A DNA stretch of 56,563 nt from a virus (Duplodnaviria > Caudoviricetes), in IMG/VR virus record IMGVR_UViG_3300044639_001130, positions 1 to 56,563 of that record; one strand, given 5' to 3'. The notes under the pieces were generated by a model, which ran no database searches, was not told the DNA's origin, and was given only the letters and a program-made list of their open reading frames with translations. Made by a program: the position numbers and the translations under genes. The stretch's first letter is position 1, and each line of letters starts with the position of its first letter. This document shows, piece by piece, positions 1 through 56,563 of this stretch.

Positions 1-259
1 CGCCGAATTAGACGCTATATGTGTATTGGCTTATGATGATGATGGAAATCGTTTGCCTTATTCAATAAGTGTTAGTATCTTTGGACAGGAATGGGATAGG
101 GATAATTACTTATTTGAGGATAAGCCTGCTACTTTTAGGAGATTTGACCAAAAGGTGGCTGTTCATGTAATAGTGTTTAATAGCGAGATAGATAAGAGAT
201 TGTATGATTGTAACGAAGAAGTAATAATAGAGAAACATTAATTAAAATAAATAAATAAA

Positions 260-943
260 ATGAAAGAAAAACAAATTAGAAAAGTAACCTTATCCTCAGA
301 AGGATTAAAAGGTTTAATTATTGAAGGTACTGTAGAGACGGTAAAAGAGAATCGTATTGCTATTAATGGGTTTAAGGACACTGTTCGTCATCCTATACAT
401 CTTGATTTAGAAGATAAGATTAAGGATTTAAGATTCCATGCTTTGAATATTGCGGGATTAATTACAGATTCTACACCTAAAAGTGAGAAGTCTAGTTTAA
501 TAGCTAGTTGTAATGTATTATCTTTTGAGGTAAACGATGATTACTTCGTATTAAAAGTGGAGAGTCGCGTATTCGATACTAAGTTCATTAAGTTTAGTAC
601 TCCTAAAGTAGATAGTTCGGATGGGTATGAGTTCTTTGATATTGTTAAACAACTATTAGGAGAGATTCTTATTGAAGTTCATGCTTACACAAAAGGATTA
701 AAGAAGATTACTAACGAGGAGATTACGGTTCGTTATATCCAACAAGGCAAAGACTCTAATATAGATATGGAGGCATTTAAAGAGATGTCTAACGAAGATA
801 AGAGAGATTATATGACTTCTGTATTAGAGAAGCTAGGATGTATCGTTATAACTAATGAGGATATGGATATTAGTAGTATTGATATTACGGAAGAAGTATT
901 GATATTGGAGGAGATTGCTGAACCAATTAAATTAAAAGCGTAA
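260..943 (+). CDS. hypothetical phage protein
   Basis: 227-aa ORF with an A-rich start region; TAATG overlap with the next gene; no motif recognised. Confidence 0.6.
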   Translation: MKEKQIRKVTLSSEGLKGLIIEGTVETVKENRIAINGFKDTVRHPIHLDLEDKIKDLRFHALNIAGLITDSTPKSEKSSLIASCNVLSFEVNDDYFVLKVESRVFDTKFIKFSTPKVDSSDGYEFFDIVKQLLGEILIEVHAYTKGLKKITNEEITVRYIQQGKDSNIDMEAFKEMSNEDKRDYMTSVLEKLGCIVITNEDMDISSIDITEEVLILEEIAEPIKLKA

Positions 944-1743
944 TGGCTATCCACACATTATTTCCAAATAAGGTTTACTTAGACCCTATCGCCCATAAAT
1001 ACTTTGATAACGAAGGATTAGAGTATATGGGTTTTAGTAAACTTTATGGGTACTTAGTACCTAAGTTTGATTCTGATGGTATATCCAGAATTATGGCAAG
1101 GAATAGCGGAGTATCTCAAGAAGAAATTCAGGCTGGGTGGAATAAATCTACGGAAAACGGAACTAGAATAGATAAGGCGCTGGAGTTATATGCTCAAACT
1201 GCTACTTTTTTACCTGAAGATGCTGATTTAAAAGAGTTAGTGGTTAGTGTACTTGAGAAGTATAAAGGCTATAACAGGACTTATGAGCAAGGAATACCTT
1301 ATGATTTAGAAAGAAGACTTGCCGGCAGTTGGGATAAGCTAAGTTTAGTATCTAACAGAAAGGATAGTAAGTTTCATTTATCTGATTTTAAATGTTTTGC
1401 TAAAGGATACGATAGTTTATTCAAAATTAGCGGTCAATCATTCTTAAATGCTCCATTTAGTCACCTTCCTAATAACAAATACACTAAAATTTGTTTCCAA
1501 TTAAGTTATTATTCACATTTATTTGAGGAATTAACCGGAAGAAAGTGCGAGAAGTTATTTATTGACTTAATCACTCCTATTTGGAATGAAGATGATACAT
1601 TAAAAAGCTATAAGAATGAAGCTGTACCTGCTATGTACATGAAGAATGATGTTAAGTTACTATTAGAGTATTTTAAAGACAAAATAGTAAGTGATATGAC
1701 TCCTAGAGCTACTTATTCTAACTTAGATATAGAAGAATTTTAA
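943..1743 (+). CDS. PD-(D/E)XK exonuclease-like protein
   Basis: Motifs AGSWDKL...LSDFKC...QLSYY fit the RecB/lambda-exonuclease-like nuclease pattern. Confidence 0.7.
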   Translation: MAIHTLFPNKVYLDPIAHKYFDNEGLEYMGFSKLYGYLVPKFDSDGISRIMARNSGVSQEEIQAGWNKSTENGTRIDKALELYAQTATFLPEDADLKELVVSVLEKYKGYNRTYEQGIPYDLERRLAGSWDKLSLVSNRKDSKFHLSDFKCFAKGYDSLFKISGQSFLNAPFSHLPNNKYTKICFQLSYYSHLFEELTGRKCEKLFIDLITPIWNEDDTLKSYKNEAVPAMYMKNDVKLLLEYFKDKIVSDMTPRATYSNLDIEEF

Positions 1744-2050
1744 TAATTAAAAATAAACAAATATGAAAACAAAAAAAGAAGAAATAGTATGGTATTTAAA
1801 AGATAAAGAAGTCGGTAGGTGCGAATTACCAGAATGTACTTTGGGAGGTTTTAGAGATTGGCTAGCTTTTAATAATGGCGTATCAGAATACGATAATGTT
1901 AATTTTTTATCAAATGGAGAAATTAGAATGAATGGTAAGGAGCATCTGTTTGACGGAAAACCTTATGGTGAATTTGCGGGTAAACAATATTCTGAACGGA
2001 TTAAAAATAAATATTTTATATAAATATTAACTAAAAATTACATAAATTAG

Positions 2051-2085
2051 TAGCGGAAACGAGATGTTGTCCGCTATTTTTTTTT
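2051..2085 (+). terminator. intrinsic terminator
   Basis: TAGCGGA-N12-TCCGCTA stem followed by a T9 run. Confidence 0.65.
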
Positions 2086-2098
2086 ATAGAAACATATT

Positions 2099-2641
2099 AT
2101 GAGTTATTTATTTCACTTAGACCAAAAGAACAATTCTGTTCTTCATCCTGAAGCAGTTAAACTGTGTCCAGAACTAGGATTATTAAACGAGAAGGAGATT
2201 CTTTTTATTATACTAGCATTTGATTACAATTCAATTTACAAACAATACCCTGAAAGACAAAGATTATCTAAAGCTATATGGCACGTATTCGGAGATAACA
2301 ATCCTAAGTTTTTGGATGAAGATAAAAGGGAAAAGAGAATACAGGCTGCTATAAATGCTTACAAATCTTTACAGTATAATAGAAACGAGGAATTGATTTC
2401 TATTTACCAACAAAAAATAGAACAATCTCAACAAGAAATATTAATGGAGGATAGTTCTACTAGATTAAAGAATCTAAGAGATATTATATCCGGTTTCCGT
2501 AAAGATATTAGAGAGTTAGAATCCGAAATTATAGAAAAGAATATACTAGAAGCAGAACTTAAAGGAGACAGAGAGTTAAGCCTTATGGAATCTTGGCAAA
2601 CTAACATGAAGCACTATAACTCAATTAGATTTAAGAAATAA
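2099..2641 (+). CDS. coiled-coil protein upstream of TerL (possible terminase small subunit)
   Basis: Overlaps the TerL start; helical composition; function inferred from position only. Confidence 0.35.
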   Translation: MSYLFHLDQKNNSVLHPEAVKLCPELGLLNEKEILFIILAFDYNSIYKQYPERQRLSKAIWHVFGDNNPKFLDEDKREKRIQAAINAYKSLQYNRNEELISIYQQKIEQSQQEILMEDSSTRLKNLRDIISGFRKDIRELESEIIEKNILEAELKGDRELSLMESWQTNMKHYNSIRFKK

Positions 2642-4635
2642 TGGACATAAAAGATATACCTATTCTAAAATCCCCAATGTATAAGGGAAAAAATTTTTGT
2701 GCAAATCCTGTAGTTAAATACGGAATACCAGGCTATGCAGATAGTTTACTAAATCCTAAAGTCGTAGGAACTCCTGATTACTTAAAGTATTGGGAAGAAC
2801 AATTATATTATATTCACAATGGTATTCAAACAGGAGGTATTCATATTCCCGGCAGATACTATTACTTTTTGAACTTTAGTACGTTCTCTACTGTTGGCGG
2901 TGTTGTAACTCCCGATATGTGCGACTTGCACCTAGAGTTAGCTTACTTAATAGATTATGCTAAGGCTAATGGTAAGAATATCATGGCAGCTAAAGGTAGA
3001 CGTAAAGGTATATCCGAGTTTACCCAAAAAGCAGTTGTAGATTATGGATATAGATTTAACTATGCCTATCAAGCAGGTGTAGCGGCAGGATTAAAGGATT
3101 ACGCTGAGGATTTTATGAAGAAGTGGAGTTTAGCAGATTCATTAATAGTTCCTGAGTTTAGGATGGGTACATTATTGAATAATGATGACGAGGTTATTGC
3201 AGGATATAAGATAAAAGACAAAGGTCAATACATAGACAAAGGAACTAATAGCAAAATACTAGTTCGCACCATGCACACTAACCCTAATATGTTTAAGGGA
3301 TTGTATTTAAACGATGTAATCGCAGAGGAGTGCGGAGAGTTTGAGAAATTAAAAGAGTTTTATTCAGCTACAAGAGCTTGTTTAACTAAAGGTAATAAGC
3401 AAATAGGAACTATGTTCTTTTATGGTACAGGAGGAAACATTAACAAAGGTTCAAAAGACTTTATGGAAATGTGGAATGAACCTGATTCTTTTAATTTTAT
3501 TAAATTCCTAATACCTGCAACTAGATTCTATTTTCCTCACTATGGCGGAGCAACTGACAATACTCAGGATGTTGGAGAAGTTCCATCTTTATTAACAGGA
3601 GATAAAAAACCATATCAATTAATAGGAGTAGAAGATGAATTTACTGCTAAAGAATCAATACTAAGAGATAGAGCTATTAAGAAGAAAGGTCCATTAAAAG
3701 ATTACTTAGAGGAGTTACAAAACTTTCCATTAGATGAGACTGAGATATTTAAAAAGATGTTTAGTAACAACTTTGATATTGAAAAGATAAATAATCAACA
3801 AGATGCTATAAGTGCTACTCAAAATAAATATTCTAAGTACAGATTAGAGTGGATATTAAATGATAAAGGAGAGCGCGGAGACAATCCTAGAGTAAGAGCT
3901 GTCCCGGCAAAAGATACAGATGACGAAAGAGATTGTGTGTTAATAATGGATGCTTACCACCCTAATCCTAAATTTCAATCTTTATATGTTGGCGGAATAG
4001 ATGCTTATGACCAAGATAAAGGTGTATCTAAATCTTTAGGAGCTATGTGTGTATTGATGAGAAGAAATACAATACATCCTGATTTTCAATTAGGTCCTGT
4101 TGCAATAATTTGTACTAGACCTAAAAGAAAAGAAATGTTTTTTGATATGTGTTGTAAATTATCTGTTTATTATAATTTAGTTGGAGCGACATTAGGAGAT
4201 AAGGCTAGTAGCTCAGGTATCATTACTTGGTATAGAGATAATGGTTGTCAAAAGTATTTAGCGGTACGTCCCACTAAATTTGAGAGCACTAACTCGGAAC
4301 AATCACATGAGTATTGGGTATCTTTAAACACTTACAGTAGACCTTTAATGGTAGGATTAATGCAATCTGCAATTTATGATTATGTCCAAAATATTTGGTT
4401 CCCAGAACTTATTAATCAATTAGGTAATTTCGATGAGGTTACAGTAGGAAGTGATAATGACTTAGCGGATGCTTATGGTATAGCTTTAATGCAAGATATA
4501 AGCACAGTCATTTCTCCAAGGGATTTGAATTATAGTTTAAAAGATGACCCTTTTGTATTAAATTCATTTGAAGATGATGATGAAAAAGAAAAAAGAATCA
4601 GTCTTGAACAAGATTGGAAAGGTTTTGGTAGATAA
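2641..4635 (+). CDS. terL: terminase large subunit
   Basis: Walker A-like KGRRKGIS, Walker B-like VIAEECGE, coupling motif YGTGG, nuclease motifs GGIDAYD and DNDLADA. Confidence 0.9.
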   Translation: MDIKDIPILKSPMYKGKNFCANPVVKYGIPGYADSLLNPKVVGTPDYLKYWEEQLYYIHNGIQTGGIHIPGRYYYFLNFSTFSTVGGVVTPDMCDLHLELAYLIDYAKANGKNIMAAKGRRKGISEFTQKAVVDYGYRFNYAYQAGVAAGLKDYAEDFMKKWSLADSLIVPEFRMGTLLNNDDEVIAGYKIKDKGQYIDKGTNSKILVRTMHTNPNMFKGLYLNDVIAEECGEFEKLKEFYSATRACLTKGNKQIGTMFFYGTGGNINKGSKDFMEMWNEPDSFNFIKFLIPATRFYFPHYGGATDNTQDVGEVPSLLTGDKKPYQLIGVEDEFTAKESILRDRAIKKKGPLKDYLEELQNFPLDETEIFKKMFSNNFDIEKINNQQDAISATQNKYSKYRLEWILNDKGERGDNPRVRAVPAKDTDDERDCVLIMDAYHPNPKFQSLYVGGIDAYDQDKGVSKSLGAMCVLMRRNTIHPDFQLGPVAIICTRPKRKEMFFDMCCKLSVYYNLVGATLGDKASSSGIITWYRDNGCQKYLAVRPTKFESTNSEQSHEYWVSLNTYSRPLMVGLMQSAIYDYVQNIWFPELINQLGNFDEVTVGSDNDLADAYGIALMQDISTVISPRDLNYSLKDDPFVLNSFEDDDEKEKRISLEQDWKGFGR

Positions 4636-4650
4636 TACACAATTATTTAC

Positions 4651-4658
4651 TATTTTTG
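4651..4658 (+). promoter_or_regulatory. Bacteroidota sigma70 -7 element (TAnnTTTG) before portal
   Basis: TATTTTTG in a short intergenic gap; the same element occurs at 6915, 9715, 11792, 19576, 26649, 39632 (+) and 46638, 56112 (-). Confidence 0.6.
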
Positions 4659-4676
4659 ATAAAAATATAATCAACT

Positions 4677-6908
4677 ATGCAATTTCCATCGCAAACCGTT
4701 CCCCAATATAAAAAAGATAAAGCTTGGTGTCAATTACACTTAGATTACGGTCAAAGAATACTGAGAAACAGTAACTTAGCCAAGCAAGAAATGGATAACC
4801 ATTACAAGCAATTTAATGGGGTTAAGCGAGCGGGAAGTTATAAGTATTTAATTAACACACATGGTAAAGAAAATCGTGCTCAATTTATATCTTATAGAGC
4901 TTGTACTACAAAAATTCAACTAATGGTTGGAGAGTTTTTAGTAAGACCATTAAGTGCAACTGTTTATACAAACAATAGAGATGCTAAATTCCAAAAGATG
5001 TCTCAGTTTGAATTTATGACAGGGGCAATGGTTGCTAAAAAAGAGATACAAGAATTAAAGGATAAAGCAGGTGTAGACATAATGGAAGGCGCTCCGATTC
5101 CTGAAGATGAGAATGACCCAATTTGGGAGAACTTATCCACAAAGGATAAGGAAGAATTAATTATGCAATCTATTCTTAATGAGCAAATACCTGCATTAGA
5201 TTTAAAACAAAAGTTTGCGGATAACTTATTAGACTGCGCTATTACTTCTGTTATGTTTGGTAAAATAGAACGTAACGAAAAAGGAGATACAGATTATATA
5301 AACATTGACCCTAGAGATGCTATCTACGAAGAAATTAAAGGAGACCCGCATTTAGAGAAAAGTCCTATTAAAGGATGTCGTCAATGGTTGCCTTTGCATG
5401 AAATATTAAGACGTTACCAATTAGATAGAAAACAAATTGAAACAGTTGAATCTATTGGTAAAAACCCAACAACTTATTACTCAGATAGCATTAAAGATGG
5501 TCCAAGTGGAACAGGATTAATCGCAGAGGTTATTCATGTTGAATGGATTTCTGTTATACCTGAGTATTACCAAAAGATTAAAAAGACTATAACTCAATTA
5601 GCCTTAGACCCAACTGACGAGTATATCTATATTGCTTTAGATACAGACAGATATGAGATGAATAAAGAGCATTGGGATAATAAGCCAGGGATAGAGATAA
5701 TTGCTAAATACAGAGAAGATTTATGGGAAGCGACTCGTATCGGCGGATTAAAAGAACTAGATGTTAATTGCAGACGAGTTCAATTCCAAATGAGAAAGGT
5801 AGATAATCCTGCTTATATCTTAAGTAGCTCTTACGTTGGATATTTATTCAACACTGTAGATGGTAGACGTATTTCTTTATTCCAACAAATGGAGAATTGG
5901 AGTAATATATTTGACATTACTATGTATCAGATATTAAAAGATATTAATAAGTTCAAAGGAAAGATATTAGGATTTAACTTAGCCGGCTTACCTGCAAAAT
6001 CATCTGTTAAAGCATTGCAGTACGATATGGTTAATGATGGATTTGTAACTTATGACACATCAGCAAGTGGTAACTTTCATGGTAGAGACGTATCTTTAAA
6101 TAACATATTACAAGTAGAAGATTTAGGGTTAAGTAGCTCATTTGGTCCATTGATTCAGTTCAAAGACCATATCTTGCAAATGATGGACAGAATGACTGGA
6201 ATCTCTGAAAATAGAGAAGGTCAAATTGCGGCATCTGCAACAGCTACAAACACCAATTCTGCTATACAAGCATCAAGAACTATTACAGAGCCATTCTTCT
6301 ACGGAGTTTACTCTTTTATAGACAAGACTTTAATGAGAATTATAGAGTCAACTAAAATCACTTGGGCATTCTATAAGATAGAGGAAGGAGAGCAAATATT
6401 AGGTATTGATAAATCTAAATTCATGCGTGTAACTCAAGAATTAGGATATAAAGATTACGGTGTACATTTACAAGATTCTGGTAAGTATTCAGAAGTTAAG
6501 CGTTACATGGAAAACTTAATGGCTAACTCTTTAAATGCAAAAGAAATACGTCCGGAAGATGCTTTAGCATTTGCTTGGTCTGAAACTGCTATTGAACAAA
6601 AACAAATATTAAAAGAAGGCTGGAATAAGGTTAAAGAAATGCAATCTCAATCTCAACAAATGCAACAACAGTCTCAAATGCAAATGCAAGAGCAACAAAT
6701 TCAAATGCAGCAACAACAACTTCAACAGCAATTAGAAATATCTAATGCGGATAGAGAAGATAGGCAAGCTGCTAGAATAGAGGAGATTATTGCACAAGGA
6801 GAAGTTGATATTAAAGTGAATGCAGCAAAGGCAGGAAATGATGTTACTAAAATGAATTTCCAAGCTCAAACAGAAAATCTTAATAATCAAAATCAAATGT
6901 TAGAATAA
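4677..6908 (+). CDS. portal protein
   Basis: 743 aa directly after TerL; MTGISENREG...TATNT segment and Q-rich C-terminal tail typical of podovirus/crAss-like portals. Confidence 0.85.
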   Translation: MQFPSQTVPQYKKDKAWCQLHLDYGQRILRNSNLAKQEMDNHYKQFNGVKRAGSYKYLINTHGKENRAQFISYRACTTKIQLMVGEFLVRPLSATVYTNNRDAKFQKMSQFEFMTGAMVAKKEIQELKDKAGVDIMEGAPIPEDENDPIWENLSTKDKEELIMQSILNEQIPALDLKQKFADNLLDCAITSVMFGKIERNEKGDTDYINIDPRDAIYEEIKGDPHLEKSPIKGCRQWLPLHEILRRYQLDRKQIETVESIGKNPTTYYSDSIKDGPSGTGLIAEVIHVEWISVIPEYYQKIKKTITQLALDPTDEYIYIALDTDRYEMNKEHWDNKPGIEIIAKYREDLWEATRIGGLKELDVNCRRVQFQMRKVDNPAYILSSSYVGYLFNTVDGRRISLFQQMENWSNIFDITMYQILKDINKFKGKILGFNLAGLPAKSSVKALQYDMVNDGFVTYDTSASGNFHGRDVSLNNILQVEDLGLSSSFGPLIQFKDHILQMMDRMTGISENREGQIAASATATNTNSAIQASRTITEPFFYGVYSFIDKTLMRIIESTKITWAFYKIEEGEQILGIDKSKFMRVTQELGYKDYGVHLQDSGKYSEVKRYMENLMANSLNAKEIRPEDALAFAWSETAIEQKQILKEGWNKVKEMQSQSQQMQQQSQMQMQEQQIQMQQQQLQQQLEISNADREDRQAARIEEIIAQGEVDIKVNAAKAGNDVTKMNFQAQTENLNNQNQMLE

Positions 6909-6942
6909 TAATTCTATATTTGTGTAATTAAAATTATAAACC

Positions 6943-8097
6943 ATGACAGAAGAAACAACAGCGGTGCAAAATAATATGATTCGAGAGGAATCATCTGCTC
7001 CGGCTCGCGCAAACTTCGAGTTACTATCGGATGATACGTTTTTAAATTCAAACTACAACGAAGCAACAGAAGAAGCCAAGCCTACGGAAACAGTTAAAGA
7101 AGATGCTTCAAAAGATGAAGTTAAAGATTTAGGACTAGAGCCTGAAGTTAAAGTAGAAGAAGCTGCAAAGCCTACCGAAGCTAAAGAAGAATCTACGACT
7201 GAAACTGAAACTTTAGATTTAGAACCTTTATCTTTAGAGGATACTAACTCAAATGAGCCTGAAGATGGTAGTTGGGCTTATATAGCTAAACTAGATGGTT
7301 TAGAGTTAAAAGAAGATACTTTAGAAGCTTACAAAGAAGCTATAACAGCTCCTTATGAAGAAAAGCTAAGAGAGGTTGAATCTTTAACTACAGAGAAGTT
7401 AATATCTAAGTTTGAGGACCCTAATGTAAAGATGGTTTTTCAATTAGCAGAAGCAGGATTAACATTTGATGAGATTGTAGCTCCTTTCACTAAGATAAAT
7501 GAATTTAAGGCTATGCCGGCATTAGACTTAGTAAGAAAGAACTTAGAATTAACTCATACTGATTGGACTCCTGACATGATAGATACAGAGATGGAAATCT
7601 TAACTGCTGTAGACGGAAGATTAGAACACGAACACAAGAAGATAATTGTTGAGTTGGATAACATCCAAAGAGAAGAACAACATCGTAGAGAAGATATAGT
7701 AAATAATTATAAAGTAAATTCTGAAAAATATGCCATACAAGAGCGCACTCAGAAGTTAGAATCCACATCAAAAGCTTTGAATAATATGTCAGAGTTTATG
7801 GGTTCTCCTTTAACAAGTGAGGTTAAGAATGGATTAACGGAGAGAATGAACAATGGAAAGTACGACCAAATGTTTGATGACCCGACAAAAAGAGCAGAAT
7901 TTATTGCATATATAGAGTTAGGTCAAAAAGCTCAGAAAAATTTAGAAGCTAAAAGCTATGCTAAAGGGAGACTTGAAATAACTAAAAAACTGCATAACAC
8001 ACCGCCACTAACAAGTGGAGGAGCAGGTAAATCAGTAACAACAAACGCGGAAGGTAATTTTGAAAGATTGAAAGGAGACACGTATCTTAATGGTTAA
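6943..8097 (+). CDS. acidic scaffold-like head assembly protein
   Basis: E/T-rich low-complexity N-terminus and helical body, located between portal and capsid. Confidence 0.55.
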   Translation: MTEETTAVQNNMIREESSAPARANFELLSDDTFLNSNYNEATEEAKPTETVKEDASKDEVKDLGLEPEVKVEEAAKPTEAKEESTTETETLDLEPLSLEDTNSNEPEDGSWAYIAKLDGLELKEDTLEAYKEAITAPYEEKLREVESLTTEKLISKFEDPNVKMVFQLAEAGLTFDEIVAPFTKINEFKAMPALDLVRKNLELTHTDWTPDMIDTEMEILTAVDGRLEHEHKKIIVELDNIQREEQHRREDIVNNYKVNSEKYAIQERTQKLESTSKALNNMSEFMGSPLTSEVKNGLTERMNNGKYDQMFDDPTKRAEFIAYIELGQKAQKNLEAKSYAKGRLEITKKLHNTPPLTSGGAGKSVTTNAEGNFERLKGDTYLNG

Positions 8098-8135
8098 AAA
8101 ATAATAATAATAATTAACCAAAAAAAAAATAAATT

Positions 8136-9623
8136 ATGTCATTAAATCCAGGACAAACTCAAATCGTAAAAGGTTCATGGTCAGCAGACTGTACAACCGA
8201 GTTCGACTTAGTAAGAAACATGCAAAAAATGCCCGAAATACGTAAAGTATTAGAGCGAGTTGACAGACGTCAATTAACAACATTATTAACTTCAGGAGCT
8301 GTAGGACCTTATGGTATCGACGTTAAAGCTGAAACTAAATTTGGAAAAGTAAAAGACAGCCAATTAATTGGTGATTCTTCTTACCGTTTCAACATTATGG
8401 GTCGTATCCAAAAAGCTGCTACTATCCTATCTCAAGTAGGTTCTAGCGGAACTGATGGTTCTTTCCAATTAGTTATCGCTGACGAAGGTGGTCGTGGATG
8501 TTATATCTACAAAGGACAAATCGTATTGTTTGCTAACGCAGGTCGTTACCAAGCTGTAGTTATGTCTACTCCTACTCGTGTAGCTGCTGGATGGTTAGTA
8601 TCTTTCCAAAATCAACAAAAATCAGTATTCTCTTTTGCTACTGTAGTTGCTTCTCAAACAGGTGGTACTTATACTTGTTTCCCTTCTACTACTGCTTACT
8701 CTGAAAAATCTTTAAAAGGATATGGTCGTGACCAATTCCCTGACACTTTCATTGTAGACATGACTACTCAGCGTAAGACTGTATCTATCTCTGGTGGAGC
8801 TGCTACAGACATCTTATGGTATGAATACATGAGTTCTAACGGACCTGTAAAAGGATGGAAATTTGAAAAAGTTCGTCAAGCTGAAGCTCAATGGGCTGTA
8901 GAGAACGAATTTGCTAAAATCTTTGGTGTATCTTCTATGAAGAATGCTGATGGTTCTCGCGCAACAGTTTCTAACTTAATTGATGAAGAAACGGGATTAC
9001 CTATTACTATCGGTGATGGTATCGAAGAGCAAATTGGTGGTGGTAACGAAATTTTCGGTTCTGGTACTAATGGTGAAGCTACTGAAGACGACTTTATTGA
9101 TGCAATGAATATCTTAACTAAATCTAGTAATGATACTGTAGGTGTAAACTTAGTATTTATGACTGGATTAGATGGTTATTATAACGCTCAACGCAAGATG
9201 GCTCGTTTTATTGCTACTCAAAATGCTACTTTGCGTCAAGATGTTAAAGGTGGAGCTTCTATCGAAGTAGGTTACGAAATTATGAAAATGCACTTCGCAG
9301 GAAGTTCAGTTTGTTTCGTACAACATCCTTTATTTGATGATGATTTACGTTTCCCTGCTAAAGGTTCTGATGGAAAATCTATCATGTCATCTACTTATAT
9401 CGGTGGTGATTTAGGAGCTATTAATGATTCAAATATCGAAATCATCGCTAAAGGTGCTTACGGTGTTAATCGTTCTAACGTAGTTGCTACTATCAACGGT
9501 TTAACAGGTATGGCTGGAGAAGCTATCTCTGAAGAAGATGCTTGGAAAATGTCTATGTTACGTGAAGATATGATTGTTATCTACAATACTCGTAGATGGT
9601 GTATCATCCGTAAATCATTCTAA
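8136..9623 (+). CDS. major capsid protein
   Basis: 495 aa, strongly biased codon usage (GCT, CGT, ATC, GGT), position after portal/scaffold, GDGIEEQI motif, followed by a terminator. Confidence 0.85.
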   Translation: MSLNPGQTQIVKGSWSADCTTEFDLVRNMQKMPEIRKVLERVDRRQLTTLLTSGAVGPYGIDVKAETKFGKVKDSQLIGDSSYRFNIMGRIQKAATILSQVGSSGTDGSFQLVIADEGGRGCYIYKGQIVLFANAGRYQAVVMSTPTRVAAGWLVSFQNQQKSVFSFATVVASQTGGTYTCFPSTTAYSEKSLKGYGRDQFPDTFIVDMTTQRKTVSISGGAATDILWYEYMSSNGPVKGWKFEKVRQAEAQWAVENEFAKIFGVSSMKNADGSRATVSNLIDEETGLPITIGDGIEEQIGGGNEIFGSGTNGEATEDDFIDAMNILTKSSNDTVGVNLVFMTGLDGYYNAQRKMARFIATQNATLRQDVKGGASIEVGYEIMKMHFAGSSVCFVQHPLFDDDLRFPAKGSDGKSIMSSTYIGGDLGAINDSNIEIIAKGAYGVNRSNVVATINGLTGMAGEAISEEDAWKMSMLREDMIVIYNTRRWCIIRKSF

Positions 9624-9647
9624 TCTAAGAATAGATATACAATTAAG

Positions 9648-9675
9648 AACCCTTGTAGAAATACAGGGGTTTTTT
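9648..9675 (+). terminator. intrinsic terminator after capsid gene
   Basis: AACCCTTGTA-GAAA-TACAGGGGTT plus T run. Confidence 0.85.
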
Positions 9676-9748
9676 ATTACAAGTTTGTCATATTTTTATA
9701 TCAAAATATTTTATTACATTTGCCTAAACAATTTAAAAAATAAACAAA

Positions 9749-10876
9749 ATGAATGTATTTAATCTTGACTTGAGACAGTCTACGGCGAGAGGCTTAAAAA
9801 AAGATGTAGATTACAAAGAGATTTTGGACGGAAACGGTTTCGCTCATAAATTTGTAAATCTTGAAAACCCTAAGTATTGCCAAATGGAAGGCGTTATTGA
9901 AGTAGAAGCTTTAAAGGTAACTAACAAGCATCTGAATCAAAAAATTATCCGTAAAACTAAAGACAGAAACACAGGTCTTTATTGGGGATTACCAATTAGT
10001 ATTAATCCGGACACAAAGGAATTGATGTGTAAATCTTTTACATTAGAAGATAGAAACATATTCGATTTATCTGTTCCTGACCAAGCTATTGCATGGGCTA
10101 TTTTAAAGAATAGTACTTGTATGGAAGGAAGCCCTAATCTTTATGGAAAACCTTACTACAAGGTAATAGACAAGGAAAAGAAAGCTGCTGAGAATATTAG
10201 CAAGAGAACTATCCGCCAAAGAGCAGAAGTTATCATTTCTAAATTACAAGGTTCTTCTTTACAAGAGATGGCTATTAACTTAGGAGTAAATGTAGATGCT
10301 AATAGAAACATATCTATGCTTACGGATGAAGTTTACCGCAAGATGGAAGAGAATCCAAAAGCATTTATTGAAATGTATGAGAATCCACAAAGACAATACA
10401 TCTCTATCTTTAATAAAGGATTAGCTTTAGGTGTATTAGATTACAATCTTACAGAAGGAACTTATAAGTATAATGGATTACAAATGGGTCATACAAAAGA
10501 AATGGCTATTAAGTACTTGGTAGATAACAACAACTTAGCTACCTCTATTGATACTAGATGCACCTCTTTAGAGAATGAGTCAAGAGAAGCTATGAAACTT
10601 CGCCATGAAGAGCAAAACGAATCAGATGTTTATGATGAAGTTACTGAATTAAGAAAAAGATTAATGGAGGCGGAAGCTTTGTTAAAAGAGAATAAAATAG
10701 AAAAAGAAGTAGAATTTGTTTCTCCTTTTAATTTACCTGAAAAAGCTAAAGATAATGAATCTGAAATGGCAGAATTAAGAGAGAGAGCAAAAGCTCTAAA
10801 GATACCTGGTGCGCACTTGCCGTCAGTTAAAAAAGAGACCCTGCTAGCTAAGATAGCCGAAGCTGAGGGTAAATAG
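9749..10876 (+). CDS. conserved phage protein with C-terminal HeH/Rho-N-like motif
   Basis: C-terminal ELRERAKALKIPG...KKETLLAKIAE; has its own TAnnTTTG element at 9715. Confidence 0.45.
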   Translation: MNVFNLDLRQSTARGLKKDVDYKEILDGNGFAHKFVNLENPKYCQMEGVIEVEALKVTNKHLNQKIIRKTKDRNTGLYWGLPISINPDTKELMCKSFTLEDRNIFDLSVPDQAIAWAILKNSTCMEGSPNLYGKPYYKVIDKEKKAAENISKRTIRQRAEVIISKLQGSSLQEMAINLGVNVDANRNISMLTDEVYRKMEENPKAFIEMYENPQRQYISIFNKGLALGVLDYNLTEGTYKYNGLQMGHTKEMAIKYLVDNNNLATSIDTRCTSLENESREAMKLRHEEQNESDVYDEVTELRKRLMEAEALLKENKIEKEVEFVSPFNLPEKAKDNESEMAELRERAKALKIPGAHLPSVKKETLLAKIAEAEGK

Positions 10877-10894
10877 TTTATACTATATAAAAAA

Positions 10895-10926
10895 AAGAGC
10901 CTTATGAGAAATTGTAAGGCTTTTTT
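10895..10926 (+). terminator. intrinsic terminator
   Basis: AGCCTTATGA-GAAA-TTGTAAGGCT plus T run. Confidence 0.75.
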
Positions 10927-10956
10927 AATTTATCTTTATATCAAAATTATTTAAAA

Positions 10957-11772
10957 ATGAACGCGATAGAAGTATATAATTCAGTACAACTTTATGTAGA
11001 TAGAAGTAAAGGAGCTAGGTATTATTTTCAAGAAATTAACAAAGCTGTAAATGATGCTATTAAAATGAAAATAGATGACATTACAGATACTGCTAATCAA
11101 AACAAGCTTAGTGGGTTAGATAGATTTCAAGTGTTTAGAGATGAGCTTTATACGCTAATGAAAAGCAATACATTTGTTCCTACTGTTGTTGGACTGTATA
11201 ATACAGACGTATTAGTTAATCATATAAACTTTCCTGCTGATTACAGAGCGTTTGCGGCATTAAGTTTAACAATAGATGGAGCTACTACTTATGGTAGACA
11301 AACTACCTATAACGAAAGAGGACCTTTATTAGAATGTAGTTTTAGAAAGCCTACCAATTCTAAGATTTACTTTTTAGAAGATTCTACGGGATTAAAAGTA
11401 TATAGAGGAACTACAGGGACGGCAAGTTCTTCTGTTTTGGATTACGTTAAACAACCTGTTGAATTTAACATGGGCAATGAGCTTAATTTAATAGATGCGG
11501 GAGTAGGTGTTTTAACTATCTCTACTTCTTATACTGCCTTTGAAGATTCTGAATACAATGGAATTATTTATCCATCCGGAACAGTATTCTCTACAAACGG
11601 TGTATTAACAGATTTAACAAGTGGTCAAGTAATATTAACAAGCTTGTTAGTAACTATTGAATTACCAAACAAAGTTCATCCTGATATTGCTAAAAGAGCT
11701 GCCTCTATATTAGCAGGTGTTGTGGAAGATTTTCAATCAAGTGCGTTTGCGGAAAAAGAATCTAAAAATTAA
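10957..11772 (+). CDS. putative tail ring / head-tail adaptor protein
   Basis: Size, position and motifs (FPADY, DYVKQP, ELPNKVHPDIA) resemble podovirus tail tubular/ring proteins. Confidence 0.6.
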   Translation: MNAIEVYNSVQLYVDRSKGARYYFQEINKAVNDAIKMKIDDITDTANQNKLSGLDRFQVFRDELYTLMKSNTFVPTVVGLYNTDVLVNHINFPADYRAFAALSLTIDGATTYGRQTTYNERGPLLECSFRKPTNSKIYFLEDSTGLKVYRGTTGTASSSVLDYVKQPVEFNMGNELNLIDAGVGVLTISTSYTAFEDSEYNGIIYPSGTVFSTNGVLTDLTSGQVILTSLLVTIELPNKVHPDIAKRAASILAGVVEDFQSSAFAEKESKN

Positions 11773-11831
11773 TTTGTATTAAAATAATACTTAAATTTGA
11801 ACATTATTAACAATTAAAAAATAAAAAAACC

Positions 11832-13436
11832 ATGTCACAGAATGTAAACAGGTCGGTATTGTTTAATACGTCAGCTTCAACTGATGTACAATACAGTGGT
11901 GGTAACGCAATAATCCCAGGATTATCTGCTATCCCCACAAACAGAATCATCAACTTTTCGCAAATTAACTACCGCGCGGAAGTTGTTCAAGTAATTACGG
12001 TAGGTGGGTCTCTTTATACTCCAACAGCTTCTACAGCTTATTCAGTATTAATCGGAGATTCTAACCGTAGAAGTCAAGGTTACACAGAGCCGTTTAAGAA
12101 GTATTCTTACACAACTCCTCCTGTAATCACAACTTTAGGTGCAACTGCTGCTTTACAGCGTGAAGCTATAACTGCTGCTTTAGTTGCTAAAATCAATGCT
12201 GCTTCAACTTACAATTATGTAACTGCTGCTTCTTTAACAGGAGGTGCTGGTTTCACAATTACTGATGCTGCTGGTTATTTCCCTTACCCTCACCAAGGTA
12301 TGAACACTCGTCAAGGCGCAACAAGAGTTGTATTAGCTGCTAACGCAGATGCTACAGGTTTTTCTGCAACTGACTTTGTTGTAACTGTTGCTGCTGTTTA
12401 TTCAGTAGGTGTAGGTTTAGATTTAGCTAACAACGCTCCAATCATGGATTTTATGACAGGAAACGTTATCTCTGGAACTGTTGATGCTCCAAAAACATTA
12501 GCTGGCGCTGCTGCTATTGCAGGTCAAAAATACAACTGTTTTTCTATTACTTATTTAGAAAATGCTCAAATTGCAGGTGTAACAGGAACTACAGGTTTAT
12601 TAGTTAAACAACGTTTAGTATGGGTTGATAACGGAGCTGGTGCTGCTGTTACTAACTTAGCAGGTTACTTAGCATTTGAAAAAGAATTACACCGTTTAAT
12701 CGGAGTTGTTTATTCTGAATCAAGTGCAATCGCTGAATACTTTGATAAGAATTTCTTAATTCAAGGCTCTTTAGGTGCTGTTCCTGTTGCTACAACTTCT
12801 CTTAAGAATAAGTTTATGACTCCTTATAACACAATGTTAAATCATTATAACATTGGTGCTCAAACTATTGTTGCTCCAACTCAAGGTGCTAACGGTTTAT
12901 TAATTGAACAAGATGCTACCGCTACCGAAGGTGCTCATTACTGTGCTGAAGTTGTTGCCGCTTGTCCTAACCAATTTGTAGTAGGTAAAACTCCTATGAC
13001 TTTAGTAAACAAGTTTTCTGCAACTACTGTAGCTAATGCAGTTTACATGGTTGGTTTCCGTGTTAAAGAAGCATTTACTGTTGACTTTAATGACTACAAT
13101 AACTTAGCTGCTGTTGGAACTGGTGCTGCCGGAACTGCTGTTGCAACTTATGGTATTTTAGGTGGAGCTGCTACCGTAACTACTACTTCTGCTACTAACT
13201 TAGTAAATAGCGCTGTTAATACTGCTGTTGTTGAAGTTGCTGCTAATGGTACTGTTGGAATTTGGATGAATGATGTTAAATACCCAGTTTACTCTGCGGG
13301 TACTACTCCTTTAGTATTTGCTGCTGGAACTGTATTAATTCCATTCTTCCAATACACTAACTTAAACACTGCTGCTGCGGTTATTAACGAAGTTGAATTT
13401 GAAGCGGTTGCTACTGATACTTTGTATAACTACTAA
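11832..13436 (+). CDS. abundant virion protein (auxiliary capsid/decoration-like)
   Basis: A/T/G/V-rich, capsid-like codon bias, own promoter element (11792) and terminator. Confidence 0.55.
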   Translation: MSQNVNRSVLFNTSASTDVQYSGGNAIIPGLSAIPTNRIINFSQINYRAEVVQVITVGGSLYTPTASTAYSVLIGDSNRRSQGYTEPFKKYSYTTPPVITTLGATAALQREAITAALVAKINAASTYNYVTAASLTGGAGFTITDAAGYFPYPHQGMNTRQGATRVVLAANADATGFSATDFVVTVAAVYSVGVGLDLANNAPIMDFMTGNVISGTVDAPKTLAGAAAIAGQKYNCFSITYLENAQIAGVTGTTGLLVKQRLVWVDNGAGAAVTNLAGYLAFEKELHRLIGVVYSESSAIAEYFDKNFLIQGSLGAVPVATTSLKNKFMTPYNTMLNHYNIGAQTIVAPTQGANGLLIEQDATATEGAHYCAEVVAACPNQFVVGKTPMTLVNKFSATTVANAVYMVGFRVKEAFTVDFNDYNNLAAVGTGAAGTAVATYGILGGAATVTTTSATNLVNSAVNTAVVEVAANGTVGIWMNDVKYPVYSAGTTPLVFAAGTVLIPFFQYTNLNTAAAVINEVEFEAVATDTLYNY

Positions 13437-13458
13437 GATTTAATTCTTAACTAAAATT

Positions 13459-13489
13459 AAAAGGTTACTGTAAAAAGTAACCTTTTTTT
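13459..13489 (+). terminator. intrinsic terminator
   Basis: AAAAGGTTACT-GTAAAA-AGTAACCTTTT plus T run. Confidence 0.8.
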
Positions 13490-13522
13490 ATTTACTTTTA
13501 TATCACAAAAATATAATAAATA

Positions 13523-13864
13523 ATGGAAAATCAATCAACAACAGAGATAGTAAGAGCCATAAGATACTCACCTAATTTAGTAGCACTTGGTTATCAAAAA
13601 TTAACCGTAACTGGTGGGACTGCTCAAGCTTTAACCGTACCTACAGGTGCTTTATATGCTGAAATTAGAGTAGAATCAGCTACAACTACAGGTGTAATTA
13701 TGAGATATTTAATGTTGGGAGCTACTACATTGCCTACAACTACAGATGGAATGGCGTTATCTAATTTAGATTTATTTGATATTAGTAACGGAGATAACGT
13801 AGCTAATTTTAGAGTTATTGCAGTTAGCGGTAGTCATACATTACATATTCAGTATTATAAATAA
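13523..13864 (+). CDS. small beta-rich virion protein
   Basis: Composition and position in the structural module. Confidence 0.4.
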   Translation: MENQSTTEIVRAIRYSPNLVALGYQKLTVTGGTAQALTVPTGALYAEIRVESATTTGVIMRYLMLGATTLPTTTDGMALSNLDLFDISNGDNVANFRVIAVSGSHTLHIQYYK

Positions 13865-13869
13865 TAAAC

Positions 13870-14961
13870 ATGGGACAGTCAGCAGTAAAAAATCCTAGAA
13901 GGATATTTAGTCAAGCATCATCGGGAGGTGGGGCTGACCCTGCATTAGCTGGTCGCGTAACAACTTTAGAAAACAATGAATACAAAGTTACATATTATGA
14001 GATTGTGTCAGGAACAAGCGGAAGCCTCACAATCCCAACAAACTCAACCATTAACTCAGATGAGTTTGGTTTATCGGGTAATGCAATACTTTCAAAAATT
14101 GATGGTTCAAATAAGCCAACATTTGAAAGTCCTAAAACGGTAGGTAATGTTGTAGTAACAGCATCACTTAATACTACTACAGGAGCATGGACATCATCAG
14201 GAACTTATACAGATGCAACGGTAGCTTTAATCTATTCAATTAAAATTAAAGCAATATATTATTCTTCTTTAAATTATGATAGAATAATTGAAACTGTAGA
14301 TTTAGCTGTAACAAAAACTTCTGATTTAATTAACGATGGTGACGATGGAGTATCTCACTTTATTACTTTAAATGATTTGCCATCTAACTTAACACTTTAT
14401 GCTACAGATGCAGCAAGTGATATTAGTGGTTACTTTAAATTAGTAAGTAGCATAACAGACCCTAGTTATAACACAACGGCTGTTAATATACCAACTGGTG
14501 CAATTACAACCACCAATGAATTTATTGCAAGTTTGGCAACAAGTGCAAATATTATAGTTGGAAATCCTGGTGTATTTAATATTACTACAATTGGGCAAAT
14601 TCAAAAATTAACAGGTACAGGAAACTCTGAATTTTATTTTGAGGTTTGGAAAAGAGTAGCAGCTGGTACTGAAACTTTAATAACGACCTCGGCATTTACA
14701 TTGCCAGTATTAAATAGTGGTTATGCTGAATTTTCTGCTAGTGCTTTATGGAACGATGGAACATTTTTATCAACCGATAGAATTGTTTTAAAGTTTTACG
14801 GAAGTAGAGTAGCCGGTGGCTCTAATCCAACTTATCAATTTCAATTTGGTGGTTTATCTCCAGTACGCTCATTAGTACCAATACCATTAAATGTTGTTCC
14901 TGCATTACCAGCAACGGTAAATGCTGCAACTAATTTATTTAATTTTTATAATAACATATAA
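13870..14961 (+). CDS. putative tail fibre/spike protein
   Basis: T/S/G-rich; GRVTTLEN coiled segment and TKTSDLINDG fibre-like motif. Confidence 0.55.
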   Translation: MGQSAVKNPRRIFSQASSGGGADPALAGRVTTLENNEYKVTYYEIVSGTSGSLTIPTNSTINSDEFGLSGNAILSKIDGSNKPTFESPKTVGNVVVTASLNTTTGAWTSSGTYTDATVALIYSIKIKAIYYSSLNYDRIIETVDLAVTKTSDLINDGDDGVSHFITLNDLPSNLTLYATDAASDISGYFKLVSSITDPSYNTTAVNIPTGAITTTNEFIASLATSANIIVGNPGVFNITTIGQIQKLTGTGNSEFYFEVWKRVAAGTETLITTSAFTLPVLNSGYAEFSASALWNDGTFLSTDRIVLKFYGSRVAGGSNPTYQFQFGGLSPVRSLVPIPLNVVPALPATVNAATNLFNFYNNI

Positions 14962-15221
14962 TATGATGACTTACACAGCACCAGATGGACACGTAATTGA
15001 ATCTTTACCTTATCCACAAATAGTAACTTATAAGTGCCCTTGTTCAGAAATAGTAGATGGTATTTACTATTCTATTGAAACTACTGGGGCAGCAACTAAT
15101 ATTGGTATTCAACAAATTAAAATTAAAAGAATTGTTGATAATAACAATATGACTATTGAAATAGTTATGAGTTCAGATGAAGAATTAATTGAATATCAAA
15201 ATAATAATAAACTAATATAAA

Positions 15222-15647
15222 ATGTCAGCAAATTCAGCAAATCCAACTCCAATATTTATTAATAAAGGAAATTTAACTCCTGCTAGAATTGCAGCAGCAA
15301 ATACTGATAATAGTGGTGGAGGCACATTAGTCGATGTTGTAACTGCTACAATTGATGGCACAAGAGTAGATGGTATCAGATTTAATAACTCTGGCGCTTC
15401 AACTACTGCATCAGCAGCAACAAGAATTAACATATTTCATACAGTAGGTGCAACTATAAGAATTATAGCACAAGTTTTAATGCCTGCTGGCGGAGTAAAA
15501 TCTGGAACTGTATTAGGGGCAACTGCAATTTACACATTTGACCAAGCCATTATATTAAAAACGGGAGAAAAAATTTCAGTCACTTCTACTAATTGGGCTT
15601 CTATTGTAGATAATATTGATGCTACTGCTTATGCTGGAGATTATTAA
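15222..15647 (+). CDS. small virion/fibre-associated protein
   Basis: Beta-rich 141-aa ORF within the fibre cluster. Confidence 0.4.
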   Translation: MSANSANPTPIFINKGNLTPARIAAANTDNSGGGTLVDVVTATIDGTRVDGIRFNNSGASTTASAATRINIFHTVGATIRIIAQVLMPAGGVKSGTVLGATAIYTFDQAIILKTGEKISVTSTNWASIVDNIDATAYAGDY

Positions 15648-15649
15648 TT

Positions 15650-17044
15650 ATGGCATTAAGAACAGTTAGTATATTAGGTGGAAATTGGAATGCAGTAACA
15701 ACTTGGGTTGGTGGTGTTGTTCCGCTTGCAAATGATACTGTTGACTTTACTGCATTGTCGGGAAATCTTACCGTTAATGTTACAACGGCAGCACTAGCAG
15801 GTATAAATTTTACAAACTATGTTGGTATTATTACTTTTAATTCTAATATAGTACTTAATACATCTGTTAATTTAGGAAGTGGTGGATATACTCAAGCAGG
15901 TACTTTTGGACTGTCAATTAATAACATTACAACAATTACATCAAACGGTGTCGCTTTGAAAAATCTAACAACAACACCAGCAATAACTATTACACTAACA
16001 GATATATTAGTAGTTTATGGGACATTGTCAATAGCTGGTTCGTCTTTTGCAACTTCTGCTTGTCACGTAAAAGGAAATTTAACAATAACTGGTAATACTG
16101 GAACGGGTGGCACAATAATAATTAATGGAACGGGTAATCAAATTTGGTCAGGAGTAAATAGATTGCGAACAGATTTACAAATAAATAAACCTAGCGGAAC
16201 ATTAACAGTGAGTGGTTCGGTAGCTTTTACAAATAGTATTTTAACTTATATAGCAGGAAATGTTGACACAACTGGAAGTACATTAACAATTGATGTAGTT
16301 TCTACACTTGATACAAATGATTTGGTTTGGAATAATATATCATTAATTGGTGGAATTCAAACACTACTTAGTGATTTAAATTGTCAAAATTTAACATCAG
16401 GTGGTAATACAATAAATGGTTTATTTAATGTAAATGTAAGTGGTAATTTAACGGCAAGTGGAATTACACTAATTGGCACGGCTACTATTGTATTAACAGG
16501 AACAGGGCTTTGGACTGCAACAAATGCTGCAAATACTTTTAGAGCACCTATAATTATTAATACTAATGGAATTATAACACTAGCAAATTCTTTAACACAC
16601 GATGGAGATTTAACATATATTAAAGGAATTGTAAAATCTAATAATACTACAATTAATTTTGGGTCTAGTCTAAAAACCTTAATAAATTTACATAAATTAA
16701 TTTTTAAAAATGTTATATTAGGCTCATCAGTTAATTTTACTATGAATGAGTTTTTTAGTGGCAGCCCTTCACTTGTAACTAATATAAGTTCATCAACCAC
16801 CACAAATTACACAATAGCTTTTCAAGATGGATTTGAAAAAATATCTAAATTTGTTAATATAAATAATTGCACATTATCAAAACCACTACAATTATTGGTT
16901 ATTACTAATAGTTCTAAAAGCTCAAATAATAGAGGTATAAGATATATTAATCAAAGTCCTAATGGAATAGCAAAGAATAAACCTAGTGTTAATGTGCCTA
17001 TGGCTTATGGAGTAGGTGGATTAATAAATGACCCAAATATGTAA
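15650..17044 (+). CDS. putative beta-helical receptor-binding/spike protein
   Basis: N-terminal GNWNAVTTWVGGVVP..D motif and repetitive GNLT/GTLT/T-I strands. Confidence 0.6.
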   Translation: MALRTVSILGGNWNAVTTWVGGVVPLANDTVDFTALSGNLTVNVTTAALAGINFTNYVGIITFNSNIVLNTSVNLGSGGYTQAGTFGLSINNITTITSNGVALKNLTTTPAITITLTDILVVYGTLSIAGSSFATSACHVKGNLTITGNTGTGGTIIINGTGNQIWSGVNRLRTDLQINKPSGTLTVSGSVAFTNSILTYIAGNVDTTGSTLTIDVVSTLDTNDLVWNNISLIGGIQTLLSDLNCQNLTSGGNTINGLFNVNVSGNLTASGITLIGTATIVLTGTGLWTATNAANTFRAPIIINTNGIITLANSLTHDGDLTYIKGIVKSNNTTINFGSSLKTLINLHKLIFKNVILGSSVNFTMNEFFSGSPSLVTNISSSTTTNYTIAFQDGFEKISKFVNINNCTLSKPLQLLVITNSSKSSNNRGIRYINQSPNGIAKNKPSVNVPMAYGVGGLINDPNM

Positions 17045-17068
17045 TTATAACAATACTTAAATATACTA

Positions 17069-17266
17069 ATGAAACACTTTTTAGAAATACTTCATCATAA
17101 ATTAATTAAATTATTAGATTTAACAGACGTCCCACTTATGTTTTTAGGCAGTTACACTTTAGCACAATACAAAGATTTATTAGGTGTACTTGGTATCATT
17201 ATAACCGTAAGTTATACTCTATGGAAATGGAGAAAAGAATGGTTAGAATCAAGACTTAGAAATTAA
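17069..17266 (+). CDS. holin candidate
   Basis: 65 aa with a hydrophobic helix and basic/Trp-rich C-terminus, directly before a putative endolysin. Confidence 0.5.
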   Translation: MKHFLEILHHKLIKLLDLTDVPLMFLGSYTLAQYKDLLGVLGIIITVSYTLWKWRKEWLESRLRN

Positions 17267-17270
17267 TAAT

Positions 17271-17711
17271 ATGAAAGCAATATTAAAAAGTTACAGAGAT
17301 ACTTATTCTAAGAAATCAATTATAAGTAAGTTACATGTAAATGATACATTTATATGTGATATATTAGAAGATGTATCTAGAGATTTAAATAGAGATGGTG
17401 ATTTAAATGATTTAGGTGAAACTAAAATTCATGGAGAAACAGCAATACCTGCTGGAACTTATAAAATGATTATTAATATATCACCTAGGTTTAAAAAGTT
17501 ATTACCTAGATTAATCAATGTTCCTGGTTTTGATGGAGTTTTAATACACACCGGAAACCAAATTCAAGATACACATGGATGTCTTTTAGTAGGAACTAGA
17601 GGAATAGATTGTATTAAAGGTGGTACTAGTACTCCTGCAATGACTAAGTTAATGAAAGAGTTAGCTAAGTATGATGAATATGAAATTCAAATTATAGATA
17701 AGAAATTATGA
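17271..17711 (+). CDS. DUF5675-like protein (putative endolysin)
   Basis: ETAIPAGTY...VLIHTGN...DTHGCLLVG with His/Cys pair; flanked by membrane proteins. Confidence 0.7.
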   Translation: MKAILKSYRDTYSKKSIISKLHVNDTFICDILEDVSRDLNRDGDLNDLGETKIHGETAIPAGTYKMIINISPRFKKLLPRLINVPGFDGVLIHTGNQIQDTHGCLLVGTRGIDCIKGGTSTPAMTKLMKELAKYDEYEIQIIDKKL

Positions 17712-17893
17712 TGACAAAAAAAAGATGGTTAGCTAACCACATATCAACTTTAATGGGTATCTTAGTAGCGGTATCTACAGCATGGATGACTATTGATTGG
17801 ACTACATTTGATATAAACAAAGAATACCCTAAATTAATATTATCTGCAATTATTGCAATAGGTGGATATGTAACAACAATTAAAACTAAATAA
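17708..17893 (+). CDS. holin/antiholin candidate
   Basis: 61 aa with two hydrophobic helices. Confidence 0.5.
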   Translation: MMTKKRWLANHISTLMGILVAVSTAWMTIDWTTFDINKEYPKLILSAIIAIGGYVTTIKTK

Positions 17894-17894
17894 A

Positions 17895-18644
17895 ATGAGT
17901 GTTTTTTTAAAAAGACTTAGACTGTTTTCACAATCTACAGCATCAAGTATTATTAATGCAATAACAGGCACAGGCACTACTAACAAACTATCTAAATTTA
18001 CAGCAGCAGGTACAATTGGAGATAGTCAATTATTTGATAATGGAACTAATGTGGGGATAGGGACGGCTACACCAAGTGCTAAATTAGAAATATTTAATTC
18101 TGGTCCTGCTTCAGATTTATTAATACAATCAATAGCAACAATTCCTTTTGTTGTAGGAAATTTTAATGCATTTTCAGTAAGCAATGCAGGTAGAATAGTT
18201 TCTGGATATTTAGATAGTAATTTAGCTTCTACTGTAGGTCATAGTTTTTATGCTTCACAAGGTGCTACAAATATTTTATCTTTAAAGACTCAAAATGGTT
18301 CGCAAAATATATTTGAAGTAAATACAGATGGTTCATTTCAAATTGGACATTTAGCTTCAACAGTAACTTCATTTGCTCATAATGGTTTAAATAAATTTAC
18401 ATTCACTGGAGATATTTCGCAATCAGTAGGGATTAATCAAATAAACCCTACTGCAACCTTTCACGCTAAAGGCATTGATGCAACATCTTCAAACTATGCT
18501 TTAAAGGTTGATAATTCAGCTGGAACTCCTTTGTTATATGTTAGGAATGATGGTGTGGTAATTGCTAATAATTTACCTACATCTGCTACTGGATTACCTG
18601 TTGGTGCTATTTGGAGAAATGGGAATGTACTTAATATAATTTAA
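17895..18644 (+). CDS. tail fibre-like protein
   Basis: DNGTNVGIGTATPSAKLEI and VGINQINP repeats; C-terminal LPTSATGL...WRNG motif. Confidence 0.6.
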   Translation: MSVFLKRLRLFSQSTASSIINAITGTGTTNKLSKFTAAGTIGDSQLFDNGTNVGIGTATPSAKLEIFNSGPASDLLIQSIATIPFVVGNFNAFSVSNAGRIVSGYLDSNLASTVGHSFYASQGATNILSLKTQNGSQNIFEVNTDGSFQIGHLASTVTSFAHNGLNKFTFTGDISQSVGINQINPTATFHAKGIDATSSNYALKVDNSAGTPLLYVRNDGVVIANNLPTSATGLPVGAIWRNGNVLNII

Positions 18645-18662
18645 TAATTAAAATAATAATAA

Positions 18663-18905
18663 ATGAAAATCATATCAAAAAACACAGTAGTATTAAAATC
18701 ATCTATGAATTTTAATGAAGATAAAACGGAAGTTACTTTTCAAGCTAACACAGAATTATTAGTAGAAGGTAATCCTTATGCAGATTTATTTACTCCAAAA
18801 ACAATATTTGATTTAACTTGCCCAACAGCAAATATTGCAAATATTGAAGAAGTTGCACAATTACAAATTGATGCTTATATTTTAGATAATTATCCAGAAG
18901 TTTAA
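18663..18905 (+). CDS. small protein after fibre gene (possible fibre chaperone)
   Basis: Position only. Confidence 0.3.
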   Translation: MKIISKNTVVLKSSMNFNEDKTEVTFQANTELLVEGNPYADLFTPKTIFDLTCPTANIANIEEVAQLQIDAYILDNYPEV

Positions 18906-18907
18906 AT

Positions 18908-19492
18908 ATGTGGGAAAAAATAAAAGATAATTTTAATCCGGAAACTAAATCTCAAATACTAAGTAAATTAGCATTATTTTTTATCGGTTTTATAATAGCT
19001 GCCGTACTTTTACTTAAATGCGAAGGAAATACTCCTATTGATAATACAAGCGTCTTAAATTCAAGATATGACAGTCTAAGCAAAGAGGTTGTTAAAAAAG
19101 ATGCTGTAACTGATAGTTTAAACAAAGTTGTATTAGGATTAGATACGGTTAGAGAAAAGATATTGGATGTTTATCATGTAAAGAAAAAGAAAAAAAATAT
19201 ACACGATACCGTATGGGTAACTAGCTTTATACAAGTATGTGATAGCGTTATAACTTTAGACAGTACGGAAATAAGCTCACTTAAAGCTCTTAATAAGAAT
19301 TTAGTTGATATAAATAAAGATAAATCAGATATGCTTTATAATAGAGATAATGTAATAACGAGAAAAGATGTTACAATAGACTCTTTAATTAAAAGCAAAA
19401 AGAAGTATTGGAAAGGATTTAAACACGGTTTTGTTGCAGGGTCAATAGTAATAGAATCTTTAAATATAGGCGTTGGAGTTATATTAAAATAG
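18908..19492 (+). CDS. spanin-like membrane protein
   Basis: N-terminal hydrophobic helix followed by Cys, central coiled coil, hydrophobic C-terminus; in the lysis region. Confidence 0.45.
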   Translation: MWEKIKDNFNPETKSQILSKLALFFIGFIIAAVLLLKCEGNTPIDNTSVLNSRYDSLSKEVVKKDAVTDSLNKVVLGLDTVREKILDVYHVKKKKKNIHDTVWVTSFIQVCDSVITLDSTEISSLKALNKNLVDINKDKSDMLYNRDNVITRKDVTIDSLIKSKKKYWKGFKHGFVAGSIVIESLNIGVGVILK

Positions 19493-19514
19493 TCTAGTGT
19501 AAAATACTATAAAA

Positions 19515-19534
19515 ATATGACAACCTTGTCATAT
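19515..19534. promoter_or_regulatory. palindromic operator-like site ATATGACAA-CC-TTGTCATAT
   Basis: Perfect 9-bp inverted repeat; related copies at 9677, 26091, 44135 and 51231. Confidence 0.55.
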
Positions 19535-19603
19535 AATTAATTGAATATTGTATTTATAGATAGCTCTTTTTTTATTACATTTGTTAAGATATAACAACAT
19601 GCC

Positions 19604-20440
19604 ATGCCCACTAAAAGACAAATCATAGATGATATTTTTATATTAGCAACACGCTTTGGAAGAACAGATGATTCAAGGCTAGATGAAACCTATATAGGAT
19701 TTAAAATAGAGCAAATAAGAGTTGCTAAGATAATTGAAGAATATAACTACACCGGTGTTATTGACCAAAATTGGTTAGTTGACTTTGGAACATTGCCATT
19801 ATATCAAGTTAATTTTGCGGATGACCCTAATATAACTCACTGTTCTTGTAATGTTATGAAGTTTAAGTTACCTGTTCCTGTTATGAATTTAACAGCTTTA
19901 GGAGAAGGAAATTTAGATTTAGGATTAAGAATTATATCTGCTTGCGGTTCAAAACAATATACATATTATCCATTAGAAAGATGGAGAATGATACCAAGCG
20001 GACATGTAAGGTCTTTGTTTGATTATTATTCAAGATTTGGCAAATATGGATACGTTAATAGCAATGTTAAGTTCTTAAGGTTTATAGGTATTCCAGAAAC
20101 TACAGAAGGCTTAACTGTTAAAAATACATTACCGGTATATTCCGGAAGTATTAAAGCAGGAGTATCTTATACTGTAAATGGAGCATCTATAACTTATAAC
20201 GGAAGCACTTATATTAATGGACAAACATTTACAGGCGCATTAGGGGTAACAACTTTTACCGGAACAGCAGAAGTTAATTACACTAACTTCCAAGCTCCAA
20301 TGACGGAAGATGATAATTATCCCGTATCCGCTCACATGGCTAGATTAATAGTATTAGAATTTATGACAAAAGAGTTAGCTGTAGAAGAAAAACAAATAGC
20401 TGATATACAAAACGATTCTGCTGATGATGCTAAAAAATAA
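19604..20440 (+). CDS. putative tail ring protein
   Basis: Size, position and C-terminal YPVSAHM...DIQNDSAD resemble crAss-like ring proteins. Confidence 0.55.
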   Translation: MPTKRQIIDDIFILATRFGRTDDSRLDETYIGFKIEQIRVAKIIEEYNYTGVIDQNWLVDFGTLPLYQVNFADDPNITHCSCNVMKFKLPVPVMNLTALGEGNLDLGLRIISACGSKQYTYYPLERWRMIPSGHVRSLFDYYSRFGKYGYVNSNVKFLRFIGIPETTEGLTVKNTLPVYSGSIKAGVSYTVNGASITYNGSTYINGQTFTGALGVTTFTGTAEVNYTNFQAPMTEDDNYPVSAHMARLIVLEFMTKELAVEEKQIADIQNDSADDAKK

Positions 20441-20445
20441 AATCA

Positions 20446-20877
20446 ATGAAGGCGGTATTTAATAAAAAAAGTGTTGATGATAGCATAAAAAGAAAGTTTA
20501 AAAAGATATACAAAAAGAAAATAAGCACGAGTGAAATAAATAAGATTTGGAAAGACTGGATAGATGAATGTATAGTGAAACCATTGAATGTAGGAACGAT
20601 AGCTAAATTAGATAAAGAAAGCAAAATATGGGTAAAAGCTATCCCTACACATACGCACAAAAGAGCCGTGTCTTTAAGAAGTAAAGGTTTAGCTTATGTA
20701 AGCGGAAAGATAAGAGAAGCTAATATAAATTTTGATACATCTAAATATATTTATAAAGTAGTTTTTGAAACAGAGAGATTTAATGAGAAAATAAAATTAT
20801 TTTATAAGCCTCATATAAACATTAAGAAGTCTGTAAGTGAAGGAATAGTAAATGGTAAATTAATAACAAGATTATAA
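20446..20877 (+). CDS. basic protein, possibly IHF/HU-like
   Basis: Very basic; lies between ring genes, where crAss-like phages carry IHF-like genes. Confidence 0.35.
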   Translation: MKAVFNKKSVDDSIKRKFKKIYKKKISTSEINKIWKDWIDECIVKPLNVGTIAKLDKESKIWVKAIPTHTHKRAVSLRSKGLAYVSGKIREANINFDTSKYIYKVVFETERFNEKIKLFYKPHINIKKSVSEGIVNGKLITRL

Positions 20878-20878
20878 A

Positions 20879-21643
20879 ATGGCAATAAATAGATTGGTAT
20901 CAATTAGAAACCCCGTAATTAACGCAATGGACATGGCTGCATTAGACCATGATAATCATTTGCCTTTATTTACACAATGGGCTACAGAAGCTGAAATGGA
21001 GATTGGTAGCTACTATCAATTCACTCGTCAATGGGCTTTATTGGATGTTTGCGGGTGTACTGCTGCTCCAATACCTTGTAATGCAGTAAAGATAGAAGCG
21101 TCTGTTGTAGGCAACCACATGGATAATTGTTGTGGAGTGTTTGGAAACATATTAGGAACGGATGGACCTTTCCTTAATACAATAATTCAAAACACTACAG
21201 GTATGCTAGTTATTGATGCGGGTAGCGGAGATAATAGTAATACTTACGGGCAAGTTCAGTTTCATGTTCAAAACAATAAGTTGATATTTGATGCTAAATA
21301 CGGCATTAAACAAATAACTATTCAATTTATTGGCTACGAATTAGATTGTGATGGATTTATGCAAGTTGGAGAAAATCATATTCAAGCCATTACTGAATAC
21401 ATACTTTATAAGTGGTGTTCTAGAAAAAGAAAAAAAAGCGGTGCTGATTTACAAGAAATGCAATGGCATTATACTCAATGGGATAGATTATGCGCTCACT
21501 CAAGAGCCTTAGATGCAGAATTAACACCAACAGATAGAGAAGAAATAGCGCAAATTTACAATAACCCGTTAGCAGGCAGAGGATTATTCCTTGGTATGAC
21601 TAACCCTAACAGTTATGGATATGGAAGAACAGGCAATTATTAA
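20879..21643 (+). CDS. putative tail tubular/ring protein
   Basis: Directly precedes the nozzle-like gene; DCDGF...AITEYILYK segment. Confidence 0.55.
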   Translation: MAINRLVSIRNPVINAMDMAALDHDNHLPLFTQWATEAEMEIGSYYQFTRQWALLDVCGCTAAPIPCNAVKIEASVVGNHMDNCCGVFGNILGTDGPFLNTIIQNTTGMLVIDAGSGDNSNTYGQVQFHVQNNKLIFDAKYGIKQITIQFIGYELDCDGFMQVGENHIQAITEYILYKWCSRKRKKSGADLQEMQWHYTQWDRLCAHSRALDAELTPTDREEIAQIYNNPLAGRGLFLGMTNPNSYGYGRTGNY

Positions 21644-24600
21644 TACATTCAATAAGGGTATAAATCAAGATGTAGATTTTATTTTACAACCAGATGGAAC
21701 CTATAGGAATATGAAAAATGGAATGCTTATCTCCATGGATGGGCATCATTTTACAATAGAAATATCTAAAGGAAATAAGTCAATTAAGACATTAAATCCT
21801 AGATATACTGAAGATGAAACCCTATTTGATTCCCCCCCAATGCCTATTGGATTCGTTTCTTTTGTAGATAAGTTAGTTGTATTTAGCACTAATGATGTCG
21901 GCACAGGAGGATATGGAGAAATAGGGGTAATGACATTTAAAAAGATACAAGATGATTTTGTGTCTACATATACTCCTTATTACCACCATCCCGATTTAAA
22001 CTTTTCTAAGTATCATAAAATAGAAGGATTTTCCTTTAGAGAAAATGAATCTGTGGAAAGAGTTTATTTTACAGACAATAATAACGAGCCTAGAGTATTT
22101 GATATAGCTAATCCTATATTTACCAATTACATAGGAACTTCAGGAATAGACATAACTCCAGGAATACTAAAACAATATATGGTCTTGGAAGGAGTTATAT
22201 ATTACGCAGGAAACATGTATGGACCAACTGATGGAAGTGGAGCTATAGTTTCAAATATATTTTATTCAAACGGAATAGATAGTACATATATTTTAATTAC
22301 TCCTGCCGCAAAAGTAATAGAGTGTTACCCTCTTTCTTTATTAGATTGGACTCCATCTAGAAATTTAGGTAATATTAAGTTTAAAGAGTATGCGGCAGGA
22401 GCTAAGAATTGTGGTTCTAGCGTATATTTTTATAGACTTTATTCTAGCGAAGGAAAAGTTTCTACAACTTGGAGCTATCCAAGTACCCCTATTCATGTTG
22501 GAATGAATAATATAGGTTCTGCATTAACAGGAAATAAATATAGAGATTTTGTAGGTAACGGCAGCACAACAACACTAGCCTTAAGTCCTTATTCTGTAGT
22601 AGTTACAATATCAGGAATAGATACAGATTTTGATACAATAGAATTATGTTGCGCGGAGTACACCCAAGTTAATGACGTTCCATATATTATAAAAATAGTT
22701 AATAGGGTTGCTGTTACAGGGACGGAGATGGATATAGAAGATAACGGAGGAAGTAATTTCGGAGACGTATCCATAAGTGATTTAACGCTGTTTCCTGCAA
22801 GTATATTGAAAGTAAAAACTTTAACCACGGACAAGAACTATAACTTAATAGGAAACATAACAGAAAGAGAAGAATTTGATTTAGATTTAACAGGAGTTAC
22901 ATTAAGCCAATTTCAATACCCTATGCCATCTCATGGAGATATTACTAATTGTTCAAATGGAAATGTTTTTTTAGATGTAAGTCCCAGCGTTGTAGCAAAT
23001 CCTGGGGTTGGAGGTGTATTACCTCATAGTAGATGGATTGTTAAATTAGGAAATAATACTACCGATACGGTTGAATATCCTAGCGGTAGTGGTACTTTTT
23101 ATGTAACGGGGCAAATTATAACAGGAATAGAATATTCAGCATCAGTAGGAGATGAATCCGCCATAGCTTTTACAGGCTCTGCGTCTGTAAGACCTTGTAC
23201 GACAAGAAATAGATATACATCTATTGCAACTGGAGATAGAGTTGAGGATTATATTGAATTTACTAATCAAGACACTTCATTTTGGGATTATAAGAACCCT
23301 GCGGTGGCGTCTCACAATAAAGGATATTGGAGTAGCGAAAAATATAGATTTGGAATATTATTTTTTGATAAAAAAGGTAATCCGTATTATGTAAAATATA
23401 TTAATGATTTTGATTTTTCTACACCTTACGCTAAAGGAGGGTTAATGGTAGAGGATAACATAAGCAGTTCATTAAAATCGTATGCTTTAAACCCATCTGC
23501 AATTAAATTATCAGATTTGAATATACCTGAATCTATAATGAATGAGGTTAGCGGATTTAGTATAGTTAGAGCAGAAAGAGATAAGCGTATTTTGACTCAA
23601 GGTTTATTAATGCAAACGGTTATAGACCCTACAATAGGCGCTAATAGATTAATGCCTTTAGGAATTAGTAAGACTAACTTGAGTTATTACGACACTTTTT
23701 ATACACCTAAAGGAGATTTATCTACATGTATTTGCCCGGATTGGCTAGTTGGCTATGTTCCTAACAATACTCAATCTGGAATAGGGTATATAGGAGAAAA
23801 AATAGAAGAAGCTTTTTGGTTAGACGGAGGCGATATTAGAGCGCATAGTGATTTTCATGTATTAACAACAAAAATGTTTAATACTATGCCTCCGGACACA
23901 CTCTCTCCAAGAGTAAGGACTTTACAAAGCATGAATGGAAGTGGAGGTAAAGGATTTGATGAGTATCATGGAGATGTTGATTTAATAGATGATAGAGACT
24001 TTTATAATAGGGAGAGTGATTTAAGTGCCTATTCAGTTAATAACGATTATGGATTTGCAGTTAATTATAGTTGTGTTGCTTCTCAAAATTGGGATTTAAA
24101 CTACCAAGTTATTCCTTTGATTAAGTCTGTAGGCTGTAGAAAATTAATGATTATGCCAAGTGCTTTTAACCATTACGGTCCTGCTCCAGACAGTTATAAC
24201 TGGTGGGGGCAAAGATATAATTATAAGAAAATTGTAATTAATTTTTTATCTAATAAAGAAAAATCAGCTCAGTATGGAGGTCAGTCAGAATCTGCAATAG
24301 CTAATACTTTGTATATATCTACGGGTCATTTTCAACCTATTAACGATGCCGTTAAAGCGGATACTTTAAATGGAAGTTTTCCTAACGGAGAAAATAAATA
24401 CACTTTTAATGATATAGAGATATTTGGAGGAGACTGCTTTACTAATCTTTTTGATATAAATTATGGATTATGGAGCCAAGAATATCAAACAACAGATAAT
24501 TCTATGTCTTATAGTTTATTTTTTCCATGCGAAGGAACCGTAAATTATAATTTAAGAAGAGGGAATAAGGCATCAAACATAAGTACGTATCCTGCCGCTC

Positions 24601-26075
24601 CTAATAGCATAAATTGGGATAGTCCAAGTGGAACAATATTAGAAGGATATTCTTACAATAAAGGATATAGTACAGATGGAACCGCCATTAAATACCCTGG
24701 ACTTCCTTTTAACTTTCAGTTTAGCTCTAAGTTTGAATACAGAACAAGATTTGCAGGAATTAAATACCCCGGCGAGGCTGTAGATTCTTTTAGAAAGTTT
24801 TTAACAGCAGATTATAAAGACTTAGATGGTCAATTAGGAGAAATCAATAATATTCGTTCTAAGGATGGTAGAGTTCTTGTTTGGCAAAACCATGCAGTAA
24901 GTTCTGTTCCCGTGTTAGAAAGGCAGTTATTAGCATCTACAAGCGGAGCAGCAACCACTATCGGTACGGGCGGAGTAATAGACCGTTTTGACCCTATTAA
25001 TTCTTATTTTGGTAATCAACATCAACACGGATTAACTTCTACGGAGTTTGGTTACGTTTGGTTTGATATGAGAAATAGAGCCTTATGTATAATGAGTGTT
25101 GCGGGGAATGTTCAAGAAATATCATTAGTAAAAGGATTACAGTCTTACTTTAATAATCAATTTAATGAAGGGGATGATAATACGCTAACTCCTTCTAACA
25201 TCTACAACACAAATAATTATTCTATGCCCGAAATTCCTTTATTAGGTTATGGCATAGTTGGAGTTTATGACCCAAGATATAAAATGTCTTATGTTACTTT
25301 TAAATATGCTTATGACGAGTCTTTATTAGGTAAAAAAATTAGGATAACTGCAAAAGACTTTACTATTGGATATTCTCATGTATTAGATGCTATTGTAGGT
25401 TTTTATGATTTTACTCCCGGAATATGGCATAATCATAATGATTTAGTATTAAGTGTAAATAACTCTAAAAACTACGTTTATTATGGTGCCAATATGCCTG
25501 AGACTACATTTAATATTGGAGATGTTGTTAAGGTTGATAATGATGATTTTGAGAATAGTCTTTGGGGAGAGTATGTTTGTATTAAGCCAGTAACCATATA
25601 CTCTTATCTTGTTGACGCTAGTTTAGAGCCTGCTTATCCGGGAAGTGTATATTGGGTTAAGATAAACTCAGAAAATGAGATTTACTTACAAACATTCAAT
25701 ACTGATTATTGTAAGTTTTATGGTAAAGTTTATGACCACGAAGTAGAGGTTATTGTTAATCCAAAAGCAGACCAAGCATTTTCCGTATTAAGAATACAAC
25801 AAAAGTCTAATGACACTAATTATTCTTCTGTTTACTTCTCTACTGATGACCAATCTGCTCAAGATACTAACATAGTTAATAATAGTAAAACTTATAGATA
25901 TATAGATAAGAGTTATTATAGTTCTGCTCCATTACCAAGAACAGGCGGCAGATTGACAGACCACTACGTTAAGATTAAATTTGTATTAAAGAATTATTTA
26001 ACTAATCCTACTATAGCTAAGAATAAGAATAAGATATTTCAATTCTTAAAAACTTGGTTTATATCTAGAGATTAA
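21615..26075 (+). CDS. tail nozzle/stabilisation protein (P22 gp10 / crAss muzzle-like)
   Basis: 1486 aa; N-terminal NTFNKGINQD, VYFTDNNNEPR, YRFGILFFDKKG, FGGDCF and YFGNQH motifs. Confidence 0.75.
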   Translation: MDMEEQAIINTFNKGINQDVDFILQPDGTYRNMKNGMLISMDGHHFTIEISKGNKSIKTLNPRYTEDETLFDSPPMPIGFVSFVDKLVVFSTNDVGTGGYGEIGVMTFKKIQDDFVSTYTPYYHHPDLNFSKYHKIEGFSFRENESVERVYFTDNNNEPRVFDIANPIFTNYIGTSGIDITPGILKQYMVLEGVIYYAGNMYGPTDGSGAIVSNIFYSNGIDSTYILITPAAKVIECYPLSLLDWTPSRNLGNIKFKEYAAGAKNCGSSVYFYRLYSSEGKVSTTWSYPSTPIHVGMNNIGSALTGNKYRDFVGNGSTTTLALSPYSVVVTISGIDTDFDTIELCCAEYTQVNDVPYIIKIVNRVAVTGTEMDIEDNGGSNFGDVSISDLTLFPASILKVKTLTTDKNYNLIGNITEREEFDLDLTGVTLSQFQYPMPSHGDITNCSNGNVFLDVSPSVVANPGVGGVLPHSRWIVKLGNNTTDTVEYPSGSGTFYVTGQIITGIEYSASVGDESAIAFTGSASVRPCTTRNRYTSIATGDRVEDYIEFTNQDTSFWDYKNPAVASHNKGYWSSEKYRFGILFFDKKGNPYYVKYINDFDFSTPYAKGGLMVEDNISSSLKSYALNPSAIKLSDLNIPESIMNEVSGFSIVRAERDKRILTQGLLMQTVIDPTIGANRLMPLGISKTNLSYYDTFYTPKGDLSTCICPDWLVGYVPNNTQSGIGYIGEKIEEAFWLDGGDIRAHSDFHVLTTKMFNTMPPDTLSPRVRTLQSMNGSGGKGFDEYHGDVDLIDDRDFYNRESDLSAYSVNNDYGFAVNYSCVASQNWDLNYQVIPLIKSVGCRKLMIMPSAFNHYGPAPDSYNWWGQRYNYKKIVINFLSNKEKSAQYGGQSESAIANTLYISTGHFQPINDAVKADTLNGSFPNGENKYTFNDIEIFGGDCFTNLFDINYGLWSQEYQTTDNSMSYSLFFPCEGTVNYNLRRGNKASNISTYPAAPNSINWDSPSGTILEGYSYNKGYSTDGTAIKYPGLPFNFQFSSKFEYRTRFAGIKYPGEAVDSFRKFLTADYKDLDGQLGEINNIRSKDGRVLVWQNHAVSSVPVLERQLLASTSGAATTIGTGGVIDRFDPINSYFGNQHQHGLTSTEFGYVWFDMRNRALCIMSVAGNVQEISLVKGLQSYFNNQFNEGDDNTLTPSNIYNTNNYSMPEIPLLGYGIVGVYDPRYKMSYVTFKYAYDESLLGKKIRITAKDFTIGYSHVLDAIVGFYDFTPGIWHNHNDLVLSVNNSKNYVYYGANMPETTFNIGDVVKVDNDDFENSLWGEYVCIKPVTIYSYLVDASLEPAYPGSVYWVKINSENEIYLQTFNTDYCKFYGKVYDHEVEVIVNPKADQAFSVLRIQQKSNDTNYSSVYFSTDDQSAQDTNIVNNSKTYRYIDKSYYSSAPLPRTGGRLTDHYVKIKFVLKNYLTNPTIAKNKNKIFQFLKTWFISRD

Positions 26076-26102
26076 AAATATTTTAAAAAAATATGACAAA
26101 TT

Positions 26103-26128
26103 TGTAACCTTTCATAATTTCTTTCGTT
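26103..26128 (+). promoter_or_regulatory. ECF-sigma-like promoter TGTAAC-N16-CGTT
   Basis: Same motif and spacing at 51215-51240 on the - strand. Confidence 0.5.
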
Positions 26129-26161
26129 AAACAAGTATAAACCCTTTAAAACTTAGAAATT

Positions 26162-26632
26162 ATGAAAGCAATCACATTATCAATCTTATTAGCAACTTTA
26201 ACTGTTAGCTCATTATCTTCTCAAATTAAAAGAACTTCTGTTTATAATGAAAAATTAAAAAGAGATGTTTTTATCAGATATAATGAATACGCTTTAGTTT
26301 TTGACTCTCCATTACTATCTAACGAAAAGATATTTGTAAATGTAAAATCAGATAGCTTAGATAATGGATATATTAATTTCTTTATTTATATCTATTTTCC
26401 AAAAAACATTAATCCAAATGGATTAAATATTGTAATAGGATATGAGGATGGAACTACTGAAATCTTTCAACAAACTCAATTTGATGGCGAAGATAATTAC
26501 GCTGAATATTCTGCTATTGATAATATTAACAATATCTCATCTAAGAAAGTGCAATATATTACACTTAGAGGTATTAAAAAGTTTAATATTAACGATAAAA
26601 CATACTTTATAGACTTCTTTAAGGCTTTATAG
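26162..26632 (+). CDS. signal-peptide-bearing accessory protein
   Basis: MKAITLSILLATLTVSSLSSQ resembles a Bacteroidota Sec signal peptide with Gln after the cleavage site. Confidence 0.6.
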   Translation: MKAITLSILLATLTVSSLSSQIKRTSVYNEKLKRDVFIRYNEYALVFDSPLLSNEKIFVNVKSDSLDNGYINFFIYIYFPKNINPNGLNIVIGYEDGTTEIFQQTQFDGEDNYAEYSAIDNINNISSKKVQYITLRGIKKFNINDKTYFIDFFKAL

Positions 26633-26678
26633 TTATTTGTTTTTTTACTACATTTGTTTATAATAAAAAAATGTAGTT

Positions 26679-29600
26679 ATGCCAGAAAAAGATAAAGACA
26701 AAAATCCTAAAAATGTTTCCGATACAGACACTTTAATACAAAAAGCAAAGTTTGTTAAAGAGGCTCCAAAAGGAGAAGAATGGAAAAAAGTCACTTCTGA
26801 CGGCAAAGAAGTTTACGTAAGAAGAACAAAAAAAGAAACTCCTCCTACAGAAACTCCTGCTACACCACTTCCTCCTACTAAAACTAAAACTAAATATAAA
26901 GGACCTCCTCCAAGTAATAAGTCAAGACCAAAGCCAAAGCCTAAAGAGACTCCAAAAGAAGAAGATTTTACGGAAGAAGTGGTTATGATTGAAGGGAAAG
27001 CCCCTCCTGCTGAAAAAACAGGAATATTTGGCGGCACTCAAACTTACGAAAACATAGACCCCGCAAAACAATGGGGAGCTGATTACGGAATAACAACTGT
27101 TGAAACTCCTGATGCTGAAGGAAGATTTAGTAATACATCAAGGAAATATAATCTTGATAAAGAGGGTAGAGAGGTTGTTTATGATAAAGCTAATCCATTA
27201 AAAAATTTTAAAGATGGTAAATTTGTCCCAACATATACAGGAAGAACTATTGAGGATATACGAAAAGAATATGAAACTCAACAAATAGAAACTCCTGCAA
27301 TAAGCGGAGTAAATAAAGCTAATCCTAATTATAAAGGAAGTTTAATGATGCCGGGAACTAAAGCTACAAGAATAGCTGGTGGCGGTGGTGGAGAGTTTAA
27401 TCAAATGAACGTAGGTGAAATCCCAGGGGCTTTATCTACTGCTCCTGTTGGATACATTGAACAAAAATACGATACTCAAGGAAATCCTATCACTACTCCA
27501 AATGTAGGAGTTCAAATGAATACAAAAAATATAAATCCTTTAATAGAAAAAGAAATGAAAGTTGGAAAAATGTACGATATTCCTAGTGAAGAACCTGTAT
27601 TAATACCAGGTAAATTTGCTAAAGGAGGTTCTGTAAAGGCTCCTAAAATGAAAAAGTATGCTAATGGAACTAATCCTGACGGAACTCCTTCTAGCCCTGC
27701 AAACCAAAATAATACTCAAGGAAGCATACAACCTGGAACTGTTCAAATAGGTGGTGGTCAAGGGCAATATGGCGTCGCAGGAAATGCAACTACTGCTACA
27801 GGAGATACATCTGCTCAAACAGGAGATACTAAGACTCAAGAAGATATAAGTAAACAAGCAAAACAAGATAAGGCATCCAAAGCATCAAAACAAATTGGGG
27901 GTTATTTAATGACTGCCGGAAATCAGATGTACAATAAGCCTAGAGATTTTTCTGCTAGTGAAAAAGAAAGTCAAAACGCACAATCTTTAAATACAACAGT
28001 TGATACTGTGGCAAATGCTATTCCTGTTGTTGGAGCATGGTACGGAGCAGCTATGGGAGCTTCTAAAATGGGAAGGTCTATGCTTAAAACGGATAAATAT
28101 GGACAACCTATATCCGGAACAGATGCAGCGCTTAATGAATTAATGACGCCTACGCATGAACACGCTTTAGATGCCGCAGCAAAAGGAGATGCCGCTGGTA
28201 CAGTTAGAGAAATAACTGGGGTTGGTAAAATAGGTAGAGCTATTACTCAATTTGCAGGAGAAGGAGATACTAGAACTGGATTTTGGGGAGATGTTAATAA
28301 AGCACTTGGAACTAACGAAAAATCAGATGCTGCAAAAAAATTCATGGATGAGCAGTTAGCTAAAGCTAAATCAGAAGATGCCGCTTATAAGCAGCAACAA
28401 CTTATTGCAAATAGAAATGCTGGAAATTTAGAAGGCGCTCAGCCTCAAGGTTTATACGATTTGTCTAATCCTGAATATGATGAGAATAGACAATTAATAC
28501 TAAAGCCAGGATATGCTAAAGGAGGCGTTATTGGCGCTGCTAAAATGATGTATGCTAAAGGAGGTACGATAAAAGGTAAAGGTGGTCCAAAAGAAGATGC
28601 TATATTAACTAAAGCTAATGATAAGGGTATTGCACCTGGTAGTTTTATAGTTCCTGCTGAGAATAACGATAAGGCTAAAGGAATAAGAGCTGCTTTATTT
28701 GGAAACGGTAATAAGAAAGCTGAATTTAAAAAAGAAGGCGGAGAAACTAAAGCAGATGTTGCCGTAAGTAACGGAGAGCATTTATTTACTCCTAAAGAAA
28801 GAAAAAAGATTATTAACTACTTAGGAGAAGAGATTTTAGAAGAGTTAGCTCCTGATGCAGAAGAAAATAACGAAGAAAAAGAAATGAATATGGGTGGTAT
28901 GTTAGGAAATATGACTGACAGAACAAATATGAGAGAATATGTAAAAGGAGGATTAACTAAATCTAAAGCTAAGATTATGCTACATGAAGGTATGGCTAAT
29001 GGTAAACCTATTACAGAACAACAACGTAAATATTTTGGTTGGGTAGCAGGCGGAAGTAAAGAATCTAAAATGGATGGCGGCGATATTCATGGTTATGCTA
29101 TGGGTACGGATGTAGAAGGGGTAGAAGATGTGCCTGTATCTAATAAAACTTATGCAGAATTGATTACACCTCCTTATAGCTGGAAAGGCTCTAAAGAAGC
29201 ATATAAAGCCGCTGCTGATAAAGCAATTAAAGAAGGTAAAGTTGTTCCTAAAGAAGGAGTAACAGCCGTTGCAACTACTAAATCTGTTAAAGCTCCTTCT
29301 GCTAAAGGTGGTAAAAAAGTTCCTGAATCAGCGAGGTTTGTTCCTAAAATGGCAGACGAATCCGGAGGAGAAGATGTTATTGTTCCGGGTTCACCTAAAT
29401 ACGAATCTGATGAAAGTATCATTGGACCAGACCCGTTTTCTGAAGAAGAAAAAAGAAAAAGAGAAAAAGCATCTTTAGCTAGAGTATCAGACTCTACTGC
29501 TCCAACATCTCCATCTGCTCCAAGAAAAGGATTAGGAGATTATGTAGGAAATATTGACCCTACATCTATAGCTGCAATGATGCAGATAGCTGGAGGTAAG

Positions 29601-30119
29601 AAATTATTAGCTAAAGGCAGTAGACCTACAGATGTATCTAAAATAGACCCTACTTGGAATGCTGCTGTGGAAAGAGCACAAAGAGAAGCTGCTTTTGGTT
29701 ATACTCCCGAACAAGCTGTTTTATTAGAGCAACAAAGAATTAATGCTCTTAATGATGCTAGATTTGCGGGTAGAAACTTAGCTGGCGGAAGCGCAAGTAC
29801 TGCTTTTCAACAAGAGCGTCAAGCTATTAATCAAGGGTGGTCTAATGCTTTACAATTAAAATCTTCCGACCAACAATTAAGAATGGAAAAACAACAATAT
29901 GCTGACCAAGCGGTTAGAGATAGAGCTGCATTCTTAGATTCTCAACGTAGAAGAGCATTTGGTGACGCTATGGACACTTATAACGTTAATCAAGAAAGTG
30001 GTTCCGCTTTAGTAGGGGCAGGCGTTAGAAACGCTATAGGAGCTTATAGATACCAAAAAGAATTAGATGCTCAGGAAAAAGCAGCTAAGGTAGCAGGCGC
30101 TCCTGTATATAAAGTATAA
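26679..30119 (+). CDS. large internal virion (ejection/cargo) protein
   Basis: 1146 aa; repeated (Y/F)AxGG motifs, G/A-rich helices; follows the nozzle gene. Confidence 0.55.
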   Translation: MPEKDKDKNPKNVSDTDTLIQKAKFVKEAPKGEEWKKVTSDGKEVYVRRTKKETPPTETPATPLPPTKTKTKYKGPPPSNKSRPKPKPKETPKEEDFTEEVVMIEGKAPPAEKTGIFGGTQTYENIDPAKQWGADYGITTVETPDAEGRFSNTSRKYNLDKEGREVVYDKANPLKNFKDGKFVPTYTGRTIEDIRKEYETQQIETPAISGVNKANPNYKGSLMMPGTKATRIAGGGGGEFNQMNVGEIPGALSTAPVGYIEQKYDTQGNPITTPNVGVQMNTKNINPLIEKEMKVGKMYDIPSEEPVLIPGKFAKGGSVKAPKMKKYANGTNPDGTPSSPANQNNTQGSIQPGTVQIGGGQGQYGVAGNATTATGDTSAQTGDTKTQEDISKQAKQDKASKASKQIGGYLMTAGNQMYNKPRDFSASEKESQNAQSLNTTVDTVANAIPVVGAWYGAAMGASKMGRSMLKTDKYGQPISGTDAALNELMTPTHEHALDAAAKGDAAGTVREITGVGKIGRAITQFAGEGDTRTGFWGDVNKALGTNEKSDAAKKFMDEQLAKAKSEDAAYKQQQLIANRNAGNLEGAQPQGLYDLSNPEYDENRQLILKPGYAKGGVIGAAKMMYAKGGTIKGKGGPKEDAILTKANDKGIAPGSFIVPAENNDKAKGIRAALFGNGNKKAEFKKEGGETKADVAVSNGEHLFTPKERKKIINYLGEEILEELAPDAEENNEEKEMNMGGMLGNMTDRTNMREYVKGGLTKSKAKIMLHEGMANGKPITEQQRKYFGWVAGGSKESKMDGGDIHGYAMGTDVEGVEDVPVSNKTYAELITPPYSWKGSKEAYKAAADKAIKEGKVVPKEGVTAVATTKSVKAPSAKGGKKVPESARFVPKMADESGGEDVIVPGSPKYESDESIIGPDPFSEEEKRKREKASLARVSDSTAPTSPSAPRKGLGDYVGNIDPTSIAAMMQIAGGKKLLAKGSRPTDVSKIDPTWNAAVERAQREAAFGYTPEQAVLLEQQRINALNDARFAGRNLAGGSASTAFQQERQAINQGWSNALQLKSSDQQLRMEKQQYADQAVRDRAAFLDSQRRRAFGDAMDTYNVNQESGSALVGAGVRNAIGAYRYQKELDAQEKAAKVAGAPVYKV

Positions 30120-30139
30120 ATAAAATACAACAAAAGTTC

Positions 30140-30170
30140 AAAAAAGGAAATGTAAAAAGTTTCCTTTTTT
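30140..30170 (+). terminator. intrinsic terminator
   Basis: AAAAAAGGAAA...TTTCCTTTTTT stem. Confidence 0.7.
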
Positions 30171-30217
30171 GCATTATATGAATATTAAAAATTAGTATCT
30201 TTAAACAAAAATTACTT

Positions 30218-31648
30218 ATGGCAATAGAAGCAGGTTTAGCTCGTGGTTTAGCTCAAGATTTTCAATACGACCAACGTATTCAAGACTTACGCTACCAAAA
30301 ACAAGAAATGGACAGGGCACAGTCTCTTAACGCTGCAAAAGTTAAGATGTTTGTAGATGATACGGACTATATGAATGCCGTTAACTCATTTGATAATCCT
30401 AGAATAAAGCAGTATAGTGAAGATGTAATAAAGGGTTTGGGTAAATATATTAATGAGAATCCTGATTATATGTACGATGCTCAGAAAATGATGGAAGTAA
30501 AAAGGATGAAAAGACAATTAAAAGATAATCCTTATTTACATCAAGGTATGGCTTCTGATGACAATATAAAAAAGTATAATGATGATTTAGCAGAAGTTGC
30601 TAAAAACCCTGAAAGACATAGTAAGGGCGCTTATGAAAAAATTGCTTTACAATTAGAGAATTATAAAAAATTTGGTAATCAAGATGGGGAAGATGCGGCA
30701 AGAGCATTAGGCACAAAAGCATTCTCGTATACTAAGCCTAGAGACTATAGAGATTTGAATGAAGATTGGAAAGTTTTAGGAAATGGATGGAAAGATGTTA
30801 AACAGACATCTATGGCAGGTAAAGGAAGAAATGCTTTTTCTGAATACGCTAACCCTGAAACTTTAAAAATAACCGCTAACCAATACTATTCTCAAAACAA
30901 AGAGCAAATAGATGAAGAAGCTACCAAAGAAGGATTAGACCCTATTTCTTATGTAATGAAAGGAATAGATGCTCATATACCTAAAAAAGTTGATTATGGA
31001 GATTATGGATTAATGGATGCCATGACCATGAGGTCTTTAGCTAAAAGAGATGCAGCGGGTAGCACTAAACCTGAAACCAGTTCTACTTGGGATTATGAAA
31101 TTAGACAAAAGGAAGAAGGAAAAGATAGTGGAGAAAAGTTTGATAGAGTATTTGGTATTCCTAAAAATGTTACTATAAAAGATAATAAAGGTAATCCTTA
31201 CGATTTAACAGGAATAGAGTTTAAGCATACAGGAAGCCATAAAGTGTTTGAAGAAACCGTAATGGGTAAAGATGGAAAACCAAAAAAAGTAAAAGTTAAA
31301 AAAGCTTTAGTATTTGCTGATTTACCTACAGACCAATCTGATGAAATTGGAATTACAAAAAACCCTATGTTTTTTGGAAATTCAGAAATAAGTTCAAGCT
31401 TTGTTGGAAATTCGGCAATATCATTAGTGGACAGAGTTAATAAAGATGGGAAATCAATCAAAGCTGCTCAAATTAAAACATGGGTTCCTATTGATGTAGA
31501 TAACCAATCACAAAGAGGTGAGTACGATAAAATAGGATTAGCTAGTAGATACCAAGAAGGGGTAGACCAAGGTAATACAAATGAAGTAGAACAAAATGGT
31601 TACATATACGACAAAACAACAGGTCAGGCTTTAAGAAAAGCACAATAA
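30218..31648 (+). CDS. internal virion (ejection) protein
   Basis: Helical, charged protein in the cargo cluster. Confidence 0.45.
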   Translation: MAIEAGLARGLAQDFQYDQRIQDLRYQKQEMDRAQSLNAAKVKMFVDDTDYMNAVNSFDNPRIKQYSEDVIKGLGKYINENPDYMYDAQKMMEVKRMKRQLKDNPYLHQGMASDDNIKKYNDDLAEVAKNPERHSKGAYEKIALQLENYKKFGNQDGEDAARALGTKAFSYTKPRDYRDLNEDWKVLGNGWKDVKQTSMAGKGRNAFSEYANPETLKITANQYYSQNKEQIDEEATKEGLDPISYVMKGIDAHIPKKVDYGDYGLMDAMTMRSLAKRDAAGSTKPETSSTWDYEIRQKEEGKDSGEKFDRVFGIPKNVTIKDNKGNPYDLTGIEFKHTGSHKVFEETVMGKDGKPKKVKVKKALVFADLPTDQSDEIGITKNPMFFGNSEISSSFVGNSAISLVDRVNKDGKSIKAAQIKTWVPIDVDNQSQRGEYDKIGLASRYQEGVDQGNTNEVEQNGYIYDKTTGQALRKAQ

Positions 31649-31659
31649 AAATAAAAGAT

Positions 31660-34600
31660 ATGCCAGAAGAAATACCAAAATTCGACCCAAATAAGCCTTA
31701 TAATGATGTTTCTAATGGAACATATAGAGAAGCTAGTTCTTCTTCTACTCCCCCTCCATTTGACCCTAATAAGCCATATAGGAGTTCGGCTAAACAAGAT
31801 TTTCAAGAAGAAGGATTTTCTCCTGATAAGTATATTTCTGATACAAGTGGGGATAATATAGAATCTACTTTAGATTTTATTCAAAACAAAATGCCGGGAC
31901 TTAGGGATATGAGGGATGATGAAAAAGATATTCTTAGAAGTATTTTAAAGAATCCTAATGCTACCAAAGAAGATAAGTCTAGTGCTATAAGAACATTCAA
32001 GGGAGTTCATGCGGAGCAAGTTTATAATCAAAAGGGTATTATTAGAGGTGCTGATTATTATATGGATATGGACGAAAAAGGAGTTTATAAGCCTATTCCT
32101 TTAGCTGAAAATAAACCGATTCCGGCAGGTAAGAATGTGGCTAGCGTTTGGGGAACAGGGACAGAGGCTCAGGATGATTCTTGGTATACTGATTTGGCTA
32201 AAAAAGCCTTTAATATTATACCTTCTGCTATGGAGGGAGTTACTGATTTATTTACCGCTAGCAGTTCTGATTTAAGAAAGATTGGAACTAAAATAGAAGG
32301 AAAAGAATACGAAAAAAGTAGCGCTACTGGGGCAGGAGAAGAAGCTAAAAAGTTTTTTGAACAATTTAAGTTTCCTACATCCGAAGAATATAATCAACAA
32401 ATATATGATGCAGAAGGTGTAAAAAACTTTGAAGATTTAATATCTAAGGATAGATTCAATATAAGCCCTAAAACAATATACGGAACTGTTTCTAATTTAG
32501 CGGGTAGTGTAGGAGAGATGTTATTAACAGGTGGAGCTGCCGCTGAAGGAATGTTAGCTAAAAAATCCCTTACGGGCTTGTCTAGCGTAAAAGGAATTGC
32601 TCCAACTTTATCTAAAGCTGAAAAATACGCTAGTGTTTATACAGGAAGCTTTATAACAAATTTAGGAGAAGCTATGGATGCCGCTAAAAAAGCAGGTATT
32701 AGTGACGAGGATGCTGGTTCATTTGCGTTAGCATTAACGGTGCCAATAGCGTCTTTAGATGCTGGATTAGGCATTGGGGGAAAGATATTGAGTAATAAAT
32801 TAGCTAACCAAGGAAAAAAAGAATTATTAGAAAATATAGCTAGTAGAGTTGCTAAAGATGAATTTGGAAATATAACAGAGGAGTCTTTAAAAAAAGCGTC
32901 CTCTGAAGCTGTTATGGCATATACGCCTGTAGCTAAAAGCTTATCTAAATTAATGACTAAGGATGTTTTAGAACAAGGTAGCGAAGAATCTTTACAATCT
33001 TTTATATCTAGTGCTGGAGAGCAATTATATGATAAATTAAGTGATGCGGATAAAGCTAAGTTTGGAACAGATGCTTTTAGTGCACAATCTTTTGGTAAAT
33101 ATATATCTGAAGGAGTAGCGGGATTAATAGGCTCGGGTCCACTAGCGGTTAAGACAGCTAAAGCTAAACAACAAGAACTTTACAAGGCTCAATCTAATAG
33201 TGCTTACGAAACTGTAATGCAAGGAGAGGATGCTGTAAAAGCTTTTAGAGCAAATGTTACAAACTCTTTTGAAAAAGGAGAAATAAGTAAAGAAGATTAC
33301 GATAACGCTATACTTAAAGTAGACGCTTACGATAGTTACGAAAAAACTACTAAAGATTTAACTTTAGATAACGATAATAAAAAGAAACTATTTGAACTTT
33401 CTCTACAAAAAGAAAACTTAAAGGCGGCTATAAAAGATGCTGAAGCTAAAGATACGGAAGGTCATTCTCGTTTAGATAAAATGAATCCTGCGGAATTAGG
33501 ATTACACAACTCTAAAATGAAACAAGCTAAGGCTTTACAAGATGAGATTGATTTAATAGTTTCTAAATCAGAAGTATTACAACAACCCGAAGTTGCGGAA
33601 AAAGTAGTAGAAAAAGTAGTTAAAGCAGAAGAAAAAGCGGCAGAAGGTACAAAGGTAAAGGAAGGCGTTAGTTCTGAGATTGGAGCTATATTAGGCAGAC
33701 AATACAAAGTTAAAACTCCTGTTGGTGGTGAAGTTGCTGTTCCTGGTAAAGCGGCTTATGAAGTACCTAAAAAGGTACTTGAAGAAACAAGAAAGATGAA
33801 GGATATTCCCGTTGAAGAATTTAATGACCCTAATTTTGATGTAACAGTTAAGCAAGCTAAACTTGCAGAAGCTTTAGATGAAACTCCCGAAAAGACAACT
33901 ACAGGTACTTTACAAATAGACAACGAATTTACTGATGACAAAGGTCGTCAAGTTCAAACATTTAACATAACCCTACCTAATGGAAAGTCTGCTCGTTTTG
34001 CATCTTCTATGGTAAGATTTCCAGAAGAAAACGCTGCGGGTGGATTTAGAGGTAATACATACGAAGAAAACCTAACTAATAAAGAAAATCCTGTTGGTCA
34101 GAAATTAGGAATTACTGTTAGAACTTTAAAAGATTCGGGTAGAAAAGTAATATTCGTTTGGAATGCAGAACAAGGTCCTAAGTTTGGTAAACATATAGGA
34201 ATGGTTAAAGAGAGATTAAGAGGTAAATCCGAATATGGTGCGGCTGATTTAGATGAAATGGCAGATTTAAGGATGATTAATATGGGACAAAACCCTAATG
34301 CTCCTGCTCCTGGTATTTTTACTCCTAAAGAACCAACAAAAGGTGGACCCAAAGTATCTATACCCCTTACTATAACTACAGATATGAGAAGGCAACTAGC
34401 TAATTTAGGATATAAAAAAGCAGATGTTCAATCCATGAAGCCAGAGGAGGCTAATGATATAATTAATACTCAAAGAACTAAATCTAAAACTAAAAAACAG
34501 CCATTAGAAGAAGTAGAGGTTAAAGATAAAAAAGCTGCTGCTAAAGTAGAAAAAAAGATTGCAGATTTAAGAGCGCAAGAACAAGAGGAATTAAAAAAAG

Positions 34601-35793
34601 AAATACCTAACATAGATAAATATAAGGTAGATGGTAAGGTAGATGAGAGTTTAATTAAAGATGCTGAAGATTTAAAAAAGTATAAAGAGATTTACGATAA
34701 ATACGATAAAAAAATAAGTCCTTTATTGGAAAAAGATTCTGCTGAAGAAAAAGGTAAGGTAAAAGTTAAAAAAGCTCCTAAAGAATTATCCGTAGAGAAA
34801 AAAGAATCAATAGCTAAAAGAGAAGCTCTTATGGAATCTATAAGAGGTGTTAGTAAATTAGTTGCTGCTTATAACGGATTAACTAAAGCTCAAAAAAAGT
34901 CTAAAATTGGAGTTGATTTGTATAAGAAAATTCAAGATAGAGCTAAAGAAATTAATTACACTACTAAAATAAGCAGAGGTGGCACTTTGCAATTAGTAGG
35001 AGAGAAAGGTAAGCGAGTTTATAAAACTCCAGTTAGACGTTCTGAGGACCAAAAAGCTATGGAGAAAGAGAAGAAACAAGCTTTAGGCGCAGAACCTACT
35101 TCTATCGCTCACTCTATTATATTAGATATTGCTACTGGAGCTCAGTTCGATGTAGATAGTTTAAAGAAATATTTTTCTGAAGTTATATTGAAAGAAATGC
35201 CGTCTCTTTTAAAGAATAGTAAAGGTAAAGGGATAAGCTTAGAGTTTTATAAACAGCGTTATGATGAATCTTTAGGATTAAAAGAACCCTCTAATTTAGA
35301 TGAGGACTCTGTTGCTCAAGAGGCTGCGGATGTTTTAAGTAATTATTTCATAAAAGACTTTAGACAAGCGGCTACGGAAGATGCTATGGATATTGATTTT
35401 AAGACTAGAAACCAAAATATGTCTAGAAGTCAAATTGAGGACCTTAATGAGATGCAAAAAGAGCAAGATAAAGAACAAAAAGAATTAGAAGATATTTTAG
35501 CTCAAGAGGAGTTAGAAAAAGAAGAATATCGTAGACAAGCAGAACAAGAAGAAGGTTACTTACAAAAAGCAAAAGTTAAACCTGCTACTCTTAATAAATT
35601 TGAGGAATCTGTTGATTTATTCTACCAAACTAAAGATGCGGATGGAGCTAGTAAAAAGAGAGGTTTAGCTGCTAAAAGAAGGGAATTTTTAGAAAAAAAC
35701 CCTACAATTAAGTATATTGACGATAATATGAAGTATATTTACAAACAGTTAGAAGAACAAAATATCATAGAGAGAAAAGGAGAATGTCCATAA
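31660..35793 (+). CDS. large internal virion (ejection) protein
   Basis: 1377 aa; two FDPNKPY repeats at the N-terminus, G/A-rich helices, EQGSEESLQ motif. Confidence 0.55.
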   Translation: MPEEIPKFDPNKPYNDVSNGTYREASSSSTPPPFDPNKPYRSSAKQDFQEEGFSPDKYISDTSGDNIESTLDFIQNKMPGLRDMRDDEKDILRSILKNPNATKEDKSSAIRTFKGVHAEQVYNQKGIIRGADYYMDMDEKGVYKPIPLAENKPIPAGKNVASVWGTGTEAQDDSWYTDLAKKAFNIIPSAMEGVTDLFTASSSDLRKIGTKIEGKEYEKSSATGAGEEAKKFFEQFKFPTSEEYNQQIYDAEGVKNFEDLISKDRFNISPKTIYGTVSNLAGSVGEMLLTGGAAAEGMLAKKSLTGLSSVKGIAPTLSKAEKYASVYTGSFITNLGEAMDAAKKAGISDEDAGSFALALTVPIASLDAGLGIGGKILSNKLANQGKKELLENIASRVAKDEFGNITEESLKKASSEAVMAYTPVAKSLSKLMTKDVLEQGSEESLQSFISSAGEQLYDKLSDADKAKFGTDAFSAQSFGKYISEGVAGLIGSGPLAVKTAKAKQQELYKAQSNSAYETVMQGEDAVKAFRANVTNSFEKGEISKEDYDNAILKVDAYDSYEKTTKDLTLDNDNKKKLFELSLQKENLKAAIKDAEAKDTEGHSRLDKMNPAELGLHNSKMKQAKALQDEIDLIVSKSEVLQQPEVAEKVVEKVVKAEEKAAEGTKVKEGVSSEIGAILGRQYKVKTPVGGEVAVPGKAAYEVPKKVLEETRKMKDIPVEEFNDPNFDVTVKQAKLAEALDETPEKTTTGTLQIDNEFTDDKGRQVQTFNITLPNGKSARFASSMVRFPEENAAGGFRGNTYEENLTNKENPVGQKLGITVRTLKDSGRKVIFVWNAEQGPKFGKHIGMVKERLRGKSEYGAADLDEMADLRMINMGQNPNAPAPGIFTPKEPTKGGPKVSIPLTITTDMRRQLANLGYKKADVQSMKPEEANDIINTQRTKSKTKKQPLEEVEVKDKKAAAKVEKKIADLRAQEQEELKKEIPNIDKYKVDGKVDESLIKDAEDLKKYKEIYDKYDKKISPLLEKDSAEEKGKVKVKKAPKELSVEKKESIAKREALMESIRGVSKLVAAYNGLTKAQKKSKIGVDLYKKIQDRAKEINYTTKISRGGTLQLVGEKGKRVYKTPVRRSEDQKAMEKEKKQALGAEPTSIAHSIILDIATGAQFDVDSLKKYFSEVILKEMPSLLKNSKGKGISLEFYKQRYDESLGLKEPSNLDEDSVAQEAADVLSNYFIKDFRQAATEDAMDIDFKTRNQNMSRSQIEDLNEMQKEQDKEQKELEDILAQEELEKEEYRRQAEQEEGYLQKAKVKPATLNKFEESVDLFYQTKDADGASKKRGLAAKRREFLEKNPTIKYIDDNMKYIYKQLEEQNIIERKGECP

Positions 35794-35817
35794 AAATAAA
35801 CTTATAAATAAATAAAA

Positions 35818-36318
35818 ATGAGAAAACCAGAAAAATTATCTAAAGAGGTTGTAGACCTTCTTTTATTAAGAATTAAAGATGAATACACTGCATTTTATAT
35901 GTATCGTGCTGCTTCTAATTGGTGTCAAGAAGTAGGCTTTTTTAAAGCTGCTGCATTCTTTGCTGCTGAAAGTACAGATGAGTTAGAGCATGCAAAAGGT
36001 ATTGAGAAATACATTACAGATTGGAATGTTATCCCTGAATTGCCGGCAGTAGATAAACCTATGTTAAAGTTTAATAGCGTAGCTGATTTAGTTGAGAAGG
36101 CTTATAATTTAGAATATGAATTATACGAGAACTACGAAGAAACTAGCGCTAAGGTATTTAAAATGGGAGAGCTTTGTACATTTGACTTTTTACAAACTTA
36201 TAGAAACATTCAAAACAAATCTGTTGCTGAATATAGCGACAAGCTTAATGTACTAGAAGGAGTTAATCTTGATAGTAAATTTGAAATGTTAATGATTGAA
36301 TCTAATCTTTTTGGATAA
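35818..36318 (+). CDS. ferritin-like protein
   Basis: Ferroxidase-type pattern DEYTAFYMY, DELEHA, AYNLEYEL, IQNKSVAEY in 166 aa. Confidence 0.85.
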   Translation: MRKPEKLSKEVVDLLLLRIKDEYTAFYMYRAASNWCQEVGFFKAAAFFAAESTDELEHAKGIEKYITDWNVIPELPAVDKPMLKFNSVADLVEKAYNLEYELYENYEETSAKVFKMGELCTFDFLQTYRNIQNKSVAEYSDKLNVLEGVNLDSKFEMLMIESNLFG

Positions 36319-36324
36319 TAAAAT

Positions 36325-39300
36325 ATGGCAAGTCCTTGCATAATAAAATATAACGGTAAAGAGTATTCTTACGAGCAGTTTGCTTCAATGATGCACGATG
36401 GATTATTGAGAGACCTTGTTAACAGAGATGTAATAGACAACTCTGACTTTGTTGGAACTATGGAGGTTTTTGAACCTGAAGTAGACAAGGCTGATAAGAT
36501 GAATAGAATCGTGGAATCTATAAAGAAAGCGTTTCCTAATGTAGAAGTTATTATAGATAATACTTTAACGGGCATTGCAGGTAAAGTAGATAAGCAAGGA
36601 AGAATAGTTATTAATCCAAATTATGCAGGATTTGACACTCCTATACACGAAGCAGGTCACATATTAATTGATGCTATTGGATACGAGAATAAAGTTATTC
36701 AACAAGCGGTAAAACAATTAAGAGGCACTCCTTTATACAAAGAAACTAAAGAACGCTATAAGGAATTATCTGAAGAAGAATTAGATAAAGAGGTTTTAGC
36801 AGAAGCTATAGGTAGAGAGGGCGCTGATGTTTTTGATACAGAGGTAGAGAAATCTAAGTTCAAAAAGTATTTAGATTATATATTTGATTGGTTAAAGACT
36901 AAGTTGGGTATGAATAAAAATATCGCAAAGTCTTTAGCTAAACAAGTTATAGGAGGCATTGGAACTAAAGGAATTAAACAAGTCGCTACAGGCAAAGATA
37001 CCTTACAAAAAGAAAAAGAAGAAGATAAGCCTAAGAAACCTAAGAAGCCTAAGAAACCACAAATATTAGGGATGGATTTGTATAGAAAAGTTGTATTAAA
37101 AAGAGAAGTAGACCAAGAAGAAAAAGATTTAGCAAAAATAGAAGAATTATTAGAGAGAGAGGATTTAGATGCAGGCACTATAGATGCTTTAAAACAAACT
37201 AAAAAGAATATAGAATACGTTAGAAAGTTAGATTCTAAAAAATATAGAAGTTATAGAGCAAGCGATAAAAGAATTAGTGACATAAGGGCTTCTGAGAATC
37301 TTAACGATTATAATGAAGATGAGTTGATACAAATCCTTAACGATATTCAAGGATTAGATAATGATGCTAAAGAATCTTTTGGCAATGAGGTTAAAGTTAA
37401 AATAGCTTTATATTTAGATAGAAAAGGTAAAGATAGGTTATCGGCGGAACACAAAGACTACATAGAAGAAGTTGCTAATAAAAAAGATATTAGTTCATTA
37501 TCTATTAAAATGATGGTTTTATCTCAAGCTGACCAAAATCAGCCTGCATTACAAGAATTAAGTAAAGTTTATGATGAATCTTATTTAGATAAAGTTATAG
37601 AGACGAATGATAAGCAATCTGAAAACGAGCAATTAGCTAGAGAAGTAATAAAAGAAAAGAATAAACAATTAGGTATAGCAGAAAAAGCAGTTGGAGCCTT
37701 GTTTGCTAACGATAGCGCTAAGTATTTTGAGTATATGGTAAATCCTAAAGCTATTGAATTAGAAGATGGAAGATATGTGCCAGGATATTGGACGATTGAG
37801 CAGGGTAGAGCTAAAGGCTTTTCTAAAGCTCAATTAAACTACTTACAATTCCATAGAGACCTTGTCGCGGAAAGAAGTAAACAAATATTAGGAGACCAAT
37901 ATTATGAAACGGCTAGTCCTGATATGGAGATTATTCAAACGGATAAAGGATTCCAAGAAGCTTATAAATCTGAAGGTTTAATAAATGCTTTTTCTTATTA
38001 CTTAGGTGGGGGTAAAAATAATTTGAGTAGAGTAAGGATTGAATATACTGACCCTGTTACTAAAAAAGAAAGCATAGATTACTTTGCTAATATAGAAAGA
38101 AAGATTGCTAATTACGGAAAAAAAGGATTATTAGAGAAAGGAAAAGCTTTAGCTCTAGTTTTAAGATACAACTTTAAAGCAAGGAGACAATTAAAGTCTG
38201 GAATGAATGCAGATGAAAAAGTTAATCCATTAGAAGTAAAAGGTTCAGGAGAATACTCTATGAATGGACAAGGTCAATTAGTTAGTAAGTTTGATAAACC
38301 TCGTTCTTCGGGAAGAGGATATTCAACAGACTTCTTCCGTGCTGCTAATGAGTTTATTGCAGAGACTGCTCATGTTAAAAATATGAGTAAGGTGTTGACT
38401 ATATCTAGGGCAGTTCAGCATTTAGCTAAAGATGGGTATGATAAAGCGGGTGTAATGCAGAAACCTAATGTAGCAGAGTATTTAGAATTATGGATGAATA
38501 TGCACTTATTTAAACAATCTAAAGAAAATGACCCTTTATTAGATGCTTCTTTAAAGAAATTAAGGGCTTTAACAAGCATGACTACAATGTTATTTAATAC
38601 TACTGCCCAAGGCATAAACATCTTTATGGGTAATTACAATAACTGGAGGTCTGAAAATGGAGAAACTTTAAGAAAAGGTAACGCTCGTTTATTTGCAGGA
38701 AAAAGAGAATTTAATAAAAAAAGTGGATATGGTGTATTTAATAAATATGCTATGGATATTGTAAGAAAATATAATATTGCTAGTATAGATACAGAATCAA
38801 ATCCAAGATTAGAAATAGGTTCTTTTTTCGAGAAATTAGGTAGCTTAGGAACAAGATGGGGAGAGATTCAAATTCAATCTTCTTTAGCTTTAGGCTTGAT
38901 GTCAGAAGCTGATTACAATAGTTTTCAATACGTTACTAAGCCTAATGGAGTTAAAGTATTAGAAGTTAAGCCTGGGGTAGACGAACAGGCTTTGAAACAA
39001 AGAATTATATCTCACTCTAATCGTGTAAGTGACATTCAAGGTAAATACGGAGAGAAAGACCGCAGAAATATAATGAATGGAGAAATAGGTAAAGCTGTAT
39101 TTCAATTTAAAGTATGGATACCGGATTGGTGGAAAGAAAGATACGGAGCAGAATATATAGATAGAAATAACGTAGTTCGTAAAGGTAGCTGGACTGTTGT
39201 ATCATCTAAAGGAATTAAGGCTCTTAAAAAGCAAATTAAAGACAAAGGAGTGTATAAAGGATTGTTTGATGGAAAAACTCCTGAATCAAAAGCATTTTTA

Positions 39301-39621
39301 TCTAACCTTAAAGGGGTTATGGTAACAGCTTTATTCTTAACTCTTAAATATTCAGATGATGAAGATGAGCGTAAAAGAAAAGCAGCTTCTTTAGCAGATA
39401 AAATGGTAGGTAATATGTTATTTATATTTGACCCTGACCAATTAAAATTCACTATAACTAGCCCTGCTGCATCTTTAGGAACGGCAGGTAAGTTAATAGA
39501 CGCCACAGGAAAGTTATTAAAGTTTGATGCAGAAGAAGCTGAAAAGGCAGGTAAAGAACTTGGAAGTATAGCTCCGGGTAAAAAACTTTATAATTACTAT
39601 GATGAATTATCAGAGGAATAA
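36325..39621 (+). CDS. large internal virion protein with zincin-like HExxH domain
   Basis: TPIHEAGH...EVLAEAIG near the N-terminus; C-terminal FQFKVW motif. Confidence 0.6.
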   Translation: MASPCIIKYNGKEYSYEQFASMMHDGLLRDLVNRDVIDNSDFVGTMEVFEPEVDKADKMNRIVESIKKAFPNVEVIIDNTLTGIAGKVDKQGRIVINPNYAGFDTPIHEAGHILIDAIGYENKVIQQAVKQLRGTPLYKETKERYKELSEEELDKEVLAEAIGREGADVFDTEVEKSKFKKYLDYIFDWLKTKLGMNKNIAKSLAKQVIGGIGTKGIKQVATGKDTLQKEKEEDKPKKPKKPKKPQILGMDLYRKVVLKREVDQEEKDLAKIEELLEREDLDAGTIDALKQTKKNIEYVRKLDSKKYRSYRASDKRISDIRASENLNDYNEDELIQILNDIQGLDNDAKESFGNEVKVKIALYLDRKGKDRLSAEHKDYIEEVANKKDISSLSIKMMVLSQADQNQPALQELSKVYDESYLDKVIETNDKQSENEQLAREVIKEKNKQLGIAEKAVGALFANDSAKYFEYMVNPKAIELEDGRYVPGYWTIEQGRAKGFSKAQLNYLQFHRDLVAERSKQILGDQYYETASPDMEIIQTDKGFQEAYKSEGLINAFSYYLGGGKNNLSRVRIEYTDPVTKKESIDYFANIERKIANYGKKGLLEKGKALALVLRYNFKARRQLKSGMNADEKVNPLEVKGSGEYSMNGQGQLVSKFDKPRSSGRGYSTDFFRAANEFIAETAHVKNMSKVLTISRAVQHLAKDGYDKAGVMQKPNVAEYLELWMNMHLFKQSKENDPLLDASLKKLRALTSMTTMLFNTTAQGINIFMGNYNNWRSENGETLRKGNARLFAGKREFNKKSGYGVFNKYAMDIVRKYNIASIDTESNPRLEIGSFFEKLGSLGTRWGEIQIQSSLALGLMSEADYNSFQYVTKPNGVKVLEVKPGVDEQALKQRIISHSNRVSDIQGKYGEKDRRNIMNGEIGKAVFQFKVWIPDWWKERYGAEYIDRNNVVRKGSWTVVSSKGIKALKKQIKDKGVYKGLFDGKTPESKAFLSNLKGVMVTALFLTLKYSDDEDERKRKAASLADKMVGNMLFIFDPDQLKFTITSPAASLGTAGKLIDATGKLLKFDAEEAEKAGKELGSIAPGKKLYNYYDELSEE

Positions 39622-39658
39622 GAAAATAACGTAAATTTGATTAAAATAAATTAAAGAA

Positions 39659-40324
39659 ATGGCATTAGAAAGATTAGATTTATCAGCACAGATTTGTGTA
39701 GAGGATAGTTGTACTAAATTATTATTTAATGATACTACGGGAAGCGTAGATGCTGTTTGCGCTACCGATGTAAACGAACTTGGTTATGGTTTAGTTGACG
39801 GCATAACATCTGCGGATGTTGCAGGTGCTGTAATTAACGTTTATTATCCATTACTTACCTCTCCGGTTAAGTTTACATTTGTAATAGAAGCTAATGAAAT
39901 TACGGATGCTACAATAACAGATTTGACTAATGTAACAACTAATATATTTTCTTTATTAACCTCTACTGTATTTCCTTTTGTTGATTTTGATATATCAGCA
40001 GATTATGGAGTTACGGTTCCTGAAGTTACAGACGGATTATATACTTGGGATTATACTATTACAGGTACTATCCCTGAACCTTTTTCTTATACTACATCGG
40101 GAGGATTTACATCTGATTGTACTACGGATTGTTGTATAGAGAAATCTTATTTAGAAATAGATTCTGATTGTGGATGTTTTGAAGATAATATAAAAACTAT
40201 TATACGCTCAGAAGTATTCTTATGGGCTTCTCGCTACGCTATGAATGTTGGACAGGATAGTAAGGCAGATGATTTTTTAACAAAGGCTAAAGAGAATTGT
40301 GAAACTAATTGTAAAGACTGTTAA
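39659..40324 (+). CDS. virion protein with Cys-rich C-terminus (fibre hub candidate)
   Basis: DCTTDCC...DCGC...CETNCKDC; own TAnnTTTG element at 39632. Confidence 0.4.
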   Translation: MALERLDLSAQICVEDSCTKLLFNDTTGSVDAVCATDVNELGYGLVDGITSADVAGAVINVYYPLLTSPVKFTFVIEANEITDATITDLTNVTTNIFSLLTSTVFPFVDFDISADYGVTVPEVTDGLYTWDYTITGTIPEPFSYTTSGGFTSDCTTDCCIEKSYLEIDSDCGCFEDNIKTIIRSEVFLWASRYAMNVGQDSKADDFLTKAKENCETNCKDC

Positions 40325-40326
40325 CT

Positions 40327-40749
40327 ATGTGTGGATGTAAAGGAAAATGTGGTTGTAATATAAACCAAACAACTAAAGGGGAAAAGGGTGATAATGGCGC
40401 CGGTTTAATATATAAAAACTATGTTGTTCTTTTACAACAAGGACCTCTTGACGTTCCTCAAGTTATTTTGTTATATAATGATTTAGGGTTTACGCCTATT
40501 TGGGAAAGACTCGGTGCTGGAACATATGTGTCTAATAATGTTGAGTGGGCAAGTTATAGTGATAAAACATATTGTTCTGTAACGCAAGCTCCTGTATATA
40601 ATTCTGGTTATACGCATTGTAGTTTTGATGCCGAAGAAAATCGAATACTTATATTTACATATAATAATTTAGGAGTTTTAGCTGATGATTTGCTAAGTGA
40701 TGATGATTTGTATTATAAAACTAATTTAGAAATAAAAGTATATAATTAA
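40327..40749 (+). CDS. short fibre-like protein with MCGCKxxCGC N-terminus
   Basis: Cys motif followed by GEKGDNG collagen-like triplets. Confidence 0.45.
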   Translation: MCGCKGKCGCNINQTTKGEKGDNGAGLIYKNYVVLLQQGPLDVPQVILLYNDLGFTPIWERLGAGTYVSNNVEWASYSDKTYCSVTQAPVYNSGYTHCSFDAEENRILIFTYNNLGVLADDLLSDDDLYYKTNLEIKVYN

Positions 40750-40761
40750 AAAATAATAAAG

Positions 40762-41712
40762 ATGTGTGGATGTAAAGAAAATTGTGGTTGCAACATAACC
40801 TCCTTAACAAGAGGAGAAAAGGGAGAAATAGGCTATCAAGGTATTCAGGGTATTCAAGGTATTCAAGGTGTTGCTGGGGTTGGAATTGCATGGAAAGGAA
40901 GTTTATCTACAGCTCCTTTAAGCCCTTCAATAAATTGGGGATATTATGACACTACTTTAGATAAGAGTTTTATTTGGGACGGAGATTCTTGGGAAATTAT
41001 TGCTCAAGACGGAGCTACTGGCAATATAGGACTTACGGGACCAGTTGGTCCAGTAGGGCATAATGGCGATGATTCTACTGTTATTAGAACTAGCACTACG
41101 CTTAACACTATTAGCCTTACCTCTAAATTATTTTACTTCGCTTCAGCTCCTGCGTTAGGTTGGTTAGTAGGTACTAGATTAAGAGCATATTACAATGGTT
41201 CAAATTATATGGAAGGTGTAATTAGCACCGTAAGTTCAACTAGCGTAACCATATTGGTAGATTATATAGTAGGCTCTGGTAGTTATTCTTCATGGAATAT
41301 TGCTATTGCAGGAGATGTCGGAACAGGAATGGCTGGCGCTATATCATTTCAAACAATGACTTTTAATGGAACGGATACTCCATTTTTTAGAAAAGTAGGT
41401 GTTGGAGGTAGATTAGCTTTAAGCTTTATATACCCAGGTTCATTAGTAAGCGCAATACCGCGTTACATAAAAATTATAGCTTATTGTAGTGATATTGTAG
41501 GGAAAGGTAGAATAACAATAACAGATGATACAACAGGATTAGAATGGATTTCTTCTACTTTATTTACACCTGGTTCTACCATGGCAGTAATAGTTAATAT
41601 TGGAGTTCCTTCAAATATATCTACAACAGAATCATTGATTAGTGTAATTCTAGAAGGAGACACTGCCTTAAATACTTTAGACGTAGAATCTTTATTTATA
41701 AGTTACTTATAG
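40762..41712 (+). CDS. collagen-repeat fibre protein
   Basis: Same Cys motif; G-X-Y repeats GEKGEIGYQGIQGIQGIQG and GLTGPVGPVG. Confidence 0.6.
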   Translation: MCGCKENCGCNITSLTRGEKGEIGYQGIQGIQGIQGVAGVGIAWKGSLSTAPLSPSINWGYYDTTLDKSFIWDGDSWEIIAQDGATGNIGLTGPVGPVGHNGDDSTVIRTSTTLNTISLTSKLFYFASAPALGWLVGTRLRAYYNGSNYMEGVISTVSSTSVTILVDYIVGSGSYSSWNIAIAGDVGTGMAGAISFQTMTFNGTDTPFFRKVGVGGRLALSFIYPGSLVSAIPRYIKIIAYCSDIVGKGRITITDDTTGLEWISSTLFTPGSTMAVIVNIGVPSNISTTESLISVILEGDTALNTLDVESLFISYL

Positions 41713-41770
41713 CGACAATAATTATTTTACTACTTAATACGAATAAATTAAAAAATAATTAAAATGGAAA

Positions 41771-42370
41771 ATGGAAATACAAACTAAACATAGGCTAAAA
41801 ATATTAAACTCTAAGTGTGAATATGTTTGCGCTGTAGAAAACCTATCTAAGAAATTAGATTACGGAGATGATATTGAATGTTGCTTAAATAAGTTATTCT
41901 TAGCATCTAAGTTAATTAATAGATTAGAGTGTTATAACTTTCCTACAGAAACAACTACACTAAGTACTAATAGTGAGTTTTATACAGAGTTAGGTGAATC
42001 TCAAGCAGATAGATTATATAGAACTTTTCTGTTAGATATTAATTTAAATATTAATGGAACAATATATAATATAGTTTCAGATGGTGTAAATATCGGAATA
42101 ACATTAATAATAAATAAATTAACACAATTAGGGGTTTTTGTTTTTTGTATTACTTCAAAAGAAAGTTTAGAACTTACGTTTGGATTAACATGTGATATTT
42201 TAGACATAAGTTTTAATATTAAATATGGAGAAACAGAGTGGGTTCCATATACATTTGCTAATACAGTTCCTGGAGTATGTGGTAATCCGATAGTTATTAT
42301 GCCTAAAATCTGCATAGAACAATCTGATTTAAGAGAAATGTATGCCGTACTAGACAATCTACTATCTTAA
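41771..42370 (+). CDS. hypothetical Cys-containing protein
   Basis: Last + strand ORF before the convergent terminator. Confidence 0.4.
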   Translation: MEIQTKHRLKILNSKCEYVCAVENLSKKLDYGDDIECCLNKLFLASKLINRLECYNFPTETTTLSTNSEFYTELGESQADRLYRTFLLDINLNINGTIYNIVSDGVNIGITLIINKLTQLGVFVFCITSKESLELTFGLTCDILDISFNIKYGETEWVPYTFANTVPGVCGNPIVIMPKICIEQSDLREMYAVLDNLLS

Positions 42371-42391
42371 TACAATAACTTATATAAAACT

Positions 42392-42422
42392 AAAAAGAGA
42401 CTAATACTAGCCTCTTTTTTTT
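42392..42422. terminator. bidirectional terminator at the strand convergence
   Basis: AAAAAGAGACTA-ATAC-TAGCCTCTTTTTT between converging gene blocks. Confidence 0.75.
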
Positions 42423-42804
42423 ATTTCTTTAAATCTTTTAAACAGAATACTATTCCTTCACACCACTTTTTTTTATTCTTATTTATAGTGAATTTAGAAT
42501 GAGGTATTGTGGTTAAAAACTTCCACACACATAATCCTTTATCTTCCCAAAATACATTTATTTTAAGTCTACCTTCTTTTGGTCTTGTAAATATACCTTC
42601 TTCGGTAACATATATATCTCCACCTCTGAATAAATCTATCTCATCGCGGAAATAGCCGTCAAATTGAATAGTATCATCTCCTATCGCAGAAACAATTACA
42701 AGATTATTTGCTCTTGCCATCTTCATAACATACTTAGTGAAACTATCATCGTAATTATGACCGTTTATAAGTTTAGCTAATTCTTCGTAGGTTGATATTG
42801 GCAT
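42421..42804 (-). CDS. hypothetical phage protein
   Basis: 127-aa ORF; no function recognised. Confidence 0.5.
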   Translation of the reverse strand: MPISTYEELAKLINGHNYDDSFTKYVMKMARANNLVIVSAIGDDTIQFDGYFRDEIDLFRGGDIYVTEEGIFTRPKEGRLKINVFWEDKGLCVWKFLTTIPHSKFTINKNKKKWCEGIVFCLKDLKK

Positions 42805-42808
42805 AATG

Positions 42809-43324
42809 TTATTTTAAACGAAGTGTTTTTTTAATGCTTTTCTTAACTGTCTCCTCGTACTTATCGTTATCCTCTTGGTTCTTCTTAGCTACTCTTTTGA
42901 AGATTTGCTTTTGCTCTTCTTGTTTAGCTCGTCTTTTAATAAACTTCTCCGGTTCTGCTGCCATATTAACCTGAACATCATCTGCTAGTATAGCATAAAT
43001 ATCAGTCTCGTGCATAGTCAAGTATGGGTCTCCTGCTATAACTAATTCTAAGTTAGCATGCACATTATACATTACTTTTAAGCCTACTCTAAGGTAAGGA
43101 ACTACTTCGGGACCAACAGCAATAATATATCCTACTGTGCCTTGAGATAGCTTAGAAGTAGATATAATAATACCTCCCTTAGACTTTCTTTCTCCATTAA
43201 TAGTTTCTTGGATGATTACGGACTTGCCTAATGGTATAGCATCAAATGTAATATTCTTTAAATCTGATGGTACGGATAGTGAATTAATTCTTTTAATTAA
43301 ATCTTCGTTAAACTTTTCTTGCAT
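42809..43324 (-). CDS. groES: co-chaperonin GroES-like protein with C-terminal extension
   Basis: PLGKSVII...KSKGGIII...IIAVGP...VGLKVMY...YLTMHETDIYAIL. Confidence 0.85.
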   Translation of the reverse strand: MQEKFNEDLIKRINSLSVPSDLKNITFDAIPLGKSVIIQETINGERKSKGGIIISTSKLSQGTVGYIIAVGPEVVPYLRVGLKVMYNVHANLELVIAGDPYLTMHETDIYAILADDVQVNMAAEPEKFIKRRAKQEEQKQIFKRVAKKNQEDNDKYEETVKKSIKKTLRLK

Positions 43325-44155
43325 TGTTTTGTTTTTTTTTGGTTAAAATTAATTATTATTATTTACATATCTTAATATTTTGAACTTTAATTGAAACTTT
43401 CTTCACTTAGCTCAACTTGTTTATCTTTATAGTAATTGATTAATAGGGTTCTTTGCTTGTCTGTCAACAGTTTATAGTCAACACTATTAATAAGTCCTAT
43501 GATGCCAGCAAGATGTGGTTGAACCTCAAATGAATCAAATGCTATGTATTCCTTAATGGTATTTGGACTACCGTAATCATGGTGGCTTACAAATTTTAAT
43601 AATTTATTGTAAACGTCTATGCTTATAGATTTACGATTAGTTAAATAGCAAGGATTAGCGAATCCCATATACGCCACACATTCTCTTTTTTTGAATGCCG
43701 GAATACGATTATAGATTGCTAAATACTCAGATTTGTTGATTTGTTTTACTTCTTGTCTCATGTTTTAGGGTTTAGTATTAAAAATTTATTGATGTTCCTT
43801 CTATTGTAAAGAATGCAGGCTTAAACTCATGTTTTCTAAATCCGATTATGCTATCTGATTCTGCTATTATCCAATTAGGAGTTATGCACTTGTCTGTAAC
43901 TTTAAAAGTTATTCCGTTATTAAGCTTTATAACATCACCGTAAAACATTCTTTCAAATGAATCTAAATCAAATCTAACCTCAACCTTGTACTCGTAAGCA
44001 GGAGTTATTTTAAACTTCTTACATATCCATAATTGAAGTTTTGAATAGTTAGTTTTACTGTAATTTAAAACTTTAAAAGATTTTATTTTGTGTGTTTGTT
44101 TTTGCATATACTGTTTATACTTGAAATTAATTAAAAAGGTTACAAACTTGCCATA

Positions 44156-44779
44156 TTATTTATATAATCCTATCATTTTATTATAAATTATCCTTAAACT
44201 AATTCTTTCTTCTATCTCGTAATACGTATCCATTTTTATAAGACTTTCTTTAATTCTTTTTGCTATTTCCGTAGCTTCTTTTATTTCAGGAATACTAGCC
44301 TGTAATTTTGGATATTTAATTTTCAAGTTTTCTATTTCGTCAGAAGCTGCTTTTCCAAAAATTTCCACTATCCTTTCTTTGTAAATAGCTCCATTGCCAT
44401 GCAGATGTAAGTTATCATGCTCGGACTGTCCATAAATATTCAATAGATTAAACCTAATGGATGGAAATGCCCCTACTGAATACAAGTGTCCGGCGTGCAT
44501 AACATAGTTGTCAAACCCTCCGCTAATACATTCATGACCTTTGTCAATTAACCTAACTATTGCATTTATTTCTTTTTCCAATCCTGATTTATAGTCGCTT
44601 AAAGTTTTCAACTTCTCAACCATCTCTTTCTTCTTTACTTTCCACTCATCCTTTTCTTTTCTCTCTACAGCCTTCTTATTATACTCCATGGCGCATCTAG
44701 GACTACAAAGGAATTGTAATGGATTGTATTCAGGAGTAAACTTTTCTTTGCAGTTTTTACAAGATTTAGGTTTAGCCAT
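44156..44779 (-). CDS. ninG: NinG/Rap-like recombination nuclease
   Basis: N-terminal CxxC...CSxxCA; core RLID...CISG...HAGH...IRFN..NI..Q. Confidence 0.85.
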   Translation of the reverse strand: MAKPKSCKNCKEKFTPEYNPLQFLCSPRCAMEYNKKAVERKEKDEWKVKKKEMVEKLKTLSDYKSGLEKEINAIVRLIDKGHECISGGFDNYVMHAGHLYSVGAFPSIRFNLLNIYGQSEHDNLHLHGNGAIYKERIVEIFGKAASDEIENLKIKYPKLQASIPEIKEATEIAKRIKESLIKMDTYYEIEERISLRIIYNKMIGLYK

Positions 44780-45122
44780 TGAATATTTGTTTAAGAAGTT
44801 TAAGGCTTTCGGATTCGTTATATCTAGGTATCTCTATACCTATCTTATTATCGTTGATTACTACTCTTCCAACTATTAATTGTACAGGTAAGCCATATCT
44901 TACACAAAGCCAAATTATTTGTTCTTCTGATAGAATACTTTTATTTGTCTTACCTGCAAAGTATCTAGATAAACAACCTGCCGTTATTTTAAAGTTTCTT
45001 TCAGAAGCATCTTGTATTACTTTCGCTCCTATATACCCTTGACCCTTATCGGAAGGATACACTTCTTGGAGCCTTTTAAGAAGCGCTTGCTTTATTTTAG
45101 ACGAGTCTTTAACTATTGACAT
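44772..45122 (-). CDS. possible HTH DNA-binding protein
   Basis: ITAGCLSRYFAGK helix-turn-helix-like segment. Confidence 0.35.
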   Translation of the reverse strand: MSIVKDSSKIKQALLKRLQEVYPSDKGQGYIGAKVIQDASERNFKITAGCLSRYFAGKTNKSILSEEQIIWLCVRYGLPVQLIVGRVVINDNKIGIEIPRYNESESLKLLKQIFNG

Positions 45123-45366
45123 AATTTACGAGTTACATTGTTCTACGTAAGCATAAACATTTTCAGCCACATGATTAATTTCTTTTTCTAAATCCTTATT
45201 TGATTTCTTATCACTAAAGTAAACCATACCTTTATCTTCTCCTAATTCATTCTTAATAACTATACGAGTTAATAAAGGCTCTAAGGATGTAGTAATAAAA
45301 GATGAATCATTACATTCACCTATAACTGTAAATTCGCCTGATTTTCCTGCTCTTTTTTCCATTTTG

Positions 45367-45834
45367 TTATTTTTTTAATGTTACTTCTTTATAATATTTT
45401 TCTACATATTGTTCTGCCGGTAATATAAGTATTTCGTTTTGCTCACACCACATTAGAACTTTCTCTACAAACTCAGCAGTTTCTTTTTTACTAAGTTCAG
45501 CTAAGCTTCTAACATGGGTTCTCATAATAGACATTTTACCAATAGTTACCTTATTTTGGTAGGATAAAAACTCTGGAGCAAACACTTCTTTATGTATTTG
45601 TTCTACTGTATTGAAATGACTAAACATCTCACAAGTTAAACAAGTTCCTAATATTCCTCCGAAGTAGTAAGAGAATTGATTTACAGATGGTCTGCGTATC
45701 TTTTCTTTTATAACTAATTCAAATTCTCTGCCGGCTAAAGATTCTCTCTGATTAGCCCACATATTAGTATCATAAAATAGTATGTCTCCATTAGGTTTTA
45801 CCCTACCGAAATGTCTTATAATAAGATTAGCCAT
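45367..45834 (-). CDS. NinB/Orf-like protein
   Basis: RPSVNQFSYYFG...RSLAELSKKETAEFVEKV. Confidence 0.6.
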   Translation of the reverse strand: MANLIIRHFGRVKPNGDILFYDTNMWANQRESLAGREFELVIKEKIRRPSVNQFSYYFGGILGTCLTCEMFSHFNTVEQIHKEVFAPEFLSYQNKVTIGKMSIMRTHVRSLAELSKKETAEFVEKVLMWCEQNEILILPAEQYVEKYYKEVTLKK

Positions 45835-45837
45835 AGA

Positions 45838-46590
45838 CTAGAAAGGCATATCATTTGAGTCGTCTAAATCCGAAACAATATCAGGGCTTTCACAAACTTC
45901 TTGTTTAAAAACAGGCTGTTTAGCGTTTAATCCGTTATCTTGATTCTCATCTACAACATCAGTATAATCAGGTTTAGACGCCCCTGCTTTAGCAAAGTAA
46001 GCAGTTAAATACTCTTGTAATTCAGCATCTAATTCAGACGCTACTCCATTTGTAGCTTCAGATACAGGCATTACTTCATACACAGGCTCAAAGTATTTAG
46101 TTACGCCTTTCTTCATAGGATTAGCAGATTTAACCACAACTCCAATCTCTGTAACTTTTTTACCATCACAAAATTCAATGAATGGACCTAATGCAGAACC
46201 CGTTAATTGTAAGTTAGCAATAACTAATCCCTTACCTTCTTCTTTAATAGCTACATATACAGATTGAACATACTTTAAGCCTTTAGGAGCTAACTTCTCT
46301 TTTACTTGCTCATATAAGCCAGTCATTACAATACCATTCTTTGTTCTAACCGTAAACGGTTCTTTCTTTGTGCTACGAACTTCATTTGAGTAATAACCTA
46401 CTTTCTCTTGGTCGTTATAACCTTTGCAAGTAGATAATATATCTAATGGGATAAAGATAAATGGTAGCTCGATAAAGATATTCTTTGCACTTTCTTTATC
46501 ATAATACTTGAATTTTCCTTCTGAACCTGACCAATCAATATATTTGGTACAAGGACTTACTAACCTTTCTGTTGGGTTGCTTCTGCTCAT
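45838..46590 (-). CDS. putative single-stranded DNA-binding protein
   Basis: Acidic C-terminal tail ending DDSNDMPF; TAnnTTTG element at 46638-46645 (-). Confidence 0.6.
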   Translation of the reverse strand: MSRSNPTERLVSPCTKYIDWSGSEGKFKYYDKESAKNIFIELPFIFIPLDILSTCKGYNDQEKVGYYSNEVRSTKKEPFTVRTKNGIVMTGLYEQVKEKLAPKGLKYVQSVYVAIKEEGKGLVIANLQLTGSALGPFIEFCDGKKVTEIGVVVKSANPMKKGVTKYFEPVYEVMPVSEATNGVASELDAELQEYLTAYFAKAGASKPDYTDVVDENQDNGLNAKQPVFKQEVCESPDIVSDLDDSNDMPF

Positions 46591-46675
46591 TTTGTTTGTT
46601 TTTTTGGGTTTATATTTATTTAATTTTTACTCTTCTGCAAATCTATATAACTTTTATTACATATACAACTTTTAT

Positions 46676-46939
46676 TCAAAATAATAATTCTTTGTCTGTA
46701 AATTTATTTTTTTTGTTTGTCCATTTAGCGATACTTTTAAGCTTACCTGCCTCAACAGTATCTTTCTTATTGCCGTGTGTGTGGATTCTACCGAGCTTTG
46801 GTATGTTTAAATCTATTACACATACTTTAGACAACTTCATGTTTATATGGAGCATATAGCATCCTATTATAGTTTGTATTTGTTCTCTTGTAAATCCTGG
46901 ATTACTTTTTAGAACTAAATCTATTTTCTTTAAATTCAT
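46676..46939 (-). CDS. HU/IHF-like DNA-binding protein
   Basis: 87 aa, basic, LNIPKLGRI resembles the HU beta-arm root. Confidence 0.45.
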   Translation of the reverse strand: MNLKKIDLVLKSNPGFTREQIQTIIGCYMLHINMKLSKVCVIDLNIPKLGRIHTHGNKKDTVEAGKLKSIAKWTNKKNKFTDKELLF

Positions 46940-47163
46940 ATTACTCTATTAATTCATCTATAACTATATTATGCTTTTCCATCAAGTCGTATATCTCATA
47001 AAATACCTTGTCTATATCGGAATCATTTTCTAGTTTGTGTCTGAGGTTATGTGTTATTTCCAATAATACAAGTGTCATATCTAAAGATTTATTTGCTCTT
47101 TTGTAAGCCATCTTATCTTCTTGGTTGTTTAAATCAAATTCTATTGTTGCTTTCATATTGTTT

Positions 47164-47442
47164 TTATTTTAAATTAAATACTTTGTCTAAATTAATCTGA
47201 ATATTCCATTGTAAATCTGAAACATCAACTTTTTTAGGTTCCTTTATTAATAACTCCTTTGCTTTTGATTTACTTAAATGTTTCCTATTAATTAACCATG
47301 CTTTAGCAGTTTCATTAAAACCAATATGAACTGGCAAATTAGTAATATTAAATAACTCCTTTTGTCTAAATGCTAAAGTTTGATTTTCAAATACAAAGTA
47401 ATTTGAGTATGTTATAAAATATTCATTGTTTGGCTTTTCCAT
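47164..47442 (-). CDS. hypothetical protein flanking the cassette array
   Basis: 92-aa ORF with no tyrosine-recombinase motifs. Confidence 0.5.
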   Translation of the reverse strand: MEKPNNEYFITYSNYFVFENQTLAFRQKELFNITNLPVHIGFNETAKAWLINRKHLSKSKAKELLIKEPKKVDVSDLQWNIQINLDKVFNLK

Positions 47443-47498
47443 ATTGATTTTATTGGTGATTTAAAGGTTAGTTGGTTTTAGCAAGTAGTTACCAGCAA

Positions 47499-47711
47499 TT
47501 AGACATCGAACCCTTCCAACATTAATTTGTTGTGTAATATCTCGAGCCTTTCTCTCGGACTAAATAGGATATTGAAATCTTCCCACTTAATTCCACAAAT
47601 TAATGCTGATACTTCTTTAAGTCCCATTTTCTGATTAAGCGATAACGATTTATACCAACTAACTGCTGGTAACAGTACCTTTAAGCCATTTTTTATTTCT
47701 TTGTTATTCAT
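47499..47711 (-). CDS. cassette 1 hypothetical protein
   Basis: ATG lies inside the loop of hairpin 1; stop codon lies inside the cassette-terminal repeat. Confidence 0.6.
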   Translation of the reverse strand: MNNKEIKNGLKVLLPAVSWYKSLSLNQKMGLKEVSALICGIKWEDFNILFSPRERLEILHNKLMLEGFDV

Positions 47712-47771
47712 ATTCGTTAATTATTGTTTTAAATTAATATTTGGTAAACGGCTCAAAGCTGCAAAGCGTTA
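47670..47771 (+). repeat. attC-like hairpin 1 (102 bp)
   Basis: TAAC-A-GTACCTTTAAGCCATTT ... AAACGGCTCAAAGCTGC-AAAGC-GTTA. Confidence 0.75.
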
Positions 47772-47797
47772 GTTTCAATAAAATAAACCATTGATGT

Positions 47798-48187
47798 TTA
47801 CTTTTCTAATGTTAATATAGGTTGATAAATATTACCTTTTACCTCACAATTTCCATTAATATATGAAGATGTTTGCATATCAAAAGATGTGTAAAATGGA
47901 GTTTTTCTATTAAAGTCATTTTGATGCGTATTTATTGCAAAACCTCCTGCAACCCTAAATACATTATACATAAAGTTTTTATTTTTATCTTCTAAAATAT
48001 CACCTTCATAAATTTCAACTCCATTTTTGTCCTTTAACCCTATAAGTTGCATAGGCTCTGAGTTATGAATATCATTTGATTCATTAAACCATTGATAGCC
48101 TTTCCTTACAGGTTTGCCATCATTTATATTAACATCGCATCGCATTTCCTTACCATTCCATGCCCTAAACTTAATTTCTCTGTTCAT
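47798..48187 (-). CDS. cassette 2: YopX family protein
   Basis: MNREIKFRAW...MQLIGLKDKNGVEIYEGDIL...EVKGNIY. Confidence 0.9.
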   Translation of the reverse strand: MNREIKFRAWNGKEMRCDVNINDGKPVRKGYQWFNESNDIHNSEPMQLIGLKDKNGVEIYEGDILEDKNKNFMYNVFRVAGGFAINTHQNDFNRKTPFYTSFDMQTSSYINGNCEVKGNIYQPILTLEK

Positions 48188-48228
48188 ATTTTTTTATTTT
48201 AATTTATTTGGTTTATTTTACTGTAAAC

Positions 48229-48302
48229 TAACAAAATATTCAATCAATTTGGCTATTACATAATTGCTCAGACAGCCAAACAGATTAAATATCCAGCCGT
48301 TA
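48229..48302 (+). repeat. attC-like hairpin 2 (74 bp)
   Basis: TAAC-A-AAATATTCAATCAATTTGGCT ... AGCCAAACAGATTAAATATCC-AGCC-GTTA. Confidence 0.75.
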
Positions 48303-48310
48303 TGGGAAAT

Positions 48311-48538
48311 TCAATTTTTTACCCACCGCACCAGTGAATACCACAAACGCTTGAAGTTGTCTGTAATATCAGTTCTACGTTCTTTTTTACAATAGGCATT
48401 TAAGCCATCTTCAATTCCACTAAATTTGCCTGTATGTTCAAGCGATTTGTTAAATGTGATTTCATAGGTTGCTGAACCTGTTTCGCTGTAACCAATAAAT
48501 TTGTGCATTACAACTCTGTACTCTTTATCTTTTTTCAT
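48311..48538 (-). CDS. cassette 3 hypothetical protein
   Basis: 75-aa ORF filling the segment between hairpins 2 and 3. Confidence 0.6.
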   Translation of the reverse strand: MKKDKEYRVVMHKFIGYSETGSATYEITFNKSLEHTGKFSGIEDGLNAYCKKERRTDITDNFKRLWYSLVRWVKN

Positions 48539-48584
48539 TTTGAAATTTGTTTACGCCAACCCACAAAAAAAATGAACTATCCCA

Positions 48585-48672
48585 TAACACGGGTTTGGCA
48601 AAATGCCGCAGGACAGTTAGTGCTAAAAATTAAGTTTCGAGTAGCGGCACTTCGCCAAGCCCGAAACCGTTA
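48585..48672 (+). repeat. attC-like hairpin 3 (88 bp)
   Basis: TAAC-A-CGGGTTTGGCAAAATGCCGC ... GCGGCACTTCGCCAAGCCCG-AAACC-GTTA. Confidence 0.85.
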
Positions 48673-48687
48673 TAGGTAAGTTGTGTA

Positions 48688-48912
48688 TCATTTAGAAACA
48701 TTTTTGATAAGCGTATAATAGTGTTTTGTTATTCCGCTAAAATCAGTTTTCAATTCTAAATTATTTGCGAATCTTTCTTTAGCTGAATTATATTGTTTTT
48801 CAGTAATTCTAATATTACCAACATTATAACCAAAGTGCTTTATGAAAAAAGTAATTATTAAACTTTCGCCATTATTTATTCTTTCATCTATTTCTTTTTG
48901 TGTAATTCTCAT
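48688..48912 (-). CDS. cassette 4 hypothetical protein
   Basis: 74-aa ORF between hairpins 3 and 4. Confidence 0.6.
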   Translation of the reverse strand: MRITQKEIDERINNGESLIITFFIKHFGYNVGNIRITEKQYNSAKERFANNLELKTDFSGITKHYYTLIKNVSK

Positions 48913-48964
48913 AATTAGTTTTTTTATATTGTGTATTAATTAAAAATTCGTTACAACCTACCTA

Positions 48965-49022
48965 TAACCCAACCCTTACCCAACTCGGTCGACACCTTCG
49001 CTGGGTAAGGCTTCATCCGTTA
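48965..49022 (+). repeat. attC-like hairpin 4 (58 bp)
   Basis: TAAC-C-CAACCCTTACCCA ... TGGGTAAGGCTTC-ATCC-GTTA. Confidence 0.8.
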
Positions 49023-49029
49023 TGTGCCA

Positions 49030-49236
49030 TTATAAGTGACCACCCTCCACAAACTTGACTAAATGGTCGGCACACCATTGAGCCTTATTTAGTGGGTCTA
49101 ATGATAGATAGTTTTTCATCCAAGCATCTTTAGTCATTCCATGCTTCATAACGGCTTTCACTTGCTCAAATCTATCATCTGTAAATAAGTCAAGTTTGCC
49201 TTGTTCCTTTAATATCTTCTTTGTTTCTACTTTCAT
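49030..49236 (-). CDS. cassette 5 hypothetical protein
   Basis: ATG start at 49236 (MKVETKK...); the frame stays open to a TTG at 49287 inside hairpin 5. Confidence 0.55.
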   Translation of the reverse strand: MKVETKKILKEQGKLDLFTDDRFEQVKAVMKHGMTKDAWMKNYLSLDPLNKAQWCADHLVKFVEGGHL

Positions 49237-49257
49237 CTTGTGAATAATAACGGCACA

Positions 49258-49346
49258 TAACAAGGGTTTTGCGTAATAGCCCTTCAAATGTCGTGGTTAA
49301 TTTTAAGTTTCTACTAAGGGCTACTACGCAAAGCCCCGATACGTTA
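49258..49346 (+). repeat. attC-like hairpin 5 (89 bp)
   Basis: TAAC-AA-GGGTTTTGCGTAATAGCCCTT ... AAGGGCTACTACGCAAAGCCC-CGATAC-GTTA. Confidence 0.85.
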
Positions 49347-49379
49347 TAAGCAAGTGGGCGAAAATGCCCACCAGACTTA

Positions 49380-49728
49380 TAACACGGGCTAAGAAGAAAG
49401 TTTTTAAAAAGCCCACGCACGGTTTATGCTTCTGAATCAAATTCAAGTGCAATAAAGTTTTGTGTTTCTGGAAATACTTCCTGCAACTCTTTTAATTCTT
49501 CTTCTGTATGCACTTGGAACACTCCAATTGATTTATATACGCCTGATGAACTTGGTTCGTCAGAGGCATCTTCCTCATTCTTTTTTGTGTCAAAAATGCA
49601 AACCTCCACATCCAATGGAAATTTTTGTAACTGCTTAATCAATTGTTCGTTTTTCATTTTGTATTTATTTAGTTGTTAATAATTCCTACGCTATTTTTTA
49701 AAAACCTTCTCTTAGCCCGAAAACGTTA
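49380..49728 (+). repeat. attC-like hairpin 6 (349 bp, gene in loop)
   Basis: TAAC-A-CGGGCTAAGAAGAAAGTTTTTAAAAA ... TTTTTAAAAACCTTCTCTTAGCCCG-AAAAC-GTTA. Confidence 0.75.
49424..49657 (-). CDS. hypothetical protein inside hairpin 6 loop
   Basis: 77 aa; MKNEQLIKQLQKFPLDVEV resembles the N-terminus of common small phage proteins. Confidence 0.65.
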   Translation of the reverse strand: MKNEQLIKQLQKFPLDVEVCIFDTKKNEEDASDEPSSSGVYKSIGVFQVHTEEELKELQEVFPETQNFIALEFDSEA

Positions 49729-49751
49729 CCACTCATTTTGCTTTAAATATT

Positions 49752-49979
49752 CTAAAGAAGTTCAAGTTTTTGTTTAACTGATTTCCAATAATTTATAGAT
49801 AATTCAATATCTTCTCCAAAAGTCCCACCATCTCCCAAAATTGGTAATGATGGACTTGAATTAATTATTTCATTTACTGTTATTATCGAATGAATTATAG
49901 CGTTTCGGTAACCATCACATTCTACACATCTCATTTGATAACTTTCAATCAAGTCATTTGCTTTCTCTTTTGGTGTCAT
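49752..49979 (-). CDS. cassette 7 hypothetical protein
   Basis: MTPKEKANDL...YWKSVKQKLELL, a pattern I associate with small Bacteroidota phage proteins. Confidence 0.65.
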   Translation of the reverse strand: MTPKEKANDLIESYQMRCVECDGYRNAIIHSIITVNEIINSSPSLPILGDGGTFGEDIELSINYWKSVKQKLELL

Positions 49980-50035
49980 ATTTTTTTTGTTTTAATTTTC
50001 TATTAATGTTTAATTTAAGTACTCAAAACGTGTGG

Positions 50036-50105
50036 TAACATCACCTAATAAACAGGCGGACATCTACTATATTTCCACCACGCGTCTATTAGCTGCAAAA
50101 CGTTA
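50036..50105 (+). repeat. attC-like hairpin 7 (70 bp)
   Basis: TAAC-A-TCACCTAATAAAC ... GTCTATTAGCTGC-AAAAC-GTTA. Confidence 0.7.
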
Positions 50106-50109
50106 ATCA

Positions 50110-50388
50110 TTAATATTCTTTAATTTCTCCTGTTTTATTATTAGTTAATTTAACTGATTTTAAATCATTTTTACCATCATCAACCCAAATAAATGTACTT
50201 TGCATAATTTCCCAATTCTCTTTCCCTTTGGTTTGTTCAGGATGCGCTGCTTTAACTTTATCTAACATATCAACCGAATAATGTAACCATTGCAATAAGT
50301 CAATTGAAAATCTTTCAAAGTTTTCTTTATTCACTACATTTATTAATTTCTCAAATGTATTAATCTCGTATTTTTTAGCTTTTTTCAT
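50110..50388 (-). CDS. hypothetical protein flanking the array
   Basis: 92-aa ORF whose stop lies just outside the last GTTA. Confidence 0.55.
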   Translation of the reverse strand: MKKAKKYEINTFEKLINVVNKENFERFSIDLLQWLHYSVDMLDKVKAAHPEQTKGKENWEIMQSTFIWVDDGKNDLKSVKLTNNKTGEIKEY

Positions 50389-50412
50389 AATTATATGTTT
50401 TTGTTTTTAAGT

Positions 50413-50601
50413 TTACAATGCGTTATAATAACATTCAGCTTCTTCTTTCGTTTTAAATTGCGCAATTGTTATTACCGTTCCCCTTTTTAAAACTCTTACA
50501 ATCCATTTATCTGCCAATTCAGCATAACTAACTCCAACTTTTTTGTTTTTACACATACCTTTTTTTTTGGAATAAGAGTTTCCGTAATTTATCCCTGCCA
50601 T
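50413..50601 (-). CDS. small AP2-like DNA-binding protein
   Basis: VGVSY...KWIVRV...FKTKEEAECYYN. Confidence 0.55.
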   Translation of the reverse strand: MAGINYGNSYSKKKGMCKNKKVGVSYAELADKWIVRVLKRGTVITIAQFKTKEEAECYYNAL

Positions 50602-50604
50602 CAG

Positions 50605-51186
50605 TTAAGCCGTTACTATTATATCTTTAAAGAACCTAACTCCATTAACTGTTCCTTCTTTTAAGAACTCTTTATTAGTAGACATATATTCTTTTACTTT
50701 AGCTTCATCTATACATAACCATTCTCTAGGTATTTGAGATATATCAGCAACTTCAAATTTCCATGTATGCCTTAATCTTGTAGTCTTGTTAGCTTCCGCC
50801 TCTAACTCTATCTGAGCAGCATCTTCTTCTGTTTTAGCCAACATTAATTTTTTAGCTATTTCTTCTTGCTTTTTAATCTCAAAGCTTTTAATCTGATTTT
50901 TAGCATGAACTAAAGCTGTATTTAAAGCTCCTGTTAGATTCTTGGCAGTAGAGTCTATTAATCTACCTTCGTCAATAGATGGTTGCTTTAATTCAACTCT
51001 TTTAGCCTCTACAGCCTTTACTAATCCATTTGCTTTAGATAAGTTCTGCTGAGCAATAGATAGGCTAGTTTCGCAAATAACTTTAATCTGTAAGCAGTTG
51101 TTAGCTATTGTGTCTAATTCATCTTTTAAAGCAGATAATCCTACTAAGGATGCTGCTAATTTCGGGTTTACTAATTGATTTTCCAT
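50605..51186 (-). CDS. conserved phage coiled-coil protein
   Basis: Long helices plus TWKFEVADISQIPREWL...VNGVRFF; ECF-like promoter upstream. Confidence 0.5.
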   Translation of the reverse strand: MENQLVNPKLAASLVGLSALKDELDTIANNCLQIKVICETSLSIAQQNLSKANGLVKAVEAKRVELKQPSIDEGRLIDSTAKNLTGALNTALVHAKNQIKSFEIKKQEEIAKKLMLAKTEEDAAQIELEAEANKTTRLRHTWKFEVADISQIPREWLCIDEAKVKEYMSTNKEFLKEGTVNGVRFFKDIIVTA

Positions 51187-51214
51187 GTTGCTTATTGTTT
51201 GATTTATATAGTTT

Positions 51215-51240
51215 AACGTAAATAAAAATAAAAGGTTACA
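51215..51240 (-). promoter_or_regulatory. ECF-sigma-like promoter TGTAAC-N16-CGTT
   Basis: Same motif, spacing and upstream ATATGACAA as at 26091-26128. Confidence 0.5.
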
Positions 51241-51573
51241 AGTTTGTCATATTTTTTTTATAATTCGTAAACATTCCCTTCATTAGCCATTTTATTAAGA
51301 TGCCATTCTGCAATTTTAGTTTTAAGTATATCCTCTAATTGCTTCTTTTTATGTTCCTCCGCAACCTTGTAGACCTTAATTCTAAAGTCGGTTTTACACT
51401 CTTTCCACAATTCTTTTTTCTTATCTATATCTATATCTATTGGACCTATTTTACTTATCATATCGTAAATCTTAGCTCCCGCGATATAGTTTAATAAATA
51501 TCCTTCTCCATTATGCTTAATAAACATATCGTAGAACCCTTTAAAGGATTCTTTTACAAGCAATTGTTCTATT

Positions 51574-52929
51574 TTAGAAAGCATCTTCTGTATTTGTTTC
51601 TCCTTTAGTATAATTTTCAAAAGCACTATATTTACCCATAAATCTTGCATATACAGCCTTTGTTTCTCCGTATCTATTCTTAGCTACATTAATCTCACAA
51701 AGTCCTCTTAAATCGGTTCCATCAACGTCCTTTGGGTCTTTCTCGTAGTAGTCAGGGCGATATAATAACCAAACTTGTACTGCATTAGCCTCAATGGCTC
51801 CAGAGTCTTTTAAATCAGACATTTTAGGACGCCTACCTTCTTTACTAGCCTCCCTAGATAATTGAGATAACTCTATTACACAAAGATTATATTTCTTATG
51901 AAGCTCTTGTAAACCTTTTACTCTTAAAGACATTTGCCTTTCTTCCGAAATTCCTTTATATTCCTCGTAAGTATTATTCATTAACTGTAAGTAGTCTATC
52001 ATTACAACTATTGTTTTACTCATAGGTATAGTTCTTCTCATTTTTCTAATCTTAGTTTCCATATACTGCCAAGTTATACCTGCCGTATCATCTATTACTA
52101 AGTTACTCTTGAGTTTACTTCTAAGCCTTTGTATCTTCACAACATCATCATCCATTACATTACCGCTTCTTATTTGCCAAGAGTTAATATTTAAGCAGTT
52201 AGCCCAAAGATTCTTCATTAATTGAGTTCCCGGCATCTCTAAAGAAAATACTACTAATGGAGCATCTGATTCTACGGCTACATTCTTCATAATGTTAACC
52301 ATTAAGCTAGACTTACCTGCGCCGGGAGGAGCGCCAACAACAATAATCTCTTGCTTTAAGCCACAAGTAATCTTATCTAACTCATCTAATCCTGTTTTGT
52401 AGCCGATAATCTCCTTCTTGTTATTCTGAGCATCTTCAAACTCTTTGTAGGTCTCATCGAATAAATCTGTTATACTTTTCTCTACAGATAGGTTATTCTT
52501 AATAGAATCTAAATCATTAAATATATCTTTCATTCTACCTACATTCTCATCTATATCTCCGTTGTGAGTAAACAGTTGATTGTAAGAGGAGTGAATAGTA
52601 GGTTTTAGCAATCTTCGGGAGTACATATCAAACACTACGCTCATGTGTTCGGATATGTTTTGTTTTATCTTATAATCTACCGCATGAAAACTACCGAGTA
52701 TTAACTTAATATCTTCTTTAGCGTAACCAAGTTTAAACAGCTTATCTCTAAGTAAGAATACATCTGTTTTAACCTTATTACTATGGTTATCTTTTATAAT
52801 CTTAAATAGAGTTCTGTTAGATGGTTCTTGCCATATATCCTCAAAAGCATAATTCTCGCAGGAATGGAATAAATCTGTATCTTCTGCATAAGAGGATAAT
52901 ATAGCTAATTCTAAATCTTTGTATTTCAT
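51574..52929 (-). CDS. dnaB: replicative DNA helicase
   Basis: GAPPGAGKS, FSLEMP, IDYLQLM, LSQLSR, SDLKDSGAIE, VAKNRYG. Confidence 0.95.
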   Translation of the reverse strand: MKYKDLELAILSSYAEDTDLFHSCENYAFEDIWQEPSNRTLFKIIKDNHSNKVKTDVFLLRDKLFKLGYAKEDIKLILGSFHAVDYKIKQNISEHMSVVFDMYSRRLLKPTIHSSYNQLFTHNGDIDENVGRMKDIFNDLDSIKNNLSVEKSITDLFDETYKEFEDAQNNKKEIIGYKTGLDELDKITCGLKQEIIVVGAPPGAGKSSLMVNIMKNVAVESDAPLVVFSLEMPGTQLMKNLWANCLNINSWQIRSGNVMDDDVVKIQRLRSKLKSNLVIDDTAGITWQYMETKIRKMRRTIPMSKTIVVMIDYLQLMNNTYEEYKGISEERQMSLRVKGLQELHKKYNLCVIELSQLSREASKEGRRPKMSDLKDSGAIEANAVQVWLLYRPDYYEKDPKDVDGTDLRGLCEINVAKNRYGETKAVYARFMGKYSAFENYTKGETNTEDAF

Positions 52930-52939
52930 ATTTTACGTT

Positions 52940-53314
52940 TTATTGAAAAAAAGATGACTTTAGTTTTTCTTCTTCTTTAATCTTAAACTCTGGCTTCATC
53001 CAAACGCTTAACATCTTTCCTTTCCAATTAAGAACTTGTTTACCGCTACCATCTTTCCAATTCATAGTAGTATAATAATCAAATGCTCTCTCCGCCACCG
53101 CTTGTTGGTATCCCTTTTCCTTGAAGTAAGATTTAACTTCCTCTAATAAAGGAGGATTAAAGGATTTGCTTGCCGTTTTAGCCATTTTCTTTGGAGTAAA
53201 GTAATCTTTTAAGCAATTATATAAATCATCTCTTAAATCAAGCTTAATGACTTTATTATCATCTATAAACTTTAGAGTTTTTCCTTTATCAGAGTCAGTT
53301 ATTTCTAATTTCAT
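52940..53314 (-). CDS. replication initiator/helicase-loader-like protein
   Basis: FNPPLLEEVKSYF...AFDYY...WKD...NWK motif directly upstream of dnaB. Confidence 0.55.
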   Translation of the reverse strand: MKLEITDSDKGKTLKFIDDNKVIKLDLRDDLYNCLKDYFTPKKMAKTASKSFNPPLLEEVKSYFKEKGYQQAVAERAFDYYTTMNWKDGSGKQVLNWKGKMLSVWMKPEFKIKEEEKLKSSFFQ

Positions 53315-53411
53315 ATTCTATTTTTTAAATATTTCTATTGCGCCTACTATTAAAAGTAATACAGTTACAACTATTGATAATCCAACAGCTATTTCTAATA
53401 ACATTTCCTGG

Positions 53412-53771
53412 TTATTGTTCATCTTTATTTTCATCTTTAGTTTGTTTAGATTTCTTTTCTAATTCTCTAGCTTCTGCTTCTTTTCTAACAGATACCATTA
53501 CATATCTTATTACTTGTTCCGCCACTACTTGTAAACCATAGGCTGTTTGTACCATCTTAGTTAGTCTTTCTGCTATAAACTTAGGGTCGGAACCGGGCAT
53601 CTTCATTTTTTTAGCTTCTTTTAAATCTATTTGGAATCTCTCTATAATATTCTTAGAAATTAATAGACAAGCTAAATCGTCTGATACTCCAGGCTCTACA
53701 TTAATAGAGTAGCCTTCGTCTGTAATTTCAATTTCGTATTCAAACGATTTTTTGATTTTGATTGGTTTCAT
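53412..53771 (-). CDS. hypothetical protein
   Basis: 119-aa ORF in the replication cluster. Confidence 0.5.
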   Translation of the reverse strand: MKPIKIKKSFEYEIEITDEGYSINVEPGVSDDLACLLISKNIIERFQIDLKEAKKMKMPGSDPKFIAERLTKMVQTAYGLQVVAEQVIRYVMVSVRKEAEARELEKKSKQTKDENKDEQ

Positions 53772-53786
53772 ATTTATATTTATTAG

Positions 53787-55325
53787 TTATTTTCTATTTT
53801 TCCATTCTATTGTAGAGTATTGACCTCTAGTAGCCCCTTCATTAATATCGTATCCTTTATTTTTAAGATAATCTACTTGTACCTTATTCGCAGGAAGTTC
53901 AGATATAATCTCGTTACACATAGCTTTAGTGTAAACTGTATTTTTAATATCGTACCCTAATCCCTCTATCCAAGTTAATTGTGCTTGTGTTGCAGGTTCT
54001 CTCATTCTAATAGAATCACTTAATACCGGCTTAGGTAGTTTTAATAAATTTACCTTTTCGTCTTTGCCCAATGTGTGTTCTATTTTTGCTAATCTAGCAT
54101 TTCTTTCGTCTAATAATAAATTCTTTTTCTCTTGAGTAGTAAAACATCTTTCTTCAATAGGCTTCTTTTTATCAAGTTCCCAAGCGTTAATTAAATTATG
54201 TCTATTAGTTACATCAACAACATCTAAAATAATAGCATTTTGACCAAACTTTTCTGCAAATGTAGGTGTTTTTAATCTAGCTGTTCTTCCAATGCTTTGT
54301 AAATATTTAGTTAGAGACTTAGTTGGACATGCCATAATCGCACAACCTGTATCAATGTGGTCAAATCCAGCTACTAAAATATTTACGTTAGTAATTACTT
54401 CTATCTTACCTTCTTTAAATTTAGATATATTCTCACTTCTTTCAGGCGTTAATTCTTCATTACTACTTACGGCTACTGCATTTATACCATTCGTTTGGAA
54501 TACTTCCGCTAAATCTACAGCGTGTTGTATGCTTACACAAAAGGCTATGGTTTGTCTACCTACCGCATATTCTTTCCACTTATCAACTATTAATTGATTT
54601 CTTGCTAATGTATTTACTTCGTTTGATAAATCTCCTTGGTTTAAATCGCCGGCAGTTGTTTTAACCTTATCTAAATCAACATTAGTTTTTATTCTAATAG
54701 CGTCTAATTCAGCGCACCAATTATCCTTAATACCTTCCCCTAGTCCGTAGTCAAATGATATAGAATCAAATATATCTCCTAGCATCATGCCATCTGCCCT
54801 TGTTGGAGTTGCTGTACATCCTAATAATAACTTAGGTTTAAAGTGCTCTATAACGCTATATGCCGATTTGCTCCCGAAAAGGTGTGCTTCGTCACATATA
54901 ATACAATCGTAATAATCGCTTGGCAACTTACTTAAACGTCTCACTACGGTCATAACGGAACCCATAACAACATTTGCATCAGGCTTAAATATATCTCCTT
55001 TTATGCAGCCCATACTAAAGCCTTTCATGGCAAATCTCGATGAATCATCCTTAACATAATCTAAAAAACCTACTTCTTTAACATGATTATAAAATTGTTC
55101 ATCAAACTTATCTGCTATAAAAGCCATAGCTGATTGCGATACGAGCTCCTCTTGAAAACTCAGCCATAATACGCGTTTGAACCCCATTTTTTCAAGTAGC
55201 TTTATTAGAATATATGTTTTTCCTGCGCCGGTAAAAAGGCAAATTAATTGAGATAACACTCCTTTATCATAATTACTCATTACGGCATCGTGGCATTTCT
55301 CTTGATATGGTCTAAGTTTTTTCAT
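53787..55325 (-). CDS. superfamily 2 DExH helicase
   Basis: LRPYQ, TGAGKT, DEAH, TATP, GFD and QSIGRTAR motifs. Confidence 0.92.
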   Translation of the reverse strand: MKKLRPYQEKCHDAVMSNYDKGVLSQLICLFTGAGKTYILIKLLEKMGFKRVLWLSFQEELVSQSAMAFIADKFDEQFYNHVKEVGFLDYVKDDSSRFAMKGFSMGCIKGDIFKPDANVVMGSVMTVVRRLSKLPSDYYDCIICDEAHLFGSKSAYSVIEHFKPKLLLGCTATPTRADGMMLGDIFDSISFDYGLGEGIKDNWCAELDAIRIKTNVDLDKVKTTAGDLNQGDLSNEVNTLARNQLIVDKWKEYAVGRQTIAFCVSIQHAVDLAEVFQTNGINAVAVSSNEELTPERSENISKFKEGKIEVITNVNILVAGFDHIDTGCAIMACPTKSLTKYLQSIGRTARLKTPTFAEKFGQNAIILDVVDVTNRHNLINAWELDKKKPIEERCFTTQEKKNLLLDERNARLAKIEHTLGKDEKVNLLKLPKPVLSDSIRMREPATQAQLTWIEGLGYDIKNTVYTKAMCNEIISELPANKVQVDYLKNKGYDINEGATRGQYSTIEWKNRK

Positions 55326-56005
55326 TAAGCTGCTATAAATGATGTTTTATTCTTTTTATAATTGTTTAAGTATTTGTAAATAGTGCCTTCTTTATATTTG
55401 ACTTGAGAATCAGTTGCCAACTTAACGGTTTCGTAAAATATACCAGTCTCTACATTTAACACTAGTTTTGCCTTTGGGTTATTTCCGCCTAAATATTTCC
55501 CTTCTTTTTTTTGAGACATTATCAGTCTAGTTGCTAAATCGTGTTTCTTTTTATAAAATCCATTATCAACTCCTTTTAAACCTATTACCTTATATCCACT
55601 AGCGTATCTTTTATTCATTTGGATTCTGGCTTTTTCCTTTGTCTCATCTGAAACAACTCTATTTTTAGCAATTTCACTAATCTTCTTTTTTGATTCTTCG
55701 CTCCATTTATAACCTCTATTACTAGATGCGGTTGGAGATAAATTGCAACATTTTTTATTAGAAATATGAAAATTAATATATCCTTGTTCTATCTCATCTA
55801 GCTTATCGTATTCGCAAAGCTCTATTATTATAAATTCTGGCAATCCGTATTTATCAGAAATTCTTTGAATAACCTTATTGCAATGTTTTTGTTTTCTAAT
55901 CTTGGTAAAATGTTGAACTTTTCTTTCTTTTAAATTTACGGACTGACCATAATAATAATATCCAGAATCTTTCCATTCTAATTTATAAATACCTGATTGT
56001 TTCAT
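55325..56005 (-). CDS. GIY-YIG homing endonuclease with NUMOD-like repeats
   Basis: SGIY...YYGQS...R..QH...E; SEESKKKIS and SDETKEK repeats; NNPKAK. Confidence 0.85.
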   Translation of the reverse strand: MKQSGIYKLEWKDSGYYYYGQSVNLKERKVQHFTKIRKQKHCNKVIQRISDKYGLPEFIIIELCEYDKLDEIEQGYINFHISNKKCCNLSPTASSNRGYKWSEESKKKISEIAKNRVVSDETKEKARIQMNKRYASGYKVIGLKGVDNGFYKKKHDLATRLIMSQKKEGKYLGGNNPKAKLVLNVETGIFYETVKLATDSQVKYKEGTIYKYLNNYKKNKTSFIAA

Positions 56006-56011
56006 TAGTTA

Positions 56012-56107
56012 AAAATACCCGCGCTAATACAAGGGCTCAACCGTTGCTTATTAGCTTCGGACAATGTAAAAGGCGGGATTATTTTAAATATTTTCATACG
56101 GTTGAGC
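56012..56107 (-). promoter_or_regulatory. structured (pseudoknot-capable) 5' leader with coupled uORF
   Basis: Three interleaved complementary pairs; 30-aa uORF at 56097-56005 whose TAA overlaps the endonuclease ATG. Confidence 0.55.
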
Positions 56108-56111
56108 AATA

Positions 56112-56143
56112 CAAATTTAACTAATTATAATAATATATACAAA
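56112..56143 (-). promoter_or_regulatory. Bacteroidota sigma70 promoter TTTG-N20-TAAATTTG
   Basis: Both -33 and -7 elements are present at canonical spacing. Confidence 0.75.
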
Positions 56144-56147
56144 TTTT

Positions 56148-56408
56148 TTAACCATTTTCACGAATCTTTTTAAGTTCTTTAATGAAGTTAGCGTAGGTTA
56201 TCATAAACGTACTAGATACTTTGTTATAAGCTTCTTCTATATCAGATACGCTATACTTTTCTTCATCTTTAATTTCTTCCCAATCTAAAGAATCTTCTAC
56301 TACCCACTTGACAATAGCTTCCCCTTCTTTATAAGCATAATAATAGTTTTTATTTTGAACCCCTTGTTCTACAATTATTCCCGTTCTTTTGTGTTTGTAC
56401 TTTTTCAT
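56148..56408 (-). CDS. hypothetical protein
   Basis: 86-aa ORF with an A-rich start region. Confidence 0.5.
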   Translation of the reverse strand: MKKYKHKRTGIIVEQGVQNKNYYYAYKEGEAIVKWVVEDSLDWEEIKDEEKYSVSDIEEAYNKVSSTFMITYANFIKELKKIRENG

Positions 56409-56563
56409 ATTGTATTTATTTAATTGTTAATAAATAAAGCCACCACCAATAAGACATGAACGAACTTAATGATGATGGCTTCGGCTAGTAAACCCCTTTA
56501 CTTAGACCAATGTGTTTTTTAGAATGTGGGTAATATGAATATGTTGATGTCATTTGTTTAGGG

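Follow-up and report, generated by a model that had tools for sequence, protein, structure and literature searches.

An integron-like array of seven putative mobile gene cassettes in a tailed phage genome

RESULTS

Architecture of the array

The window, that is, the whole 56,563-nt stretch of IMG/VR record IMGVR_UViG_3300044639_001130, contains seven consecutive units on the minus (coding) strand at positions 47488-50039, each with its own GTTA...TAAC inverted repeat. All seven arm pairs listed in the initial annotation are present; the unit coordinates used below are corrected ones, with unit 2 now starting at 47768 and unit 7 at 49725. The array sits in a variable block (47174-50604, minus strand) that is missing from the close relative L001, in which the DnaB is 98% identical to that of the window, 80 bp stand in place of the block, and two other cassettes are carried elsewhere in the sequence. 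In a contig from run X4, positions 47158 and 50605 are separated by 7 letters. The comparison of the window with L001 yielded no clean target site, and the array edges coincide with gene ends.

At its low-coordinate end, the array stops at an attI-like remnant (47443-47487, minus strand), in which TAAC is followed by TACTTGC... and ...CCAATAAAATCAAT and then by the ATG of a 92-aa ORF (47164-47442). This ORF occupies the recombinase position and was ruled out as a recombinase relative (hhalign probability 0.1). Unit 1 (47488-47673; arms GTTACCAGCAGTTAG / GTTACCAGCAATTAG) has a counterpart in the recombinase-linked arrays L280, L283, and L284, with 88.8% identity across exactly 47488-47674. The ORF at 47499-47711 ends in the unit 1 arm and has its start codon in the loop of hairpin 1 (47674-47767), the site core of cassette 1, which is more stable on the minus strand (-5.4 vs -3.4 kcal/mol). 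Unit 2 (47768-48232), with 23-24-nt arms and one extra base in the upstream arm, encodes a YopX-family protein (47798-48187) and is followed by hairpin 2 (48233-48298; -9.5 vs -7.0 kcal/mol), the site core of cassette 2. Unit 3 (48299-48588; arms GTTATGGGATAGTTCA / GTTATGGGAAATTCA; cargo ORF 48311-48538) adjoins hairpin 3 (48589-48668), which reads TAAC-GGTTT-CGGGCTTGGCGAAG...TTTTGCCAAACCCG-T-GTTA and belongs to a very widespread family: its 18-mer had exact matches in at least 130 viral and at least 126 Bacteroidota genome stretches, and was also found in 13 Flavobacterium phage records.

Unit 4 (48669-48968) has 16-nt arms (GTTATAGGTAGGTTGT / GTTATAGGTAAGTTGT) and a cargo ORF at 48688-48912; metagenome contigs combine its arms with different cargo, with joints running from 48704-48708 to 48919-48938. 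Hairpin 4 (48969-49018; -12.0 vs -8.4 kcal/mol), the site core of cassette 4, is 83.5% identical to L283 and L278 together with the first ~54 nt of unit 4. Unit 5 (49019-49261; arms GTTATGTGCCGTTAT / GTTATGTGCCATTAT) carries an ORF that runs from an ATG at 49236 to 49030. Hairpin 5 (49262-49342) represents a second widespread family and travels with the arm GTTATGTGCCGTT; the hairpin and the first 13-14 nt of the arm recur at 86-97% identity in L064, L027, L050, L156, L073, and L075, with a different cargo in each of the five loci aligned and a matching arm closing the unit in the three that have the unit end in view. Because hairpins 3 and 5 are members of widespread families, the idea that all hairpins are one-off sequences was rejected.

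Unit 6 (49343-49383) is 41 nt long and has no cargo, its arms (GTTATAAGTCTGGTGGGC / GTTATAAGCAAGTGGGC) closing on a 6-nt loop. It had been given earlier as GTTATAAG alone; the stem in fact runs on for roughly 17 bp, interrupted by a single bulge, and all 41 nt of the unit form one hairpin. The stem arms of hairpin 6 (49384-49724), at 49385-49410 and 49694-49719, enclose an ORF (49424-49657), so the cargo of cassette 6 lies in the hairpin loop, not between the unit arms. Unit 7 (49725-50039; arms GTTACCACACGTTTTG / GTTACCACTCATTTTG; cargo ORF 49752-49979) is followed by hairpin 7 (50040-50101; -8.6 vs -1.6 kcal/mol), the site core of cassette 7, and then by a lone arm at 50102 (GTTAATCA...), for which a partner was sought and not found. 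All hairpins and units lie on the minus strand, and all ORFs of the array are on the best-folding strand, 3' of a hairpin. No terminator-like sites were found in an intrinsic-terminator search of positions 47000-50700, promoter-like sites were not enriched (14 vs 18.8 expected), and an Rfam scan of the window gave no match at the gathering threshold.

Arms match within units

Own-arm extension scores for units 1 to 7 were 12, 13, 10, 13, 12, 8, and 10, compared with a mean of 4.5 and a maximum of 7 for foreign arms and with 4-5 for arms facing each other across a hairpin. On permutation of own against foreign arms, the observed sum was reached in 1 of 5,040 arrangements. The claims that every cassette has a long inverted repeat of its own, and that the match lies within the unit, not across the hairpin, are thus both upheld. 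A strict detector (8/8 matches in the head, any pairing at position 11, and 4/4 matches beyond it), which undercounts units since it needs perfect matches, recovered exactly the seven units, on the minus strand; in 100 first-order Markov simulations it averaged 0.78 hits per window, with a maximum of 4. A looser scan of the whole window returned nine matches: five units, one in the hairpin 6 repeat, and three elsewhere. When a foreign arm was set at the same spot, it gained a partner in only 4 of 747 trials. Chance as the source of the arm pairs is ruled out by the permutation, the simulations, and the foreign-arm control.

An invariant wobble at position 11

At position 11, all seven units have G in the upstream arm and A in the reverse complement of the downstream arm, a mismatch that the coding strand presents as G.T and its complement as A.C; where the upstream arm has an extra base, the position shifts to 12. 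Unit 6, which the strict detector places in this extra-base class, also has the G/A pair. Among relatives, G/A was present in 98/98 partnered instances and 64/64 distinct arms; the hairpin-anchored sample was chosen by one exact 18-mer and therefore covers one hairpin family. The initial annotation had noted a bias of substitutions toward A.C on the plus strand and G.T on the minus strand; the bias is real, but it comes from this single fixed wobble rather than from scattered substitutions. Its other proposal, stems longer than 7 bp, agrees with repeats that end at position 15 in 53 of the 64 distinct arms. Arm positions 8-11 are conserved as GC(A/T)G, and position 5 is T, G, or C, never A, with T the commonest in both gap classes. 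Unpaired features are found in the outer arm (positions 9-11) rather than between R and L boxes.

Folding of the circular site

The site reads arm-TAAC, 5 nt, hairpin, 1-3 nt, GTTA-arm, with the arms as outer stem, and is contiguous only in a circular cassette consisting of a hairpin and its downstream unit. Circularized junctions were joined in silico, as had been suggested with the earlier prediction of a minus-strand folding advantage, and folded with DNA parameters. The advantage was seen in all six window cassettes, with minus/plus energies of -17.5/-12.8, -17.5/-12.9, -25.2/-22.9, -22.7/-16.7, -30.8/-27.3, and -19.7/-10.1 kcal/mol. Likewise, the coding strand folded better in 47/47 nonredundant relatives, by a mean of 5.0 kcal/mol, and in the same number (47/47) the coding-strand circular junction was 8.7 kcal/mol better than the array context. 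Minimum-energy structures contained a continuous 15-16-bp outer stem on the coding strand only.

Cassette boundaries and shuffling between relatives

Adjusted mutual information with hairpin type is 0.32 for the downstream arm and 0.045 for the upstream arm, so hairpin type tracks the former and not the latter. The unit that moves is accordingly not the GTT..AAC segment alone, as first proposed, but that segment together with the hairpin that precedes it on the coding strand. Hairpin 3 and unit 3, for example, are common to L006 as one block (window 48298-48680, 86% identity). Junctions were compared in contigs, where rare junctions are invisible: a contig from run X5 passes from 47766 directly to 48668, leaving out two cassettes, with the five letters CGTTA shared, and another joins 49012 to 49724, also skipping two cassettes (side of 232). 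L283 and L284 share 98.75% identity over the attI-like region and on through the recombinase; their four common cassettes (97.7-100% identity) are arranged differently. Of the four shuffled blocks, three begin 3-5 nt ahead of the end of the preceding TAAC and one begins 12 nt before its preceding TAAC; in three of the four, the block end lies no more than 2 nt from its own TAAC. This maps the breakpoints to the edge between TAAC and hairpin with a precision of 5 nt or better, coarser than a single phosphate. Hairpin and unit do not always stay together: L280, L283, and L284 have unit 1 without its hairpin, and one X5 contig has a hairpin-7-like hairpin after unit 4. The conserved 18-mer is read by ORFs in all three frames (22, 12, and 3 of 37), which points to constraint on the nucleotide sequence itself.

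Arrays adjoin Xer-like recombinase genes in other phages

In 80 recombinase-anchored viral loci, 152 units were found upstream on the recombinase strand, none downstream, and one overlapping the gene, even though the downstream search covered more sequence (266 kb vs 181 kb upstream). In the 58 loci where the other strand was also checked, it carried no units. Of the 54 loci with an upstream unit, 26 have the nearest one ending 53-98 nt before the recombinase gene. The last cassette is followed by TAAC-TA(C/T)TATATGTAAA...AATAAAATCAAYA...ATG before Xer-like recombinase genes in ~30 viral loci, the conserved motif being TAAC-TAYTATATGTAAA.

By sequence comparison, the array-linked enzymes are Xer-like and lack the IntI-specific insertion. 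They scored 155, 133, and 151 bits on TIGR02249 (cut-off 265), with the match split in two and roughly profile positions 179-238 absent. Their best solved relative is the archaeal XerA (4a8e), and IntI4 (2a3v) matches in the C-terminal part only. In the window, whose record is 74% complete, neither a tyrosine recombinase (PF00589) nor a homologue of the linked recombinase (A1 profile) was detected. Among 31 viral records with the hairpin, six have a tyrosine recombinase, as does one of the 13 that are at least 90% complete.

Cargo

Among 100 cargo ORFs scanned, 38 were DNA methylases and 46 had no family; 86 of 204 cargo ORFs start inside the hairpin. The arms and the fixed wobble are simple sequence marks by which cassettes and their exact limits can be called in metagenomes, and a catalogue of candidate anti-defence genes was obtained from such calls.

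DISCUSSION

The best explanation as a whole is probably that the window comes from a tailed phage of lake water with a Flavobacterium-type host, that positions 47488-50101 hold seven mobile gene cassettes without a recombinase gene, and that the array is integron-like in its working without being a classical integron. A cassette, read on the coding strand, is a hairpin and then its unit; the 15-bp unit ends, rather than being terminal repeats of the transposon type, each supply half of the outer stem of a single attC-like site. In the putative circle, the site would pass from the downstream arm and TAAC through 5 unpaired nt, a GC-rich inner stem-loop, and 1-3 nt to GTTA and the upstream arm. 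The enzyme would most likely be a tyrosine recombinase of the Xer/IntI lineage, as adjoins such arrays in other phages, which would cut the folded single coding strand between TAA and C (between G and TT on the other strand), at the arm/hairpin boundary, and so insert, excise, or reorder cassettes as in an integron. The G.T at position 11, often with a bulged base at 9-10, is predicted to leave the outer stem continuous on the coding strand and broken by A.C on the other; since the wobble keeps the stem on one strand only, it could mark the strand used, akin to the extrahelical bases of attC. In the linear array each arm faces a foreign arm, so only the TAAC/GTTA pairing is possible, and the full site would exist in the excised form only.

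Classical integrons combine IntI, which has a specific insertion in its catalytic domain, with attI and a crossover between G and TT of R' on the folded bottom strand. Their attC sites have a 7-bp R box, spacers of roughly 5 and 6 nt, L boxes with extrahelical bases, and a GTTRRRY consensus, and their cassettes carry top-strand ORFs that lack promoters, precede their attC, and depend on Pc for expression. The phage arrays share with them an imperfect hairpin framed by ...AAC and GTT... (at all window hairpins), a cassette start complementary to its own inverse core (7/7 units; here 15 bp), a breakpoint mapped to within 5 nt of the AAC/GTT beside an unpaired spacer, unpaired or wobble features that favor one strand, and head-to-tail arrays that terminate in an attI-like sequence next to a recombinase gene pointing away from them. 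They differ in the 15-bp outer (R) stem with its invariant G.T, in spacers of 5 and 1-3 nt and departure from GTTRRRY, in ORFs that lie on the folding strand after the site and often start in its loop, in the linked recombinase, which lacks the IntI-specific insertion, and in having phages as hosts.

These differences bear on whether the array could be an ordinary integron cassette cluster, or CALIN (two or more attC sites scored by the IntegronFinder covariance model and no neighboring integrase), with attC sites on which a host IntI acts. Classical attC traits are indeed present in the AAC...GTT frame, the hairpin, and the complementarity between the start and end of each cassette. According to the accessible text of Qi et al. 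2023 (Front Microbiol, PMC9892861), recombinase-less attC-like clusters with DNA methyltransferase cassettes occur in virulent phages, and the CALINs reported there in 17 phages include one in a Polaribacter phage, P12002L, with the architecture of the window. In P12002L we found the same TAAC, 5-nt, hairpin, and GTTA frame and 29-bp own-unit repeats. However, its attC1, which is the site with the window's architecture, is in that text the only one of six phage sites without verified IntI1 recombinants, and the attC2 that does work corresponds to the array-end sequence on the other strand. Spacers that are not about 5 and 6 nt, ORFs on what would be the bottom strand, and linked recombinases that fall at 155 bits against 265 and are closest to XerA also make service by a host IntI quite unlikely.

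Arms and hairpins might alternatively be RNA structures of early transcripts, with genes in panhandles, hairpins that process or stabilize the message, and cassettes exchanged by homologous recombination in the conserved hairpin parts. Every wobble pair is G.U-compatible on the transcribed sense strand, many loops hold a start codon (the 86 of 204 ORFs above), and the 18-19-nt conserved ends of some hairpins could serve homologous exchange. We nevertheless consider this unlikely, as the window hairpins differ in sequence within the same TAAC/GTTA frame, shared blocks begin at TAAC and not within hairpins in three of four cases, the arrays are polar and abut a recombinase gene (152 units upstream vs 0 downstream), terminator-like sites are absent from 47000-50700, and an RNA would have to close a 465-nt loop, which a circle would not. 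Small transposons, MITE-like elements bounded by terminal inverted repeats, and HUH-type elements (IS200/IS605, REP) are very improbable identities for the units: each unit does have terminal inverted repeats ending in GTTA/TAAC, and hairpins do adjoin a conserved tetranucleotide, but there are no target-site duplications, no transposase gene, and, in the record, no Y1 transposase (Y1_Tnp, PF01797), while repeats and adjacent hairpin form one conserved module with varying cargo in polar, head-to-tail arrays. IS200/IS605 and REP/RAYT elements have a Y1 transposase and subterminal hairpins at both ends, unlike the one hairpin per cassette and paired arms seen here.

Integron-like cassettes, as we read them, also resemble two other modular systems in part. 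Promoter-early stem-loops (PeSLs) of T4-type phages are one repeated promoter-plus-terminator sequence exchanged by homology; as with PeSLs, stem-loops bound small accessory genes in hyperplastic phage regions and relatives differ by whole modules, but the window hairpins differ in sequence, the arms are unit-specific, and terminator-like sites are absent and promoter-like sites not enriched. The pdif (XerC/D) modules of Acinetobacter plasmids have 28-bp duplex sites with a 6-bp spacer that are shared between modules. Modules flanked by inverted Xer-type sites, an implied Xer-family enzyme, and arms beginning TTAT-like are common to both; the window arms, in contrast, are unit-specific and lie beside a folded hairpin.

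The system is widespread and barely described in Bacteroidota phages, and its stock is mainly DNA-modification genes; in the literature outside subscription journals, we found no description beyond Qi et al. 2023, and the long own-cassette arms, fixed wobble, ORF orientation, and Xer-like recombinase go beyond the accessible text of that study. A broader reading, which we hold to be evenly balanced, is that Bacteroidota phages have their own integron-like gene capture, in which an Xer-type recombinase without the IntI insertion acts, wobble and bulge dictate the strand, the loop supplies a promoter or start codon, and arrays are served in trans. A full site in the circle only would favor insertion and keep arrays stable, and a site loop that gives a promoter or start codon would turn each cassette into a self-expressing gene for counter-defence (a methylase, Mom, Tad3, or similar), tradable among phages. 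Recombinase-less arrays like that of the window would be served in trans during coinfection. Sedentary chromosomal integrons are presented in the accessible part of a preprint (bioRxiv 10.1101/2024.07.02.601686) as stores of anti-phage defences; the phage arrays would likewise be cassette stores in phage-bacterium conflict, but on the phage side and of DNA-modification and anti-defence genes. The array also offers a testable case of a folded DNA site that tells strands apart without the known attC features. If this reading is true, phages have a dedicated site-specific means to collect and reorder accessory genes, matching, on the phage side, the bacterial integrons in which anti-phage defences are stored.

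Seven units with their own inverted-repeat arms

All seven start/end arm pairs described in the initial annotation were found in the window, where each unit runs from GTTA to TAAC on the - (coding) strand; units, and the cassettes to which they belong, are numbered from 47488 upwards. The accompanying claim, that the arms match within their own unit and not across the hairpin separating neighboring units, was borne out by an anchored extension score: own ends scored 8-13, ends facing each other over a hairpin 4-5, and ends of different units on average 4.5 (maximum 7), with the observed own-arm score sum matched by 1 of 5,040 permutations. A strict detector, which demands 8/8 matches from GTTA and 4/4 past position 11 (positions are counted along the arm from its GTTA end) and leaves position 11 free, returned exactly seven units in the window, all on the - strand and all within 47488-50039. 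By chance, 100 first-order Markov simulations yielded 0.78 strict units on average, and never more than 4. The bias toward A.C on the + strand and G.T on the - strand was likewise confirmed, but it is sharper than had been described: it is one fixed position and not scattered substitutions. In 7/7 units, position 11 is G in the upstream arm (- strand) and A in the reverse complement of the downstream arm. In three units the upstream arm contains an additional base at positions 9-10, and where this base is present the G/A site shifts to position 12.

Every inter-unit gap has a common frame on the - strand, consisting of TAAC, five unpaired bases starting with G, a GC-rich stem-loop, 1-3 bases, and GTTA; the stem sequences vary among the window hairpins. 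An Rfam scan of the window matched no family, and the array region contained no terminator-like sites and no enrichment of promoter-like sites. Unit 6 is a complete 41-nt hairpin. The stem arms of hairpin 6 (49385-49410 and 49694-49719) flank an ORF (49424-49657) and the hairpin is followed by the empty unit 6, so that the cargo of cassette 6 lies in the hairpin loop and not between the arms. Cassette 6 (49343-49724) is arranged inside out, i.e., its paired arms close a 6-nt loop while the cargo occupies the inner-hairpin loop, and the larger inter-unit gaps in other arrays (22 of 98; 357-1421 nt) may have the same arrangement. An 11-nt palindrome, GTTATAATAAC (GTTAT-A-ATAAC; 50412-50422), located between two small ORFs where the variable block ends on its far side, may be a vestigial empty unit.

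Folding of junctions circularized in silico

Junctions were folded with DNA parameters after the end arm, hairpin, and start arm of each cassette had been joined in silico. The - strand was favored over the + strand in 6/6 window cassettes, by 2.3-9.6 kcal/mol, in line with the proposal that selection acts on the folded - strand, and these - strand junctions were 3.8-10.4 kcal/mol better than the array context, which supplies a foreign arm. For 47 non-redundant junctions from relatives, the coding strand was more stable in 47/47 (mean 5.0 kcal/mol) and the circular form was better than the array context in 47/47 (mean 8.7 kcal/mol). Only on the coding strand do the minimum-energy structures contain an unbroken outer stem of 15-16 bp, which stacks on the inner hairpin. 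The stems extend past 7 bp, as the initial annotation had inferred. Hairpins alone were less one-sided, the - strand being better for 4/6 in the window and the coding strand for 36/47 in relatives.

Arm and hairpin form one conserved module

An exact 18-base match to the 3' half of hairpin 3, used as a search pattern, was present in viral DNA (at least 130 stretches) and in Bacteroidota genomes (at least 126 stretches), the latter including Flavobacterium, Chitinophagaceae, Sphingobacteriaceae, Cytophagales, and Saprospiraceae. Among the matches listed, conservation did not go beyond the flanking TAAC and GTTA (128 distinct viral contexts), and a strict partner arm lay downstream of 98 of the 255 distinct 18-mer instances; 101 of the 157 partnerless instances have <1200 nt of remaining sequence. 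A foreign arm used as a control at the same place had a partner in 4 of 747 trials. Position 11 was G/A in 98/98 partnered instances, representing 64/64 distinct arms, and the repeat ended at position 15 in 53 of these arms, at 16 in 7, and at 21-27 in 4. The conserved arm positions 8-11 read GC(A/T)G versus GCAA, with position 16 mostly T versus A.

Hairpin type was associated with the downstream arm (adjusted mutual information 0.32, versus 0.045 for the upstream arm), and upstream and downstream arms were independent of each other (0.019). Hairpin 5 and the initial 13-14 nt of its arm recur together in six loci at 86-97% identity, with different cargo in each of the five that were aligned and a matching arm closing the unit in the three whose unit end is visible. 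The association of arm with hairpin and the recurrence of hairpin 5 argue that arm, hairpin, and arm are one conserved module. This module is split at the TAAC/hairpin edge in the linear array, and a cassette comprises a hairpin together with the unit that follows on the coding strand.

ORFs that start in the hairpin loop cross the conserved 18-mer in each of the three frames (22, 12, and 3 of 37), so the constraint is on the nucleic acid and not on a peptide. Among 204 cargo ORFs across loci, 86 begin within the hairpin. Small ORFs in the window (47499-47711) and in L001, a close relative of the window phage (~9070-9295), start in the hairpin loop, cross the 3' stem and GTTA, and end within the terminal arm.

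Recombinase and attI-like array end

The window, at 74% estimated completeness, encodes no tyrosine recombinase. Such an enzyme was present in 6 of the 31 viral records with the hairpin, and in 1 of the 13 records that are ≥90% complete. Where present, the linked recombinase is Xer-like, ~265-300 aa long, and starts 40-70 nt past the terminal TAAC of the cassette; one example is the gene at L265 3501-4367. Its NCBIfam score was 206 bits (cut-off 220) against XerA and 155 bits (cut-off 265) against the integron-integrase model, where the match falls in two stretches that leave out the IntI insertion. The closest solved structure is Pyrococcus XerA. According to Smyshlyaev et al. (2021), the IntI insertion is not fully conserved in their "integron-like" subgroup.

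A protein-first survey, anchored on the recombinase instead of the hairpin, covered the best 80 of at least 552 viral loci. Among these 80, at least one strict unit lay upstream in 52 of the 58 loci with ≥700 nt of upstream sequence, and opposite-strand units were absent from the same 58. Relative to the recombinase, 152 units of the best 80 loci were upstream, 1 was overlapping, and 0 were downstream, even with more downstream sequence searched. Consecutive-unit gaps measured 40-122 nt in 76/98 cases, and the nearest unit ended 53-98 nt ahead of the alignment start in 26 of the 54 loci with an upstream unit (both among the best 80). The last cassette in recombinase loci is followed by a conserved TAAC-TA(C/T)TATATGTAAA...AATAAAATCAAYA...ATG, a version of which stands after unit 1 in the window (47443-47487), where the ATG opens an unrelated 92-aa ORF. 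Unit 1 is 88.8% identical, exactly over the length of the unit, to a cassette in three recombinase-linked arrays (L280, L283, and L284). Six Bacteroidota contigs (L139, L144, L172, L182, L214, and L217) carry a second, longer class of Xer/IntI-like recombinase with an extended N-terminus, located no more than a few kb from the hairpin and often on the opposite strand.

Genome context and evidence of mobility

The window record is a linear sequence of 56,563 bases from one IMG/VR virus, estimated to be 74% complete, with ~32% GC across its length; the sequence is present in lake-water metagenomes, and the hairpin family of the array is also found in isolated Flavobacterium phages. Terminase, portal, head, and tail genes occupy the + strand up to ~42.4 kb, GC skew changes sign at ~42 kb, and an early/replication module with Cpn10, NinG, YopX, DnaB helicase, an SNF2-type helicase, and a GIY-YIG endonuclease occupies the - strand over the remainder of the sequence, from 42.4 kb on. 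The array sits between NinG and DnaB, amid very small - strand ORFs. A GIY-YIG/NUMOD3 homing-endonuclease gene (54845-56153; ORF 55325-56005) is without counterpart in L001, which has a different GIY-YIG gene immediately upstream of DnaB (9505-10000). A conserved element of ~60 bp (...AAAAAATATGACAAAYTTGTAACCTTT...CGTTAAAC...) occurs twice in the window (26075-26141 and 51199-51258) and twice in L001 (3160-3229 and 11667-11727); the window copies are in opposite orientations, both intergenic and ahead of a gene block, and the element may be a shared promoter or regulatory site.

L001, whose DnaB is 98% identical, has 80 bp in place of window positions 47174-50604. Two other cassettes in L001, one encoding a methylase, obey the G/A rule; they lie between DnaB and the neighbor upstream of it, where the window has nothing. 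A similar picture came from metagenome contigs, including those of runs X4 and X5, that were compared with the window; their joints, coming from other lake samples, represent variants and not events. An X4 contig lacks the array (47158 joined to 50605). Among X5 contigs, one lacks cassettes 2 and 3 (47766 joined to 48668, with CGTTA common to both sides and a shorter side of only 24 letters), one lacks cassettes 5 and 6 (49012 joined to 49724, with a side of 232), and a hairpin-7-like hairpin follows unit 4 in an X5 contig. Several contig joints fall within units, retaining the arms with different cargo. The clearest evidence of mobility is the comparison of L283 with L284, which, over the stretch spanning the attI-like region and the recombinase, are 98.75% identical and have four common cassettes (97.7-100% identity) in changed order. 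Three of the four shared blocks start 3-5 nt, and the fourth 12 nt, before the end of the preceding TAAC; three end ≤2 nt from their own TAAC, and the other extends 28 nt into the next hairpin.

Cargo

The 100 longest of 204 distinct cargo ORFs were scanned, and 38 encoded DNA methyltransferases (32 N6_N4, 3 C5, and one each of D12, MT-A70, and Dam). Others encoded Mom, a TET-associated glycosyltransferase, two PAPS-reductase-like proteins, Tad3 (a Thoeris inhibitor), an HNH nuclease, and DUF4326 (twice), and 46 of the 100 had no family. One tyrosine recombinase among the scanned ORFs was taken as a false unit. The sole named cargo in the window is YopX. Cargo of L290 (1215-1826), L065 (173-829), and L297 (1105-1965) includes a Tad3-family Thoeris inhibitor, a Mom-family protein, and a TET-associated glycosyltransferase; these three kinds of cargo are counter-defence rather than housekeeping functions.

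Comparison with integrons

Like integron cassettes, the phage cassettes have a hairpin in an AAC/GTT frame, a cassette start complementary to its own inverse core, a breakpoint next to an unpaired spacer, and one favored strand; the array, like an integron, is polar, with an attI-like sequence at its end and an adjoining recombinase. Unlike in classical integrons, however, the recombinase of the phage arrays has no IntI insertion, the internal layout of the sites differs from that of attC, and the cassette ORFs are not promoterless top-strand genes upstream of the site. The phage cassette system fails three defining tests of a classical integron.

CALINs in 17 phages are reported by Qi et al. 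2023 (PMC9892861). The Polaribacter phage of that study, scanned here, has the same frame, with 29-bp own-unit repeats. Its attC1 is a hairpin of the present frame and is reported as the sole site of six without a verified IntI1 junction; attC2, which reportedly worked, corresponds to the sequence at the array end, read on the opposite strand. Neither the long arms nor the wobble nor the Xer-like platform was found described in the literature searched.

The finding of the initial annotation is real, and sharper than it was stated, and its interpretation holds. A single-stranded circle, the acting enzyme, and a function of the G.T wobble are what we infer. In this phage cassette system, the arms make up the outer stem of a folded, integron-like site.
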